Source: Candidatus Binatia bacterium (GTDB taxonomy: Bacteria > Desulfobacterota > Binatia > UBA9968 > CAXXLF01). From it: a stretch of 64,000 bases of DNA. This document shows positions 1 to 64,000 of this stretch, one piece after another. The position numbers and the translations under genes are program-made. The stretch's first letter is position 1. Each line of letters starts with the position of its first letter. The notes under the pieces are model-generated. The model did not search any database and was not told where the DNA came from. It saw only the letters and a program-made list of their open reading frames with translations. The stretch is from the NCBI GenBank assembly GCA_963664015.2, contig CAXXLF010000002.1:864001-928000 (forward strand), in the 5' to 3' direction.

Positions 1-667
1 CCGTCTTGAAGGCCTGCTTGCAAACACGCAGGGCCCAGGGATTTTTCTCCATGAGCTTTCCGGCTAGCGCCACGGTCTCATCCCGTAGCTTCGCCCTTGG
101 GACAGCGTAATTCACCAAGCGGATCTCGGCGGCCTTCTTTCCGTCAAAGCTATCCCCGGTCATCGCATAGTAAAGCCCGTCCCGGTAGCTCACGACGTCG
201 GCGAACACCTTGCTCACGAGCCCCCCTGGAAGGATGCCCCAATTGATCTCGGAGAGTCCAAAAACCGCGTCCTCTGCCGCTATGGCAAAGTCACAAGCGA
301 TCAACGGCGTAAAGGCCCCGCCGAAACAAAAACCGTTGACCATGGCAATAGTCGGTTTTGGAAAGACATTGAGCTTTTCCCAACGCCATTGCTGGCTAGA
401 CCACCCCGCGCGCCGGCGCTCTTTGGGGTTGTTGTCCAACGCTCGAAAGTACTCTTTCAGGTCCTGCCCAGCGCACCAGCTCTCGCCGGCACCCGTTAAA
501 ACCAGGACCCGCGTCTCCTCATCCGTTTCCAGATCCGTAATCGCATCGAGCATGTCATAGTGCATCTGCGGGTTCATGGCATTACGCTTTTCGGGACGAT
601 TGAGAGTAACCCAGGTAATACCGTTTTCCTTCTCCACCTTGATCGTTTCATAAGAATTGGTCGCCAT
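1..667 (-). CDS. ech: p-hydroxycinnamoyl-CoA hydratase/lyase (crotonase superfamily); 3' end lies outside the window
   Basis: Manual translation from ATG 667: MATNSYETIKVEKENGITWVTLNRPEKRNAMNP...WCAGQDLKEYFR...AMVNGFCFGGAFTPLIACD...FGLSEINWGILPGG. AGQDLKEYFR and SEINWGI are characteristic of HCHL. Not in the ORF track because it is truncated. Confidence 0.85.
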   Translation of the reverse strand, partial: MATNSYETIKVEKENGITWVTLNRPEKRNAMNPQMHYDMLDAITDLETDEETRVLVLTGAGESWCAGQDLKEYFRALDNNPKERRRAGWSSQQWRWEKLNVFPKPTIAMVNGFCFGGAFTPLIACDFAIAAEDAVFGLSEINWGILPGGLVSKVFADVVSYRDGLYYAMTGDSFDGKKAAEIRLVNYAVPRAKLRDETVALAGKLMEKNPWALRVCKQAFKT

Positions 668-861
668 AGTTTCATTCCCCTTTTTGTGAGACTTCAAACG
701 CACTCTATGGGAGAGCAAACTTCAATGTCAAGACGCCGTCGAGCTGCAGCTCTGTTCCTCAAGTTCATTCAGCACTTAAGGCCTCTATTTTCCGTCCCGA
801 CCCACCCCCCCATCACGGCTCCTTTACACGCGCTATTAAGAAGATTAGCCTTGGGATCATC

Positions 862-2703
862 ATGATCGATACCACACCCAACTACGGGATGGACTGGGAT
901 TTAGCAAGCTACTTCTCCGAGTTCAACGGGCCCGAGATGCGCAGCTTCAAAGAGACGCTGCAAAAGGATTTGGCGGTGCTCCGGGAGCGGTCAAGCGCCC
1001 TCCCCCCTTTGAATGCCGAGACCGTAGCCCAATGGGCTCAAATCCTGACCGAGCACGAGGAGATCTCGACCCGTTTGTCCCACCTGAATTCTTACATCAG
1101 CTGCCTCACCGCCGCCGACACGCGAGTCGAGGCTTATCTTCAGGAACAGGCGGCATTGGCCTTGATCAACGCAGAATCGGCAAAGCTGCGGGTCGACCTG
1201 CTCAAAGCATTCAAGGAATCTTCCGAGTCGACTTTTTCCTCCCTCTTGGAGCGTCCCACCATGAAGGGGAGCGAGCACCACCTGCGCCGTCTAAGGAAGG
1301 AATCCAAGCACAGGATGGAGCGGGTAGAGGAGGTCCTCGCCACCGACCTTGCCGTCAATGGCCTACACGCATGGGGGCGGCTCTACGATACGCTTTCAGG
1401 AAAATTAGAATTCGACATGACCTATCCGGATGGCCGCTCCCAGCGCCTTCCCATTTCCCAAAGGCGCTCCCTGACCGAAAGCCCGGACCGGCTCGTACGC
1501 AAGGCCGCCTTCGACGGAGGCAACGTGGCATGGCAGGGAGTCGCTGACACCGCCGCCGCAGCCCTCAATGCCATATCCGGGACCCGGTTGACCCTCAACC
1601 GGCATCGCGGTGTGAATCATTTTCTCGATGTCGCGCTTTTTCAGTCGGGCATCAGCCGCAACACCCTGGAAGCCATGTTCGATGCGCTATACTCCCAACT
1701 GGATTTGCCGCGGCGTATCCTTCGCCTCAAGGCCCAAGCCATGGGCGTCCCATCGGTAGCGTGGTATGACCTGGGGGCCCCACTCCCGCTCGCGGACCAG
1801 GACGAGCTGCCGTGGGAAAAGGCCACGGCTCTGGTTCATTCCTCTTTCACCCAGGCCTACCCGGCCCTGGGCGAATTCCTCGGCAGGATCATCGAACGTC
1901 GTTGGATCGACTGGCAACCACGCCCAGGCAAACAGCCCGGAGGATTTTGCACAGGTTCGCAACTGGTCAAGGAATCCAGGATTTTTATGACCTACAATAA
2001 GTCCATGGGCGACGTGCTCACACTCGCCCACGAGACCGGCCATGCCTTTCACAGTCACATCATGCGGGATCTGCGGCCCTATGCCCGGCGCGGCCCCATG
2101 ACCTTGGCCGAAACGGCTTCGACCTTCGGGGAGATGATTCTGATCGACGGCATGTTAAAAGATCCGGAAATCACTGCGGCCCAAAAGGCCCTTGTGCTGG
2201 ATATGGAGACGGGACATGGGGCCATTTACCTTCTGGACATCCCTGTTCGCTATGAGTTCGAAAAAAAACTCTACCAGGAACGCGACCGCGGCGAGGTGAG
2301 CGTCAGCAGGCTTAAAGAGCTGATGGTCGAAACACAACGGGAGATCTTAAGCGACGTCCTGGAAGTCGGCGGGGAGGATCCCTACTTCTGGGCCTCGAAA
2401 CTCCACTTCTACATCACGGGGGTTACTTTCTATAACTTCCCTTATACCTTTGGATTTCTCCTGAGCAGGGGCCTCTTCTCCATGTTCAGCAAACACGGAG
2501 AAGAGTTTCTGCCACGATACGAGGAGTTCCTCCGTTCCACGGGTAGCGACACCCCGGAAAACATCGCCCGTAAAACCCTCGGCTGCAACCTGGAATCGAG
2601 TGAATTCTGGATCGAGGCTATCAACACACTCGTGGAACCGCTCAAGCAACTCGAGGCCCTCTTGCCCCAGCCCCTCCCCGGTGCAACGGGACAAGGCCGT
2701 TAA
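862..2703 (+). CDS. M3B family oligoendopeptidase F-like peptidase
   Basis: 613 aa; HETGH zinc motif, AETASTFGE, GKQPGGFC, FYNFPYTFG. Confidence 0.9.
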   Translation: MIDTTPNYGMDWDLASYFSEFNGPEMRSFKETLQKDLAVLRERSSALPPLNAETVAQWAQILTEHEEISTRLSHLNSYISCLTAADTRVEAYLQEQAALALINAESAKLRVDLLKAFKESSESTFSSLLERPTMKGSEHHLRRLRKESKHRMERVEEVLATDLAVNGLHAWGRLYDTLSGKLEFDMTYPDGRSQRLPISQRRSLTESPDRLVRKAAFDGGNVAWQGVADTAAAALNAISGTRLTLNRHRGVNHFLDVALFQSGISRNTLEAMFDALYSQLDLPRRILRLKAQAMGVPSVAWYDLGAPLPLADQDELPWEKATALVHSSFTQAYPALGEFLGRIIERRWIDWQPRPGKQPGGFCTGSQLVKESRIFMTYNKSMGDVLTLAHETGHAFHSHIMRDLRPYARRGPMTLAETASTFGEMILIDGMLKDPEITAAQKALVLDMETGHGAIYLLDIPVRYEFEKKLYQERDRGEVSVSRLKELMVETQREILSDVLEVGGEDPYFWASKLHFYITGVTFYNFPYTFGFLLSRGLFSMFSKHGEEFLPRYEEFLRSTGSDTPENIARKTLGCNLESSEFWIEAINTLVEPLKQLEALLPQPLPGATGQGR

Positions 2704-2754
2704 TTCACTATCACCCAGCTTGTTCCCCGGCCCGCAATCTGGTGAAATACAGGT

Positions 2755-3504
2755 ATGAGAATCCTCATTTCCAATGACGACGGCATCCAGTCCGAGGGGC
2801 TGGTGGCCCTTGAAGAAAAACTCAGCAACCTAGGTGAGATCTTCACCGTGGCGCCGGACCGGGAACAGACCTCAATGAGCCACGCCCTGACCCTGCACCG
2901 TCCACTGCGTGCAACAGAGATAGGCCCCAACCGCTTTGCCGTGGATGGAACCCCCACCGATTGCGTCAAGTTGGCGCTGACAGGACTCTTGCCCGTTCGA
3001 CCTGACTTAGTGGTGTCGGGAATCAATAAGGGACCCAACCTCGGCGATGACGTTATTTACTCGGGAACGGTTTCGGCAGCCATCGAGGGAACCCTCCTGG
3101 GAATCCCCTCCATGGCCGTCTCGTTGGCCGCCTTCAAGGACTTTTCCTTCGATGCGGCTGCGGATTTTGCCGCCCAATTAGCCACCCGCATTCTGCAAAA
3201 AGGACTCCCCCCGGGAACCCTCATAAACGTTAACGTCCCCGCCCTCCCCACCCTGGAGATCAAAGGATGGCGATTGACCCGTCAGGGAAAACGGCACTAC
3301 GCGGAAAAAGTGGTAGAGCGAGTCGATCCGAGGGGAAGAAAGTACTACTGGATCGGCGGTGACGATATGGGGTTTGCAAAGGAAGAGGGAACCGACTGCA
3401 TGGCGGTCAATGGAGGATTTATTTCCGTCACGCCCCTACACGCTGACATGACAAACCACGGCTCCTTTCAGGAGATCAAGTCCTTCATGTTTCCCTGGCC
3501 ATAG
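2755..3504 (+). CDS. surE: 5'/3'-nucleotidase SurE
   Basis: MRILISNDDG, DGTPTDCV, SGINKGPNLG, YSGTVSAA. Confidence 0.97.
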   Translation: MRILISNDDGIQSEGLVALEEKLSNLGEIFTVAPDREQTSMSHALTLHRPLRATEIGPNRFAVDGTPTDCVKLALTGLLPVRPDLVVSGINKGPNLGDDVIYSGTVSAAIEGTLLGIPSMAVSLAAFKDFSFDAAADFAAQLATRILQKGLPPGTLINVNVPALPTLEIKGWRLTRQGKRHYAEKVVERVDPRGRKYYWIGGDDMGFAKEEGTDCMAVNGGFISVTPLHADMTNHGSFQEIKSFMFPWP

Positions 3505-3752
3505 CCCGAGTCGAGGCTTTCCTACCTATCAGTCCAATCCTGACTCCCCACTTTAGGGGATATTGCGGTCTAAGTGCATCGGTAAGGCGTGTTTGACTGT
3601 CATTCAATCGCGGCGCACATTCCCGCAATTGGACAAGGGTAGGCTAAAGATTAAATTATTTAGAATGAAACCGTCACAGATCAAGCGCACCGCGGATCCC
3701 TTAGAAAGATTCCGAATGCTACGGGGCTCGGTTTCGTAAATGCACGGGGCGG

Positions 3753-4820
3753 CTACCCGGTTGGCAGACCGTGTTTTTTGTTAAGTTTGCGCAGGGAGTC
3801 CTTGACCTCACTGGAAGGTGAGGTGGTCTCGAGCACCAAGGCCTCCGTCTCTTTCGCCCCCTGGACAACCCATCCCTCACCGAAGAAGCGGGTTGTCGCC
3901 TTTTTGAAATCCGGGTCCTTGGCAAGCTTTAGGTAGGCTCCTCGGACCATCCTGGTAATGTTATCAGGTGTGCGCCGAGGGAGAAAGACAGGCTTGTCCA
4001 GATCGCATGGTCCGGCAAAGAATTTATAAGCCTGCCGTGGCACCCCGTTCGGCCGCTTGGTCCCCATTAGTTCCTCAAAAGCCTGAAGGTTTGGAAAATC
4101 CTTTCTGCGTATCGATCCCACCACCGATACGATGTCGACCAGATTGCTTTTAACCAGACTATTCATAATCGGAACGTTTGCCGTTGCCATCATCTCGATT
4201 TCACCCTGCTGAAAGGCCAGCACCATTTCTCCGGTGCCCGCGTACCCGTAGATAAAGCGGACGTTCCACCCCAACTGCTCCGCACCCCAAAGGGTCGTTG
4301 CCAGCCAATCTCGGGTACCGTCGGAATCTCCAACTACCACCGGTTTGGCATTTGGATCTCGAAGGCGAGCGTGGGCATCCTTACGGATCATGAGAACACT
4401 CCCACCTCGATTGATCGACCCTACGGCACGGAACTCACGCGGATCGTACTTAATCTTCTTGCCCCCTCTACGGAACTGGGTCACCGTCGCCGACGAGGAT
4501 TGAAAGATATCCAGGCCGGTGGACTTGGCGACAGGGTAAAAGTAATTATTGGCAAGGACCCCGCCACCCTCGGGCATATTCTGTACGACACTCAAAGGAT
4601 TGCCGGGCAGATATCGGGGTAAAAACCGAGCCACGACCCGAGCTGCGGAATCGGTTCCGCCCCCGGCACTGGAGTTCACGAGGATCTTGATTGTTTTCTC
4701 TTTAAAAAATGATTTCCCCGATTGGGCGGTTGCCCGGGAAGTCTGGATCAGGGCCCCCAACGCAAACACCGCTAGCGAAATTATGATAATCACACTAGGA
4801 CCTCTTCTCACGGTATTCAT
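3753..4820 (-). CDS. Tripartite tricarboxylate transporter (Bug/TctC-like) substrate-binding protein
   Basis: Signal peptide; AGGGTDSAARVVARFL..LPGNP..VVQNMPEGGG; GYAGTGEMVLAFQQGEI. Confidence 0.8.
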   Translation of the reverse strand: MNTVRRGPSVIIIISLAVFALGALIQTSRATAQSGKSFFKEKTIKILVNSSAGGGTDSAARVVARFLPRYLPGNPLSVVQNMPEGGGVLANNYFYPVAKSTGLDIFQSSSATVTQFRRGGKKIKYDPREFRAVGSINRGGSVLMIRKDAHARLRDPNAKPVVVGDSDGTRDWLATTLWGAEQLGWNVRFIYGYAGTGEMVLAFQQGEIEMMATANVPIMNSLVKSNLVDIVSVVGSIRRKDFPNLQAFEELMGTKRPNGVPRQAYKFFAGPCDLDKPVFLPRRTPDNITRMVRGAYLKLAKDPDFKKATTRFFGEGWVVQGAKETEALVLETTSPSSEVKDSLRKLNKKHGLPTG

Positions 4821-4849
4821 TCAACTACCCTCCTCCTGCATTCCCGAAA

Positions 4850-4870
4850 TGATTCTGAATACCAGAATCA
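4850..4870. promoter_or_regulatory. Perfect 8-5-8 palindrome, candidate operator
   Basis: TGATTCTG-AATAC-CAGAATCA, 30 bp upstream of the TTT binding-protein start. Confidence 0.45.
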
Positions 4871-5118
4871 ATCAGAGAGTTATCCTCCGCTGCAGAATAT
4901 AAATCCTCGAGTGTTCTCTTATTCTCTTGGGTTATGGAGTCAACCCATGTCGCCGCCGAGGCCGGGGCCAGGGCTGGGACCGTAAATTTCCAACTCTTGG
5001 TAGGTCCATTGTGCTGCAGGGATTACAATTTGGAGGTGGATCAGTGCGAACTTTCCTAAAACAATATTTGGACAGTAGGATTATGCCCGGATTGCTATAA
5101 TACGGCTTGCGACCTTTG

Positions 5119-6365
5119 CTATTCCGCTGCTCCCATCCTGGACTTTTTTGTTCCCGGCTCGCGGGTGAACAAGAGCGCAATCATCGCGAGGAAATAATAA
5201 GTAGCAATGAGGGAAAAGGCGTACCCGAACCCATATTTGTGCATCATCCATCCCGTAAGGAGGGTCCAAAAGGGCCCGGACATAAAACCGATCGCGTAGT
5301 TTAGGCTGAAGGCCGCATCCATGGCCTGCTCGTCCACAATGTCGGTGAGCAGCGTCTGCGTCAGGGATTGACGGGAATGAACCGCGAGCCCGTAGAAGGA
5401 CAGGCTCACCAGTAACCAGCCGGACATGCTCGTCATCCAACCGAGCCAGGTTGTCGAGATAGCAGACACCAGGAGCGACAGCTGGAGGGTACCAACCCGG
5501 CTGAACCGATCGGATGCCCAACCCCAAAGCATAGGCGCCACCAATCCTGCAAGCTGGAGCAAGGTAAACAGGAATGCGGCATATGTCACATCCAAATTCA
5601 AATCGTTCACAAAGTGGGGGACGAGAAAAGTCGTATTGATGCCGCCACTCATGCCCGCCGCTCCGACCATGAGCACCATGGAGATAACCATAAAGTTACG
5701 ATTCTTGAGGCAGCTCTTGTATGCCTCCCAGCCCTGAAAGGCTCGTCCCCTCTTGCCCTCCCCTAGAGTGGCCACGGGAGTTTTAGACTTGACCGCGTCA
5801 CCGAATAGAAAGTAAGGCACAGCGGTGAGGAAACTGATCCCCCCGAAAATCCAGAAGATCGTTCGCCAGTCTACATAGAGAATCAGAATACCGGCCGATA
5901 GGGGTGCAAGCAGCGATCCAATACTTCCCGAAGTCGTATGAAGAGCGAGGGTTCGGCCCGCGCCTCCGGATAGTGGGTTGCCAGCATGGTGGAACCCACC
6001 GAATGTTACGGACTCGAACCGATGCCGGAGACGATTCGGGTGACCAGGACAAACGGATAACTGACCGCAAATCCCATCGGGATCACCGAAATCCCGACGA
6101 TAAATTTTCCAGTGCCCAAAATAACGCCCCGTTTCACATACTGGACGATAAGACCGTAAAGGGCTTGCAGGAACTGACCGACCATGTTCCGAAAGGTGCT
6201 GATGATACCGATCTGTACGTAGCCGAATCCCAGATCCCGCATGAGCAGCGGGAACACCACGGACATCATGGAGGTCTGAAAATGATTCACCAGATGGAAT
6301 GCGCAAACAATGCTAAAAATGTTTTTGCGGGAGAGGCCACCGTGGTTTTGATCCGCACTTGTCAT
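5119..6365 (-). pseudogene. MFS transporter, disrupted
   Basis: N-terminal part 6365-6006 ends at TAA (GSSP*HSVG). A 1-bp frameshift follows near 5958. The C-terminal half has the MFS motif WGWASDRFSR. Confidence 0.8.
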
Positions 6366-6449
6366 GGTTAATACCGACTCAGCGTTTCGGACGGTCGTTC
6401 ATCACAGATTCCCAGAAATGCTCCAAGATCCTATTCCCTGGCAACGCTG

Positions 6450-6494
6450 AATTCAACCAATTCGACTCATTCGTCTAATTCATCTAATTCAATT
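6450..6494. repeat. Five tandem imperfect 9-bp repeats
   Basis: AATTCAACC AATTCGACT CATTCGTCT AATTCATCT AATTCAATT in a divergent intergenic region. Confidence 0.7.
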
Positions 6495-6573
6495 TGCCTG
6501 TTATGAATTTAGATTGAAATCGACCGACGAATGCAATAGGTTTACCCTGGTCAGGCTCCAAGGAGGCAAAAAT

Positions 6574-8802
6574 ATGTCGTACCGAATCATAGGCCAACCA
6601 ACGCCTCGGGCCGAGTCTTCGAAGGTCACCGGTTCTGAACACTACACTAGCGACGTCCTCCTCCCGGGGACCCTTTGGGGCAAGGTGCTACGCAGTCCTT
6701 ACCCCCATGCGCGCATCGTCCACATGGACACCTCTCGTGCCGAGGCCGCAACCGGCGTACGAGCAATCCTGACCGGGAACGACGTGCGCGGGATCCTCTA
6801 CGGCCGGAACTACCGGGACCTGTCGGTCCTGGCTCAGGACCGGGTGCGATTTGTCGGCGAACGAGTGGCGGCTATCGCCGCCGACGAGCGCGACGCGGCC
6901 CAAGAGGCGCTAGACCTCATCCAAGTGGATTACGAAGAGCTCCCAGCCGTCTTCGATCCCCAAACAGCCCTCGCAGAAGGGGCCCCGATTATCCATCCGG
7001 AGGTCAACACCTACCTGGGGCTGCCCCGGCCCCTGGAGAAACCGTCCAATGCCTACGTCCACGATCTCCACGAACAAGGGGACCTGGAGACGGGGTTTGC
7101 CCAGTCGGACTTGATTGTAGAGAACACCTTTACGACCCCTCGGGTGCATCAGGCCTTTCTGGAGCCCCATTGCTGCATGGTCTGGATCGATGAACAGAAA
7201 AGGGTCCAGATCTGGTCCTCCAGCAAGGCGCCTCACGTTCTAAAAGAAAGCATGGCCGACGCCCTGAAGATTCCCCCCGAACGTATTCGGGTCAACCCCG
7301 TATCCATTGGTGGGGACTTTGGCGGTAAAGGCGGGGCCCTCGACGAGCCTATCGCCTATTACCTCGCCCAGCGTTCCGGCCGGCCGGTAAAGATGATCAT
7401 GGATTACCAGGAGGAGTTCATGGCCGGAGACCCACGCCATGCGGCCATCTTCAAGATGAAAACAGGCGTCAAACGAGACGGCACTCTCGTGGCCCACCAG
7501 ATGGAGGCCTACTTCGACAGCGGCGCTTATGGCGGACTCAGGCCCGGAGCCAGTATCAATGGAGCCAGTAAAGGCGGCACCTGGTACCGCTGCCCCCATG
7601 CCCGCATCTCGGTCAAGCGGATCTACACCAACAACATGCCCGGCGGACAGATGAGGGCGCCGGGAGAGCCCCAGTCGTACTTCGCCGCCGAATCCCATAT
7701 GGACTGTGTCGCGCATAAACTCGGGATAGACCCACTGGAGTTCCGGCGAAAGAATCTCATTGAAGAAGGAGACAGGACGCTGAATGGAGACCTCTACCAG
7801 GGGGTCAGGGCCAAGGAGACCCTGGAGGCTGCGGTGAGAGCAGCCCGCTATAACGCTCCTAGGTCGCCCAACGTCGGGCGAGGAATCGCTATGGGCCACC
7901 GGGCTCCTGGAGGAGGATTTACCTCCCTTGCGATCGAACTGAATCCCGACGGATCCGTCGTCCTGCACACTGGGGTCATAGAACAAGGGACCGGTACCTA
8001 TACCACCCACAGGCAAATCGTGGCGGAGGAATTGTCCCTTCGCCCCGATGATATCCAGATCAAGATCCTCGATACCGATTCGTCCCCTTTTGACTCGGGT
8101 ATCGGTGGCAGCCGAGGAACTCGCACCGCCACCCAAACGGCTTTTGAAGCTGCTATAGAAACCAAACAGGAGCTATTTCGCATGGCGGAAGAGCACCTGG
8201 GATGGTCTCGGGCAGAATTGACCCTGGTGGGCAGGGATATCGTTCGCAAGAGAACACGAGAGCGCCACCGTTGGGACCGACTCCTGGCCCGGGCGGGCCG
8301 TTCCATCTTCAAGCAGGTCATCAATCAGGACCGGGGCCACGCCCCGTTGACCGCCTTCACCGCCCAGGTTGCCGAGGTCTCGGTGGATCCCGAGACCGGA
8401 AAGGTTCAGCTCCTTCACTTTACGACGGCTCACGACGTGGGGACGATCATCAATCCGATCGGCCACCAGGGACAGATAGACGGAGGAGTCGTTCAAGGCA
8501 TCGGCTTTGCACTGACGGAAGAGCTCCACGTAGACGGGGGTCGCGTGGGGACACTCCACTTCGGGGATTACAAGATTCCTACAGCAAGAGATATTCCTAC
8601 GCTAAGAACCGTGATCGTCAAAGGCAAAGATGGGGTGGGGCCGTACAAGGCCAAAGGAATCGGTGAAAACCCCAACACGCCGGTGGCCGGGGCGATAGCC
8701 AATGCGGTGGAAGACGCCGTGGGTGTCCGTATTCGCGACCTTCCCGTCACAGCCGAGAAGGTCTGCAAGGCCCTACATGCAAAGAAAGTAAATACGATCT
8801 AG
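6574..8802 (+). CDS. Xanthine dehydrogenase/CoxL-family molybdopterin-binding large subunit (orphan #1)
   Basis: KVTG..Y..D, LRSPYPHARI, HQAFLEPH, GGDFGGK, QMRAPG, GQIDGGVVQGIG, KGIGE; RBS AGGAGG before ATG 6574. Confidence 0.92.
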   Translation: MSYRIIGQPTPRAESSKVTGSEHYTSDVLLPGTLWGKVLRSPYPHARIVHMDTSRAEAATGVRAILTGNDVRGILYGRNYRDLSVLAQDRVRFVGERVAAIAADERDAAQEALDLIQVDYEELPAVFDPQTALAEGAPIIHPEVNTYLGLPRPLEKPSNAYVHDLHEQGDLETGFAQSDLIVENTFTTPRVHQAFLEPHCCMVWIDEQKRVQIWSSSKAPHVLKESMADALKIPPERIRVNPVSIGGDFGGKGGALDEPIAYYLAQRSGRPVKMIMDYQEEFMAGDPRHAAIFKMKTGVKRDGTLVAHQMEAYFDSGAYGGLRPGASINGASKGGTWYRCPHARISVKRIYTNNMPGGQMRAPGEPQSYFAAESHMDCVAHKLGIDPLEFRRKNLIEEGDRTLNGDLYQGVRAKETLEAAVRAARYNAPRSPNVGRGIAMGHRAPGGGFTSLAIELNPDGSVVLHTGVIEQGTGTYTTHRQIVAEELSLRPDDIQIKILDTDSSPFDSGIGGSRGTRTATQTAFEAAIETKQELFRMAEEHLGWSRAELTLVGRDIVRKRTRERHRWDRLLARAGRSIFKQVINQDRGHAPLTAFTAQVAEVSVDPETGKVQLLHFTTAHDVGTIINPIGHQGQIDGGVVQGIGFALTEELHVDGGRVGTLHFGDYKIPTARDIPTLRTVIVKGKDGVGPYKAKGIGENPNTPVAGAIANAVEDAVGVRIRDLPVTAEKVCKALHAKKVNTI

Positions 8803-8867
8803 TGCCACCGCACTGACCAGCAAACCCGTTCTGCCTAGAATGGTGTAATCCATATACGCAGCCTTGG

Positions 8868-9746
8868 CTACGAGCCAAGGCGCAGGAAAGCAACACCCAT
8901 GACCGCAAGCAGGCTGGCCAGTACAACCCGTTGCGTGATCTGTTCCAATCCTCGTAAAAATACCGCACTCAAGAGCACGGTAATGAGCGGCACGGTTTCC
9001 ATTATGGGTGTGACACGAACAACCTCGCCATAGAAGAGCGCATAAAATCCAATGATCCAAGCCGCGATTACGAATACGGTGGAAAGGACAAAGCAAAGGA
9101 AACTCCTTTTCTCATACGTCAGGGCGCTACGAGTCGATCCGGATGCCGCTAGTAAGGCCAAGGAAAACAGGAAGCCGCCCGTGGTACCGATTGCCGCGCC
9201 GAAAATAGGTGCATTAAACACTAAGAGGCCAGCCTTACGGAGAACCTCGGAGCCTCCCCGAACTGCTGCGGCTGCAACTCCTAAGAGAAAGCCTCGGTTA
9301 CGTAGCATACGGAAGTCGAAGCCTTGTTTTTCATTCTTAGGCACGGCCAGGAAAGCAGCTCCCATGGTGAGACACATCCCCAACATCTTTAAAGGCGTAA
9401 GTTTCTCATCAAAAAACGCCACGGAAATCATGGAGACAATCAGTGGGAAGCTGTTGGTAGCGGTGGATGACAGGGATACCCCGATCCGGGAAATAGCGGA
9501 GTAAAGGAAAAAACGGAAGAGGCCTGGGGCAAGCACTCCCGCCGCCAAAAAATAGGGCAGAGAGCGGACGCTCCATACTTGCAACGGGTAGAAGATGATG
9601 AGCAAGGTAAGAAAGACAAGAAACGTTACCGTGAGGGAGACTATGACCGCTGTAGTCGAATTGGAGCCAAAAGCCAGCCCCTTACGCACGGCTATATTGC
9701 TCAACGCGTACCTGAGTGCGGTGATAAAAGATAACGACTCGATCAT
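8868..9746 (-). CDS. DMT/EamA family transporter
   Basis: About 10 hydrophobic segments in two EamA repeats (FFDEKLT...; VRVTPIMETVPLITVLLSAVFL). Confidence 0.85.
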   Translation of the reverse strand: MIESLSFITALRYALSNIAVRKGLAFGSNSTTAVIVSLTVTFLVFLTLLIIFYPLQVWSVRSLPYFLAAGVLAPGLFRFFLYSAISRIGVSLSSTATNSFPLIVSMISVAFFDEKLTPLKMLGMCLTMGAAFLAVPKNEKQGFDFRMLRNRGFLLGVAAAAVRGGSEVLRKAGLLVFNAPIFGAAIGTTGGFLFSLALLAASGSTRSALTYEKRSFLCFVLSTVFVIAAWIIGFYALFYGEVVRVTPIMETVPLITVLLSAVFLRGLEQITQRVVLASLLAVMGVAFLRLGS

Positions 9747-9790
9747 GGCTTAACCCAAAGCACTCAGGATACTTGGAATGGTCTTTTTGC

Positions 9791-9809
9791 CAAACCACCG
9801 GTTGGTTTG
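9791..9809. promoter_or_regulatory. 7-5-7 palindrome, candidate operator
   Basis: CAAACCA-CCGGT-TGGTTTG, 45 bp upstream of the EamA start. Confidence 0.35.
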
Positions 9810-9970
9810 ACTAAAGGGATCAACCACTATAGTAAAAGGCTCAAATCAATCCAAATGGTATAGTTAAGATCTAGGAGCTGATCGGTTGTTTCTATGATTC
9901 CACCGAGCGGGGAGAGGCAGGCAAACTTTTGGCATCCCTATCGGCGGATCATCGCTACTCGCCCCCCTTC

Positions 9971-10867
9971 ATGAACATCATAATCATAGGCAATCCGATA
10001 GCGGGACGGGGGAAGGCAAATCGCCAGATCGAGAGCCTGCCAAAGATACTCGAGCGACAGGGTCACCGAGTCACGACGTTTTAAACTCAAGCCGCGGGAG
10101 AAGCGGGACGTTGGGCCAGCCATGTCAAGCCCGACACAGGGGCCGTTGTCGTCGCCGGTGGCGACGGAACCCTAAACGAATTTCTTAACGGTATTCATGA
10201 TCCAAGTCGCGTACCCGTTGCCCTATTGCCCACCGGCAGCGCCAACGTCCTCGCCCATGAGCTAGGGTTGCCTTACGAGCCCGAGCAAATTGCCCGAATG
10301 ATTGATCGGGGAATGGTGCGGAGGATTGATATGGGGCAACTCGGTAATCGCCGTTTCCTGCTGCTGGTCAGCGCAGGCATTGATGCAATGGTTACCGAGT
10401 CGATCCAACGGAGCCGGAGGGGCACCCTTGGCTATAGCGGCTATCTGCTCCCCCCCCTAAAAGTGATCGTTCATTATCGTTTCCAAAAGCCTGAGGTCAC
10501 GGTCGATGGTCGGGAACCTGTGAGTGGAACTCTCGTTATGGTCAGTAACGTTCAAAACTACGGAGGAATTTTTAGTATTACGGATCGCGCTCGTAGCGGT
10601 TCTGGCCACCTGGATATCTGTGTATTCCACCATGGGACTATTCTAGCGCTGATTCGGTATGCCTTCTATGCACTTCGCCGCAGGGTATCGTGCCTGGCCG
10701 ATGTGACCTATCTTACGGGGAAGACCATTCGAATTGATTCTGAAGAGCCCGTTGCCGTAGAAGTAGACGGGGACTATTTCGTTACGACTCCGGCCGTGAT
10801 CGAGCTTAAACCTGCCTACGTTCCCATCCTCGTCCCTCACACGCCGCCGAACCAATGCATTCCATAG
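9971..10867 (+). pseudogene. Diacylglycerol-kinase-family (YegS/DgkB-like) lipid kinase with an in-frame stop
   Basis: MNIIIIGNPIAGRG...TTF*(TAA 10082-10084)TQAAG...VAGGDGTLNE...LPTGSANVLA; same frame as ORF 10226..10867. Confidence 0.85.
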
Positions 10868-11607
10868 ACGATGAGAAAGCCAAAGATCAATCCAAGTCCA
10901 ACGGCGAGTTTGTAGGGGCCATGGTGCAATTCGGGCATGAGTTCGGCAACGGCTATAAAAATGAATGTCACTGCAGCCAGTCCGATGATGTGAGGCAGCC
11001 AGCCCGGGACACCGACTAATACGACGCCGAGCATTGCCCCTACGGGGGTGAGAATGGCCAGGGCGGCAACGGCGATGACGACCTGCCGCCGTAACCATCC
11101 ACCGGCTAAAAACAGTACAGCAGCCGCGAATCCGTCAGGAAACTGGTGGATCAGCACCGCAGCCCCAGCCGTAAACCCTGTCGCCTGCCCCACCTGAAAG
11201 GCCGCAGGCAGGGTAAGACCGTCCACAACGCGATGCACCGCTAGAGCCGTAAAGGCAACCAGGGGAAGATTGGGTGCCAGTCGCGTGAAATGGGTATCTT
11301 TGTGGTCGTGTCTTTCCTCGCCACCCCCACCATGACCGTGGACATCTACCGCCCATTCGACGCCATAGAGGGCCAGAAACCCCAGTGCCATGGTCAAACC
11401 AACCGACTGGCTGGCCGCCATGGCCTCCGGGACGAGGTCGACAAAGGCCGTAGTCAGAAGAACGCCCGCCGTAACCCCAAGCAGGAAATGAAGACGCCGA
11501 CCCGTGGCCATTTGGCCCGCTAAAGGCAACAGGCCAGCGGTGAGTGTGATGACGGCTGCGATTCCTGATACCCAAATGGGGGTGCTATATGCAGCTGAAT
11601 TAATCAA
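10837..11607 (-). CDS. ZIP family metal transporter
   Basis: Multi-TM; AGVLL..AFVDLVPEA; His-rich loop; HRVVDG and HQFPDG metal-site helices; AELMPE. Confidence 0.85.
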   Translation of the reverse strand: MINSAAYSTPIWVSGIAAVITLTAGLLPLAGQMATGRRLHFLLGVTAGVLLTTAFVDLVPEAMAASQSVGLTMALGFLALYGVEWAVDVHGHGGGGEERHDHKDTHFTRLAPNLPLVAFTALAVHRVVDGLTLPAAFQVGQATGFTAGAAVLIHQFPDGFAAAVLFLAGGWLRRQVVIAVAALAILTPVGAMLGVVLVGVPGWLPHIIGLAAVTFIFIAVAELMPELHHGPYKLAVGLGLIFGFLIVYGMHWFGGV

Positions 11608-11795
11608 GAAGCCTATATAGCAAATCGGCGAGATTCATGACAACAATATTTGTCGCAGTGTCGCGTTTGTACACGTTCGACCACCTTACGCCGCCCTCTG
11701 AATCCACATCTCCATTGTCTCACACCCCGTAGCTGTCTCCCGCCCTGTCCATCGGTTCCGCAACAAGGCCAAACCTGTTATACGTGGCGCACAAG

Positions 11796-12182
11796 ATGGC
11801 GGGACAAGAAGACAAGATTCGGCTGGACAAGTGGCTATGGGCGGCGCGCTTCTTTAAGACGCGATCCTTGGCAACGGAGGCCGTCGCCGGTGGCAAGGTA
11901 CACCTCAACGGCGCTCGCACGAAACCTGCCCGGGAAATACATATCGGGGACCAATTGACCATCCGGCGCGGGCCTTACGAATGGACAGTCGTGGTTCGTG
12001 ACCTTACGTCCCAGCGCGGACCAGCAAGTGAGGCTTTCCACTTGTACGAAGAAACGGAGCTAAGTAAACAAACCCGCGAGGGAGCAACCGCCCAAGTACG
12101 GGCCCAACAGTGGCGGCCCCCCCACTCGGAGGGACGTCCTTCTAAAAAAGACCGCCGTGACCTGAACCGCTTCCGGGGCTAG
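11796..12182 (+). CDS. hslR: Ribosome-associated heat shock protein Hsp15 (S4 domain)
   Basis: RLDKWLWAARFFKTRSLA, GRPSKKDRR. Confidence 0.95.
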   Translation: MAGQEDKIRLDKWLWAARFFKTRSLATEAVAGGKVHLNGARTKPAREIHIGDQLTIRRGPYEWTVVVRDLTSQRGPASEAFHLYEETELSKQTREGATAQVRAQQWRPPHSEGRPSKKDRRDLNRFRG

Positions 12183-12197
12183 AAATAAGTTGGGCGG

Positions 12198-13451
12198 TCA
12201 AATCCCCTCCAGGAGGGCCATTCGGACAAGGGCGATGGCGTTCATGCTCATCCGCGTGCGATCCGGCCGGCCGCGGCCGGCCATGTTAGTGGTTCGGCTC
12301 TTGAAATTCCTGCCATCGGTAATGGAGATAAAAGTCTGACCTCTGGCCATGTTCTCCGATTTGTCCGCTGGATCCGTAACCCCATGGAGTGCAAGTCCTA
12401 GATCACTTTTAGCTTGGGCTCGGACGGACCAGGCGAGTTCGTTGGTCAGGTTGACCGGGTCTTCCAGTAATTCATGGGTCCGGCCCGGCTGGCGCGAAAA
12501 AGCCAGTAACCTCTCAATGGACGGTATGCCAGCCCCAATGGTCCCTTCGACAAAGTGCTCAACGCTGGCCTGCTGAAGACGTTCAGCCACCAGGCCACCG
12601 GTCAGATCCTCGTAAACCGCAATCGTTCTCGTCTTTTCCCGCATCAACTTGGCAACTGCGTCTTCCATCGTTTCATCGTCGATGGCAAAGACGTGTCCCC
12701 CCAGCAAGTTTCGTACCTCCGATTCCACCGGTGATATGAGTTTCATGGCTTCATCAACGTTGGGCGCCTTGGCAGCAATACGAACATCGACCTGCCCCGG
12801 GTGTGCCAGCACCCCCACCGTCGGGTTGCTCGAGTTGGCAATGAGATGACCGATACGGTCATCCACGCTGCTCTCACCCATCTCCCCGACCTTGAGGACC
12901 CTATAGGTGATGACTTCAGACAGGTCAAATTTTTTCCGTAAGTAGGGAATCACCTCATGATCAAAGAGCCACTTGAGCTCGAAAGGGACTCCCGGCAGGG
13001 CATAGACGACGCCCCGCGTATCTTCCACGATGAAAGAGGGGGCCGTACCGTTTGGATTTTCAACCGGGATCGCTCCCTCGGGAAGATAGGCCTGCCTCTC
13101 GTTGTTGGCTGTCATGGTCAGTCCTCGGCCGCGGAAGCGGTGTTCTACTTGTTCCATCAATAGGGAGCTACGCAACAATTTGCGGCCAGAAACCTCGGCG
13201 AGAATCTCCCGTGTCAGATCATCCTGGGTGGGTCCGAGCCCTCCGCTCGTAATCACGATATCCGAACGCTCAAGGGCCCGCGTGATGACCTCTTTCATCC
13301 GACCCGGATTGTCGCCCACCACAGTCTTAAAATACAAGTTGATGCCCAGGGCGCTGAGGCGCTGGGCCATCCAGGCCGAGTTGGTGTCGACGATTTGTCC
13401 CAGCAGGAGCTCGGAACCGATAGCAACGATCTCGGCGTTCACGGATGCCAT
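12198..13451 (-). CDS. cinA: CinA-like protein (COG1058 domain plus a divergent PncC-like domain)
   Basis: AEIVAIGSELLLGQIVDTN, GGLGPTQDDLT, NPNGTAP, LPGVPFE. Confidence 0.9.
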   Translation of the reverse strand: MASVNAEIVAIGSELLLGQIVDTNSAWMAQRLSALGINLYFKTVVGDNPGRMKEVITRALERSDIVITSGGLGPTQDDLTREILAEVSGRKLLRSSLLMEQVEHRFRGRGLTMTANNERQAYLPEGAIPVENPNGTAPSFIVEDTRGVVYALPGVPFELKWLFDHEVIPYLRKKFDLSEVITYRVLKVGEMGESSVDDRIGHLIANSSNPTVGVLAHPGQVDVRIAAKAPNVDEAMKLISPVESEVRNLLGGHVFAIDDETMEDAVAKLMREKTRTIAVYEDLTGGLVAERLQQASVEHFVEGTIGAGIPSIERLLAFSRQPGRTHELLEDPVNLTNELAWSVRAQAKSDLGLALHGVTDPADKSENMARGQTFISITDGRNFKSRTTNMAGRGRPDRTRMSMNAIALVRMALLEGI

Positions 13452-13581
13452 GATTAGTCTCCTCTTGGGATTTCCGGAGCCACAGCGGGATTGGGTTCCT
13501 TACCGGGAATCATCTCAGTCACTCTATTCAATGCCGGCGCCCTGAAGTCAAGCCAGAGGGAATAGAGCGTGGGAATGAGAA

Positions 13582-13800
13582 TCAAAATAAATAGCGTAAA
13601 AAGGCCAATCCACCGAGGACAGCTGACCCTAGACCGCGATAGAGTTCAGAACCGGCACCGCGGGAAACGACCAAAGGTAGCATGGCAAAGACTGTGGTTG
13701 TACTGGTCATAAAAATAGGGCGGATCCGGCTATGGACACATTTTAAAAGCGCCTCCTGAGGCGGCTCGCCGCTACGGATAAAATTGCGCGTTTGATGGAC
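13582..13800 (-). pseudogene. C-terminal remnant of an RND (AcrB-family) efflux permease
   Basis: SRIRPIFMTSTTTVFAMLPL...GAGSELYRGLGSAVLGGL matches RND TM11-12; the rest of the gene is absent. Confidence 0.8.
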
Positions 13801-14603
13801 GGGCACAACGGAAGCCGATATTATGATGCCCCGACCGGTAGTTTCGGGAGAGATCTCGGCCTCGCTGAGTTGTCGTCAACTCCTCCGGCTGTGAATAGTG
13901 GCCGCCCCCCACGAGTGCCGCGAACAGGCCCGGGCTCAGCCGCCTCACGACCATCGAGAGCATCGTACGGGTACGATCGATAGATACTGCTCACCCATTC
14001 CCAGACGTTTCCGCTGAGATCCAAAACACCATCAGGACTGGCCCCTCTGGGAAAACTCCCCACGGGAGCGGTTTCATTCCAACCCGCTTGGAACTGTCCC
14101 CGGCTCAAGTCCGGCGGGCTAGCCCCCCACGGGAACCTGCGCCCATCGGTTCCACTGGCCGCCTTTTCCCATTCGGCCTCGGTGGGCAGGCGCCTTCCCG
14201 CCCAGGCGCAGTACTTTCGCGCACCCGACCAGGAGACTTCAACCACCGGATGATGACCGTAACCCGGGTCTGCCGCCCATTCTCCGTCTGTCCAGTGAAT
14301 GCGCGCGTCATCGTCATCGATGTCATAAAACCTCTCCCCCTCGGATCCGGTTGGTCCCATGGCGTTGAGGAATACAGCAAACTGACGGATGGTCACCGGT
14401 GTGCGATCGATGAAACACGCCGGTAGCTCTACACGATGGCGCGGTCTCTCATCCGCCGGTCCCGAATCGCTCCCCATCGTAAAGGGGCCCGCAGGGATAG
14501 GGATCAGCGGCGTGAGCCCACCCTTTCCATCCTGCCCGTAGCTAACACCCCAGGGCACCAAGCAAAGGAGGAGTACTTGAACTAACACAGTGAATCGACT
14601 CAT
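13772..14603 (-). pseudogene. SUMF1/EgtB/PvdO (FGE-sulfatase) domain protein with signal peptide, frameshifted near the C-terminus
   Basis: IPAGPFTMGS, DERPRH, RLPTEAEWEKAA, LDLSGNVWEW, RGG. The terminal HNIGFRCA is in another frame after a C6 run at 13905-13910. Confidence 0.8.
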
Positions 14604-14756
14604 GGTCTTTATGCATCCGAGATAAGAGGCAGCCATCCTAGCATTTCACAACTCCGCACACCACGCTCTTGAGTACACGTCATTTAATTTTCCATATTGA
14701 CTCGACCCCAATTGGCCTCTATAGTTGTTACAGAATCCGGTCGCCCAACCGTTCTC

Positions 14757-15914
14757 ATGCCCAGTTCAATGCCAGCAGACATTACCTTTCAACGCCGCGG
14801 AACCGTCGAAGGTTTTTTTGGACCTCCTTGGAGTATGTCCCATCGCGCTGACCTGTTCGTCTTCGGCCAAAGACACGGCATGAATACTTACCTCTACGCG
14901 CCAAAGGATGACCCCTACCATCGGGAGCACTGGGAAAAACCCTACCCGGAATCTCAGTGGAAGGAGTTGTTAAATCTTATTACCCTGGCACATCAGCATT
15001 GGATCGACTTCGTTTACGGTTTCCATCCTGGGAAGAATCTGCACTTCACCGCGGACGAACCTATCGACTGGTTGCTGCGTAAAGCCAAACTCCTCTATGA
15101 CGCTGGAGTGCGGACCTTCGCGGTCCTATTTGACGACATTCCCTCCTCCTTGGAATTTTCCGAAGACAAAAAGCAGTATCAGGGAAGTCTCGCTCGAGCC
15201 GAAGGTCAATGGCTCAAGCGCATCCTGGAACAACAGCCAACCAGCTGGAATGGGGTCGAATGGTGGATCTGTCCATCCTATTATACTGAAGACCCACTTC
15301 TCGCCCGCGTCTTCGGCAAATTTGAACCCTCGTTTCTGGAGACCCTGAGCCAGAACTTACCCGCTCCCGTGGCCTGTTTCTGGACCGGTCCGTTGGTTGT
15401 CTCTGAATCCATTAGCCTGACCCATGTGCAAAAGGTCATCAATGCTCTAAACCATCGCCTGATCTTATGGGACAATTACCCGGTCAACGATCTGAGCATG
15501 AGCATGGAGATGCATCTGGACCCAATCACAGGCCGGGACCCGCGGCTACCAGAGCAGGTCTATGGTTATTTGAATAACCCCTTGGTCCAGGCCTCTTTAA
15601 GCTTGATCCCCCTGGCCACGTGCTTCGACTTCGCCGCTAACACCCGAACCTACGACCCGGAGCGTAGCTGGGAGCGCGGCGTGACCGAGTGTTTCGGGAA
15701 AGAGGCCCTTATCCACTGGCAGGTATTGCGCGAATTCTATAATAGGATCAATCCATTAAAAGAAAAAAAACGCCCCATCCGCCTGACCGCTGAGGAGCGC
15801 TCGGCTCTCGAACGGGCCCACGGTTACCTGTTGGAACATGGGAACGAACCCTGGGTTAGAGAGTTTGCTCCCTGGCTTGCGATCTTAAAAGCGAATCTGG
15901 GAGTTGATCAATGA
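14757..15914 (+). CDS. GH84 beta-N-acetylglucosaminidase (O-GlcNAcase-like), no signal peptide
   Basis: RGTVEGFFGPPWS, YLYAPKDDPYHR, catalytic FAVLFDDIP, CPSYY, FWTG, LILWDNYPVND; start codon uncertain (14757 or 14769). Confidence 0.9.
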   Translation: MPSSMPADITFQRRGTVEGFFGPPWSMSHRADLFVFGQRHGMNTYLYAPKDDPYHREHWEKPYPESQWKELLNLITLAHQHWIDFVYGFHPGKNLHFTADEPIDWLLRKAKLLYDAGVRTFAVLFDDIPSSLEFSEDKKQYQGSLARAEGQWLKRILEQQPTSWNGVEWWICPSYYTEDPLLARVFGKFEPSFLETLSQNLPAPVACFWTGPLVVSESISLTHVQKVINALNHRLILWDNYPVNDLSMSMEMHLDPITGRDPRLPEQVYGYLNNPLVQASLSLIPLATCFDFAANTRTYDPERSWERGVTECFGKEALIHWQVLREFYNRINPLKEKKRPIRLTAEERSALERAHGYLLEHGNEPWVREFAPWLAILKANLGVDQ

Positions 15915-16024
15915 CCATAAGTATCTTAAAGTTACAAAATTCAATCTACGAGCAGGATCCGTAATGGGCTCAAACGTCGGCTGAAATTTTTTTACCGACG
16001 CCTCCTTGCCTCAATCAAACCATC

Positions 16025-16981
16025 GTGAAGATCCAACTCGTAACACCCGCACCGGCCGACGCTCGAAACGGCAATCGCATGACGGCTTTGCGATGGGCCA
16101 GAATCTTACAACGGCAACGCCACCATGTCATCATTTCGGGCCGCTATTCGGGCCGACCTTGCGACCTCGTGATCGCCCTCCATGCGCTACGCAGTTACGA
16201 ATCGATCCGCCACTATCGGGATCTGCATCCGACAGCGCCACTGATCGTTGCCCTAACTGGCACGGATCTCTACCGGGATATACGCACCAATTCCCATGCA
16301 AGGGAATCCCTTGAACTGGCCACTCGACTCGTTGTGTTGCAGAAAAAGGCCAAGGATGATCTTCCCCGCCATCTCCATCAAAAGACACGAGTCATCTATC
16401 AGTCAGCGCCACGACTTCAGGGTACACCTCCGGAGAGTGAGCGGATCTTCAAGGTCTGCGTAGTCGGACATATGCGATCCGAGAAAGACCCCATGCGCAC
16501 CGCCATGGCCGCCCGTCTTCTTCCTTCGACCTCCCGAATAGCAGTCCTCCATATCGGCCGCGCCCTGACCGAGGACTTCCATCACCGCGCCGGACGGGAG
16601 GCCAAGCGAAACCCACGATATCGGTGGCTCGGGGACCTGCCCCATTGGAAGACTCGCAGGATATTGGCCGGATGCCATCTCTTGTCCCTGACATCGAGAA
16701 TGGAAGGGAGTTCCAATGTGCTCTCTGAGGCCATCGCCTCATCGGTCCCGGTGGTCGCCTCTAAAATCGCTGGACTCATAGGCACCCTGGGGGATCAGTA
16801 TTCAGGATACTTCCCCGTGGGCGATACTCGAGCGCTGTCTCACTTGCTCAGAAAAGTTGAGAACAACCCCAAGTTTTATCGTGAGCTCAAAAAGCACAGT
16901 AGGCGGCTATTTTCCCTGGTGGACCCCCGGGTTGAATACAAGTCGTGGTCCAAGCTCCTGAAAGAACTCCGCAAGCCATAA
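16025..16981 (+). CDS. senB: SenB-type selenosugar synthase (TIGR04348-family GT-B glycosyltransferase)
   Basis: VTPAP..RNGNRMTALRWARIL, DLVIALHALRS, LIVALTGTDLYRDI, VGHMRSEKDP, SRMEGSSNVLSEA, GYFPVGD. Confidence 0.88.
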   Translation: MKIQLVTPAPADARNGNRMTALRWARILQRQRHHVIISGRYSGRPCDLVIALHALRSYESIRHYRDLHPTAPLIVALTGTDLYRDIRTNSHARESLELATRLVVLQKKAKDDLPRHLHQKTRVIYQSAPRLQGTPPESERIFKVCVVGHMRSEKDPMRTAMAARLLPSTSRIAVLHIGRALTEDFHHRAGREAKRNPRYRWLGDLPHWKTRRILAGCHLLSLTSRMEGSSNVLSEAIASSVPVVASKIAGLIGTLGDQYSGYFPVGDTRALSHLLRKVENNPKFYRELKKHSRRLFSLVDPRVEYKSWSKLLKELRKP

Positions 16982-17370
16982 GGCTCGTGCCACCACTCTT
17001 GGCACTGGGACCCGTTATGGAACAATGATCCGCGACTCTACAGGGGAACCCTCGATAAAATTTGATCTGTCGTTCAACCTGCCAGTTTGACCTATTCAAC
17101 CAATTCCACAGGCTCACGGTCATCGTGAGGTACTTGAACCATGAGGTTCTCGACAGGTTGCCCCCTCGAACCATCCATTCACCCCATTCACGATCCGTCT
17201 CCCAAAGGACTATCTGTCAGTCTCAATTATGAACCACTGTGGCCGTCCTCGGGCTGACAGTTAAAGTTGGGCTCCGCTTTACTCGGTCAGTCCCGAGGCC
17301 ATCAAGGGTCAATTCGGCACACGACGGTACAGGACCGAATTCCGATACCCGCGGGCTCACGGTGTCTGCA

Positions 17371-17386
17371 TAGGCATATATTTTGC
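17371..17386 (+). promoter_or_regulatory. Possible sigma-54 (-24/-12) promoter
   Basis: TAGGCATATATTTTGC has GG-N10-GC spacing, about 125 bp upstream of ATG 17512. Confidence 0.45.
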
Positions 17387-17511
17387 CTCGATATTGACGG
17401 TTAGAACATCGCCAGGTGACCGGTATCGAAAGTGCGTCATCACTTGCTGATATGATGAGACGAATTTTACATTACCTTATTTGAGTTACCCTAGTACCAA
17501 GGAGGCCACCG

Positions 17512-17832
17512 ATGGAAAAACTTATTACGATGGTTTTAGCATTTTCCCTCTTTCTCCTGGGAGGATGCGCTACTTTTCGGAGCCTGCAGGCAGACAGCAG
17601 CATAGCCTGGAAAAAGACCAAGAGTGTGTTCTCAAGAGGTTCCAGCACCGATAACGCAACGGTTCGCGCCGCGCAAGTAAAATTGAAAGCCCGAGGATAT
17701 CACTCGGGCTCGGTGGATGCTGTCATGGGTCCCCAGACCGTACATGCGCTGCGCCGATACCAGGCAGCCAATGGGCTCAGAATCACCGGTGAGGTCGACG
17801 AGGGGACCCTGGTCTCCCTTGGAGTGCAATGA
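17512..17832 (+). CDS. Lipoprotein with a peptidoglycan-binding (PG_binding_1) domain
   Basis: Lipobox LLGGC; VRAAQVKLKARGY..GSVDAVMGPQT..ALRRYQ..NGLRITG; RBS GGAGG. Confidence 0.85.
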   Translation: MEKLITMVLAFSLFLLGGCATFRSLQADSSIAWKKTKSVFSRGSSTDNATVRAAQVKLKARGYHSGSVDAVMGPQTVHALRRYQAANGLRITGEVDEGTLVSLGVQ

Positions 17833-17918
17833 AGCCTACACGGGCTTACGCCCGTGGTAATCTTCCTTTCTTCGGCGGAATCCGCCGAAGCAGCCGATTA
17901 GGCTGCGAAGGCGGATAA
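17829..17918. mobile_element. Palindromic miniature element (REP/PATE-like, IS200/IS605-type hairpin), copy 1
   Basis: ATGAAGCCTACACGGGCTTACGCCCGTGG...CTTCGGCGGAATCCGCCGAAG...CTGCGAAGGCGGATAA; shares these blocks with 51108-51258. Confidence 0.7.
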
Positions 17919-17974
17919 GTCCAGGTAGCCGCCGCCCTCTTTTTAAATCTTTTACACACGGCGTTTCGTGACTT

Positions 17975-19956
17975 TTAATGCACCGTTTTGCTTCTGGTGA
18001 GTTGCAAGTTCCTGTTGGAATCCACCTTTGCCGCCATCCCGGTGGCACGACAACGGTAGAGCTAAACTCGTAGATCACCGCAGGCCCATCAACCCTACTC
18101 CCCGTATTCAGTCTCTCGCGCTGGTAAACGGAACAACGGCGCATGGGTCCGGAGAAAAACACACTCTTGTTACCCAAGAACCCGGGTTGTTTCCTGTCCC
18201 TCCCCCAACACCCCTGCCCGCCTTTATCGATTTACCCTTACCTTCGATACGTACCATCAAGGTGACTAGCTCTATATCCTTCCGAGGGTCACTGTGACCA
18301 AAGCGAGACTCGTGCAGCTGATGGAACCGGCCGACAAAACCCTTTTTCCACGGGATCGTCAACTTGTAGGCCTGTCCCACGTAACGGACATCCACCCAGA
18401 AGCGAATCTTTACCTTGCTTCTTTCCAGGCCATCCCGTTGCATCTCTTTTAACCCCAACTCTTTCAAGACCAACAGCCTTCCATTAATCTTTCTGTATTC
18501 GGGCCGCGACTCAAGGATTGACAAGGAAAAATCCCTGACCAATGGGGTGACGGCCATTCCCCAAGCGGAAAAGAGACCGGGCCAAAGAGGGATGAGCAGA
18601 CGAAATATACCAAGACCCTCCGCAAGCTCCGCCGCGTGAAGGCCACCGGCACCACCAAAGGCAAACAGGGTAAAATTTCTGGGATCCAGACCCCGTTCGA
18701 GAGTCACAGCCCGGATTGCACGGTCCATATTACTGTTTACCACCTGTAGAATGCCCCAGGCGATCATCTCAGAATCCAATCCAACTTGTCGCGCTAACTC
18801 TCTCATACTACTTCGAGTTCGACGGAGTTCAAGTGCGATCCGACCGCCCAGAAAACGCTCAGGATCCAAACGCCCGAGAACAAGGTTGGCATCGGTAACT
18901 GTTATATCGCGCCCCTTGCCATAACAGACGGGGCCCGGTTCCGCACCCGCGCTCTCGGGTCCCACTTTCAATGCACCGCCCGCGTCCAACCTAGCAACGG
19001 ACCCCCCTCCGGCACCGACAGTGTGAATATCCACCATGGGGACCTTCACGGGAACACCTGCCACCACCTTCTCAGCGGTCAGGGGAATTTCTCTCTCCAC
19101 AGGACACACATCGGTCGATGTCCCGCCCATATCGAGACTAATGATCTTTCCAATCCCGGCCTGCCGGGCTAACTGATGGGCGGCAACGACCCCGAGAGTA
19201 GCGTCCTTACGGATTGCTCACGGGCCATACGTGCAGTCATGGCTCCCCCCATTGGACTGCATGACCCGGAATTCCCCCGTGAACTTTTTACTCCCCCGTT
19301 TGAATACCCGATCTAAGTCCAGGATATGGCGGAAAATGGCAGGCGTCACCTAGGCGTTGAGTACCGTCGTGGAAAACCGTTCGTACTCTCGATACTCGGG
19401 AACAATCCTATGAGATAAAGATACAGGGAGCCCCAGGGCCCCAAGTTCTCGAGCCACCCTCTTCTCGTGGGTCGGATTTCGATAGGAGTGAAGGAAACCC
19501 ACTGCCACCGATTCCACGCCCATATCCCGAATCCGTATTTTGACTTGCTTCAGTTCCCTGAGGGAGAGTGAAATAAGGACGCGACCATCGGCCAGAATTC
19601 GTTCCTTCACGCCAAAACGTAGGGAACGGGACACCAAGGGCACAAGTGGCCTTGGTTCAAGTGCGTAAAGATCAGAGCGAGCCTGGCGGCCGATCTCGAT
19701 CAAGTCTTCAAACCCTCGGGTCGTCAGCCACGCCACCCTTCGCCCCATTTCGTTCCAACAAGGCGTTGGTCGCCACCGTGGCTCCATAGGTAACCCGTAT
19801 CATTCCTGCCTGATCGATGAGTTCTTTCATGCCTGTCAATACGGCACGGGCGGGGTTGCCGGGGGTCGACGGCACCTTGTGGACAGCAATCCCCTTCGTA
19901 CCGAGCAGGACAAAATCAGTAAATGTTCCTCCAGTATCAATCCCTAAAAGAACCAT
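17975..19956 (-). pseudogene. Hydantoinase/5-oxoprolinase A-subunit family, multiply disrupted
   Basis: GIDTGGTFTD, KVPSTP, REYERFSTTVLNA*(TAG 19350-19352), DMGGTSTDV, IHTVGAGGGS, GPESAGAEPGPVCYG, FGGAGGLHA across at least four frames. Confidence 0.9.
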
Positions 19957-20210
19957 TGACTCGACATGCTTCTTATGTTTCACGATTGCACTATTCTAAC
20001 TTTTCTAACCCGGTTGACGAGTTGAGGAGCACGCCGAACCGGTTTCGACAGACGCGTGCGCCGGCAAGAGCGAGTCAATCGGGTCAACCGGGCAATGACC
20101 GGGCCCACGATTCAATTTTGTGGAAGATAGATTCGACTTCCAGGCCAAGAGCCTGGACACAGGACAATGGATTTGGAGAGGGCGAATTTTATTATTAATA
20201 ATTAGGTTGT

Positions 20211-20570
20211 CTAGCTTGAAGATGCCGTGGATTCGGAACTACTCCCCTTGGCGGGTTTATCGTCAGCCGAGGCCTTTTTTTCTGAGGACGTGCTGGTGTC
20301 AGCCTTTCCGTCCCCCTTGCTTGAGGCCGTCTGGGACTCTTTCCCATCATTTGAGGCGGCATTGGACTCCTTTCCCTCCTCAGAATGGGTCCCTTTTTTA
20401 GCATAATCGGTAAGATACCAACCAGTCCCTACGAGCTTGAAAGTCGTATTGGAGATGAGTTTTTTGACCGGGTTTCCACAGGTGGGGCAGGTTTCCATGC
20501 TCGGTTCGGTGATTTTCTGGGTGATTTCAAACTCACCGCATTTTTGACAGCAATATTCATAGATTGGCAT
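20211..20570 (-). CDS. FmdB-family zinc-ribbon protein with a low-complexity tail
   Basis: [12 protein letters not shown]...CPTCG...KLIS...[13 protein letters not shown]. Confidence 0.9.
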
Positions 20571-20684
20571 CTGTAAGGCCCTCGTAAAACGATCTCTATT
20601 TTTAAGATAGTGCCTCCAAGACTGATTGTCAATGAGACCCACCTCCCCTGTTTCGGACTCAGGAAATACCCTAAGCGTTGGGGA

Positions 20685-21812
20685 TCAATGAGAAACCGGC
20701 TGGCCGGCCTCATTCTTACGCCAGACGCGGACAGCATTTTCCGGAAGATTGACGAAGACCTTCTGGCCTGAGGAAAAGAATTCCCCCACTGAGGTATAGA
20801 GTGTGAAACTCATTGGCCCAAAGCGGAGATGACACTCGTAACGATCACCAAGGAAGACGGCGGTATCCACCTCGCAAGGTACCTGATTGAATCCCTCTCC
20901 TTCCTTTACCTTACCAACACTAACCTCTTCCGGCCGGACGGCAACCACTACAGACTCACCGCTCTTCGGTGAGAATTCGGTTGCTGGGCATTGGATTTGG
21001 ACACCGGCCTCTCCATCCAATCCGACAACCATTCGCTCCGACTCTCTCTGCATCACGCATCCCTGCATCCAAATGACGCGGCCCAGAAACTCCTGGACAA
21101 AGGAAGTCGCGGGATTCGTGTAGACCTCGTGAGGCGCCGCGAGCTGCTCGATCTGGCCGTGGTTCATCACGGCCAAACGATCCGAAAGAGTCATGGCCTC
21201 GACCTGATCGTGGGTCACGAAAACAACCGTGATGGAAAGCCTGCGTTGCAGCGCCTTTAGCTCCACACGCATCTGCTCCCGCAGCTTAGCATCCAGGTTG
21301 CTGAGTGGTTCATCGAGCAGGAGGATCTTGGGAGAGTAGATGAGAGCTCTGGCAAGGGCCACCCGTTGCTGTTGCCCACCGCTCAGGAGCAAAGCCGGTC
21401 GATCCTCGAGGCCGTCCAATCCCACCAGACTCAGAACCGATTCCACCTTATCTTGCACCACATTCCCTTTGATGCGTCGCACCCGGAGAGGATAGGCCAC
21501 GTTTTCGAAGACGTTTAAATGAGGCCAGATGGCATAAGACTGGAAGACCATTCCCATCTCCCTTTTCTCAGGGGCGAGCAATATCCGCTTTGATATCGAG
21601 ACTACAGGTGTTCCCTCAACCTCAATCTCACCGCCATCGGGTTTTTCGAAGCCGGCTATCATGCGCAGGGTTGTGGTCTTTCCACAACCGCTGGGGCCCA
21701 GCAGGGTCAAGACTTCCCCCCTGGAGACATCGAATTCGATGTTATTGACTGCCGCCACGTTGCCGAAATTTTTTGTAAGACCCGTCGCCCTCAAAAATGG
21801 TTGTTCTGCCAT
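20685..21812 (-). CDS. ABC transporter ATP-binding subunit (Fe3+/polyamine type, TOBE domain)
   Basis: [39 protein letters not shown]. Confidence 0.95.
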   Translation of the reverse strand: MAEQPFLRATGLTKNFGNVAAVNNIEFDVSRGEVLTLLGPSGCGKTTTLRMIAGFEKPDGGEIEVEGTPVVSISKRILLAPEKREMGMVFQSYAIWPHLNVFENVAYPLRVRRIKGNVVQDKVESVLSLVGLDGLEDRPALLLSGGQQQRVALARALIYSPKILLLDEPLSNLDAKLREQMRVELKALQRRLSITVVFVTHDQVEAMTLSDRLAVMNHGQIEQLAAPHEVYTNPATSFVQEFLGRVIWMQGCVMQRESERMVVGLDGEAGVQIQCPATEFSPKSGESVVVAVRPEEVSVGKVKEGEGFNQVPCEVDTAVFLGDRYECHLRFGPMSFTLYTSVGEFFSSGQKVFVNLPENAVRVWRKNEAGQPVSH

Positions 21813-22022
21813 CTCGATTGCCTATCTCTTTCCTAGTGAAATATTTTTCGCACTCTGGGGGCAGGCCCCCTAAATGTTTCCCCGACCCCGCAATCGGAGT
21901 CCCATTAGATATCAAACCCGATGAAAGTGTGCAAGTTCTCATTTTCTCAGGTCATTAAATGACTCAACCCTGCCACCTCTAGCTTGTCGGGGGGTCCCTT
22001 TATTCTAACTCGTATACCTAAT

Positions 22023-24299
22023 TTAGGGAGAAGAAAGGGGGAGGCCCAGACCTCGGAAGACCTTCTCGGACGTTATGGGAAGTTCCATCAGGCGGACACC
22101 GGTAGCGTTATAGACGGCGTTGGCAATGGCCGGTGCGACGATGCCAATGCCCGACTCGGCCACCGGCTTGGCGCTAAAGGGGCCCGGCCCCTCATACACC
22201 TGAACCCTGGAAGTACTCAAGGGTGGAACGTCCCATATGGTGGGGATCTTATAGTCGCCGTGACTCAGGGTCAGAACTCGACCGTCTTCCACCACAAGGT
22301 GTTCCATGAGGGATTGTCCCGTTCCCTGAATAATGGCGCCCTCGATCTGGCCTTGATGGATCAGTGGATTGATGATCCTGGAAGAATCCATAGTGAAATA
22401 GAGCTGACGAACCCTGATCTGGCCCGTTTCCACATCGACCTCCACGTCAGCGATCATTGCCTGAAAAACATACACCTCAGGCCGGCTACCCTTGCAGTGA
22501 CCGAAACCACGAAGCGGACTTTTAGCAGTCAGACGAGCAATGGATAGTAGGTCCAAGGACCGTTTTTTGGCTCCTCGCGTCCAGGCCCGCCCCGTTTCCC
22601 ATTGGACCTCATTTTCATCGAGTTTCCATGCTGAGGCAGCTTGCTCGCGCAGCTGTTTGATGAGGGAGTGGGTGGCACGAACAACTGCCTGCCCTTCTAT
22701 ATAAGTCCCCCTTTGTCCCCGCACCCCTTCATCGTAGGTTCCGGTATCGGTCCCCTTGACGTCGATCTCAACTCGCTCCGCCTCAATCCCTAGGAGTTCG
22801 GCCGCGACCTGCCGATGCATGGTATAGGCACCCACCCCGACGTCACGCACTGCAGTCGCCAAACGTAAGGTTCCATCGGGATCCAAAAACAGTTCGACAC
22901 TGGATTCTCCCGTACCAATGTGCCGAAAGCCCAGGGCCAGGCCTCGCCCTGTAACCACTCGCCCCTGGCCTTGTCCCCTCCGTCGGGGGCCCGGGCGCCG
23001 CTTTGAGACCTTTGCCACCTGACGTAGAACATCCAGAGCACGGGGGTCCCGTAAGGGCTCATCCGTAGGCTTGGCGTCTCCTTCTCGCAGCGCGTTGATC
23101 ATGCGAAATTCATAGGCGTCGATACCAAGCGCCTCGGCCATCATATCCATGTGACTTTCAACGGCAAAAAGGGTCTGCACCTCTCCCGGGGCCCGAAAGA
23201 ATCCGGTGGGCACCTGATTGGTGTAAATACTGTAACCCTCCATTCGCACGTGGGGGGTGCGGTAACAACCCGCCAGCAGAAAAGTCCCATTAAGGCCATT
23301 GCGTGGCGTGCGTGCCGCATAGGCTCCGCCGTTGTAGTAGACCTTACCGTCCCATGCCCAAATTCTCCCGTCCCTCTTCACACCAGTTCGAAGCACGACC
23401 ACGGCCGAATGACGTGGTTGGCCGTCGAGCAACTCCTGGGTATAGCTCTCCTGAACTCGTACGGGCTGACCCGACGCGCGGGCGAGATAATAGTTGCAGA
23501 GGATATCGTCATAGCCCAACTTGCCGCCGAAGGAGCCCCCTGTGGAAACCGGGTGAACGACGATCATCTCTTCGGGCAAGTCCAGGTGTGCTGCCAACTT
23601 GCTACGCACCATAAAGGGGGCCTGATGGCAGTGCCAAACGGATATCCTCCCCTGACTGTCGACTTCCACGAGTCCCGCTCGTGGCTCTATGAAGCTCTGA
23701 TGCACCATGGGAATGGTAAAGGTGCTGTCGAACACCTTATCACACTCGCCAAATCCTATTTCGATGTCTCCCTTACCTGCCCGCTCCACCGATTGGACGT
23801 TTTTCAACACGGGCTCCTTGTGCATCCCTTCGTACTCGTCGTAGTTGGGGTGGAGCAGCGGGGCCCCAGGCTTTAAGGCCTCCAGCGGTTCATATACGGC
23901 TGGCAGTTCTTCGTAATTGACCTCTATCAGACTCACGGCCTCCTCGGCGAGGTCCTTGTCGAGAGCAGCAACCCCAGCGACCTTCTCTCCGATATAACGC
24001 ACCCGATCCTGTGCGAGGGCGGGCATATCCTCAAGGCCGAGCCCCTCCAGCCGCGGTGAAACGTCTTTCCCGGTGATAACCGCCTTGACACCGGGGATTT
24101 TGAGCGCACGGCTCGCATTGATATTCAGGATACGGGCATGAGGATAGGGGCTACGTAGAAACCCGCCCCAGAGGGTGTTGGGACGCTTCACGTCTGCGGT
24201 GTAAACACAGGAGCCGGAAACTTTGCTCAAGCCCTCCACTCTTGGGAGCCCAAGACCTACGGCGTGAGCCTTGGCGCGTCTGTCATTGGATACGGACAT
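22023..24299 (-). CDS. Xanthine dehydrogenase-family molybdopterin-binding large subunit (orphan #2)
   Basis: LRSPYPHARI, HQSFIEP, GGSFGGK, FFRAPG, GQIEGAIIQG, KPVAE. Confidence 0.92.
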   Translation of the reverse strand: MSVSNDRRAKAHAVGLGLPRVEGLSKVSGSCVYTADVKRPNTLWGGFLRSPYPHARILNINASRALKIPGVKAVITGKDVSPRLEGLGLEDMPALAQDRVRYIGEKVAGVAALDKDLAEEAVSLIEVNYEELPAVYEPLEALKPGAPLLHPNYDEYEGMHKEPVLKNVQSVERAGKGDIEIGFGECDKVFDSTFTIPMVHQSFIEPRAGLVEVDSQGRISVWHCHQAPFMVRSKLAAHLDLPEEMIVVHPVSTGGSFGGKLGYDDILCNYYLARASGQPVRVQESYTQELLDGQPRHSAVVVLRTGVKRDGRIWAWDGKVYYNGGAYAARTPRNGLNGTFLLAGCYRTPHVRMEGYSIYTNQVPTGFFRAPGEVQTLFAVESHMDMMAEALGIDAYEFRMINALREGDAKPTDEPLRDPRALDVLRQVAKVSKRRPGPRRRGQGQGRVVTGRGLALGFRHIGTGESSVELFLDPDGTLRLATAVRDVGVGAYTMHRQVAAELLGIEAERVEIDVKGTDTGTYDEGVRGQRGTYIEGQAVVRATHSLIKQLREQAASAWKLDENEVQWETGRAWTRGAKKRSLDLLSIARLTAKSPLRGFGHCKGSRPEVYVFQAMIADVEVDVETGQIRVRQLYFTMDSSRIINPLIHQGQIEGAIIQGTGQSLMEHLVVEDGRVLTLSHGDYKIPTIWDVPPLSTSRVQVYEGPGPFSAKPVAESGIGIVAPAIANAVYNATGVRLMELPITSEKVFRGLGLPLSSP

Positions 24300-24349
24300 G
24301 ACATGCGAGTAACACAAAATCGCAAGTGGGGTCAAACATCAGTGGGGGA

Positions 24350-26000
24350 CCGAATGAACAACGACTCCGGTGAGGGCGCGTTGAGAGATGGTTCAGGAGT
24401 TATTCAGACAGCGGCGACGGGAGGTTCCGACGGGTGTAGCGGGACCGCACCGTCACAGGTTTCTCTGCTTAGATGGCCTCTTCATCAAAATAACTACGTG
24501 TCTCGATTCCGAGCCATGGGGGCGCGACAAAGAAGGGCTCCATGAGCTCCAGGTTGAGGTCCTAACTGTCCTGGCGAAGGTTCTTAGGAGCCGAATATTC
24601 CAGCTGAGCCCCATCATCCGTATTGGTCACGGCTCCATCGGAAAAGGCTCTGAGTTCCTTCGTCCCCATGCGGTAGAACCTCAGGACCAAGGTGATATCG
24701 CTCAGGTTCAACTCTTGCAGATCTTCCTTCAACGTTGGATGGCTAGAATAAATCTGTCGTAAGGCTTCGACATCGAAGACCTGATTGATACTGCTTCCCA
24801 CCAGCAGGAAGCCGTCGTCTTCAAACTCCCCCATACGGAGACATGGCTAAAGGTTTCACCAAAAGCACGAAAAACCATCCGGAGGTCATCCAGTAATATG
24901 GAATAGTTGTGTATCCATTGGGCAAAAATGCCATCTTTATTGAGTTTAGACTTTGCGGCCTCATAGAATTCCCGTGTGTAGAGATTAGCGATTTCCGAGA
25001 TCCAGGGATTCGAAGGCTCGGAGATAATCACGTCGTAGTGTTTAGGACTGGCGAGGATATAGTTACGAGCGTCGGTTAAGGTAATGCGAACCCTTGGGTT
25101 TTGCAGGATGTTGCCGTTCAAGTCGTTGAATATTTCGGCCGCCTCAAGGATAGCCGGCTCTATCTCCATGACCTCGATCTCACGAACGGGAAAATCGCTG
25201 ACAGCTTTAACGTCACCAGCAGGGTGGTAAATGAGTAGATTGAGCTACTGATAACCATAGTTAATGCACAAGTCCAACTGTTCTCGTAGAGCAGGGCGGA
25301 AAATCCAGAAAATCCAATTTAGAGGAGAAGCACCGACCCCAACCAGGAAGGTCGGTTGCTGGGTTCGTTCTGCAACGATGGGTCGCCGGGGGTTCTCAGT
25401 TCGTCGGACTCATCCTTAGCCGGCGTCCAGTCGATGGCAATGATTACCCTGGCCACGGTCAGATTCAATGTCGCGGCCAGATAAACAGTCGAACGCATTT
25501 CCAGAGCAGGGATTAAACTGTAGCCAGCAGCATCACAACCGACTACCGCACCGATGGTGTTGATTGCATAGAGGTCCCCGAGTCGACGCCCGAGAACATT
25601 CAAATTGCGTATAAGAAAACGACTGAGGATAGGGAGCGTGGCCCCCATGAGCAGAGTAGGAACCATCAGGAAGACAAAGGACAGTAGAAAGAGAATCAGA
25701 TTGAAAGCTAGGGGCAAGGACTTGTTAAGGGAAGAGAGAGGAATGTACACGCCTCTCACAAGATAAAAGATCCAGGGCACGAGCAACCCATAAAACCCCA
25801 CGCCACCTCGAGGAAACCATAAAAGAGAAAGTTATTCTTTCCCCGGTCCGCTATCCGGCCAAAGAGATAACTTCCCAAGGCCAGGCCGGCCATAAAGGCG
25901 GTCAGAACCGTGGCCACGGCGTACGTGGTGTTACCAAAGACCTGGGTCTGCATCCGGGTCCAAACCACTTCGTAGATAAGACCCGACATGCCGGAGGATT
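24350..26000 (-). pseudogene. Fused membrane / spermidine-synthase-like protein, fragmented
   Basis: SGLIYEVVWTR..FGNTTYA, PTLLMGATLP, LYAINTIGAV, MEIEPA, YDVIISEPSNPW, LYTREFY, NTDD..LEY in four or more frames with a large internal deletion; ends approximate. Confidence 0.85.
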
Positions 26001-26127
26001 GAAGGATTCGAGCGCACAAAGCCCCTTACGGGGCTCCGCCTATTAGACGAGGCTGGGTTCCGCTCACCTATTCTCAACGGCCACGCTTGAACGCGAATTC
26101 AGCGGTATGCGACAGGTGGGATCGTCT

Positions 26128-27561
26128 TTACAGTTGTGATTGCCACTTGGCCAGCATTTGGGCCTTTTGGGCTGGGGTGGACTCAGCGACTACGGGGAAT
26201 TCATTACGCCATTCATACGGTCGAGTCGCATCGATAATGGCCCGCGACATCCCATAGTCACGGCGCTTTCTTTGCTCCGGCGAAATCATAGGATCGAGGG
26301 GACCGCTCAGGCACCGGCGAAGGATTTCGATATCCTGAGCCGGGTCACTCCGCGTGCACACCGCCCACATCACCTCAGGCAGATCTCTTGGGTTAATGTC
26401 TTCATCGACCACGATCACGTAACGCCCCATGTATGCACCACCCCGGGATTGGCAAACGATCGACGCCGCCTGCCGCGCATGACCGGGATAGAGCTGCTGG
26501 ATGGAAATGACGTTGAGCATATGACCACCACCTACCTCGTGGAACCAGACCCCCTTCACCCCAGGTATCCCCGCGCCCTCAAGCTGTTCGTAAATGGCCG
26601 CCGAGCGCAGGATGGACTGCATGTAGACCTTTCCCGAAGGGGGTTTGACGGGAGGTGAACCCAGGAGGATGGGATCGTTGCGGTGATAGAGGGCTTTGAC
26701 CTGAACCACAGGTTCTGGCCGGGCACCGCTACCGTAATACCCCGTCCACTCGCCGAATGGTCCCTCTGGTCTTCGGTCTTCGGGCATCACGAAACCCTCT
26801 ACCACGATCTCGGCATCCGCCGGTATGGGAAGCCCTGTCACCGGACCGCGAATCACCCGTACCGGTTCGCCCTTGATCCCTCCCACGAACTCCAGTTCGA
26901 ACTGGCCGTGGGGCATACCCCAGCTGGCCACCATGTGCAATAAGGGGTCGGCGCCAAACACCGCCACAACGGGCATGGGTTCATTGCGGGCAAACCACTT
27001 GTCCCGATGAATCCCGCCGTCATGACTGGGGGAGATATAGACGAAGATGTGGTCTCGATCGTGCACCATGACACGGTAGGCCCCCATATTGAGGGAATCG
27101 TTTTCCGGATCCCGGGTAATGATCGCATCTCCCGTGCCCAGATAGCGCCCACCGTCATGCTCGTGCCAGCGGGGCGTCGGGAACTTCCACATGTCGATCT
27201 GATCGCCGCGCAGCACGTTCTCCAGGATGGGGCCCTCGTCGACGTATTCCACTGGAGCCGGACGAATGGAACGGCGCTTCTCGCGCCATGCGGCGATGAG
27301 GCCGGGTTCGTCCAGATCCGTGGGAAGCCCCAGAGTCAAGGCGGCCCTTTTTCGCGAACCCGAGTCGTTGATCAGGATCCGATAACCGGAAGGGTAGTCC
27401 TGAATATCGTCGAAGATCACCGCCGGCTGCTGGTTGGCCCGCATGATGTGCTCCGCCAGCACTCCGATCTCTACGTCCCAGTGGGCCCCCTTGAGCACTT
27501 TGAGCTCACCCATACGCTCCGTATGTTCCAACCATGTTCTCAAGTCGTTGTACTGTAGCAA
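26128..27561 (-). CDS. UbiD-family prFMN-dependent (de)carboxylase
   Basis: YNDLRTWL, DGGRYLGT, NMGAYR, EGPFGEWTGYY, VIVVDEDI, IIDATRP; probable TTG start at 27561 after RBS GGAGA. Confidence 0.92.
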   Translation of the reverse strand: MLQYNDLRTWLEHTERMGELKVLKGAHWDVEIGVLAEHIMRANQQPAVIFDDIQDYPSGYRILINDSGSRKRAALTLGLPTDLDEPGLIAAWREKRRSIRPAPVEYVDEGPILENVLRGDQIDMWKFPTPRWHEHDGGRYLGTGDAIITRDPENDSLNMGAYRVMVHDRDHIFVYISPSHDGGIHRDKWFARNEPMPVVAVFGADPLLHMVASWGMPHGQFELEFVGGIKGEPVRVIRGPVTGLPIPADAEIVVEGFVMPEDRRPEGPFGEWTGYYGSGARPEPVVQVKALYHRNDPILLGSPPVKPPSGKVYMQSILRSAAIYEQLEGAGIPGVKGVWFHEVGGGHMLNVISIQQLYPGHARQAASIVCQSRGGAYMGRYVIVVDEDINPRDLPEVMWAVCTRSDPAQDIEILRRCLSGPLDPMISPEQRKRRDYGMSRAIIDATRPYEWRNEFPVVAESTPAQKAQMLAKWQSQL

Positions 27562-27608
27562 TGTCTTTCTCCCATAGGTCCGCCGGGCATCCTCAGCGAG
27601 TCGGCTGT

Positions 27609-28478
27609 TTATACCTGTTTTCGATACCAATCGATGATTTCGCTTCCAGTGGCGAACCAGACTCGCTCGTATTGTTTCATGTGCAGCAGAGCTTTCTTTA
27701 AATAACCGATTCTCAAGGGCTGTCCCGTAATGAAGGGATGGAGCGGAATGCCCAAAACCCGTGGGCAGCCCTCGCTGTCCGTGTACAGGGTTTCGAACTG
27801 GTCGCAAACGGACTCGTAGTATTCTCTCCCTGTATAACCCTTCCTGATGATGAGCGGGATGTCGTTGATCTCCATGCAATAGGGCAAGGATGTCATCTCG
27901 CCCTGCTCGACCTTCATGGGGAAGGGTTGATCGTCGTGGCACCAATCTCCAACATAGTTGACGCCCGCCGCCGCGAGCAGATCCGGTGTGTGGTGTGTCT
28001 CCGCGAGCCCCGGTCCAAGCCACCCTCTGGGCCGCTCTCCCGCGAAGCGCTCGATGGTGCTAAGGGTTTTCTCGATGACTTCCTTTTCCTCCTCCAGGGG
28101 AAGGTTTGCTAAACTCTGGTTGTTGGTCACCCCGTGCCCCATAAATTCCCAGCGGCGTTTTTTCATCTCTTCGAAGACCTTGGGAAACACCTCACAGACG
28201 TCAGAATTTAATGCCACGGTGGCCCGAATACCCAACTCATCCAGCACGTCGGCAATGCGCCAGAGCCCGACACGAAGGCCGTACTCTTTCCAAGTATAGT
28301 TGACCACGTCGGGGAGCGTACCCCGGACATTAGGCGTAATGGCTACGGCGCTCAGCATGTCAAAGTAATAGACCTCGACATTGGGTATGACCCAGACGGC
28401 AAGGGTCTTGCCGTCTGGCCAGGTAAACGGCTTGCGCTCGAAGATCAGAGAATCTTCGTATCGATCAGAACGTTTCAT
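27609..28478 (-). CDS. Polysaccharide deacetylase (CE4) family protein, PuuE-like
   Basis: WPDGKTLAVWVIPNVE, EYGLRVGLWR, EFMGHG, GWLGPGL, DDQP, LHPFITGQP. Confidence 0.88.
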   Translation of the reverse strand: MKRSDRYEDSLIFERKPFTWPDGKTLAVWVIPNVEVYYFDMLSAVAITPNVRGTLPDVVNYTWKEYGLRVGLWRIADVLDELGIRATVALNSDVCEVFPKVFEEMKKRRWEFMGHGVTNNQSLANLPLEEEKEVIEKTLSTIERFAGERPRGWLGPGLAETHHTPDLLAAAGVNYVGDWCHDDQPFPMKVEQGEMTSLPYCMEINDIPLIIRKGYTGREYYESVCDQFETLYTDSEGCPRVLGIPLHPFITGQPLRIGYLKKALLHMKQYERVWFATGSEIIDWYRKQV

Positions 28479-28506
28479 AGCAGGCCATCACAGCTGGGAT
28501 TGAGCG

Positions 28507-29562
28507 TCAGTCCCCGGATTCCTCCCGATAGAGCTCTACGGCTTTCAGCAGAGGCGCATCCGTGACGCTGAACAGAATAGTCTCGTCTTTGACGAGATTT
28601 CGGTGGCTGTGCCGGGCCCAATTGGGAACCACAAACCCGTCTCCCTTGGACCAGCGCAGAACCTGATCCCCGACGTGGGTTTCCCCTTCACCTTGAACCA
28701 CGTAATAGACGGCGCCGGAAGTATGACGGTGCGCCTTGGTTTGTTCCGCCCCCCTCAGCATCTGGATATGACACCCAATAGTGGGAAAGGCCGGACCGCC
28801 GGTGATGGGATTAACGTATTCCAGGATAACCCCATCATAGGGGCTCCCCTCTTTAGCCGCCAACCGCTTGAGCGTCTCGTAAGTGTCTTTCCATTTATAC
28901 GCAACGGGCACCCCGACCCTGGCCTCAACGGTGCTCCACTGGGGCCGCGCCCAACCAACCCGCAACCGGGTACTGTCCGCCTCTTCTACCATCTCCTGCC
29001 CTTCGGTTGGTGACTGCTCGTAAAAAATGGCATTAGTGTTTCTTACAAAGGGAGTGTCAATGGCGTCCAACCAGATGGGATAGTCATCAGTCGGGTTCTC
29101 ATGATGGTGCCACGCGCCTTGGGGAGTGAGAATTAGGTCATTGTCCTCCATGTAGAATTTCTCGCCGTTTACCACCGTGTAAACATTGGGATTACCTTTG
29201 ACCACGAACCTCAAAGCAGACATGGTATGACGGTGCGCCCAGGCGGCCTCCTGGGGCCGCAGCATCTGCATCCCGACGCGCACCGACAGAATGGTCCCCT
29301 TGGAGGGCAATGCGGGGTTAGTGAACAGGATACTGCGCCGCCCGCCCTCCTTCAGCCCCAGCACCTCACAGGCCTGGCGCATCATGTTGAGCATCATGGG
29401 CCACTTCCATATATGAGGGACGCCACCGGGACTTGGCTCCGGCTGGCGTGGAATCTGCCATTCCCCGACTAGGTGAGCCGCTTCCAGTTCCTGCTCGAAG
29501 CTCTTCAAGCCCTCCGTTTGATCGGATAGAACATAGGCCCCGTCTTGGACAATGTTAGCCAT
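28507..29562 (-). CDS. Gentisate 1,2-dioxygenase-like bicupin
   Basis: RRSILFTNP, AHRHTMSALRF, TPQGAWHHH, WLDAID, LEYVNPITGG, HRHT, FVVPNWARH. Confidence 0.88.
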   Translation of the reverse strand: MANIVQDGAYVLSDQTEGLKSFEQELEAAHLVGEWQIPRQPEPSPGGVPHIWKWPMMLNMMRQACEVLGLKEGGRRSILFTNPALPSKGTILSVRVGMQMLRPQEAAWAHRHTMSALRFVVKGNPNVYTVVNGEKFYMEDNDLILTPQGAWHHHENPTDDYPIWLDAIDTPFVRNTNAIFYEQSPTEGQEMVEEADSTRLRVGWARPQWSTVEARVGVPVAYKWKDTYETLKRLAAKEGSPYDGVILEYVNPITGGPAFPTIGCHIQMLRGAEQTKAHRHTSGAVYYVVQGEGETHVGDQVLRWSKGDGFVVPNWARHSHRNLVKDETILFSVTDAPLLKAVELYREESGD

Positions 29563-29704
29563 CGTATTGACCCCCTATCATTGATACGTCCCGCTTGTGC
29601 TACCTCGATCAGCCATCCGGTTCATTTTATGCAATTGGCGTCCACCCACAACTTTGATGGTTACCCCACGCCCCGGTCGCAGGGGGGGGGCACTTGACCC
29701 GATC

Positions 29705-31120
29705 CTATTTGAAGCCATAGTTCTTCCAGTTTTCATGGACGGTCTGGATGTACTTCCTTGGCATCCGTGAGACCTCTGGATAGGCGTGTTTACGGGTCGC
29801 ATCGATAGACACCTTGCTGCCGATCCTGCGCTGTGGATCGTGTTCGGGGATGTCGACCGGCGCCGTAGATGGATCCAGCCCGATGGAAATCACGTCGTTT
29901 GCCACCATGAGATCTTTCCCCGGTTGGGACCGAAAGCTCATAGCCCACTCCACCTCGAACGGGTCTCGTATATCGATATCGTCGTCCACAACAACCAGGT
30001 ACTTGGGTTCCTTGTTCATCAACGACCAGGTCGCCCAGGTCACTTCCTTGACCTGTTGGGAGTGCTCTTTGCGAAGCGCAACGATGATCCATCCTGTAGC
30101 GCCGCCGCTCTCCGGGAAATGCACATCCGTTACCGGCAATCCGAGCACACCGCTCAAATGCCGACGCAAGGCGGCTGCGCGCCCCACGCTGCGGATGCAG
30201 CTGGACTCGCTGGGCGGCATCTGGCTGAGAAAGGCTTGATAGACGGGACTGTGCCGCCGGGTCATGCAGGTCAATTCAATTACCGGGGCCAGCCCATGGA
30301 CCCCCATATAGCCGGTGTATTCTCCGAAGGGTCCTTCGTCCTCACGAACACCGTGCCGCATCACACCTTCCAGCACTATTTCCGCGTTGGCCGGTACCTC
30401 CAGGTCAACGGTTTCGCATTTCACCAAGGGTACCGGCTCGCCGCGAAGCCCGCCGGCGACTCGGTACTCGTCGATCCCGTACGCGAACTTCGTAACCGAC
30501 GCTAACGTAACCGTGGGGTCGGCACCGATTACGATGGCCACGGGCATATCCTTACCCATGGATTCGTACTTACGCAAATGCCGCATGGCGTGTTTTTCAT
30601 GGCCCATGTAAATCCCCAGACGATTCGGCCCCTTGACCTGCAACCGATAGGTCCCAATGTTCCGGTTGCCGGACTCGGGCTCTTTTGTAACTATCAGGGG
30701 CGCCGTGATATAGGGGCCTGGATCACGGCTTGGCGTCCAAATGGCATGGGGTAGAATCCCTATATCCAACTCCGAACCCTGGTAAATGACCTCTTTGCAC
30801 AGGCCCGTCTTAACGAGCTCCGGTTCGATGGGCTCTCGCTGAGCCCTTTCCCAGACTGCCGGGATCTGGTCGAGCGTGGTAGAAAGGGCCATCGCATAGA
30901 TTTCCGGCGACCCGCCGACTGTCCCTACGACCAACGGAAACTTGCTCTTACCCACATGATCGAAGCATAGGGCCGTACGTTCAGGCCACGAGAACCGCTC
31001 AAACATGTTCCGCGTGACAGCAGCTACTTCCCAGGTGGGATCGACTTCTCTCTTGATATGATGCAGCTTCCCGGCTTCCTCCAGACGAGCAAGGTATTCT
31101 TGTAAATTGCTATAAGCCAC
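29705..31120 (-). CDS. UbiD-family prFMN-dependent (de)carboxylase
   Basis: YSNLQEYL, DPGPYIT, NIGTYR, EGPFGEYTGY, VVVDDDID, IDATRK; GTG start with RBS GGAGG. Confidence 0.92.
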   Translation of the reverse strand: MAYSNLQEYLARLEEAGKLHHIKREVDPTWEVAAVTRNMFERFSWPERTALCFDHVGKSKFPLVVGTVGGSPEIYAMALSTTLDQIPAVWERAQREPIEPELVKTGLCKEVIYQGSELDIGILPHAIWTPSRDPGPYITAPLIVTKEPESGNRNIGTYRLQVKGPNRLGIYMGHEKHAMRHLRKYESMGKDMPVAIVIGADPTVTLASVTKFAYGIDEYRVAGGLRGEPVPLVKCETVDLEVPANAEIVLEGVMRHGVREDEGPFGEYTGYMGVHGLAPVIELTCMTRRHSPVYQAFLSQMPPSESSCIRSVGRAAALRRHLSGVLGLPVTDVHFPESGGATGWIIVALRKEHSQQVKEVTWATWSLMNKEPKYLVVVDDDIDIRDPFEVEWAMSFRSQPGKDLMVANDVISIGLDPSTAPVDIPEHDPQRRIGSKVSIDATRKHAYPEVSRMPRKYIQTVHENWKNYGFK

Positions 31121-31183
31121 CGTAAAAGAACCTCCTAGAAACGATCATCACAACGGGCATCCATCCAAGGGCACGGCCAAGGT

Positions 31184-32326
31184 TCAGGGCTCACCGTAGT
31201 ACCGTACAACATTGTCGTAGAGGATTTTTTTCTTTTGTCCATCGGTGAGGTCCTTGTTGTCAAGGATCTCTCCAGCAGCGTTGTCGCGCATCTCCGGGTG
31301 AGGCATGTCAGAAGCGAACATGAGGTTGTCCTCGCCCATGAGTTCGATCTCCGCTGTCAGCACTTCGTCATCCCCTTCGCAGGTGACGAAGAATTTACCC
31401 GACCGGACATATTCTACCACCCGCTTAGGCGGCGTATCCGTTGCCACCGGCGCACCGCGGCGCTGGGCCATCTTTCGGAAGCGCTCCATACGTGGGATCA
31501 CATAGAGGAGCCATTCGGATCCGAATTCCAAGAACGCGAACTTGAGACTCGGATAGCGGTCCATGAGCCCTCCCCCAATGACAGCGTAGAAGCCCAGATA
31601 GACGGGAAACGTCATGCCGATAAACTGTCCCGAGAACATGGTCCGGCTCAGGTCCCACAAGGGTGGATAGCTCATCCCGAAATGGATACTGAGAGGCAAC
31701 CCTGCGCGAGCCAACTCGTCGTAAACTGGATAAAAGAAAGGGTCCGAGAGAAGCCGGTCGCCGGCCGTGCCAAAGACCACCGCCGCGGTCGCTCCCAACT
31801 CTTTCATTTCCGCTATCGCGGCGCAGGCCTCTTTCGGATGCCTCATTGGGATGAGCCCTGCCCACTTGAGCCGCTTGGGATTCGCCTTGCAACTCCGTCC
31901 CATATAGCGATTGAACGACCGGTATATGGCAGCTTCCAGCTCAGGATCACTGCTCATCGTCGCATATAGGGTAGAGGGGTACATGACCGAATAGTCGATT
32001 CCCATCCGGTCCATATCCTTCAAACGCAGTTCGGGCTGGGATAGATCCCGGCTCCCCATTTCAATAGGAAGGCTCAAACCGGTCCCCGAATAGACCGGGT
32101 TTGTGGTTGCCGGGTTATTGGCCGGCTGGCTACCCGGACCCCAGTGACGGGGGGTCAAACGTCCTTCTATAAACCATGAACTCTCCAAGTTTCCCAGATC
32201 TTCGTTATCGTCAATTCTAACGGGTCTTGGACGCCGAAGACGCATGGGTTCCGGCAAATCCTCCCACATGCGCTGGCTCACCATGACGTGGGCATCGGCG
32301 TCGAAAACGGTCAGTCCATTCTGCAT
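31184..32326 (-). CDS. Amidohydrolase-2 family protein (ACMSD/LigW-like fold)
   Basis: FDADAH, DMDRMGID...YP, LSIH, AFLEFG, FASDMPH. Confidence 0.88.
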   Translation of the reverse strand: MQNGLTVFDADAHVMVSQRMWEDLPEPMRLRRPRPVRIDDNEDLGNLESSWFIEGRLTPRHWGPGSQPANNPATTNPVYSGTGLSLPIEMGSRDLSQPELRLKDMDRMGIDYSVMYPSTLYATMSSDPELEAAIYRSFNRYMGRSCKANPKRLKWAGLIPMRHPKEACAAIAEMKELGATAAVVFGTAGDRLLSDPFFYPVYDELARAGLPLSIHFGMSYPPLWDLSRTMFSGQFIGMTFPVYLGFYAVIGGGLMDRYPSLKFAFLEFGSEWLLYVIPRMERFRKMAQRRGAPVATDTPPKRVVEYVRSGKFFVTCEGDDEVLTAEIELMGEDNLMFASDMPHPEMRDNAAGEILDNKDLTDGQKKKILYDNVVRYYGEP

Positions 32327-32671
32327 CTCAATCGGTCCTCCCAAATGCTACTTTTGGTCGCTGGAATTGTTCTTACAACATTTGAAGCAGCTATGTCCAC
32401 AGAAGCAAACGACGAGCGCCGAAGCAGCCAAAAATTCCTTCGGACCGATATCTCCAATCCCTTTTTTGATCCCTAGGGGGCGCGCTATCGTAGAGGAGCG
32501 CGAAAAGGTGACCTTAAGAGTCAAGAGTAGTCTTCACCCCTTATTTCGATTCGGCAGCGATCAATACGGGAGATAACGGTCAAATTACCGGCCGATTGCA
32601 ATAGACTCGATAACTGCCTAAATACCCGACCAGATGCTCTTGTGCATTGCCTTATCATACCCGGCCATTGG

Positions 32672-33145
32672 TTATAGACCCAGGTCTGACAAACCGGGAT
32701 GACCGTCTGGCCGGCGGCCGAGAGGCCAGTGATATTTGCGTTCTTCCTCTTTTATCGGCAGATCGTTAATGCTGGCAATGCGGCGTTTCATTAATCCAAA
32801 CTCATCGAACTCCCAATTCTCATTTCCGTACGAACGGAACCAGGAACCCCCGTCATCATTCCATGCGTATGCAAATCGCACGGCGATGCGGTTGCCATGG
32901 GTGGTCCAAAGTTCTTTGATTAACCGGTAGTCCAGCTCTCTTTTCCATTTGCTTTGCAGAAAGGAAACAATTTGCTTGCGCCCATCAATAAATCCAGATC
33001 GGTTTCGCCATTGGCTGTCGATAGTATAAGCAAGCGAAACGCGCTCCGGATCGCAGCTGTTGCACGCGTCCTCTGCCATTCCAACCTTTTGTGTAGCACT
33101 ATCCGTATTAAATGGCGGGAGTGGGGGCCTGGGTCCTCCCTCCAT
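32672..33145 (-). CDS. DUF1348 / NTF2-like protein
   Basis: [50 protein letters not shown]. Confidence 0.9.
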
Positions 33146-33252
33146 TTAATTAAAGATCCTCCAAATATTGATTCCATATCCATATAACAATACCAGCCAA
33201 CTGCCAAATCGTCGGGGACGCAGCCCGATCGATACATATCCAAACCCCTTTT

Positions 33253-33663
33253 TCAGTTATCGCTATCAGGCCGCACGGAGACTCGGAGGATTTTTTTCTC
33301 CGCCTGACGGCGCTTATCGGCAAGCATGCGAAGCTTGGCCCGCCGGGAGCGCCGTCTTTTTTGTCGGCGGACCTTTTCGATCCTCTGTTCTTCGGCGGAT
33401 TGCGCTCCAACCAGCTTCGTCTCGATTTTATCCAGAAGGATTCTTCGCGCGAGAAAACGGTTGAGGGCCTGGGAGCGCTCTTTTTGACACTTAACCCGAA
33501 TACCCGTCGGCCGGTGGTGGAGCACCACGCAGGTGGAGGTCTTGTTGACCTTCTGGCCGCCGGCACCGGATGACCGGACAAACTGCTCCTCCAGGTCTCT
33601 CTCCCGGACTCCCAACGCACGCATACGTCTGATCAACTCTTTTTCTTTTCCTGGAGAAACCAC
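33253..33663 (-). CDS. GGQ-domain peptidyl-tRNA hydrolase / release-factor-like protein (ArfB/C12orf65-like)
   Basis: [28 protein letters not shown], long basic C-terminal tail. Confidence 0.9.
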
Positions 33664-33883
33664 AAACAGCGCCCTAGTCTTTCACTTCTAACATAGCATA
33701 CCTGCCGTCGACAGGAAGGTCGCAGGATGGGGATCGACCGACACGCCGGCAAGCAAAAACAAAACTTCAGTTACGACGTTTAATGGGAACTTGATTTTCC
33801 GGGTCTCTCCTTTACCCATTTGCTCCATTTTGACTCCTCATTTCATGCGAAAGAGCTTTACTCCAAAATCAATACGTGTGCCT

Positions 33884-33913
33884 TGTAAACGATTCCAGGG
33901 GCACATCGTCTAA
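33884..33913 (+). promoter_or_regulatory. Possible ECF-sigma promoter
   Basis: TGTAAAC-N16-CGTCTAA (AAC-N16-CGT) before RBS AGGAGG and ATG 33942. Confidence 0.5.
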
Positions 33914-33941
33914 GAACTAATTACACACCGAGGAGGACCCG

Positions 33942-34284
33942 ATGAAGAAAGTCATGATGATTGCCTTGGGCATGCTTATAATTAGAGTTGCCGGCCCGAC
34001 CTATTCACAGGATGCAGGAGATAAGGATTGAGGAGAGACTCGATCACCGTAGAGAAGCCATCAATCAAAGGCTGGACCAAAAAGGGGAAGCCCGCAACGA
34101 ACGTCTCGATAAAAAGGCCAAAATGGCTCGCAGTCAAGGGAAGGAGAAATTGTCCGAGCGGCTCGATGCCAATGGTGACCGGATCGAGAACAGACTCGAT
34201 CGGCGCGGTGATCGAATTGAGCGCCGTCTCGACCGACGCGGCAAGAGAGCCCATCAACATTCTCACCGCAGGAGGGGGAAGTAA
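33942..34284 (+). pseudogene. Small secreted protein with RLDxxGDRIE repeats, +1 frameshift
   Basis: Signal peptide MKKVMMIALGMLII...SQDAGDK, one extra base near 34026, then IEERLDHRREAINQRLDQKG...RLDANGDRIENRLDRRGDRIERRLDRRG. Confidence 0.7.
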
Positions 34285-34372
34285 AATTACTTCCCCTAGT
34301 GGCTAAGGGCAAGGACGAGTTGAGAGCCTTCGCCCTAGCCCGCTTCAAATCAGGCGGCCGCAGCAAATAGCT

Positions 34373-35671
34373 TCAGTGGCCGCCACCTTCCGTCCTGGGT
34401 ACGTAGGCTTCAGTGATATTTAGGCTTCGGAGGGTCCGGTTGGGCAAAACTACCAGGACCACAAAGGAAATCACCGCCAGCCCTCCCGCGACCAATGCGA
34501 ATGACGCTGTCGTCAGTGCCGCTACCAGGGCAAACTGCATCTCGCCCACCGGCCGGACGCTGGAGTGCGTCATTGCCCACAGTGCCATGACCCGCCCTCG
34601 GAACTCGTCGGGTACCATGAGCTGCAGACAACTCTGGGAGGCCACACTAAAGATGGAGCTACCGACCCCGGCGATCCACAGCACTACGAGCGTCACCAGG
34701 TACCACTGGGATAACCCGAACAAAATAACGGAACCGCCGAGCACGAGTGAGCCTACCACAGTCCACTTTCCCTGGTCCCGAGCGGCCATCCAGCGGGCGC
34801 CAATCACCGCTCCGATAAGACTGCCGATACCTTGGGCGGTATGCATCATCCCCAGCGCCTCGGGGCCCATTCCCAAAACATCTTTCGCGACCACCGGGAA
34901 TAGCACGTGCATGGCAAGCCCGAACAGCATGTTGGCGTACACCACGCCAATGAGGGAAACGTAGATCCGGTTGGTCCACACGAAGCGCATCCCTTCTACA
35001 GTGTTGGACAGCATGTTTCCACGGCGCACTCTTGCAATAGGCGGTACCTGTAAGAAGCACAACACAAGGGTATAGACAGCCAGGCCCACCGCCGTAATGG
35101 CAAAGACCGTACCCGCCGCCAGCATGGCAGACTCGGTCGCTCCCATAACACCGGCCAGGACGAGACCTGTGACCACGGGTGAAAAGACCCGCGTGCCCGG
35201 GTGAACCATGGCATTCAGACCGATCGCACTGGGCATTGCAGCCCGGTCAACCAGGTGGGGAAAGAGCGACTGGCGCGCCGGCTGCTCGAACACGCTCAAG
35301 CATGAGTGGAGAAAGCTCGCCAGGATGACATGCCAGACCTCCACCGTTTGAAAAAAGCACAGCGTTGCCATTATAGAGAGGATGACTATGTCGACCGTAT
35401 GGGTAACGATGAGCAAACGGCGCTGATCCAGCCGGTCCGCCAAGGCCCCCCCAAGCAGCGCCAAAGCGGTCGCCGGCACCGCCTGGGCCAGGCTATTGGC
35501 CCCAAGCAGAAGCTTCGACTCGGAAAGCTCGTAGATGAGCCACCCCTCGGAAATCCACAGCATCTGCTTCCCAGCAATGGAAACGATGTGACCGAACCAC
35601 CACTGGCGGAAGGGACGGGATTGTAAGGCGGGAAACGCCCCCAGCCAGTCACGCAAACCGTTTAGCAACAA
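34373..35671 (-). CDS. MFS transporter (MFS_3-like)
   Basis: About 12 TM; GGALADRLDQRRLL, EQPARQSL, VPDEFRGRVMA. Confidence 0.9.
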   Translation of the reverse strand: MLLNGLRDWLGAFPALQSRPFRQWWFGHIVSIAGKQMLWISEGWLIYELSESKLLLGANSLAQAVPATALALLGGALADRLDQRRLLIVTHTVDIVILSIMATLCFFQTVEVWHVILASFLHSCLSVFEQPARQSLFPHLVDRAAMPSAIGLNAMVHPGTRVFSPVVTGLVLAGVMGATESAMLAAGTVFAITAVGLAVYTLVLCFLQVPPIARVRRGNMLSNTVEGMRFVWTNRIYVSLIGVVYANMLFGLAMHVLFPVVAKDVLGMGPEALGMMHTAQGIGSLIGAVIGARWMAARDQGKWTVVGSLVLGGSVILFGLSQWYLVTLVVLWIAGVGSSIFSVASQSCLQLMVPDEFRGRVMALWAMTHSSVRPVGEMQFALVAALTTASFALVAGGLAVISFVVLVVLPNRTLRSLNITEAYVPRTEGGGH

Positions 35672-36103
35672 TGGCGCCTCTTTCTCTACCGTACGCTTGA
35701 AAATGCGTACCCACTATAGGTCCTTTATCGTCCGAGGCACAAATCCTTACCAGATTTATTAATGACTACACGCAGGCGAGCCCCGAGAGAGGCCCAATTA
35801 GGGGGTGATGGAGCGGTAGACTAAGGGAATTCTAGTAGCAAAGAGCAAGGTTTGCCGCTAGCCGTGACCTAGCGGCTGGAAAACTACGAAAACTATTTTG
35901 ACAAGCGGGAATTAATGTGGAGCTTAAATAGCAGGGGCTCAAGGAACCATGGCGCGCGAATATCATTCAGTTGTCGCATTGCAAGACCTGACCTTAATTT
36001 CTCGCTTTCTGTAGAATAATCTCGTTATAGCGTACTGCTATTCTCCGAACTTGACTTGCTTGGCGTCTTGCCTCGAGTCACACCAAGCTGATTCCGTTTC
36101 CAA

Positions 36104-37240
36104 TTACCCGAGAGGGAACCCATAGTATGAAGCGCAATTGTCCCAAAGGATCTTACGCTTTTCACCATCGCTCCACGGCAACTCTAAAAAGGCATCGATG
36201 GCGTAGGGAAACCTGGAGTCTACATGGGGATAGTCGGTAGAGAATACCAGGCGATCGCACCCCATCTGGTCAATGACCGACCGGGCAGTATGTTCATCCG
36301 GTTCTACGGATACAATACATTGTCTTTTGAAGTACTCGCTGGGAGCCATGGTCAAACCCTTGGTCCAGACGTCGCCGTCGAGCTCGACTGCTTCGTCCAG
36401 CCGCCAGAGAATCCAGGGTAACCAGCTACAGTTCCCTTCCAGAAACGCCACTCTGAGTTTCGGATGACGCGCTAAGACCCCGCCGGCGCAAAAGCTACCC
36501 AAAGCCATCATTTGTTCTAGCGGCTGGGAATATACCCGTCGAAGCATGAAGTTCGGTTCGAAACGCTCCCCGGGATTGTTCACCCCAGTGCGTGAAGCCT
36601 CATGGAACCCCAGTGGAAGATCCAGCTCCTCCAGAGTGGACCACAGCGGATCGTAGTATTCATCGTACCAGTTCTTCCCGTTAAACAGGTTGGCGCGGAT
36701 GAAGACCGCCTTGAAGCCCAGTTCCTTGGAGCACCGGCGGGCTTCTTTCACCGCTTCGTTCATATCGTAGGGCGAGATCATGGCGGCACCGAAGAGACGC
36801 TGGGGATTCTCATTGCAGAAGTCATACAACCAATTGTTATACGCACGGGCAATAGCAGCGGCAAGCCGGGGCTCCATATTTGGTTCTGCCAGGGCGGTGA
36901 GGCCCCGGGTGGGGTAGAGCACGGCGAAATCAATCCCTTCCACGTCCATGGCCTCGAGCTGCGCTTTGGAAGACCACCCTTGGTCGGCGTAGTATCGATA
37001 AACCAATTGAGTGCGTTGAAAGTTTTTTCCTCCGTTGGAGGGGCGATTCTTATCTCTGGATGGGTTGTGACCCCATGGTCTCCCATCGGAGTGGGCCATT
37101 CGAAGTTCCCTTAAGTTGTCACTGGTGAGTCCTATGGGAGCGTGTTCCTTGAACTCGGGTTCGATGTAGCGCTGCCAGAGATCGGGAGGCTCCATAATAT
37201 GCATGTCGCTATCGAACACTTTGAAATCATTCTTCGCCAT
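36104..37240 (-). CDS. Amidohydrolase-2 family protein
   Basis: DSDMHIMEP, MDVEGIDFAVLYPT, AYNNWL, LGFHE, AFLEGN, FSTDYPH. Confidence 0.9.
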   Translation of the reverse strand: MAKNDFKVFDSDMHIMEPPDLWQRYIEPEFKEHAPIGLTSDNLRELRMAHSDGRPWGHNPSRDKNRPSNGGKNFQRTQLVYRYYADQGWSSKAQLEAMDVEGIDFAVLYPTRGLTALAEPNMEPRLAAAIARAYNNWLYDFCNENPQRLFGAAMISPYDMNEAVKEARRCSKELGFKAVFIRANLFNGKNWYDEYYDPLWSTLEELDLPLGFHEASRTGVNNPGERFEPNFMLRRVYSQPLEQMMALGSFCAGGVLARHPKLRVAFLEGNCSWLPWILWRLDEAVELDGDVWTKGLTMAPSEYFKRQCIVSVEPDEHTARSVIDQMGCDRLVFSTDYPHVDSRFPYAIDAFLELPWSDGEKRKILWDNCASYYGFPLG

Positions 37241-37277
37241 AACAGAACTCCTCCACTAATGAGACGCTGGAGATCCG

Positions 37278-38285
37278 CTATCGAGACTGCTTGCCCACCA
37301 GGTACGCCTCCAGATAATTCCGAGAAGATTCGGGGGTCAAGGTGGCCTCGGTGCCGGCGATGGGCGCACCCGGCACCCAGTGGAAGGCATTGGTGTCCCA
37401 ATCCCAGAAGCTATCTCCCCGACCAAAGCCTGACCGCCAGGGCTGTCCGACGGGACTTCCATGGATGCCCACACGGGGGGGAAGCTGCTGAGTCTCCTCG
37501 GCTGGCACGCAGGTCCGCACCACCGGATCGTGGTCCCACTCCGGCAGATCCGCCCACATGCGGTCGTATATCTTCATCATCTCGTCGCCCCGCACCATCA
37601 TGGCTGTATGCAGGGGATGGATGTGTCCGCCTGTACGGCCAACGAGGGCATTCACCTTTTGGAAGGCGAGCCGCCCGCCGCCCGCGAATTTCAGCGCCAG
37701 CATGTCCTTTGAGACGTCGGCGTTCGAGATGGGGTCGACCCCGCAGTACTCGATAAAGAAGTCAGCGGTCTTCGTGAGATCGCGGGACTCGAAGAGCGCT
37801 CCCGCGACACGCCCGACCTTGGCCGTGGTTTCCTGGTCCATCCCGTTGGCCGGCATCCGGACCGGTGCCCAGAACTCCAACTGGTTTCCATCCGGATCTT
37901 CGAACCGAACCGCGGTTCCGTCTTCGCCCTCTTCAGACGTGCGAAAGGCCTCGGTGTGGGGTACCTGGTACTGGTCCAATCGCTGCAGATGTTCGTCGAT
38001 ATCCTGGGCTCGGACGAAGTAGCGGTAACGCGGTAAACTGGCTCCCAGCCCTTTGCTGGCCGGAAGGATTTCCGGGCAGGATGCGCCTCCCACGTGGCAC
38101 GCGCCCACGAACGTGAACTGCACACCGGCGCGCGCTCGCTGAGGCCTAACCGGCCTATCGGCGCCCGTCGCCCGGGGCACGGCTCCGAGGACATTGGTAT
38201 AAAACTCACTCCATCGGTCAATGTCACTTACAGGCACTACATAGTGGTCGATGCCATAAGATGCACCGGGTCGTTGGTCGTTCAT
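37278..38285 (-). CDS. Two-domain VOC/glyoxalase-family protein
   Basis: IDHYVVPVSDI...FYTNVLG, FEDPDGNQLE; the second degenerate domain ends FWDWDTNAFH. Confidence 0.75.
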   Translation of the reverse strand: MNDQRPGASYGIDHYVVPVSDIDRWSEFYTNVLGAVPRATGADRPVRPQRARAGVQFTFVGACHVGGASCPEILPASKGLGASLPRYRYFVRAQDIDEHLQRLDQYQVPHTEAFRTSEEGEDGTAVRFEDPDGNQLEFWAPVRMPANGMDQETTAKVGRVAGALFESRDLTKTADFFIEYCGVDPISNADVSKDMLALKFAGGGRLAFQKVNALVGRTGGHIHPLHTAMMVRGDEMMKIYDRMWADLPEWDHDPVVRTCVPAEETQQLPPRVGIHGSPVGQPWRSGFGRGDSFWDWDTNAFHWVPGAPIAGTEATLTPESSRNYLEAYLVGKQSR

Positions 38286-38784
38286 GGCCCCTCCTTTTTA
38301 GGTTGAGTGTCCGGCCCCGAGGTGCATGGGGTGTCCCTACGGGGCGCGCGGAACGGAATCCGCAACACCAGATGCGGCGATTATTAACTCAGTTGGGGTT
38401 AGATGTCCAGCCCATGCATGCAAACCGGTCACGAGTTGGCCTCTGGTCGGACCTTAGAAAAAGGAAAAAGGGTCGTGCTGAGGCCCATCCCGATTTCAAT
38501 GTTTGATTGTGGTAAGCTTGTCGTTCGGAAAAACAACAATCCATAGACCTGACCCTCCTGGTGACCCTACTCACTACTCACTGACCCCGATCCAAAAAGC
38601 GTTGTTAAGACCAAACCGTCTTAACCGGATGAGGGTTGACACCGACCAACAAGGTGTACTAGAGTCCTCCCCGATTCTTAGGAAGACTCGGCCAGGCAAG
38701 ACGTAGAGTAATTGGTGAGGACTAACTCCCAGGGACCGAGCAGATGCGAATGGGTAAACCAAAAACGATCAGGAGGTTGTACTG

Positions 38785-39909
38785 ATGTTCAAAAGATTTG
38801 TCTTAGCTGGAGTATTGACGGCGGCGTTGCTCATGGTGGCTTATGCTACTCCCCAGCCTGCAGCAGCGCAGGCAACCAACTTCAAGGAAAAGTGGGCGGC
38901 TCTGAAGGCTGCGGCGCAGAAGGAAGGCCGGGTGGTGTTTCGGATCGGCTCGTCCGAGGCGCGGAACTTTCGCAAGCACCGACCAAAGTTTGAGAAAATC
39001 CTTGGAATAAAGCTGGAGATCATCACAGGTAGCTCTCGAAAACTGATCCCGAAGCTCCTCGTGGAACGCGGAGCGGGCAGGTACACAACGGACCTGTGGC
39101 TGAGCGGTCCCTCGTCGGTCTACTCGCTGCTCATTCCCGCCGGTGCCGTCGAGAAGCTGCAGCCGGATTACCTGTTCCACCCGGAGGTGGTAGGGGACCC
39201 CGGTGTTTGGTTTGGAGATGGTTTCCCGTATGCCGACCCCGAGCAAGAGCGGCAGTGGGCCTACGGGGCGGACCCGGACCCTCAGATCTGGTACAACACC
39301 AAGCGGGTGAACCCCGACGATATCAAATCCATTCATGACCTGCTGAATCCCAAGTGGAAGGGCAAGATCCTGGCGAGAGACCCCCGAATATCAGGCACGA
39401 CCGGTCCGGCGGGTTTTCTTGTCGAAATGGTGGGTAAGGAGTGGGTCCGGAAGATGTGGAGCACGCAAAAGATTGTCATTGCGCCGGACGCTCGCACAGG
39501 CGCAGAGTGGCTGGCTCAAGGGCGGTTCCTCATTGGCATTTACGGATTCCAAAGGGCGGTGAAAGCTGCCAGGCGAGACGGCCTACCCGTGAGGGCCATG
39601 GACAAGACCTTCCCAGAGGGTGTGCAGGTGGGTATGGGAGGCCGGGGCTTTCAGGCTATGACAAAGGCCCCTCACCCCAATGCGGCAAGATACTTCGGTA
39701 ACTGGTTCCTGAGCCGGGAAGGCCAGATACTATACCAGAGGATCACCGGCGACAACTCCCTCAGAACAGACATCCCCAAGGACGACGTGAGCCTAGACGA
39801 CCGGATCGACCCCAAGGGCAATAACTGGTACGACTGGAAGAAGACTATTGAGCGTGACGCGGCACAACAGTACCACCGCAAGCTACTGAAAGAGCTCGGC
39901 GGATATTAA
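38785..39909 (+). CDS. ABC transporter substrate-binding protein (Fe3+/thiamine-type)
   Basis: Signal peptide; AAQKEGRV, YNTKRV, DLLNPKWKGKI, KAPHPNAA..F.NWFLSREGQ. Confidence 0.88.
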   Translation: MFKRFVLAGVLTAALLMVAYATPQPAAAQATNFKEKWAALKAAAQKEGRVVFRIGSSEARNFRKHRPKFEKILGIKLEIITGSSRKLIPKLLVERGAGRYTTDLWLSGPSSVYSLLIPAGAVEKLQPDYLFHPEVVGDPGVWFGDGFPYADPEQERQWAYGADPDPQIWYNTKRVNPDDIKSIHDLLNPKWKGKILARDPRISGTTGPAGFLVEMVGKEWVRKMWSTQKIVIAPDARTGAEWLAQGRFLIGIYGFQRAVKAARRDGLPVRAMDKTFPEGVQVGMGGRGFQAMTKAPHPNAARYFGNWFLSREGQILYQRITGDNSLRTDIPKDDVSLDDRIDPKGNNWYDWKKTIERDAAQQYHRKLLKELGGY

Positions 39910-39979
39910 GTAGTGTGGGAGTGAGTGCGAGTGCTACTTCGTTAAAGTTTTCGGTTCATGAATTTTGGAGAGAAACCTG

Positions 39980-40189
39980 ATGAAAACATTAATAATTTTT
40001 ATGGGAGTTGCCATTGCAATTGTGTTCGGGGCACCTGCAATTTCTGTTAAAAATAATGCTTTCGCGCAAACCTACAGGACAACCCCCAATCCTATCACAG
40101 GGGGATATACGACGAGGGGTTCCAACGGATCAACCTACAGGACAACCCCCAATCCTATCACAGGGGGATATACGACCCGACGCAGGTAA
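39980..40189 (+). CDS. Small secreted protein with a duplicated TYRTTPNPITGGYTTR motif
   Basis: RBS GGAG, signal peptide ending AFA-Q, two identical 16-aa units. Confidence 0.7.
   Translation: MKTLIIFMGVAIAIVFGAPAISVKNNAFAQTYRTTPNPITGGYTTRGSNGSTYRTTPNPITGGYTTRRR
40069..40176. repeat. Two identical 45-bp direct repeats, period 63 bp
   Basis: AACCTACAGGACAACCCCCAATCCTATCACAGGGGGATATACGAC at 40069-40113 and 40132-40176. Confidence 0.95.
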
Positions 40190-40250
40190 TGAATTTACCC
40201 TTTATTGTAGGTTGAGGTGATACCCGGACATCCCTCGGACATCACACGCT

Positions 40251-40290
40251 AAGAAGACCTCTCAGACACCATGCTGAGGGGTCTTTTTTA
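40251..40290 (+). terminator. Rho-independent terminator, possibly bidirectional
   Basis: AAGAAGACCTCTCAG-loop-CTGAGGGGTCTTTTTT. Confidence 0.7.
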
Positions 40291-40680
40291 TGGGTGTCGA
40301 GAAGGTTCAGGAAAACATGCTGGGGTGTTCTGTCGAGTGGGTCTAAGTCTGCGGGGTATGAGGTCAGAAACCACCACACCCCATTCTGTCTACCCATCCC
40401 GAATATTCTCTACTAGAATTTCCGTACGAGAAACCCCTTACCAAGGAAACACTAATGTTGGGATCAGTCGCTCTAATTTTGCTCCTGATTGCCGGGTATC
40501 TGCACATGTCTTTTTGGTGGTTGGTGCCGGGAACCATTATCAATAGTTTTATTGGAAGGTATGCAGCTGGAGCTGGGCTGCTCGTGCCCTGCACTACCCC
40601 GCTACAGTGGGGAAGGGTATGGGAGATGAGTAAGTCGGTGTACCAGCACTTATAAAAATGCTATTTGCACCGAAAATTAG

Positions 40681-42456
40681 CTAGCTGGATCCACCCTCAA
40701 GCCGCTGAAGCCCAAACTTCGAGCTCACCCGTCGGGCGACCAGCGCCAGAGCAACCGATATGAGAACAATAAACAGGCTGATGATCCCCGCTTCTTCCAG
40801 CTTCGCCCCCTGTTCGTCTGTCATGAACTCCAGCGCCAGGATCGACAATGTCAACGTTTCTTGAGTTGCCAGCAAAATTATACTGGAGGTAGTGTTCGCT
40901 GCCAGGACGAAGTTGAAGATTCCTATCATGATCATGATTGGTAGCAGCAGCGGCAACCATATCTTCAGGTAGGTACGGACCCATCCAGCACCGCAAACGC
41001 GCGCTGACTCCTCCATATCGGCACCCAACTGGAGCATTACTCCTTTAGTCATCTGTGTGCTGAGTAATTTTCCCTGCAAAACAACCACCAACATGAGTGC
41101 ATAGATGGTACCGTAGATCATCGTTAGGAATGGGGTATTCAGGAACAGGGCCACCAGGGCAAGGCCCGCAACCATGCCTGGGATAGCACTGGAGACCCAG
41201 AAGATGGAATCAAGGATCCCTTTTCCGGGCCAATTCGTACGCACCAGGACGTAAGCCACCAGCGAAAAGATAATTGGCGATAGTATCCCCGTGGCACTTG
41301 CCAGGATCAGAGTCGTTTGCAACGCCCGTAGGAATCCCGGGTCTACGAGGATTATTGCCCAGTGATGTAGGGTGAACATAGGCGTTGCATCAAAGAAGCC
41401 CACACGGGTCATAAAGCTGCCACCCAGCAGAGTTAGGACGGGTATAACTGTCAGCATCGCCAGCAAGATCACAACGCCCGTGAAAACAAAAGGTCTGGCT
41501 TTCCCCAAATCAATTAAGCCGTACTTGTATTGCCCCGTTATTGTAGTGAATCGCCGCCCTCCGGTAAGCCACCGCTGCACCGGAATGACAATTAACAACA
41601 CCGCCATGGTCATAATACCCAGCGCGGATGCCGCTCCGTAGGCCGGTGGCTCGAAGAACCTGATGAAGTCGAAAATCCGCGTGGAGTAAATAAAAAAACC
41701 GAAGGGTTTCCCCAGAATCTGCTCGATATCGAAGGACTGGAACATGCGCACCAACATCAACATGAAGACCAGCACCATGGGCGGGGTCATCAAGGGCAAC
41801 GTGATCCGAAACGCAGTTCCCATCTTTGAAGCCCCCGAAATCCTCCCGGCTTCTTCAAAAGTGACGTCCATGTTTCGAAAGGCTGGGGTCAGGAGCATGA
41901 CGCTCTGGGAAATGGCGTTTGCCATCAGATGGGCGAAGATAATGCCCGAGAGACTATAGATATTGAAGATGGGCTCGTTGATGAATGGCACCCAACGCAT
42001 CAAGGCGATGTTCAGCATGCCCACGGTATCATCCAGGAGGAACGTCCAGCCGATGGTAACGGACAGGGTAGGCATCATGAAGGATATCCAAAACCCAAAC
42101 TCAAGGTTCCTACTGTAGGGAATATTCGTTCGAGCAAGAGTCCATGCGATGAGCACAGACGTGGGGTACCCTATAGCCATGTAGAGTGTGAATACCCAGA
42201 TACTGTTGCCCAGGGCCCCAATGATGCGGGGATCAGAAAAAGCCATCTGCCAGTTGGCAAGGGTCCACTGGGCAGCCTGGCCGAAGGGCGCACTGTTGAA
42301 GCTCTGGAGGACAATCAGTGCAAGCGGGTAGAATACCCAAGCACCAAAGATAAAAATCAACATAGCCATCACAAGGATGCCCGTGTGATCGCCCATGCGG
42401 GAAAGCAGAGAGCGCTTCTGGACAGAAACCAAAGGTGGTGCGATTGGGACTGACAT
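40681..42456 (-). CDS. ABC transporter permease (FbpB-type, two fused TM domains)
   Basis: Two EAA-like loops (FEEAGRISGA, MEESARVCGA); about 12 TM. Confidence 0.92.
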   Translation of the reverse strand: MSVPIAPPLVSVQKRSLLSRMGDHTGILVMAMLIFIFGAWVFYPLALIVLQSFNSAPFGQAAQWTLANWQMAFSDPRIIGALGNSIWVFTLYMAIGYPTSVLIAWTLARTNIPYSRNLEFGFWISFMMPTLSVTIGWTFLLDDTVGMLNIALMRWVPFINEPIFNIYSLSGIIFAHLMANAISQSVMLLTPAFRNMDVTFEEAGRISGASKMGTAFRITLPLMTPPMVLVFMLMLVRMFQSFDIEQILGKPFGFFIYSTRIFDFIRFFEPPAYGAASALGIMTMAVLLIVIPVQRWLTGGRRFTTITGQYKYGLIDLGKARPFVFTGVVILLAMLTVIPVLTLLGGSFMTRVGFFDATPMFTLHHWAIILVDPGFLRALQTTLILASATGILSPIIFSLVAYVLVRTNWPGKGILDSIFWVSSAIPGMVAGLALVALFLNTPFLTMIYGTIYALMLVVVLQGKLLSTQMTKGVMLQLGADMEESARVCGAGWVRTYLKIWLPLLLPIMIMIGIFNFVLAANTTSSIILLATQETLTLSILALEFMTDEQGAKLEEAGIISLFIVLISVALALVARRVSSKFGLQRLEGGSS

Positions 42457-42822
42457 GGTTATTTACTTCCAATACCGCAAAAAGTAGCTAAAGTGAAGAA
42501 GGAAAGGCATAGTGAACGGGCGGGGTCACGGACGGCGTCAGGCTTGCCTTATTGCCATTTGCAACCTCAGGCACGGTCAATCCCTGATCTCCTTTAGTCC
42601 CGCACAACAAACAAAAGGCACCGGCGGCTTGGTACCTGGTCCCGGTGCTATCTCTCGAAGAAGTCGCCTGTAGATAGGTAAAAATACGTGCTATAGCTGC
42701 GTTGTGTTTTTCCTAGGCAGTAAGTTACTCCTCTGGCGGTTGGCTGTCAACGACCCTTCCAATGGAACCGAAACGATTAAGGAACCCGCTAAAGATCCAA
42801 GAGCAGGCTTGATCCTCCGTCT

Positions 42823-43350
42823 CTACCCGTTTGTACGCTCCGATGCCTGCTGCGTGTAAAGATCAGGATCGCTATACCCCATCCGTTCCGCCTTCTTATG
42901 GCCTACCATCACCTGGAGGAAGACAGGCTCGACTCCATCATTTTTAAAGCCGTGAATGACGCCGGCCGGGCTGGAAACGCAATCCCATGGGCCGAGATTG
43001 AGCTCGAGGTGCCGACCGTCTTCCTCCTCGAAAAACACCATCAGATTTCCCTTCAGGACAAAGAAAACTTCCTCAACCGGATGCGTGTGAGGGGCATTCC
43101 CTTCACCGGGAGGCACATACATGATGGACATCCTCGTCCCCCCAGCCGGAATAAATTTTATTTCCGGCTTGCCGAGGGTTTCCCCGATGTATCGGTATTG
43201 AGCCCGGCGGTAGCCGTCAATCTTCGAGTCTTCGAAAACGTTCCAGTCGGGCTTAATCTCTGCGAAGCGCATTGTGTAGCCCTGAGCAATCTCGTCGAGA
43301 CTCATGTTAACCACATCTGGATGCCGTGGATGCCGGGCGACCTTACTCAT
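42823..43350 (-). CDS. Cupin domain protein
   Basis: PPGEGNAPHTHPVEEVFFVL, PAGVIHGFKN. Confidence 0.88.
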   Translation of the reverse strand: MSKVARHPRHPDVVNMSLDEIAQGYTMRFAEIKPDWNVFEDSKIDGYRRAQYRYIGETLGKPEIKFIPAGGTRMSIMYVPPGEGNAPHTHPVEEVFFVLKGNLMVFFEEEDGRHLELNLGPWDCVSSPAGVIHGFKNDGVEPVFLQVMVGHKKAERMGYSDPDLYTQQASERTNG

Positions 43351-43544
43351 GTCTTCCTCCTTGATCTGGTTATGTATATCCGTATTGCTTATCAGGGCCA
43401 GCGTTACCTTATGACCATTCTTGCCTTTCGGCCGTCAAATAACAGCACGCGCCCCCCTGCTGGGAATCATTTACCACCGCCTTGGAAGAAAAACAAAAGG
43501 CATTGGCAGTTTGGTTGTCTATTCCAGAAAGGCTTGGCTTGCCA

Positions 43545-43730
43545 GACGGAACCTTCATTTTCTCCGTCAGACATTTGCGAGTTTGTTAATAGCTCAGGGA
43601 GAGAGCCTTGCATACGTGAAGGACCAGATGGGACATAGCAGCATCGAGGTAACCGTGGATATCTACGGACATCTAGTCCCCGGCGCGAACAGGCAGGCGG
43701 TGAACAGGTTGGATGACGCTATGCCTGAAT
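43545..43730 (+). pseudogene. Tyrosine recombinase/integrase C-terminal remnant
   Basis: LHFLRQTFASLLIAQGESLAYVKDQMGHSSIEVTVDIYGHLVPG: degenerate HxxR, GH and catalytic Tyr; points at the tRNA 3' end. Confidence 0.85.
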
Positions 43731-43816
43731 CGGACGAACAAAAAGCGTATGAAAACAAAGTGGAAACATCTAACAGTTTGGACGAGAGAGAGAAGACGCA
43801 AGTTATTGAAAATGAA

Positions 43817-43892
<76 letters not shown>

Positions 43893-43941
43893 TAAGGGAG
43901 GAATATTCAGGACTTACCTTAATGACCGGGGAGTCTGATGC

Positions 43942-44373
43942 TTACGATTCAAGGCTACGAATCTTCCCCTCTATGAATGCCTTTGCTTTCTCAGCGTCGT
44001 TTTTCTTCAGGCCCTTTACAACCAAGTTACTAGAGCCGCCCTTATTGATTACTTCAAGATCTGCGGAAAATACTTGGCGGATAATGTTCACCGGTGCGAT
44101 GGGGTGATATGGAAGAGTCATCTTGGTGCGCTTTAGTCCCTCAATGCCCTCACCCTCGACGCAATCCTCCTTGACTACAAGCTCCTGTTTCATTGAAGTA
44201 GAGCATGGAAAATTGACCGATGAAAGAACCAATCAGCCCGATGGCAAGAAAGAGTGTCAGGGGGCTGGTCTTACCGAGGACAACGTTCTTACTAGCTAAA
44301 AAACCGGCTAGAAGGCCAAACACGATGGTCGCCAGCAGATTATCTTGAAAATAGATCAGTACGTCTGGGCCAT
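43942..44373 (-). pseudogene. Degraded small membrane protein joined to an unrelated fragment
   Basis: Hydrophobic frame DVLIYFQDNLLATIVFGLLAGFLASK...LFLAIGLIGSFIGQF is out of frame with ATG 44373, then switches to MKQELVVKED...KIRSLES. Confidence 0.4.
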
Positions 44374-44390
44374 TTTACTTTGCCTTTAGA

Positions 44391-45023
44391 TTATTCTTTT
44401 AGTGCCCTGAGGATCTCCTGAGTCGCCTGCCGGGGTCTGGGTGATGCGATAATGGCTGAAATCAACGCCACCTCCCTGAGACCGACCTGCTTTATTTCAG
44501 CGATCTTCTGAGCCTCAAATCCACCTATAGGATAAACCCGAACCGAAACTTTTTCCACCACTTTTTTAAGCTGTTCCAGGCCCTGGGGACTTCCATACGC
44601 CATTTTCGAAGGGGTAAAGTAGATCGGCCCGAATACCAAAAAGTCCGCCCCCATTTTTTCCGCCTCCTGGGCGGCTTCCAAGGAGTGGACGGATACCCCA
44701 ATGCTCCTTTTTGCTCCAATAAGTCCACGGGTGACCGGTATGGGCATCGAACTACCAGCTAGATGGACCCCGTCTGCCCCCACCGCCAAGGCCACATCGA
44801 TTCGATCATTGATAAACAGACTGGCATGCCACCGGGTACAGAGGGCCTTGACCTTCTCGGCCAAAAGATAGAGTTCCCGACCGGCGAGATCTTTCTCTCG
44901 GAGCTGAATTGCCCGGACCCCACCCTCAAGAGCCTCCTCGATTACCCAGAGGAGTCCCTTGCTCCCGGCTAAATGCCGATCGGTAATTAGGTAGAGATCG
45001 AAATCCGGCCTGTGCAGCGACAA
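44391..45023 (-). CDS. thiE: Thiamine-phosphate synthase
   Basis: LYLITD, QLREKDL, INDRIDVA, DGVHL, GVSVHS, GPIYFTPSK. Confidence 0.93.
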   Translation of the reverse strand: MSLHRPDFDLYLITDRHLAGSKGLLWVIEEALEGGVRAIQLREKDLAGRELYLLAEKVKALCTRWHASLFINDRIDVALAVGADGVHLAGSSMPIPVTRGLIGAKRSIGVSVHSLEAAQEAEKMGADFLVFGPIYFTPSKMAYGSPQGLEQLKKVVEKVSVRVYPIGGFEAQKIAEIKQVGLREVALISAIIASPRPRQATQEILRALKE

Positions 45024-45027
45024 TGGA

Positions 45028-45801
45028 CTAAACCGAAAGACCCTCGATGGGGCTGGACGCAGTAGCGTAGAGTTTCTTTGGAATACGACCGGCCTTGAAG
45101 GCCCTACGACCGGCCTCGATGGCGAGTTTCATTGCCTCTGCCATGAGGATCGGGTCTCGAGCACCGGCTATGGCCGTGTTCATTAAGACACCGTCGCATC
45201 CCATTTCCATGACAATCGAGGCGTCCGATGCAGTCCCCACACCGGCATCTACAATCACCGGGACCGTGGCCTGGCCCAGGATAATCTGAATGTTATAAGG
45301 GTTTCGAACCCCAAGCCCGGAGCCAATGGGTGCGGCCAAAGGCATGACTGCAGCGCATCCCATCTCTTGAAGCTTTTTGGCCGAAACCGGATCGTCAGTG
45401 ATATAGGGCAAGACAACGAATCCCTCTTTGATGAGAATTTGAGCGGCCTCGAGTGTTGCCAGCATATCCGGGAAGAGGTTCTTGGCATCCCCAATTACCT
45501 CGAGCTTGACCACGGAACCCACCCCGGCCTCGCGGGCTATGCGACAGGTCCGAACGGCTTCGTCCGCGGTGGTGCAACCTGCCGTATTGGGCAGGATCGT
45601 ATATTTTTTTGGATCTATATAGTCGAGGAGATTTTCCTTGTTTGGGTCCGTGATGTTGACCCGACGAACTGCAACGGTAACAATCTCGGCCCCTGAGGCC
45701 TCGATGGCCTTCCGCGTCTCGTTAAAGTCCTTGTATTTACCGGTCCCGACAATTAGACGGGAACGGTAGCTCCTGTCGCCTAGTTTAAAAACGTCCTCCA
45801 T
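45028..45801 (-). CDS. thiG: Thiazole synthase
   Basis: [42 protein letters not shown]. Confidence 0.97.
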
Positions 45802-45882
45802 AGCCTTCCTTACTTTCCCCCGTGGAATAATTGCTCGACCGAGACTGAAATAATCGGACCATGATATGATTCCACCGGGTGG

Positions 45883-46083
45883 TTATCCTCCTCCCACGAA
45901 TTGAATGATCTCCACCTTGTCCCCATCCTGCAGCACCGTGGTTTCATGGGCATCGCGGGAGAGGACGTTCAAGTTTAACTCAACGACCACCCGGCCGGCA
46001 CGAATCCCGAACTCATCGAGCAGCTGGGTCACATTGAGCCCCGCTCCGATCTCCCTTGCTTCTCCGTTAATTTGAACAACCAC
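45883..46083 (-). CDS. thiS: Sulfur carrier protein ThiS
   Basis: 66 aa ubiquitin-like protein ending FVGGG. Confidence 0.95.
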   Translation of the reverse strand: MVVQINGEAREIGAGLNVTQLLDEFGIRAGRVVVELNLNVLSRDAHETTVLQDGDKVEIIQFVGGG

Positions 46084-46167
46084 TTTAAATACGAAAAACC
46101 GTACCCAACCGGACCACCTAAAGAGATGGGGCCAGAGAATACGGTCCTGAGTTCGTCCTCGCTAAGT

Positions 46168-46265
46168 GCGCTTCCCTCCGCCGGCACTAACCGGATCAGG
46201 TTCAAAGGGTTACCCAACAACACCGTGTCGGGCTCTCAGTTCGCACGGAACGAACACCCCTAGCT
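46168..46265 (-). ncRNA. TPP riboswitch
   Basis: Reverse complement GGGGTG...CTGAGA...ACCCTTTGAACCTGATCCGGTTAGTGCCGGCGGAGGGAA upstream of thiS. Confidence 0.93.
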
Positions 46266-46306
46266 ATGAGGCAACCTACCAGACGGCCCAGAGCAAGTCA
46301 ATCTAG

Positions 46307-47156
46307 CTAGCGTTCCACCGCGATGCTGGCGTAGCCGACGACCTCGTCCATGGGTGCTACATCTCCCGAATGACGGTGTTTAAGGAGGTGCCCCTGCTTG
46401 GCACCCAGTTCCCGAGCGGCAAAGAGCATCACCGCCGCAGGAATCACTCCGCACATACTGATTCGCTCCCGGCCCACAGTAGTCAGCAAACCGACCGGAT
46501 CTAGATCGACAAGCCGAGCCAACGCCATGCCATCGAGCTTTTCCGTTTCTCGGGGACTCAGGTAATGGTTGAGATCGCTGCTTGCGATAAGAAACGGCTT
46601 TTCCCCCTCCAGTGCCCCCCCCCTTCCCGTAAAGCGAAGCCAGGGTACGGCCCAGTTGACAGCACTCTTCTTGGGAGAGAAAGGATAGAGAGATTGGCAG
46701 GATGGTAAAGCTTCGGAGCTCGCGTTGAAGAAACGGTAACTGAACTTCTATGCTGTGTTCTTCACGAAGTGGCGCCTCATCGTCCGCCAAGAAATCGACC
46801 CGACCCTTCAGATGACCGGCCAAACCCTGCTCAACTTGAACGCGGCCCAAGGGAGTCTCCCAAGCCGATGCCGGACTGACCGAGGCCCTAGCGCTGGATC
46901 CTTGGTGATTCACTCCCAGAAGAATTACACAATCGACATCGGTCTCCAACCGCGAATAAAAATGCGCCGCGCAAGGCCCCGAGTAGACATAGCCTGCGTG
47001 CGGGACCATACCGCCCAAAAGCTTGGAGGAGGGCAGGCCGACCCCTTGGGGACCCAAAGGATGGCCCTGAAAGCATTCCCGCAACCGTTGGAGAAGTTCA
47101 TCGGGATCTGCCGGGTAAAAGGAACCGGCAAAAGCCGGGGGTCTGACATGCGTCAT
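46307..47156 (-). pseudogene. amrB: AmmeMemoRadiSam system protein B (MEMO1 family), frameshifted in a G9 run
   Basis: RPPAFAGSFYP, PHAGYVYSG, EHSIEVQLPFLQ; IASSDLNHY, SMCG and VVGYAS lie in another frame after 46615-46623. Confidence 0.88.
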
Positions 47157-47161
47157 GACAA

Positions 47162-48106
47162 TCAGGGTGCGGCGATCTCAACCTGCAGGGCACCAATTCC
47201 TTGGACCTCTGCTTCCACTCTGTCCCCAATCTTGAGAAAGATCGGAGGGGTTCGGGCGAAGCCAACACCCGACGGTGTGCCCGTGCTGATAATGTCTCCC
47301 GGCTCCAACGTCACACCCTTGGAAAGCTCGTGAATAGTCGTGGGGATATCGAAGATCATATCTCCAGTGCTGGCATCCTGCATCACTTCCCCGTTGAGCC
47401 TGCATTGGAGCCGCAGATTATGGGGATTGGGAATCAGGCTTTTATGCACGATCCACGGGCCCAAAGGACAAAAGGTATCCAGCGATTTCCCTTTGAACCA
47501 CTGCCCGTGGCTACGTTGCAGGTCACGGGCAGTCATATCCAGGCAGACGGTGTAGCCAAAAACAAATTCATAGGCCTTTTCTTTTGGGATGTCTCTTCCT
47601 CTGCGCCCTATAACAAAGGCTCACTCGGCCTCATAATCGAGACGTTGCGTCGCAGCGTGATGGATGACCTTTCCAAGATGGCCAATGACCGAAGTCGCGG
47701 GTTTGGTAAAAAAGATAGGGGCCTCCGGGGTCTTGAGCTCGACTGCCCTTGCCCGAGCCCCTTCGACAATGTGCTCCTGGTAGTTGACTCCCAGAAGGAC
47801 AACGTTTTTCCTGGGTTGGGGGATCGGAGCATGGAGCTTGGTCCTCGTCAGATTCAGTACCACTCCCCCGTGACGGAGCCTCTTCAATCCCTCAGGCTTC
47901 TGCCCTTCAACGTACTTAAGAACCCTCCTGGCCGCAGTCAGGCCTTTGCCCCCCGCTTCGATTAGAGCCAGCATGTCGCGAACGTACGGGGGCTCACCGG
48001 CCTTGAGAAAGCGCCGATGCACCTCGGCGAAATCAATCACTTGATCACCAGAGCCCAACAGGCCCAATCGAACTTGCTTCTTTCGTATAAAGCTGACTAA
48101 ACGCAT
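47162..48106 (-). pseudogene. Fumarylacetoacetate hydrolase family protein with an in-frame TGA
   Basis: GVNYQEH, FTKP, DYEAE*(47621-47623)AFVIG, DMTARDLQ, GKSLDTFCPLGPW, TGTPSGVG, all in one frame. Confidence 0.9.
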
Positions 48107-48242
48107 AGGACCCCCTCCATGGCATCCAGCTATAAAAAACACTCCCTTACTAAGTCAAGAAACGAATGGGTCCAGGCCGCCCAGTGTGCAAGACAAATGG
48201 GATAATTGCATGAAGCCTCGCTCAATGCTAATTTAGCTCCAG

Positions 48243-48470
48243 ATGAGGAAGAAATCTCAAAGGCATACCACCATGAAAGTGGGGGATCGGATTCTTGTCC
48301 CAAGGCCGATCCGTAAGGAAGTCTTCACCATTGTAAGAGTGGAAATCCCCCACAGTAGTGAGCGGGTCTTCGTCACGAAATCGGGAGGCGATTTCACCAT
48401 CGGTTTGAAGCTATGGAAAACGGATTACGCTTGGAATGAAGCAAACAAAATTTGGACTCCCAAGCGCTAA
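48243..48470 (+). CDS. Small hypothetical protein
   Basis: 75-aa ORF between FAH and holA (MKVGDRILV...); no family recognised. Confidence 0.4.
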   Translation: MRKKSQRHTTMKVGDRILVPRPIRKEVFTIVRVEIPHSSERVFVTKSGGDFTIGLKLWKTDYAWNEANKIWTPKR

Positions 48471-48598
48471 GCTATTGCAATGGGAGCCGCGCCACTAAAA
48501 ACTTCTTTACCAACCGATCTTAAATTGTGTGTTGACTCGTTAACCCCGGTGAAGCAACCCGCAAAGATCTCGGCCATCGGTTAAAAACCCAGCCGGCC

Positions 48599-49933
48599 AT
48601 GAAACGGACACTCAAAGATTTCTTAACTGAGATCGAAAAAGGGACAGCCCCCTCTCTCATCCTGTTACACGGTGATGACTACCATGTGCACGAGACGAGC
48701 AGAAGTCTGCTCGGCGCCCTCGTACCCGAGGACCAGCGTGCATTCAACTTCGAGCGATTCGACGGCCGGACCGCATCCTGGGATCAGATCGAGTCGAGCT
48801 TCCGCACCCCTCCCCTCCTCCCGGGCACAAAAACTATTTTTATAGAAAATGCCCCGTATTTTTTGTCCCGAGAACGCAATGGAGAGCTAGCTAAAAAGGT
48901 ACAGCAGCTCTGGTCTGAAGAAAAAAAGGACGAAGCAGCACGGCTCTTCCTCGATCTCATGGCGCAGGAAGGGTGGACTCCAAATTCAAGTGATCGTGAT
49001 CGCCCACGGCCGTCCGGTCCTGGGGCGAAGCCCTCCGCCCGTGGGAACGGAAAAGGAAAAGAAAGTCCCGGCGAGATGGACGATATCCTTGCCTACTGCC
49101 TCAGCCGAGGCATGGATCCCGCCAAGCACCGAACCGCACAGGATCACAGGCTGCTCGATCTGCTCGAGGAAGGGTTACCTTCCTGGGTGGTCCTTCTCAT
49201 ATCTGCCCCCCACGTGGACAAGAGGACCCGCCTCTACCGCAGAGTGGAACAGGAGGGGTCTGTCTTGGACCTGAGCTTAGAGCGAGAGAGAAGCGGCAGG
49301 ATCAAGAAGGAAAGCCTTGCTGACTTCCTCGATCGCCAGATCCGGGGATCGGGCAAGAGGATCGAGCCCAAGGCCCGGAATCTGCTCATGGCACGGGCTG
49401 GTGATGAGCTATGGGGGGTGCACCAGGAGATTGAAAAACTGCTGCTCTACGTGGGCGAACAGCCGTGGATTCGTGCCGCCGACGTCGAAGAGGTTTTTTC
49501 CGATCAGGCGGAGGCATGGATATTTGATCTGACCACTGCCGTCTCCCAGCGAGACACCTTAAGAGCAATAAGCAACCTGGCGCGGTTGTTATTCCAAGGG
49601 GAACCGGCATTAAAAATCCTCGGGACCGTGGCTAGCGACGTCAGAAGGCTGCTAACGGCGCGACAGTTCATCGACGGGGAACTCCACGGCCGATGGAAAG
49701 GCGACATGACCTTTCAGGAATTCCAGCGGACCGTGCTTCCCAAGGGTGCTCCGGTCATCACCCAGAACGCTTATGCCGATTATATGAGTTTCCAAAGAGC
49801 ATCAATTTTCACATCTCGGGATCTGGTTCGCTTCCTCCGGATGATTTATCAAACCGACATAAGACTCAAATCTACCGGCAAACAACCACGCATGCTTATG
49901 GAACAGTTAATTTTAGAGATGTGCCAGAGTTAG
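48599..49933 (+). CDS. holA: DNA polymerase III subunit delta
   Basis: LILLHGDD, AFNFERFDG, DKRTRLY, QEIEKLLLYVG, IFDLT.AV, D..LKSTG...LMEQLILEMC. Confidence 0.85.
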   Translation: MKRTLKDFLTEIEKGTAPSLILLHGDDYHVHETSRSLLGALVPEDQRAFNFERFDGRTASWDQIESSFRTPPLLPGTKTIFIENAPYFLSRERNGELAKKVQQLWSEEKKDEAARLFLDLMAQEGWTPNSSDRDRPRPSGPGAKPSARGNGKGKESPGEMDDILAYCLSRGMDPAKHRTAQDHRLLDLLEEGLPSWVVLLISAPHVDKRTRLYRRVEQEGSVLDLSLERERSGRIKKESLADFLDRQIRGSGKRIEPKARNLLMARAGDELWGVHQEIEKLLLYVGEQPWIRAADVEEVFSDQAEAWIFDLTTAVSQRDTLRAISNLARLLFQGEPALKILGTVASDVRRLLTARQFIDGELHGRWKGDMTFQEFQRTVLPKGAPVITQNAYADYMSFQRASIFTSRDLVRFLRMIYQTDIRLKSTGKQPRMLMEQLILEMCQS

Positions 49934-49937
49934 GTCA

Positions 49938-50516
49938 ATGAAAATACCCAGTAGGACAAAACCGAGAGATAGAGTTAGCCCGCGAAGGGTCTTTGGGCTC
50001 ATTCTGCTCCTCGGCCTCTGCCACCCCCTAGGGGAGCCTTCCCGCGGATGGGCCGAGATGGTGGTCCAGGCCTGTTTCAGTCCTGCGGGAAAATGCTCCA
50101 ATCACATCATTCGCGAGCTTGAGGAAGCCCAAAAGGAAATACTCGTGACGGTTTTCGCCTTTACCAGCAGCGACATAGCCCGGGCTCTGGTACGGGCTAA
50201 GCGGCGCGGGGTCAAGGTTCAAGTCGTGTTGGACCGGGAGTTCGATAGCAACGACTATTCCCAAGGCTCATTCTTGAAGAAGAAGGGGCTCAACGTCCGC
50301 CGTGTCAGCGGACTGAGCCAAGGGGAGGACCGGCACGGCTCCATGCACCAGAAATTCGCGGGCATCGACGGTCGGGTGGTTCTGACCGGCTAGTACAATT
50401 GGACCGCATCGACGGAGAACTACAACGCGGAGAATCTTCTCCTGTTCTGTGACGCCGGACTCTTGGCAGAAGAGTACCGCAGTCAGTTTTACCGCCTGTG
50501 GGAAAAAGGCCGATGA
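49938..50516 (+). pseudogene. Secreted phospholipase D-family (Nuc-like) nuclease with an in-frame TAG
   Basis: FSPAG, FAFTS.DIARAL, MHQKFAGIDGRVVLTG*(50391-50393)YNWT...NAENLL; the Ser of GSxN is replaced by a stop. Confidence 0.88.
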
Positions 50517-50930
50517 AGGTCCTCAGCCTAAAGACCTTACTCATGGTTAGTTTTGCATACCTGGAAGGATTCCTATCCCACCTCCTGATCCAGGAATCCT
50601 TCCGACCTAGCGACACCGCCGGTGCTAAACGCAGCAGACCTGAAAAAGATCATGACCCTGGCCGGCGTCCGTGCCCGGGTCCGCGGCCGAATCTACCAAG
50701 TGGGGCATTCGAAAAAAAGCAACACCTACTTACACAATTCTGGCCCGTCCCGTTCCGCCTTTACTGGGGTGGTCTTTGCCTCGGCCCTTGAGCATTTCGA
50801 GCACCGGTCAATCAGCCTGACGAGCTATCAAGGTCGCGAGGTCGGACTGATCGGTAAAATCCTAAAGCATTCCAAATTCGGACTGGAAATGGTCCGGGAA
50901 GACCCCTCACAAATCCAACCACTCGATTAA
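50513..50930 (+). pseudogene. Secreted OB-fold-like protein, apparently frameshifted
   Basis: ATG overlaps the PLD stop; signal-like MKVLSLKTLL in one frame, VRGRIYQVGHSKKSNTYL...FTGVVF...YQGREV...G.I....G.EM in another. Confidence 0.5.
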
Positions 50931-51107
50931 TCATTGGATTTTTTTAAGGTTGTGGCGAAGCTCCGTTTTGGGGTAAAATCATTAAATGGAAGGTGCGAAA
51001 ACAAATGCATGCTTTGTGCTAAGCTCACAGATCTCAGGAGCGGCAAATGCGAACCATGCCAGGAGCGAATCCGGCGTGAAGCCCGTGGGGAACGGGTCGA
51101 GACCAGG

Positions 51108-51258
51108 ATGAAGCCTCCACGGGCTTACGCCCGTGGGATCCTTCCTTGTCTTCGGCGAATTCCGCCGACGCACCCTCCTAGCTTTTCGAGCTTCGGAGGG
51201 TCCGTCCATCGCATTCATCCATGAGCGTACGCCCATGGCCTTCTGCGAAGGCGAATAA
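51108..51258. mobile_element. Palindromic miniature element (REP/PATE-like), copy 2
   Basis: ATGAAGCCTCCACGGGCTTACGCCCGTGG...TTCGGCGAATTCCGCCGA...CCATGAGCGTACGCCCATGG CCTTCTGCGAAGGCGAATAA. Confidence 0.7.
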
Positions 51259-51350
51259 AGGCTGACAAAAAATTAAAAAGACATGGAGTCGTACCGGACG
51301 GAGGGAAGGAGTCCAGATAGGAAAAGAGAAACTTGCCGAATCGGAGCCAT

Positions 51351-51839
51351 ATGACGGGAAATAAGGGAAATATCGATAAGGCTATGAAGCTTTTCCGAGA
51401 GGCTTACGACCGCCAGATGGAAGGCGAGTTGGAGACTGCCGTTCACCTGTACCACGAGTCGATCAACTGTCACCCCACAGCAGAAGCCTATACCTATCTA
51501 GGCTGGACCTACAGCTTTCAAGGACGCTACGAGGATGCTATAGAAGAGTGTAAGAAGGCCATCGTTGCGGATCCGAGCTTCGGCAACCCGTACAACGATA
51601 TTGGTGCCTACCTAATCAACCTTGGCCAACTAGACGACGCCATCCCATGGCTCGAGAAAGCAACCCAGGCGGACCGGTACGCATGCTACCACTTTCCCCA
51701 TTGCAATCTGGGACGAGTCTTTATGGAAAAGGGAATGTTAAAGCGGGCCTTGGAAGAGTTTGGCAAGGCCCTCGTCATCGAACCCAACTATCTTTTTGCC
51801 CGTCAGGCAGTAGAAGCTATCGAGCAGCAACTCCAATAG
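51351..51839 (+). CDS. Tetratricopeptide repeat protein
   Basis: About four TPRs: AEAYTYLGWTY, PYNDIGAYL, PHCNLGRVF. Confidence 0.9.
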   Translation: MTGNKGNIDKAMKLFREAYDRQMEGELETAVHLYHESINCHPTAEAYTYLGWTYSFQGRYEDAIEECKKAIVADPSFGNPYNDIGAYLINLGQLDDAIPWLEKATQADRYACYHFPHCNLGRVFMEKGMLKRALEEFGKALVIEPNYLFARQAVEAIEQQLQ

Positions 51840-51888
51840 TCCCCACGGCTACGAAACTATCGGCTCAGGTCACCCTTGGGTCCCTGAG

Positions 51889-52476
51889 ATGAAAGGCGAT
51901 CCCCGCCATTTTGAATCCTTTGTCACCCGCCTTGGATTCCAGATAGAGGAAGATTCTCCGAATCGCGTCTCCCTGGTTTGGCGGGGTGGACGATTCCCGG
52001 GATTTATCTGTCTCGGCATGGCCGTTGCCCTGCTTGTCCTGACCATACCAATTGGGGCAGCCATTCGCAGCCAGGGATGGAGCGGCACGGCGGCGTCACT
52101 GTGGTACTTTCCTGTCATGGACCTGCTCTTGTTTGGTATCTCACTCTTCCTCATTAGTCTCCAACGCCGAATAGTCGCGGACCAACAATCCAGTCGAGTT
52201 TACCTCTCCAAGAGGAGTCTCTGGAAACGTAGAGCACTATCATTAGGTTTCAGTGAGATCGAATATCTAAAAATAGGGATGGACCTGGTCTACAGCGGCC
52301 CCGCCCTCGCAGGGTCCACGGCCGGCCAACAGTTTTTCCCCGCTCTTGCGCTTCGGCTCGTACTAAAAGATAGTGACACGGTGTTGCTGGACCGAGGCAG
52401 CAAAGATAGAATTCAGCAGTTGGCCCGCTGCCTGGAATCCCTGCTCCAAAAACCAATTGTCGAAAGCGAAAAATAA
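51889..52476 (+). CDS. Hypothetical membrane protein (2 TM plus soluble C-terminal domain)
   Basis: 195-aa ORF with two hydrophobic segments. Confidence 0.65.
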   Translation: MKGDPRHFESFVTRLGFQIEEDSPNRVSLVWRGGRFPGFICLGMAVALLVLTIPIGAAIRSQGWSGTAASLWYFPVMDLLLFGISLFLISLQRRIVADQQSSRVYLSKRSLWKRRALSLGFSEIEYLKIGMDLVYSGPALAGSTAGQQFFPALALRLVLKDSDTVLLDRGSKDRIQQLARCLESLLQKPIVESEK

Positions 52477-52590
52477 CCCTTTTCACAAATAGCCTGAATG
52501 TGTTATATCCCTTCTCAACTGTTAAAAGTTTTCGACCAATCCCTTAGCAATCTCTTTTTCTTCTAAAAATCTTCGCGGAGGCCACCCGTT

Positions 52591-53733
52591 TTGAAGGCGA
52601 AAAAACAATTCGGATTCACCTTCATAGTCGTTATCCTTGTTGGCATTCTCACCCATTCTACGGGATGGTCGTTTTCTGAAAAACGGCTGACAGCACGGGC
52701 CGCCTTTCTCATGAACGCAACCACCGGCGAGGTTCTGTTCCAGCGTCAACCGGACCGGCCTTTGCCGCCTGCCAGCACAACCAAGGTAATGACTGCACTA
52801 GTTGCCCTGGAAAAGGCCGAACTAAAAGACCGCATGGCCGCAACCGAGACCGCCTCCCAGGTAACCCGACTCAAGCTAGGCCTCCGACCGGGCCAGACCA
52901 TGAGTGTCGAAGACTTGCTTTATAGCACCCTCCTCTACTCAGCCAACGATGCCAGTATGGTTCTGGCCGAGGGAATCGGGAGCTCGGTAGGCGGGTTTGC
53001 TGAGATGATGACCCAACGGGCAAAGGAGATCGGTGCTCAGAACAGCCAGTTCAAAAATCCCCACGGGCTAACGGCCATTGGCCACTATTCATCGGCACGG
53101 GATCTGGCCTTGATTTTTAATCGGGCCATGGAAAATCAGGATTTCCGAAACATTGTCCAAACCAAGTGGAAATGGGTCAACCTCTATACAACGAAAAACA
53201 GCAATCGGGTAAAAAAGCTGCCGGTTCGGAATAAAAACCGACTGCTATGGAATTTTAAAGGGGCCGTGGGCGGCAAGACCGGCTATACACGTGCCGCCAA
53301 GCGGTGTTTCGTCGGATCTGCAACGAGAAACGGAGTCACGCTGATCGTATCGATTCTCGGCTCTCGTTCCTTATGGAGAGATGCCCGTTCCCTACTCGAA
53401 TATGGATTTAATGAGCCCTCAGAGCAGCGGGGATCTGTCCCCCCCTCCGAATCTTACGAGAAATCGGACGATCAATACATGGTCCAGATTGGATCCTTCC
53501 AGGACCAGGAACGGGCCGAATCCTTCCGGAGCAAGATCTCAAAAGGAGGCTTTGACGTCTTCGTTCAAAAAGCATTTCTTATCGATGGTCCCACTGCGTA
53601 TCGAGTCCGCGTTGGCCCCTACTCGAGATGGAATCAGGCTAATCGAGCCGCTCGGAAACTGGAGCGGAAGAGGGGGCTCAACACGGTCATATTCCTCTCA
53701 CCATCACCCTCTAGTCCATCGGATTCGCCCTAA
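52591..53733 (+). CDS. D-alanyl-D-alanine carboxypeptidase (S11) with a C-terminal SPOR domain
   Basis: ASTTK, SAN, KTG, NPHGL; SPOR: YMVQIGSF...YRVRVGPY. Confidence 0.92.
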   Translation: MKAKKQFGFTFIVVILVGILTHSTGWSFSEKRLTARAAFLMNATTGEVLFQRQPDRPLPPASTTKVMTALVALEKAELKDRMAATETASQVTRLKLGLRPGQTMSVEDLLYSTLLYSANDASMVLAEGIGSSVGGFAEMMTQRAKEIGAQNSQFKNPHGLTAIGHYSSARDLALIFNRAMENQDFRNIVQTKWKWVNLYTTKNSNRVKKLPVRNKNRLLWNFKGAVGGKTGYTRAAKRCFVGSATRNGVTLIVSILGSRSLWRDARSLLEYGFNEPSEQRGSVPPSESYEKSDDQYMVQIGSFQDQERAESFRSKISKGGFDVFVQKAFLIDGPTAYRVRVGPYSRWNQANRAARKLERKRGLNTVIFLSPSPSSPSDSP

Positions 53734-53880
53734 GCCACATTCCCCAACGATGTCTGGACGGGGGAAAAGCACCTTTTCAAGGACTGACGGTCACTTACCG
53801 CAAAACGACCTCCCAACGGGCCTAGGCCGCGGTATCCTGGAAAGGCGGATTAAATTTTTTTCTAGCCAGGTTATTTCCTC

Positions 53881-53909
53881 TTGCACTTTGGCCCAATTCT
53901 TCCTATAGA
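53881..53909 (+). promoter_or_regulatory. Possible sigma-70 promoter of the coxSMG-like operon
   Basis: TTGCAC-N17-TATAGA. Confidence 0.35.
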
Positions 53910-53977
53910 TACGGCCTGTAGGGTCAAACCTGTTTCCCCATATTTCTAACAGAACCCCCTACCGAGGAAGGGAGATC

Positions 53978-54442
53978 ATGAATAAGAAAATTCAATTGCG
54001 TGTGAATGGTAAGAAATACGACTTGGAGGTACCCACTCACCGGCTTCTGGTGGACGCCTTGCGCTATGATCTCGGCCTAACTGGAACTAAAGAAGGTTGC
54101 AGTGTCGGCGTGTGCGGCGCATGTACGGTCCTCATGGACGGAAACATGGTGAGTTCCTGCATCGCCCTAGCGGTTTTTGCTGATAAACGCGAGATCACGA
54201 CCGTCGAAGGACTGGCAAAAAACGGCAAACTTCATCCGGTACAACAGAGCTTTATCAAATACGGCGGCTTTCAATGCGGGATCTGTACTCCCGGCCAAGT
54301 GGTCGCAGCAAAGGCCCTGCTGGATAAAATTCGCAAACCCTCAGAGGATGAGGTCAAGGACTGGATGATGGGCAATCTCTGTCGTTGCACGGGTTATTAC
54401 AAGATCATCGAATCCATCCAAAAGGCTCATCAATTCAAGTAA
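53978..54442 (+). CDS. (2Fe-2S)-binding small subunit, CoxS/XdhC-like
   Basis: GTKEGCSVGVCGACTV, QCGICTPG, GNLCRCTGY. Confidence 0.95.
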   Translation: MNKKIQLRVNGKKYDLEVPTHRLLVDALRYDLGLTGTKEGCSVGVCGACTVLMDGNMVSSCIALAVFADKREITTVEGLAKNGKLHPVQQSFIKYGGFQCGICTPGQVVAAKALLDKIRKPSEDEVKDWMMGNLCRCTGYYKIIESIQKAHQFK

Positions 54443-54452
54443 GGAAGCGATC

Positions 54453-55466
54453 ATGGTACCATTCGAATACCAGACACCGAAAAGTCTCAAGGAAGTTCAT
54501 CAGGGTCTCAAAACCCACGGCACCGATGCCAAGCTCATTGCCGGCGGCACAGCTCTGATCATCATGATGCGCCAACGTTTGGTGCGTCCGGCCTGTCTGA
54601 TCAGCCTTCGCTCGCTGCCCAAAATGAATGGAATCACAGTAAAGGACAGCGGCATCCAGATCGGGGCTTTGGCGACTCACCAGGAAATCGCAACCTCCTC
54701 CCTGGTGCGCCGGCGCATCCCGCTGTTAGCAGAGACCTACAGTCAGGTGGCCACGGTCCGGGTACGCAACATGGCTACGGTGGGCGGCGGCCTCGCCCAT
54801 GCGGACCCGAACCAGGATCCACCCCCCACCCTGATTGTCTTGGGAGCCACTGCAAAAGTGAGCTCCGCTGAGGGTACGCGCACGATCCCGTTGGAATCGT
54901 TTTTCACCGACTACTATGAAACCGTCCTCAAACCGGACGAGTTTCTCACCGAGATCTTTGTGCCGGCCCTCCCCGCCGGGAGCAGCGGGGCCTATTTAAA
55001 GTTTCTCCCACGCACAGCGGACGATTATGGGACGGTATCAGCCGCGTGCGTCGTCACCCTGGACAAGGACAGGAAAACCTTCCAAGATGTACGGATCGCA
55101 TTGGGCAGCGTGGGTTCGACACCCATCCACGCCAAAGAGGCCGAGGCCCTATTACGGGGGCAACCTGTGAAGCCTGAGGCTCTCAGGGAAGCAGCGGAAA
55201 AGGTAAAACTGGCCGTCGATCCGATCAGCGATTTTCGCGGCTCCGCGTCCTATAAAAAAGAGATGGCCGTTGTCTTCGTACGGCGGGCCCTGGAAAAGGC
55301 ATTGCAGGACCTGCGTAAAAAAACCGCATCAAAACCGCGCACGACGATGAAAAAAGGCACGGCGGCAAAAAAGAAACCCAGCGCAGCAAAAAAAACGCCC
55401 ACAGTGGCAAAGAAGAAACAGACGGCAGCAAAGAAAAAATCTACCGGAGTAAAAAGGAAAAGATGA
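54453..55466 (+). CDS. FAD-binding medium subunit, CoxM-like, with a Lys/Ala-rich C-terminal tail
   Basis: IAGGTAL, VRNMATVGG.LAHADP, PISDFRGSASYK; tail AAKKKPSAAKKT... Confidence 0.93.
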   Translation: MVPFEYQTPKSLKEVHQGLKTHGTDAKLIAGGTALIIMMRQRLVRPACLISLRSLPKMNGITVKDSGIQIGALATHQEIATSSLVRRRIPLLAETYSQVATVRVRNMATVGGGLAHADPNQDPPPTLIVLGATAKVSSAEGTRTIPLESFFTDYYETVLKPDEFLTEIFVPALPAGSSGAYLKFLPRTADDYGTVSAACVVTLDKDRKTFQDVRIALGSVGSTPIHAKEAEALLRGQPVKPEALREAAEKVKLAVDPISDFRGSASYKKEMAVVFVRRALEKALQDLRKKTASKPRTTMKKGTAAKKKPSAAKKTPTVAKKKQTAAKKKSTGVKRKR

Positions 55467-55912
55467 AATTCAATCAAAAGGCAGTGGTCGCGGTCGCCCG
55501 TGAACCACTATGGAAATTTCTTATGGACATCCCCAAGGTCGCTCAGTCGCTTCCCGGGGTGGAAAAAATCGAACAACTGGACCCAGACACCTATCAAGGT
55601 ACTCTGAAGGTTCGCGTTGGACCCATATCCTTAAACCTGCAGGGGAAGATTACCGTGGAAGAGCGCGACCAGGACAACTGGCGTGCGACTTTGCGTGCCG
55701 ATGCAAATGATCGCGTGGCAGCGGGGGCCGTCCGCGGGAAAACGAGCATGACCCTTGTGGCACTCAATGCCAATGAGACCGAGCTATCGGTGGAAAGCGA
55801 CGTCAACATCCTAGGTAAGATTGGAGAGTTCGGGCAGCCGATTATCCGAAAAAAAGCAGATGCCATGCTTCAAGAATTTGTCAAAAATATCAAGACGCAA
55901 CTGGGCAGCTAA
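55463..55912 (+). CDS. CoxG / SRPBCC family protein
   Basis: LW.FLMD...VAQSLPG, LKVRVGPI, GKIGEFGQPII. Confidence 0.9.
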   Translation: MKFNQKAVVAVAREPLWKFLMDIPKVAQSLPGVEKIEQLDPDTYQGTLKVRVGPISLNLQGKITVEERDQDNWRATLRADANDRVAAGAVRGKTSMTLVALNANETELSVESDVNILGKIGEFGQPIIRKKADAMLQEFVKNIKTQLGS

Positions 55913-55964
55913 AGGTGCCGGTTTCTCCCCCCCCCCCGATCCCTATCCGCGTAATTCTTAACCA

Positions 55965-56843
55965 ATGAGCCCAGTGGGGAAATGGATCTTGGCGGCCCGC
56001 CCCAAGACCCTGTGGGCCGCTGTCGCTCCTGTGATCGTGGGGACGGCCATGGCCTACGAAACCGGAGGGCATCACTGGCCTTCTGCGTTTATTGCCCTAT
56101 TCTGCGCGGTGTTGATCCAGGTCGGAACGAATCTCGCCAACGACTATTTCGATCACCAGCAGGGAGCTGATACGGCGCAAAGACAGGGACCTCTCCGACT
56201 GACCCAATCAGGGTTAGTCACACCTCAGGCCATGAAACGGGCCACAGCCCTCGTATTTTTCATTGCCTGTATTGGAGGTCTTTATCTCATCCTGCGAGGA
56301 GGCTTGCCCGTTATCCTCATTGGCACCTTCTGCATTCTCTCGGGTATTCTCTACACGGGCGGGCCCTACCCATACGGTTATCATGGGCTAGGTGATCTTA
56401 TCTGCTTGATCTTCTTCGGACCGGTTGCCGTCGGCGGAACCTACTACGTCCAAGCCCTGGAGATTCACCCACTGGTTGTGGTTGCCGGACTGGGGCCGGG
56501 TTTGCTGACTACGGCGATCTTGACCGTGAACAACCTTCGCGATATTGATGAGGATCGTGAGACGGGAAAAAGGACTCTGGCCGTGCTCATGGGGAAACCC
56601 TTCACCCGGTGGGAATACGCCATCCTCATCGTGTTAGGCGCATCGATCCCAGTTGTCCTTTACCTACAATCCGGTCAACACCTGAGCTCCCTGATCACGC
56701 TGGCCATAATACCCATTGCCTATCCAGCCTTTAAAACCCTCGTCACGCAATCCAACGGGCCCTCACTGAACCCGGTCTTGGCTGCTACAGCAAGGCTGCT
56801 CCTACTCTACAGCGCGTTGTTTTCAGTCAGCTGGATACTCTGA
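55965..56843 (+). CDS. menA: 1,4-dihydroxy-2-naphthoate prenyltransferase
   Basis: ARPKTL, QVGTNLANDYFD, YTGGPYP, NNLRDIDED..GKRTLAV. Confidence 0.95.
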   Translation: MSPVGKWILAARPKTLWAAVAPVIVGTAMAYETGGHHWPSAFIALFCAVLIQVGTNLANDYFDHQQGADTAQRQGPLRLTQSGLVTPQAMKRATALVFFIACIGGLYLILRGGLPVILIGTFCILSGILYTGGPYPYGYHGLGDLICLIFFGPVAVGGTYYVQALEIHPLVVVAGLGPGLLTTAILTVNNLRDIDEDRETGKRTLAVLMGKPFTRWEYAILIVLGASIPVVLYLQSGQHLSSLITLAIIPIAYPAFKTLVTQSNGPSLNPVLAATARLLLLYSALFSVSWIL

Positions 56844-56913
56844 TAAAGATCTCGGCTCTAGTCCCTCAGCAAACCGCACATCTCCGGTTCAATCACGCGA
56901 CCGGCGACTCAAC

Positions 56914-57528
56914 CTAGCGCAGCGGTGAAAAGGATGCGGGAACGACGATGGCATTTTCCTGTTTGAGCATGAACTCACTGGTCTGGGGAGGCCAGTTGGG
57001 AAGCTTCATGCTCTCGGTACGAATCCGCGCCCTCTCGGCCAAATCCTTATACGGCCAGATGTGAATGAACTGATTGAGTGGACCAACAGCCGTATGCCAA
57101 CAGGCGGCCAAGGGCGAGAGCTGCACGCGTTCGGCAATGATCTTCTGCCACCTTTCGAGCACCGTAGGCATCGCCCCGGGCAGATAGGTATAGGTTCGGA
57201 TCTCGTATACGTTGCCGAGCTCTTTTTCCTCAAGGGGTGGGGAAAAGGGAGCGATCTGAAGTATCTTGTTCTCCTGGGTAAGGATAAGTTCCCGGTTGTT
57301 AGGCGGCCATTTCCCGGATTTTCTGGCTTCACCCATGATGCGTTCCCGGTCTCCAAAGTCCTTGTACGGCCAGACGTGAATCACCTGATTCAGCGCACCG
57401 ATCTCTGAATGCCAGAAGGCACCGAGGGGGGAGAATTCCGAACGGTGTGGCAGGGCCGCGGCAAAGCGTTCCTCAAAGGTTTGGATCTTATTCGGTTTCA
57501 GGGTATAGGTCCGCATTTCGACAATCAT
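56914..57528 (-). CDS. Two-domain NIPSNAP family protein
   Basis: EMRTYTLKP and YEIRTYTY; GALNQVIHVWPY-like motif twice; PASFSPLR. Confidence 0.92.
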   Translation of the reverse strand: MIVEMRTYTLKPNKIQTFEERFAAALPHRSEFSPLGAFWHSEIGALNQVIHVWPYKDFGDRERIMGEARKSGKWPPNNRELILTQENKILQIAPFSPPLEEKELGNVYEIRTYTYLPGAMPTVLERWQKIIAERVQLSPLAACWHTAVGPLNQFIHIWPYKDLAERARIRTESMKLPNWPPQTSEFMLKQENAIVVPASFSPLR

Positions 57529-57568
57529 CTCTGTCCCCCTCTTTTTCTAACGTCGGCCTTCCAATGGG

Positions 57569-59824
57569 CTAGCTCTCTGACCTCTCTTTAATCGCACGGT
57601 AGACCTGATCGGACGTGATGGGCAGCGCAAAGGACCGGCACCCAACTGCGTCCGCTACCGCGTTGGCTATGGCGGCAATCGGGCCATTATTGGACATCTC
57701 ACCAATGGCTTTGGCGCCGTAGGGTCCCGGTCCACCATTGGAATGGACCAGTTTGGTAACCAACTTCGGCACGTCGGCTATCGTCGGAACCTTGTAATCT
57801 CCCAGGTGAGTGGTCATAACTCGACCCTCTTCGATCCTCAAATCTTCCATCGTCGCCATTCCGATGCCTTGCACCAAGCCCCCCTCTATTTGCCCCTGGT
57901 GAGTCATTGGATTGATGATGGTTCCAACGTCGTGAGCGGTCACGAACCGAGTGACCCGAAACTGACCGGTCTCGGTGTCAACCTTGACCTCGGCCACTTG
58001 CGCGCTATAACAGGTAATATCCCGTCTTCCCTTCGGGTTCACGTTGGCCGTAACCTGCAATAAGCCGTCTTGCCCCCCGCGCTTGACGATATCACCCATA
58101 ATAAGAACCCGCCTTGGATCCTCCCGGGGCCAGAACTTTTCACCGCGGTGCACAATCTCCTCCAGGGGGCATTCCAAGATCTCGGCCGCATGGCTAGCCA
58201 ATTGCTCCTTCAGATCACCGGACGCTTGAAGAATTGCCGCTCCCGCAATGTTGGTTCCCCGCATCGCCCCAGTACCGCAATCCTTCGGGGCCGTATCCGT
58301 ATCCCCTACAACCACTTCAACCCGGTCCATAGGCAACTCGAACTCCTTGGCCACGATCTGGCGCAAGATCGTATGGGCACCGACTCCTTGGTCAAAGATG
58401 GGGCTGATGATCGTGATGGTCCCGTTAGCGCCTGCCACAAGCGTCGCACCGGTGGGACCGGCCCCAACATGACGATCGTAAATGGCGATGCCGCGACCCG
58501 TATTCGAGCCCCGTTTGCCACGTTTCCAACCAAAGGCGTCAAGGGCCGCCAACAGTGTGTCTCGGGCTTTGACTTCCTGCTGGCGCTCTCCCAATGCATT
58601 TTCCTCCCCGTCCTCAATAATATTCATGAGACGAAACTCGGCGGGATCCATATCCAACGCTTTTGCAATGAGATCGTTGTGAGACTCTACAGCGAAGTTG
58701 GTTTGGGGAGCCCCAGGGGCTCGGAAGAATCCGCTCGGGACTGTATTCGTATAGACCTGAATGGCCTCAAAAAAGGTGTTGTCAATTCGGTAGGGCCCCC
58801 CCGCATGGGACGCGCCGCCAATGGAAACACTGACAACTGGCTTGAATGCCCCGTAGGCCCCGCTGTTATGGATCGCCTTTAGCGTACGCGCAACCATTCG
58901 ACCGTCTTTTTTTACACCCGTACGGACGGTGATGACCGACGGATGAGTGGGGTTACCCGCGGTGAGTTCTTCGTAGTATGTCATGACGATTTTGACTGGG
59001 CGTTTTGCCTGTTGCGCTAGAAAGGCAGCAATGGGAAGGTCCATGGCGTCGCCCTTGCCACCGAAGTCCCCTCCCACATAGACCGGATTGATCCGAATGT
59101 TCGCCTCTGGAATTCCCATTGCCTTGGCCAGCTGATCACGAATACTGAATGAACTCTTGGTTGAGATCCAGACGTCCAACCGACCGTTGGCATCAATGGC
59201 CACAACCCCCGCATGGGGCTCAATATAACCGTGATGCCGACCGGGGGTGCGAAATGTATGCTCAAGGATGAGATCTGCCTCCTGAAAGCCTTTCTCCACA
59301 TCCCCTTTTTGCCAGGTCACTCGGGTCAGACCGTTGGGAACCTCAGGAATAGCAGCCGAATCGAGCATCCCGTCATAGATACGAGCATCTTCGTGGATTC
59401 TGGGAGAATCCGCTTGCATGGCGTCCAACGAGTCGGTCACGGCGGGCAACACCTCATACTCCACGTCGATATACTGGAGCGCCTCCTCCGCGGCATCTAG
59501 TGATTCGGCCGCAACAGCCGCAACGCGGTCTCCCACAAATCGCACCTTGTCCCAACACAGGACAGGCATATCCCTTAAGCGTCTCCCCATCAAATGACCG
59601 GGAACCTCCTTACCGGTGATCACAGCCCGGACCCCGTCAACCTTCCAGGCGCGAGACCCATCCACACTAACAATACGGGCATGGGGGTGGGGACTGCGTA
59701 ACACTTTTCCCCAAAGCATCCCAGGGAGCTCGATATCTGCTGCATAAAGGGCATGCCCTGTTACCTTCTCGGGGCCTTCCGCCCTCACGACAGAAGCACC
59801 GATAGGCGAGTCGTTTGTTGTCAT
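57569..59824 (-). CDS. Xanthine dehydrogenase-family molybdopterin-binding large subunit (orphan #3)
   Basis: EKVTG..LYAAD, LRSPHPHARI, YIEPH, GGDFGGK, FFRAPG, GQIEGGLVQGIG, KAIGE. Confidence 0.92.
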   Translation of the reverse strand: MTTNDSPIGASVVRAEGPEKVTGHALYAADIELPGMLWGKVLRSPHPHARIVSVDGSRAWKVDGVRAVITGKEVPGHLMGRRLRDMPVLCWDKVRFVGDRVAAVAAESLDAAEEALQYIDVEYEVLPAVTDSLDAMQADSPRIHEDARIYDGMLDSAAIPEVPNGLTRVTWQKGDVEKGFQEADLILEHTFRTPGRHHGYIEPHAGVVAIDANGRLDVWISTKSSFSIRDQLAKAMGIPEANIRINPVYVGGDFGGKGDAMDLPIAAFLAQQAKRPVKIVMTYYEELTAGNPTHPSVITVRTGVKKDGRMVARTLKAIHNSGAYGAFKPVVSVSIGGASHAGGPYRIDNTFFEAIQVYTNTVPSGFFRAPGAPQTNFAVESHNDLIAKALDMDPAEFRLMNIIEDGEENALGERQQEVKARDTLLAALDAFGWKRGKRGSNTGRGIAIYDRHVGAGPTGATLVAGANGTITIISPIFDQGVGAHTILRQIVAKEFELPMDRVEVVVGDTDTAPKDCGTGAMRGTNIAGAAILQASGDLKEQLASHAAEILECPLEEIVHRGEKFWPREDPRRVLIMGDIVKRGGQDGLLQVTANVNPKGRRDITCYSAQVAEVKVDTETGQFRVTRFVTAHDVGTIINPMTHQGQIEGGLVQGIGMATMEDLRIEEGRVMTTHLGDYKVPTIADVPKLVTKLVHSNGGPGPYGAKAIGEMSNNGPIAAIANAVADAVGCRSFALPITSDQVYRAIKERSES

Positions 59825-59965
59825 AGGGTCTCATCCTCCAGATTACGGCCTCATGGACCGAGAGACACGAATTATCCCTAAATGCAGAGAAAGATCAAGC
59901 CGAATCCGCTTGAAAACGACTTTTAAAGGACCGCCCAGGGACCCACCCCCGCGGCTACGGCGCCT

Positions 59966-60742
59966 TCAATGGGAGAGGATTTGGCTGAGAAAGGACTTTG
60001 TCCGTTCCGATTTAGGCTGATCAAAAAACTCCTGAGTGGTATTTTCCTCTATTACCTCCCCCCCATCCATAAACATCATTCGGTTAGCCATGGTACGGGC
60101 AAAGCCCATTTCATGGGTGACCACGACCATCGTCATGCCATCCTCCGCAAGGCCGACGATGACGTCTAAAACTTCCTTGATCATCTCGGGATCCAGTGCG
60201 GAGGTGGGCTCATCGAAAAGCATGATCTTGGGATTCATACATAGGCTGCGGGCGATGGCCACCCGCTGCTGCTGGCCACCGGAGAGCTGCCCTGGGTACT
60301 TGTGAGCCTGTTCCGGAATACGGACCCGCTCAAGATAATTCATCGCAATCTCTTGGGCCTCCAAGCGGGGCATCTTGCGAACCCAAGTCGGGGCAAGGCA
60401 CAGGTTTTTCATAATCGTAAGATGGGGGAAAAGATTGAACTGTTGAAAAACCATTCCCACCTCGCGACGGATTTGCTCGATATCTTTGAGATCGTTGGTG
60501 AGTTCCACACCATCCACAACGATCCGACCGCGTTGGTGCTCCTCGAGTCGGTTCATGCATCGAATCATGGTAGATTTTCCCGATCCCGACGGCCCGCAGA
60601 CGACCATTCGCTCACCGCGGTGAATCGTCAGGTTGATGTCCCGGAGCACATGGAACTCACCGTACCACTTGTGGACACCTTCCATACGAATCATGGGACG
60701 GTCTGATTCCGTCCTCGTCTCGCCGGTCCCGACTTTATCCAT
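59966..60742 (-). CDS. aapP: General L-amino acid ABC transporter ATP-binding protein
   Basis: [34 protein letters not shown]. Confidence 0.93.
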
Positions 60743-60753
60743 CGCTCCTCCCC

Positions 60754-61860
60754 TCAAACTCCCTTTCCATTTACCCGTAACCTCCCTTCGAGAACGACAC
60801 TGAAGCGTGACATGCCGAAGCAAAATACCCAAAATACAAGCCCCGCAAAAACGTAGCTTTCCTTGGTATAGCCCAACCAATTGGGATCGCTGGTCGCCGC
60901 TTGAACGATCCCCAAAAGATCGAACAGGCCGATAATCAACACCAAGGTTGTGTCTTTGAACAACCCAATAAAGGTATTGACGATCCCCGGAATAACGATA
61001 CGTAGAGCCTGCGGCAATATGATCAAACCCATCATCTTCCAATAACCCAACCCCAGGGCTTGAGCCGCCTCATACTGGCCGCGCGGAATGGCCTGAAGCC
61101 CGCCACGAACAACCTCCGCCATATAAGCGGCAGCAAAAAGAGCTACACCTACCAGTGCACGCAGCAGCTTGTCAAAATTCACTCCCTCAGGGAGAAACAT
61201 AGGCAGCATAACTGAAGCCATAAAGAGAATGGTAATCAGAGGTACCCCACGCACGAGCTCGATGAAGGCGATGCAGAGGGCTCGGATCACAGGCATCGCC
61301 GAGCGACGCCCCAACGCCAGTACGACACCCATGGGAAACGAGGCAACGATTCCTACCCCAGCAATCACTAGCGTCAACATGAGGCCACCCCAGAGGGATG
61401 TCTCGACCCGAGGTAACCCGGACACTCCCCCGTTGAGCAAGAGGGCCCCAACCATGGGATAGACCAATAGCAGGACAGCGCCGATCCATAATCTCTTCGG
61501 AAACCTTGGAAACAGGAGAGGGGCTCCCAGTCCGCAGAGGAGCAGGAATGTGACATTGACACGCCACCGCTCGGCTTCAGGATAAAAGCCGTAGATGAAC
61601 TGGGCTAGGCGAACTTTAATGAAGACCCAGCATGCCCCGTCGCCTGTACAGTCCTGCCGCGTCTCACCACTCCAACTGGCATCGATGAAGGCCCAACGGA
61701 GGATCGGCGGGAATACCCAAAGGATCATTCCCACGGCCAAGAGGGTCCACAGGATCTGGAGGGGCGAGGACAGAAGATTGCGGCGGACCCAATCCACCGG
61801 CCCCAGGGATCTCAGAGGACCCAATCCTTCGCCAGTTGTCATACCTCTCTCTGTCCCCAT
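60754..61860 (-). CDS. aapM: General L-amino acid ABC transporter permease
   Basis: [43 protein letters not shown]. Confidence 0.92.
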
Positions 61861-61861
61861 T

Positions 61862-63010
61862 TCACCTATCCACGAGAGCAATCCGGCGATTGTACCAATT
61901 CATCAATAGCGATATGGTTAAGCTAATCCCAAGATATACAGCCATCGTTATGGCGATCACCTCAACGGCTTGACCCGTCTGGTTGAGCACAGTGCCCATA
62001 AACACCGATACCAGTTCTGGATAAGCAATGGCCACGGCGAGCGACGAGTTTTTGGTGAGATTCAGATACTGGCTGGTCAAGGGCGGAATAATAACCCGAA
62101 GGGCTTGAGGTACGATGATGAGTCGTACCGTCTGACCGGGTTTGAGACCAAGTGAATAGGCCGCTTCGGTTTGCCCCGCAGGCACCGACTGGATCCCCGC
62201 GCGGAAGATCTCCGCGATGAACGAAGCCGTATATACAGACAGGGCCAACAATAGGGCGATGAATTCAGGTATGATGACCAACCCTCCTGCGAAGTTGAAA
62301 CCTTGCAGCTTGGGGATTTTCCATGACAGGGGCGAACCGGTGGCCACGAAAGCCGTCAGGGGAAACCCAACCAGGATCACCAGAGAGACTGGGCCTGTAG
62401 GAAAAGGCCGGCCTGTAGCTTCGCGCCGGCGACGGGCCCAGCGACACATCAGGACGACCGCCACGACGCCAATCACTAAGACCCACAGGGCGACCCCGAA
62501 GCCGCTCTCCCAAATAGGCTTCGGTCCATAGATCCCTCGATTATTGAGGAAGAAAATCTCTCCCCATTGGAAAGCGTTACGTGGCGACGGCAAGGGGAGA
62601 AGGATGGCAAAGTACCAGAAGAAGAGCTGCAATAAGAGAGGGACGTTGCGAAACATCTCCACGTAGAGAGCCGCCAATCTCGCCAGCAGCCAGTTGCTGG
62701 ATAATCTTGCCAAGCCCACGAGAAGTCCAATGACGGTTGAGAGGATAATGCCCAATACGGAGACCAGAAGGGTATTGAGTAAGCCGACCAAAAAGGCGCG
62801 TCCATAGGTTGACTCTTCGGAATAATCGATGAGATACGTGATTATCCCGAATCCGGCCGTGGACCCCAGGAAATCAAATCCTGTGGCAATGCCTCTTCGT
62901 TCCAAATTGTTCAGTGTGTTGTTGATGAGGAAAATGCTAAAAGCAATGACACCGGCGAGAGCGAGCGCTTGAAAGAGCAGGGCACGGAAGCGACTATCGT
63001 TCCAGATCAC
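61862..63010 (-). CDS. aapQ: General L-amino acid ABC transporter permease
   Basis: GFDFL..TAGF, GLLNTLLVS, FRNVPLLLQ, GFNFAGG, AEIFRAGI. Confidence 0.92.
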   Translation of the reverse strand: MIWNDSRFRALLFQALALAGVIAFSIFLINNTLNNLERRGIATGFDFLGSTAGFGIITYLIDYSEESTYGRAFLVGLLNTLLVSVLGIILSTVIGLLVGLARLSSNWLLARLAALYVEMFRNVPLLLQLFFWYFAILLPLPSPRNAFQWGEIFFLNNRGIYGPKPIWESGFGVALWVLVIGVVAVVLMCRWARRRREATGRPFPTGPVSLVILVGFPLTAFVATGSPLSWKIPKLQGFNFAGGLVIIPEFIALLLALSVYTASFIAEIFRAGIQSVPAGQTEAAYSLGLKPGQTVRLIIVPQALRVIIPPLTSQYLNLTKNSSLAVAIAYPELVSVFMGTVLNQTGQAVEVIAITMAVYLGISLTISLLMNWYNRRIALVDR

Positions 63011-63085
63011 AGGTTGACCACAAAACAGATCAGACTCATGCCAGTGGAGCTCAAATCCGTTGCCACTGAACTGGCAGAGAACTCC

Positions 63086-64000
63086 CTAGCGCATGGGGGG
63101 AGCGTACAGGAGGCCGCCTTTATTCCACAGCTGGTTTAGCCCTCGTTCAAGCTTCAAAGGCGTGTCAGGACCCACGTTGCGGGCATAGACCTCACCGTAG
63201 TTCCCGACCTGCTTGATCAACCAATAGGCCCAATGATTAGTGAGTTCCAGTTTGGCTCCCAGATCACCTTCCACACCCAACAGTCGCCTGACCTGGGGGT
63301 CAGTGGATTTGGCCTTCATCGCATCCACATTGCGCGATGTCACTCCTTTTTCCTCTCCCGTAACCATGGCGTTTAACGTCCAGCGGACAACATCGCCCCA
63401 CCGGTTGTCCCCATGACGGACCGCGGGGCCCAAAGGTTCTTTTGAAATGATTTCGGGAAGCACCAGGTGATCGCCGGACCTGGCAAGCTTGATACGCACT
63501 GCGGCCAAACCCGAACGGTCAGTGGTAAACGCGTCGCAGCGGCCCGCATCGTAAGCCGCTACCGCCTCGTCCGTGTTGCCAAAGACCACCGGGCTGTATT
63601 TCATCTTGTTAGCACGAAAATAGTCTCCTAGATTTAGCTCGGTTGTCGTTCCCGTAATCACACACACGCTCGCGCCACTGAGTTCCAGAGCACTCTTAAC
63701 CTTTAGATTTTTCCGGACCATAAAACCCTGACCATCGTAAAAAATGACTCCGGCGAAGTCCAAGCCAAGGGCGCTGTCCCGGATAAGGGTCCAGGTCGTA
63801 TTGCTTGACAGGACATCAATTTCGCCCGACTGCAAGGCAGTAAAACGCTCCTTCGCAGAGACAGGCCTGAATTTGACTTTTTTAGCATCGCCAAAGATAG
63901 CCGCCGCAAGGGCACGGCATACATCGACATCGATGCCAACCCAACGGCCCTTGTCGTCGGGGTTGGAAAAACCGGGTAGCCCCGGATGGTGCACTCCGCA
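63086..64000 (-). CDS. aapJ: General L-amino acid ABC transporter substrate-binding protein; 5' end lies outside the window
   Basis: GIDVDVCRALAAA, RFTALQSGEID, FYDGQGFMV, ISKEPLGP, VGNYGE, GGLLYAPP. Confidence 0.93.
   Translation of the reverse strand, partial: CGVHHPGLPGFSNPDDKGRWVGIDVDVCRALAAAIFGDAKKVKFRPVSAKERFTALQSGEIDVLSSNTTWTLIRDSALGLDFAGVIFYDGQGFMVRKNLKVKSALELSGASVCVITGTTTELNLGDYFRANKMKYSPVVFGNTDEAVAAYDAGRCDAFTTDRSGLAAVRIKLARSGDHLVLPEIISKEPLGPAVRHGDNRWGDVVRWTLNAMVTGEEKGVTSRNVDAMKAKSTDPQVRRLLGVEGDLGAKLELTNHWAYWLIKQVGNYGEVYARNVGPDTPLKLERGLNQLWNKGGLLYAPPMR

What the first reader, a model, noticed from the sequence alone, without database searches (positions are those of the whole stretch)
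14757..16981. GH84 O-GlcNAcase-like gene paired with a SenB selenosugar synthase: candidate undescribed Se(S)-GlcNAc make-and-cleave system
Seen: a GH84 with no signal peptide and intact motifs (FDD dyad, VEGFFG, YAPKDD, WDNYPVND) lies 110 bp upstream of a co-oriented TIGR04348/SenB-type gene. No senA/egtB, ovoA-type oxygenase or selD/senC occurs in the 64 kb. Established: SenB makes 1-seleno-beta-sugars such as SeGlcNAc from a UDP-sugar and selenophosphate, and normally sits in senABC. GH84 enzymes cleave beta-GlcNAc glycosides by substrate-assisted catalysis, and O-GlcNAcase can hydrolyse some thioglycosides. Inference: SenB's product class matches the GH84 substrate class. The pair could store and release selenide, or the GH84 could unmask an R-SeH/R-SH product from an R-Se-GlcNAc intermediate in an oxygenase-independent pathway. 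I know of no described system with this pairing.
Basis: partly seen in the sequence, partly recalled or inferred. Interest (0 to 1): 0.85.

Follow-up and report, generated by a model that had tools for sequence, protein, structure and literature searches.

The report
GH84 glycosidase in selenoneine gene cluster
A sugar-cleaving enzyme of the O-GlcNAcase family sits beside the selenosugar synthase SenB as a conserved extra member of the selenoneine (selenium antioxidant) gene cluster in one uncultured bacterial lineage, which suggests that the sugar-removal step is done by an enzyme there.

Summary
Window 14757-15914 (+) encodes a compact cytoplasmic GH84 with the catalytic Asp-Asp pair. A true SenB (16025-16981, +) follows 110 bp downstream.

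The "oxygenase-independent" reading does not hold. The same genome encodes SenA, EgtD and a selenocysteine-type SelD, all at other places.

In the two sister families of the same order (uncultured "Binatia" MAGs) the operon is GH84-[VOC]-[alpha/beta hydrolase]-senA-senB. In this genome's family senA has moved 0.8-1.4 Mb away or to another contig, leaving GH84 next to senB.
- GH84 lies upstream of senB on the same strand in 37 of 37 genomes of the order that carry both on one contig.
- 20 of 24 informative metagenome contigs of the same GH84 subfamily also carry senA or senB.
- 0 of 59 loci with other GH84s (29-37% identical) carry any sen gene.
- 0 of 8 sen clusters from other orders carry a GH84.

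Best reading (about 0.5): a dedicated Se-glycosidase that removes GlcNAc from hercynyl-SeGlcNAc, releasing selenoneine. Published work treats this step as spontaneous. No biochemistry or RNA evidence exists, and the linkage has a single evolutionary origin. I found no paper linking selenoneine to a glycosidase. I rate it a new variant of a known system.

The parts
14757..15914 (+). GH84 beta-N-acetylglucosaminidase, compact sen-linked subfamily (385 aa, TIM barrel plus C-terminal helical bundle, no signal peptide). Proposed Se-GlcNAc glycosidase.
   Evidence: PF07555 at 277.8 bits. Best PDB sequence hit is 5DIY, Thermobaculum terrenum O-GlcNAc hydrolase, 2.2e-65. AlphaFold2 model pLDDT 90.4 and pTM 0.89; Foldseek top hit 5DIY with TM 0.84. 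D126-D127, K50, D52, Y176, W209, W238-D245 and N274 are conserved in 55 sen-linked and 57 other GH84s. The database gene call P0004 (359 aa) starts at M27 and cuts off the invariant VEGFFGPPW strand, so a start at 14757 (or 14769) is preferred.
15915..16024 (+). 110-bp spacer between GH84 and senB
   Evidence: The scan found no terminator-like site on the + strand here. A promoter-like site at 15716-15743 lies inside the 3' end of GH84, so co-transcription is plausible but not shown.
16025..16981 (+). SenB selenosugar synthase (GT-B, family GT4-like), 318 aa
   Evidence: TIGR04348 at 399.1 bits against a cut-off of 300. PDB SenB chains 8JJQ, 8FBX and 8K5U match at about 3e-58. The residues aligned to V. 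paradoxus N20, T23, R155, K158, E231 and E239 are kept. The EGGAHV motif reads EGSSNV.
13821..14636 (-). Divergent secreted FGE-sulfatase-domain protein (271 aa). It is a conserved neighbour of the cluster; its role and membership are uncertain.
   Evidence: PF03781 at 161 bits. Weak hits to the SenA and EgtB C-terminal halves. Signal-peptide-like N-terminus. Orthologues (48-69% identical) lie divergently upstream of GH84 in 5 of 18 genome loci of the order and in 16 of 24 metagenome loci with at least 900 nt upstream.
14697..14725 (+). Promoter-like site upstream of GH84 (consensus match only)
   Evidence: 10 of 12 hexamer matches. The region gave 4 sites against 2.2 expected, so this is weak evidence.

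Best explanation
The pair is the remnant core of a lineage-specific, extended selenoneine gene cluster. Its ancestral order is egtD ... GH84-[VOC]-[alpha/beta hydrolase]-senA-senB. In this genome's family senA, egtD and the two optional genes are scattered and only GH84-senB stayed together.

Proposed pathway:
1. The housekeeping Sec-type SelD makes selenophosphate.
2. SenB makes 1-seleno-beta-GlcNAc.
3. SenA couples it to hercynine (from EgtD), giving hercynyl-SeGlcNAc selenoxide.
4. GH84 is proposed to hydrolyse the beta-Se-GlcNAc bond of hercynyl-SeGlcNAc by substrate-assisted catalysis. The substrate would be the selenoxide or, more importantly, the thiol-reduced selenoether, which cannot eliminate spontaneously. 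The products would be selenoneine (or its selenenic acid) and recyclable GlcNAc.

Shown: gene identities, the conserved operon, an intact catalytic apparatus, and a distinct subfamily. Inferred: the substrate and the reaction.
For: (1) Linkage within the order. 42 genomes were examined and 38 have both genes. 37 have them on one contig, and in 37 of 37 GH84 is upstream of senB on the same strand, 324-4351 nt apart.

(2) Gene order. It is GH84-(VOC)-(ABH)-SenA-SenB in 16 of 16 loci from the two sister families. Spacers are short, for example 17 and 6 nt in L051 and 36 and 6 nt in L045. It is GH84-SenB in 3 of 3 loci of this genome's family.

(3) Independent metagenome contigs. Of 44 loci carrying this GH84 subfamily (54-64% identical), 24 have at least 1.5 kb downstream. 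Of those, 20 carry SenA or SenB and 22 carry at least one of SenA, SenB, ABH or VOC. EgtD is present in 7 of 12 loci with at least 4.5 kb upstream.

(4) Specificity. 0 of 36 metagenome loci and 0 of 23 genome loci with other GH84s (29-37% identical) hold a sen gene. 0 of 8 sen clusters in other orders of the class hold a GH84.

(5) The adjacency outlasted break-up of the cluster. SenA of this family is orthologous to the operonic SenAs: the family forms a clade with 100/100 support, sister to the rest of the order at 99/97 (midpoint root). Yet it lies 0.8-1.4 Mb away or on another contig. ABH and VOC homologues are also scattered.

(6) The enzyme looks active. The Asp-Asp dyad and the sugar-binding residues are invariant, and the fold is that of a bacterial O-GlcNAcase.

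(7) The chemistry fits. SenB gives beta-selenosugars (PMC10891094). The founding study detected hercynyl-SeGlcNAc selenoether as a reduction product of the SenA reaction and assumed spontaneous elimination for the selenoxide (bioRxiv 10.1101/2022.04.13.486033, passages read). O-GlcNAcase cleaving thioglycosides without general acid catalysis is known to me only as a cited title (Macauley 2005, reference list of PMC10636738).

(8) No GT41 O-GlcNAc transferase was found in the genome, which argues against a protein O-GlcNAc cycle.
Against: - There is no biochemical, genetic or transcript evidence. No RNA run holds the locus.
- The linkage has one evolutionary origin, in one order of uncultured bacteria, so inherited synteny cannot be excluded.
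- Characterised sen clusters (Variovorax and others) make selenoneine without any glycosidase, and spontaneous elimination was judged sufficient.
- 8 of 8 sen clusters in neighbouring orders lack GH84.
- Two subfamily contigs, L099 and L100 (a near-identical pair beside a transposase), have 8 kb downstream without sen genes.
- In this genome GH84 stayed with senB, not with senA, whose product is the proposed substrate.
- GH84 is the only beta-N-acetylglucosaminidase detected here: no GH3 and no GH20. It could therefore have a housekeeping role.
- The subfamily-specific Tyr-to-Phe change at the hOGA Tyr69 position is not diagnostic, because hOGA Y69F keeps its activity (PMC3476531).
Confidence: 0.5

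Rival explanations
1. GH84 hydrolyses the free selenosugar SeGlcNAc (or its diselenide or other derivatives) back to GlcNAc and selenide. This would be a make-and-cleave valve that buffers selenosugar levels or recycles selenium when hercynine or oxygen is limiting. It is the first reader's 'store and release' idea.
For: - In this genome's family GH84 stays next to senB rather than senA.
- In L105 and L107 a true SenB (373.5 bits) lies near GH84 with no SenA within 8 kb, beside an ArsR-rhodanese regulator.
- Hydrogen selenide would be a good leaving group (my inference).
- All the linkage evidence listed for the best explanation applies here as well.
Against: Co-expressing a synthase with a hydrolase of its own product in one operon would be a futile cycle that costs UDP-GlcNAc and ATP. 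The ancestral order places GH84 in one operon with senA and senB (16 of 16 loci), which fits a pathway step better than a salvage valve. An ovsA deletion mutant in another organism accumulates SeGlcNAc (PMC11030361 figure legend), but that organism is not known to have a GH84.
Confidence: 0.15
2. GH84 is a housekeeping cytoplasmic beta-N-acetylglucosaminidase (GlcNAc or cell-wall recycling, or removal of GlcNAc from some protein or lipid). Its place next to the sen genes is synteny inherited from the ancestor of the order and has no functional coupling.
For: - It is the only GH84 in each genome of the order.
- No GH3 or GH20 enzyme was detected in this genome.
- The linkage has a single origin.
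- GH84s without sen genes are common in other orders of the class: 39 of 213 genomes outside the order.
- Other neighbours (the FGE-like gene, CinA) are also partly conserved.
Against: - The sen-linked enzymes form a discrete subfamily. They are 54-73% identical to each other and at most 37% identical to any other GH84 seen, with nothing in between among the best 80 of 547 metagenome relatives.
- They are tightly packed in the operon.
- The flanks differ between families while the core persists.
- G001 (95% complete) has SenA and EgtD but neither SenB nor GH84, so the two go missing together. An assembly gap could also explain this.
- No GT41 partner was found.
Confidence: 0.2
3. GH84, possibly together with the VOC and alpha/beta-hydrolase genes, handles the sugar by-product of the pathway rather than the Se-glycoside. 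An example would be converting the 2-acetamidoglucal left by selenoxide elimination into GlcNAc.
For: The published mechanism predicts a glycal by-product from Cope elimination. Two further hydrolase or isomerase-type genes sit between GH84 and senA in part of the order: ABH in 6 and VOC in 4 of 16 sister-family loci.
Against: GH84 enzymes lack an enzymic nucleophile, and no call here supports glycal hydration by this family. My recollection, which I did not check, is that N-acetylglycals inhibit hexosaminidases rather than serve as their substrates. VOC and ABH are absent from the whole f3 family and are therefore optional.
Confidence: 0.07

Closest known systems
senABC selenoneine cluster of Variovorax paradoxus (Kayrouz et al.; bioRxiv 10.1101/2022.04.13.486033, passages read)
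   Same: SenB (399 bits) and SenA (483 bits) both score over NCBI's equivalog cut-offs. EgtD and a selenophosphate synthetase are present in the genome. The predicted intermediates are the same: selenophosphate, SeGlcNAc and hercynyl-SeGlcNAc selenoxide.
   Different: - No dedicated senC: SelD is the Sec-containing housekeeping copy beside selB.
- In this genome the genes are scattered.
- The lineage adds a GH84, and in part of it also VOC and alpha/beta-hydrolase genes. None of these is mentioned in the passages I read.
- The SenB sugar motif is EGS[SA]N[VA] instead of EGGAHV.
Bacterial and human GH84 O-GlcNAcases (TtOGA 5DIY, CpOGA/NagJ 2CBJ, BtGH84, OgOGA, hOGA)
   Same: The fold is the same, a TIM barrel plus a helical bundle (TM 0.84 to 5DIY). 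The Asp-Asp dyad, the Lys/Asp of YAPKDD, the catalytic Tyr, the WDNYPVND loop and the Asn of NP are all kept.
   Different: - Only 23-31% identical over the structural alignments.
- Compact at 375-390 aa, with no CBM or other extra domains.
- Subfamily-specific residues: F21, W68, H90, F97, W152, Q160, W169, S174, F193 and an insertion of about 9 residues around L182-G187.
- Encoded in a selenometabolite operon.
- No OGT in the genome.
EgtC and EgtE trimming steps of ergothioneine biosynthesis
   Same: The logic is the same: after the non-haem-iron sulfoxide or selenoxide synthase step, the carrier part of the S/Se donor must be removed from C2 of hercynine.
   Different: The enzyme families are unrelated (an amidohydrolase and a PLP lyase, against a glycoside hydrolase). 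For selenoneine this step was proposed to need no enzyme. The analogy is functional only, and I drew it from my own knowledge of the pathway.
ovs (ovoselenol) cluster ovsA-ovsM-senB-senC (PMC11030361, passages read)
   Same: It uses the senB/senC selenosugar cassette with a non-haem-iron selenoxide synthase plus one lineage-specific accessory gene. Its genes are sometimes separated on the chromosome.
   Different: The accessory gene there is a methyltransferase, the substrate is histidine and most of those organisms lack egtD. Here SenA scores as SenA, EgtD is present and the accessory gene is a glycosidase.

Membership tests
GH84 (Pfam PF07555 NAGidase) | Profile score over the curated cut-off | tested here: met
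   277.8 bits against a cut-off of 25, residues 14-317.
GH84 (Pfam PF07555 NAGidase) | Adjacent catalytic Asp-Asp pair (polarising residue and general acid/base) for substrate-assisted catalysis | tested here: met
   D126-D127 in LFDDIP align with the DD of CpOGA (chain positions 267/268; the numbering as D297/D298 is recalled). They align with D-N in the D120N mutant 5DIY. Invariant in 112 of 112 aligned GH84s.
GH84 (Pfam PF07555 NAGidase) | (beta/alpha)8 barrel followed by a helical bundle, as in solved O-GlcNAcases | tested here: met
   AlphaFold2 pLDDT 90.4 with helices 283-381. Foldseek hit to 5DIY at 1.6e-32 with TM 0.84, then CpOGA, OgOGA, BtGH84 and hOGA.
GH84 (Pfam PF07555 NAGidase) | Hydrolysis of beta-GlcNAc glycosides | not testable with these tools
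   Needs an enzyme assay.
NCBIfam NF041654 GlcNAcase (equivalog, 732-position secreted type) | Whole-protein score of at least 1000 bits | tested here: not met
   193.7 bits, matching only profile positions 144-429. The protein is not a member of that equivalog.
SenB (TIGR04348 selenosugar synthase) | Equivalog score of at least 300 bits | tested here: met
   399.1 bits, full length 1-309 of 310.
SenB (TIGR04348 selenosugar synthase) | Residues shown by mutagenesis in V. paradoxus SenB: N20, T23, K158, E231 (and R155, E239) | tested here: met
   The alignment to 8JJQ shows N17, T20, R151, K154, E228 and E236 at those positions. The residue roles come from PMC10891094. N and T/S are kept in all 41 SenBs read.
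SenB (TIGR04348 selenosugar synthase) | Conserved EGGAHV sugar-donor motif | tested here: not met
   It reads EGSSNV here. It is EGS[SA]N[VA] in 31 of 31 operonic SenBs of the clade, EGGAN[VA] in 8 of 8 from other orders, and EGGAHV only in L105 and L107. The Glu is kept. Any effect on donor choice is unknown.
sen selenoneine pathway (SenA + SenB + selenophosphate synthetase + EgtD) | All four enzymes encoded in the genome | tested here: met
   SenA 482.6 bits over a cut-off of 420 at C1:689398-690690. SelD 372.7 bits with one in-frame TGA at C2:1311134-1312057. EgtD PF10017 290.5 bits at C2:665396-666292.
sen selenoneine pathway (SenA + SenB + selenophosphate synthetase + EgtD) | Genes co-localised as a senABC cassette | tested here: not met
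   They are scattered in this genome. senA-senB are adjacent in 16 of 16 sister-family loci, and no SelD lies in any cluster of the order.
Protein O-GlcNAc cycling (OGT + OGA) | A GT41 O-GlcNAc transferase partner in the genome | tested here: not met
   PF13844 gave no match in G000, which is 97% complete. The same search found the family in 2 of the 14 control genomes.

The most novel reading that the evidence does not exclude
This GH84 subfamily would be the first dedicated Se-glycoside hydrolase. It would carry out an enzymatic last step of selenoneine biosynthesis, converting hercynyl-SeGlcNAc into selenoneine and GlcNAc. That would rescue the thiol-reduced selenoether, which cannot eliminate on its own. 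Together with the VOC and alpha/beta-hydrolase genes it would define an extended five- to six-gene selenoneine cluster in Binatia-type bacteria.
Probability: 0.4. Interest if true: 0.75.

Novelty: new variant of a known kind. Interest (0 to 1): 0.62.

Why it matters
Selenoneine biosynthesis is currently described as three enzymes plus a spontaneous selenoxide elimination. A conserved glycosidase inside the operon points to one of two things: the release step is enzyme-assisted in at least one lineage, or selenosugar levels are actively controlled.

If the first is true, GH84 chemistry would extend from O- and S-glycosides to Se-glycosides. It would also offer a way to raise selenoneine yields in engineered producers, where the reduced selenoether is a dead end. 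And it would add selenium small-molecule metabolism to what is known of a widespread uncultured soil and marine lineage.

The hypothesis can be tested directly with substrates that published SenA, SenB and SenC reactions already produce.

Tried and rejected
- Oxygenase-independent pathway: rejected, because SenA, EgtD and SelD are in the genome.
- The upstream FGE-sulfatase protein as a cryptic SenA: rejected. It scores 93.6 bits against a cut-off of 420, has no DinB_2 domain and has a signal peptide.
- Replacement of SenA by a foreign copy in this family: rejected by the SenA tree. The SenB tree in the same script did not finish and I did not repeat it.
- The F21 (hOGA Tyr69) switch as a sign of lost peptide recognition: rejected, because hOGA Y69F is active.
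- Recent horizontal transfer of the pair: GC is 0.545-0.546 around it against 0.51-0.58 across the window, so there is no signal.
- Protein O-GlcNAc cycling: no GT41 was found.
- RNA evidence: no RNA holder is listed for the locus, and I did not use read laying.
- The genome-contig scan with the single protein returned only 2 loci, both already known relatives.
- The first metagenome scan did not complete because the machine was busy. It was answered on repeat.
- Greedy ORF calling failed in the GC-rich loci, and I replaced it with tblastn maps.
- I did not run a complex-prediction job, because I make no binding claim.
- Supplementary files of the sen papers, which hold the gene-cluster figures and tables, were not available. 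They might show neighbouring genes that I could not see.
Full report
**1. The observation**

The window carries two co-oriented genes.
- The ORF 14697-15914 has its first ATG at 14757. The 385-aa product matches Pfam PF07555 (GH84 NAGidase) at 277.8 bits. It contains VEGFFG, YAPKDD, LFDDIP and WDNYPVND.
- SenB follows 110 bp downstream (16025-16981, GTG start). It scores 399.1 bits on TIGR04348 against a cut-off of 300. It aligns end to end with the crystallised SenB proteins 8JJQ, 8FBX and 8K5U at about 3e-58.
- The GH84 domain starts at about residue 11, so there is no signal peptide.
- The public gene call for this protein (P0004, 359 aa) begins at Met27 and removes a strand that is invariant in all orthologues. 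The start at 14757 is therefore better.

**2. The rest of the genome**

The window is G000:C2:864001-928000, in a 3.5-Mb, two-contig assembly rated 97% complete.
- SenA: 482.6 bits against a cut-off of 420, with DinB_2 plus FGE-sulfatase domains, at C1:689398-690690.
- SelD: one in-frame TGA, directly after selB, at C2:1311134-1312057.
- EgtD: at C2:665396-666292.

No EgtB-level second hit appeared. SenB is therefore explained by an ordinary, though scattered, selenoneine pathway. The "oxygenase-independent" idea is not needed.

**3. Relatives**

Two close relatives carry record titles naming them uncultured Candidatus Binatia MAGs, and the named database homologues say the same.

I examined 42 genomes of the same order, spanning three families.
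- 38 have both genes, and 37 have them on one contig.
- In 37 of 37, GH84 lies upstream of senB on the same strand, 324-4351 nt apart.
- The exceptions are fragmentary. In G009 the two genes are on separate contigs. In G023 senB sits on a 2.9-kb contig. In G016 GH84 and SenA are adjacent and SenB was not found. G001 and G003 have neither gene.

tblastn maps of 18 fetched loci plus the window show what fills the gap.
- In 16 of 16 loci from the two sister families the order is GH84-SenA-SenB. An alpha/beta hydrolase is inserted in 6 of them and a VOC/glyoxalase-fold gene in 4.
- Spacers are as short as 6-36 nt.
- EgtD lies a few kb upstream in L090 and L093.
- In the window's own family (window, G002, G004) GH84 and SenB are directly adjacent. 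SenA is 0.8-1.4 Mb away in G002 and G004 and on the other contig in G000.

A maximum-likelihood SenA tree places this family's SenAs as a clade (100/100 support). That clade is sister to the operonic SenAs of the order (99/97) and separate from other orders (midpoint root only). So senA was moved, not replaced. G000 also holds scattered homologues of the hydrolase (58% identical) and of the VOC gene (51% identical).

**4. Specificity of the link**

In a 251-genome sample of the class, GH84 occurs in 76 genomes and SenB in 45. One of the 76, G587, is flagged unpublished, and nothing here rests on it.

Outside the order:
- 39 genomes have a GH84 and 8 have SenB.
- Three have both (G380, G492, G564), always on different contigs.
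- The 23 fetched GH84 loci from other orders are 29-36% identical to the window protein, and 0 of 23 have SenA, SenB, EgtD or SelD within about 8 kb.
- The 8 fetched sen loci from other orders have senA-senB, with egtD in three and selD in one, and 0 of 8 have a GH84.
- In a phylum-wide sample GH84 occurs in 5 of 401 genomes and SenB in 4 of 401.

A metagenome scan with the subfamily alignment found 547 relatives, of which the best 80 were kept. They fall into two groups with nothing between.
- 44 loci at 54-64% identity. Of the 24 with at least 1.5 kb downstream, 20 carry SenA or SenB and 22 carry at least one of SenA, SenB, ABH or VOC. The two without (L099, L100) are near-identical contigs beside a transposase.
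- 36 loci at 32-37% identity. None carries a sen gene, and 26 of them have at least 1.5 kb on one or both sides.

The sen-linked proteins are compact (375-390 aa) and align end to end. Most of the others carry 120-390 extra C-terminal residues.

**5. The enzyme**
- The best solved relative is the Thermobaculum terrenum O-GlcNAc hydrolase 5DIY (2.2e-65 by sequence).
- An AlphaFold2 model (pLDDT 90.4, pTM 0.89) shows a barrel plus a C-terminal helical bundle. It superposes on 5DIY with TM 0.84 at 31% identity, followed by CpOGA, OgOGA, BtGH84 and hOGA.
- I aligned 55 sen-linked and 57 other GH84s, dropping rows whose match began after residue 20 or ended before residue 300. The catalytic and sugar-binding positions are shared by both groups: G15, E18, K50, D52, D126, D127, Y176, W209, W238-D245 and N274.
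- Positions that switch between the groups: F21 (Tyr in 88% of the others), W68, H90, F97, W152, Q160, W169, S174, F193 (Tyr in 98% of the others), L281, F290, A293, and a short insertion around 182-187.
- F21 corresponds to hOGA Tyr69, the platform for the substrate peptide. hOGA Y69F keeps its activity (PMC3476531), so this change alone says nothing about the aglycone.

The enzyme should be catalytically competent. Its aglycone site may be remodelled, but I could not test that.

**6. How it most likely works**

Established points:
- SenB inverts UDP-alpha-sugars to 1-seleno-beta-sugars (PMC10891094).
- SenA joins SeGlcNAc to hercynine.
- The founding study did not see the selenoxide. It saw the reduced hercynyl-SeGlcNAc selenoether formed with DTT, and proposed that spontaneous Cope elimination makes an EgtE-like enzyme unnecessary (bioRxiv 10.1101/2022.04.13.486033).

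My inference: in a thiol-rich cytoplasm reduction competes with elimination, and the selenoether is a dead end unless something cleaves the beta-Se-GlcNAc bond. A GH84 uses the substrate's own 2-acetamido group as nucleophile and needs only a good leaving group, which an imidazole-2-selone provides. I therefore propose that GH84 hydrolyses hercynyl-SeGlcNAc (selenoether and perhaps selenoxide) to selenoneine (or its selenenic acid) and GlcNAc. I put this at about 0.5 when the closely related case of any Se-GlcNAc conjugate as substrate is included.

Rivals:
- Hydrolysis of free SeGlcNAc as a selenium valve (0.15).
- A housekeeping GlcNAcase whose position is inherited synteny (0.2). This rival gains from the absence of GH3 and GH20 enzymes in the genome. 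It loses from the discrete subfamily, the tight operon and the absence of a GT41 transferase.
- Handling of the glycal by-product (0.07).

**7. Limits**
- All genomes are uncultured MAGs.
- The linkage arose once.
- There are no transcripts and no biochemistry.
- Co-transcription across the 110-bp spacer is only consistent with the lack of a terminator-like site. A promoter-like match lies inside the 3' end of GH84.

**8. Novelty**

Full-text searches found 0 papers with both "GH84" and "selenosugar" and 0 with both "selenoneine" and "glycosidase". In a search for papers holding at least two of selenoneine, SenB and N-acetylglucosaminidase, none of the 20 papers listed (of 34 found) combined a sen term with the enzyme in a selenium context. 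Passage searches in the founding preprint, the SenB mechanism paper and the ovoselenol preprint found 0 occurrences of words beginning "hydrolase" in all three, and 0 beginning "glycosid" in the two preprints where that term was searched. Their supplements were not available to me.

I rate this a new variant of a known system: a selenoneine cluster with a conserved, subfamily-specific glycosidase. Interest 0.62.

Noticed in passing
window 13821-14636 (-); orthologues in L043, L049, L050, L088, L090 and 16 metagenome loci: A secreted protein made only of an FGE-sulfatase domain is a conserved divergent neighbour of GH84. It is most similar to the C-terminal substrate-binding half of SenA and EgtB. 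Its role is unknown; it might bind or process an exported histidine-derived compound.
   Followed up: partly
L044, L049, L092, L093 (VOC, about 269 aa) and L043, L044, L049, L090, L092, L093 (alpha/beta hydrolase, about 272 aa); G000 homologues at C1:802075-802896 and C2:333982-334785: Two further genes sit between GH84 and senA in part of the order. One is a glyoxalase/VOC-fold protein with no NCBIfam hit. The other is an alpha/beta hydrolase distantly similar to meta-cleavage-product hydrolases. They may extend the pathway.
   Followed up: partly
L105 and L107 (metagenome contigs), about 4684-9128: A different arrangement: a true SenB (373.5 bits, classical EGGAHV motif) with an ArsR-rhodanese fusion on one strand, then a fatty-acid-hydroxylase-family gene and a subfamily GH84 on the other strand. 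No SenA lies within 8 kb.
   Followed up: partly
window 16703-16720 (SenB residues 227-232) and SenBs of loci L043-L137: The SenB sugar-donor motif reads EGS[SA]N[VA] in 31 of 31 operonic SenBs of this clade. It reads EGGAN[VA] in 8 of 8 from other orders of the class and EGGAHV in the characterised enzyme. This may reflect a difference in donor preference or may simply follow lineage.
   Followed up: partly
window 18108-19983 (-): The hydantoinase/oxoprolinase A gene is in pieces. A 340-aa ORF matches only positions 86-286 of Hydantoinase_A, and a 145-aa ORF matches only positions 76-171 of the N-terminal domain. The orthologue in G002 is one frame of at least 615 aa (it reaches the 5' end of L050). 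This is either a frameshifted pseudogene or an indel error in the assembly.
   Followed up: partly
window 10226-10867 (+): The YegS/DAG-kinase-type lipid kinase ORF lacks about the first 85 positions of its catalytic domain. It may be truncated or frameshifted.
   Followed up: no
G000:C2:1311134-1312057 (L004): SelD carries one in-frame TGA, which I read as selenocysteine, and directly follows selB. A 350-aa ORF after it has no Pfam or NCBIfam match.
   Followed up: partly
window 14757-14837; protein P0004: The public gene call for the GH84 starts at Met27 (359 aa). This cuts off the invariant FQRRG.VEGFFGPPW strand, so the start is probably mis-annotated.
   Followed up: yes
G428:C6:22468-23394 (L086) and G183:C15:226954-228222: In G428 senA and senB lie within one 754-aa open frame, which may be a SenA-SenB fusion. 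In G183 a SenA-like match (360 bits, below the cut-off) lies in an 883-aa frame, in a genome that has a GH84 but no SenB.
   Followed up: no
G001 (same family, 95% complete): SenA and EgtD were found, but neither SenB nor GH84. Either the pair was lost together or both fall in one assembly gap.
   Followed up: partly
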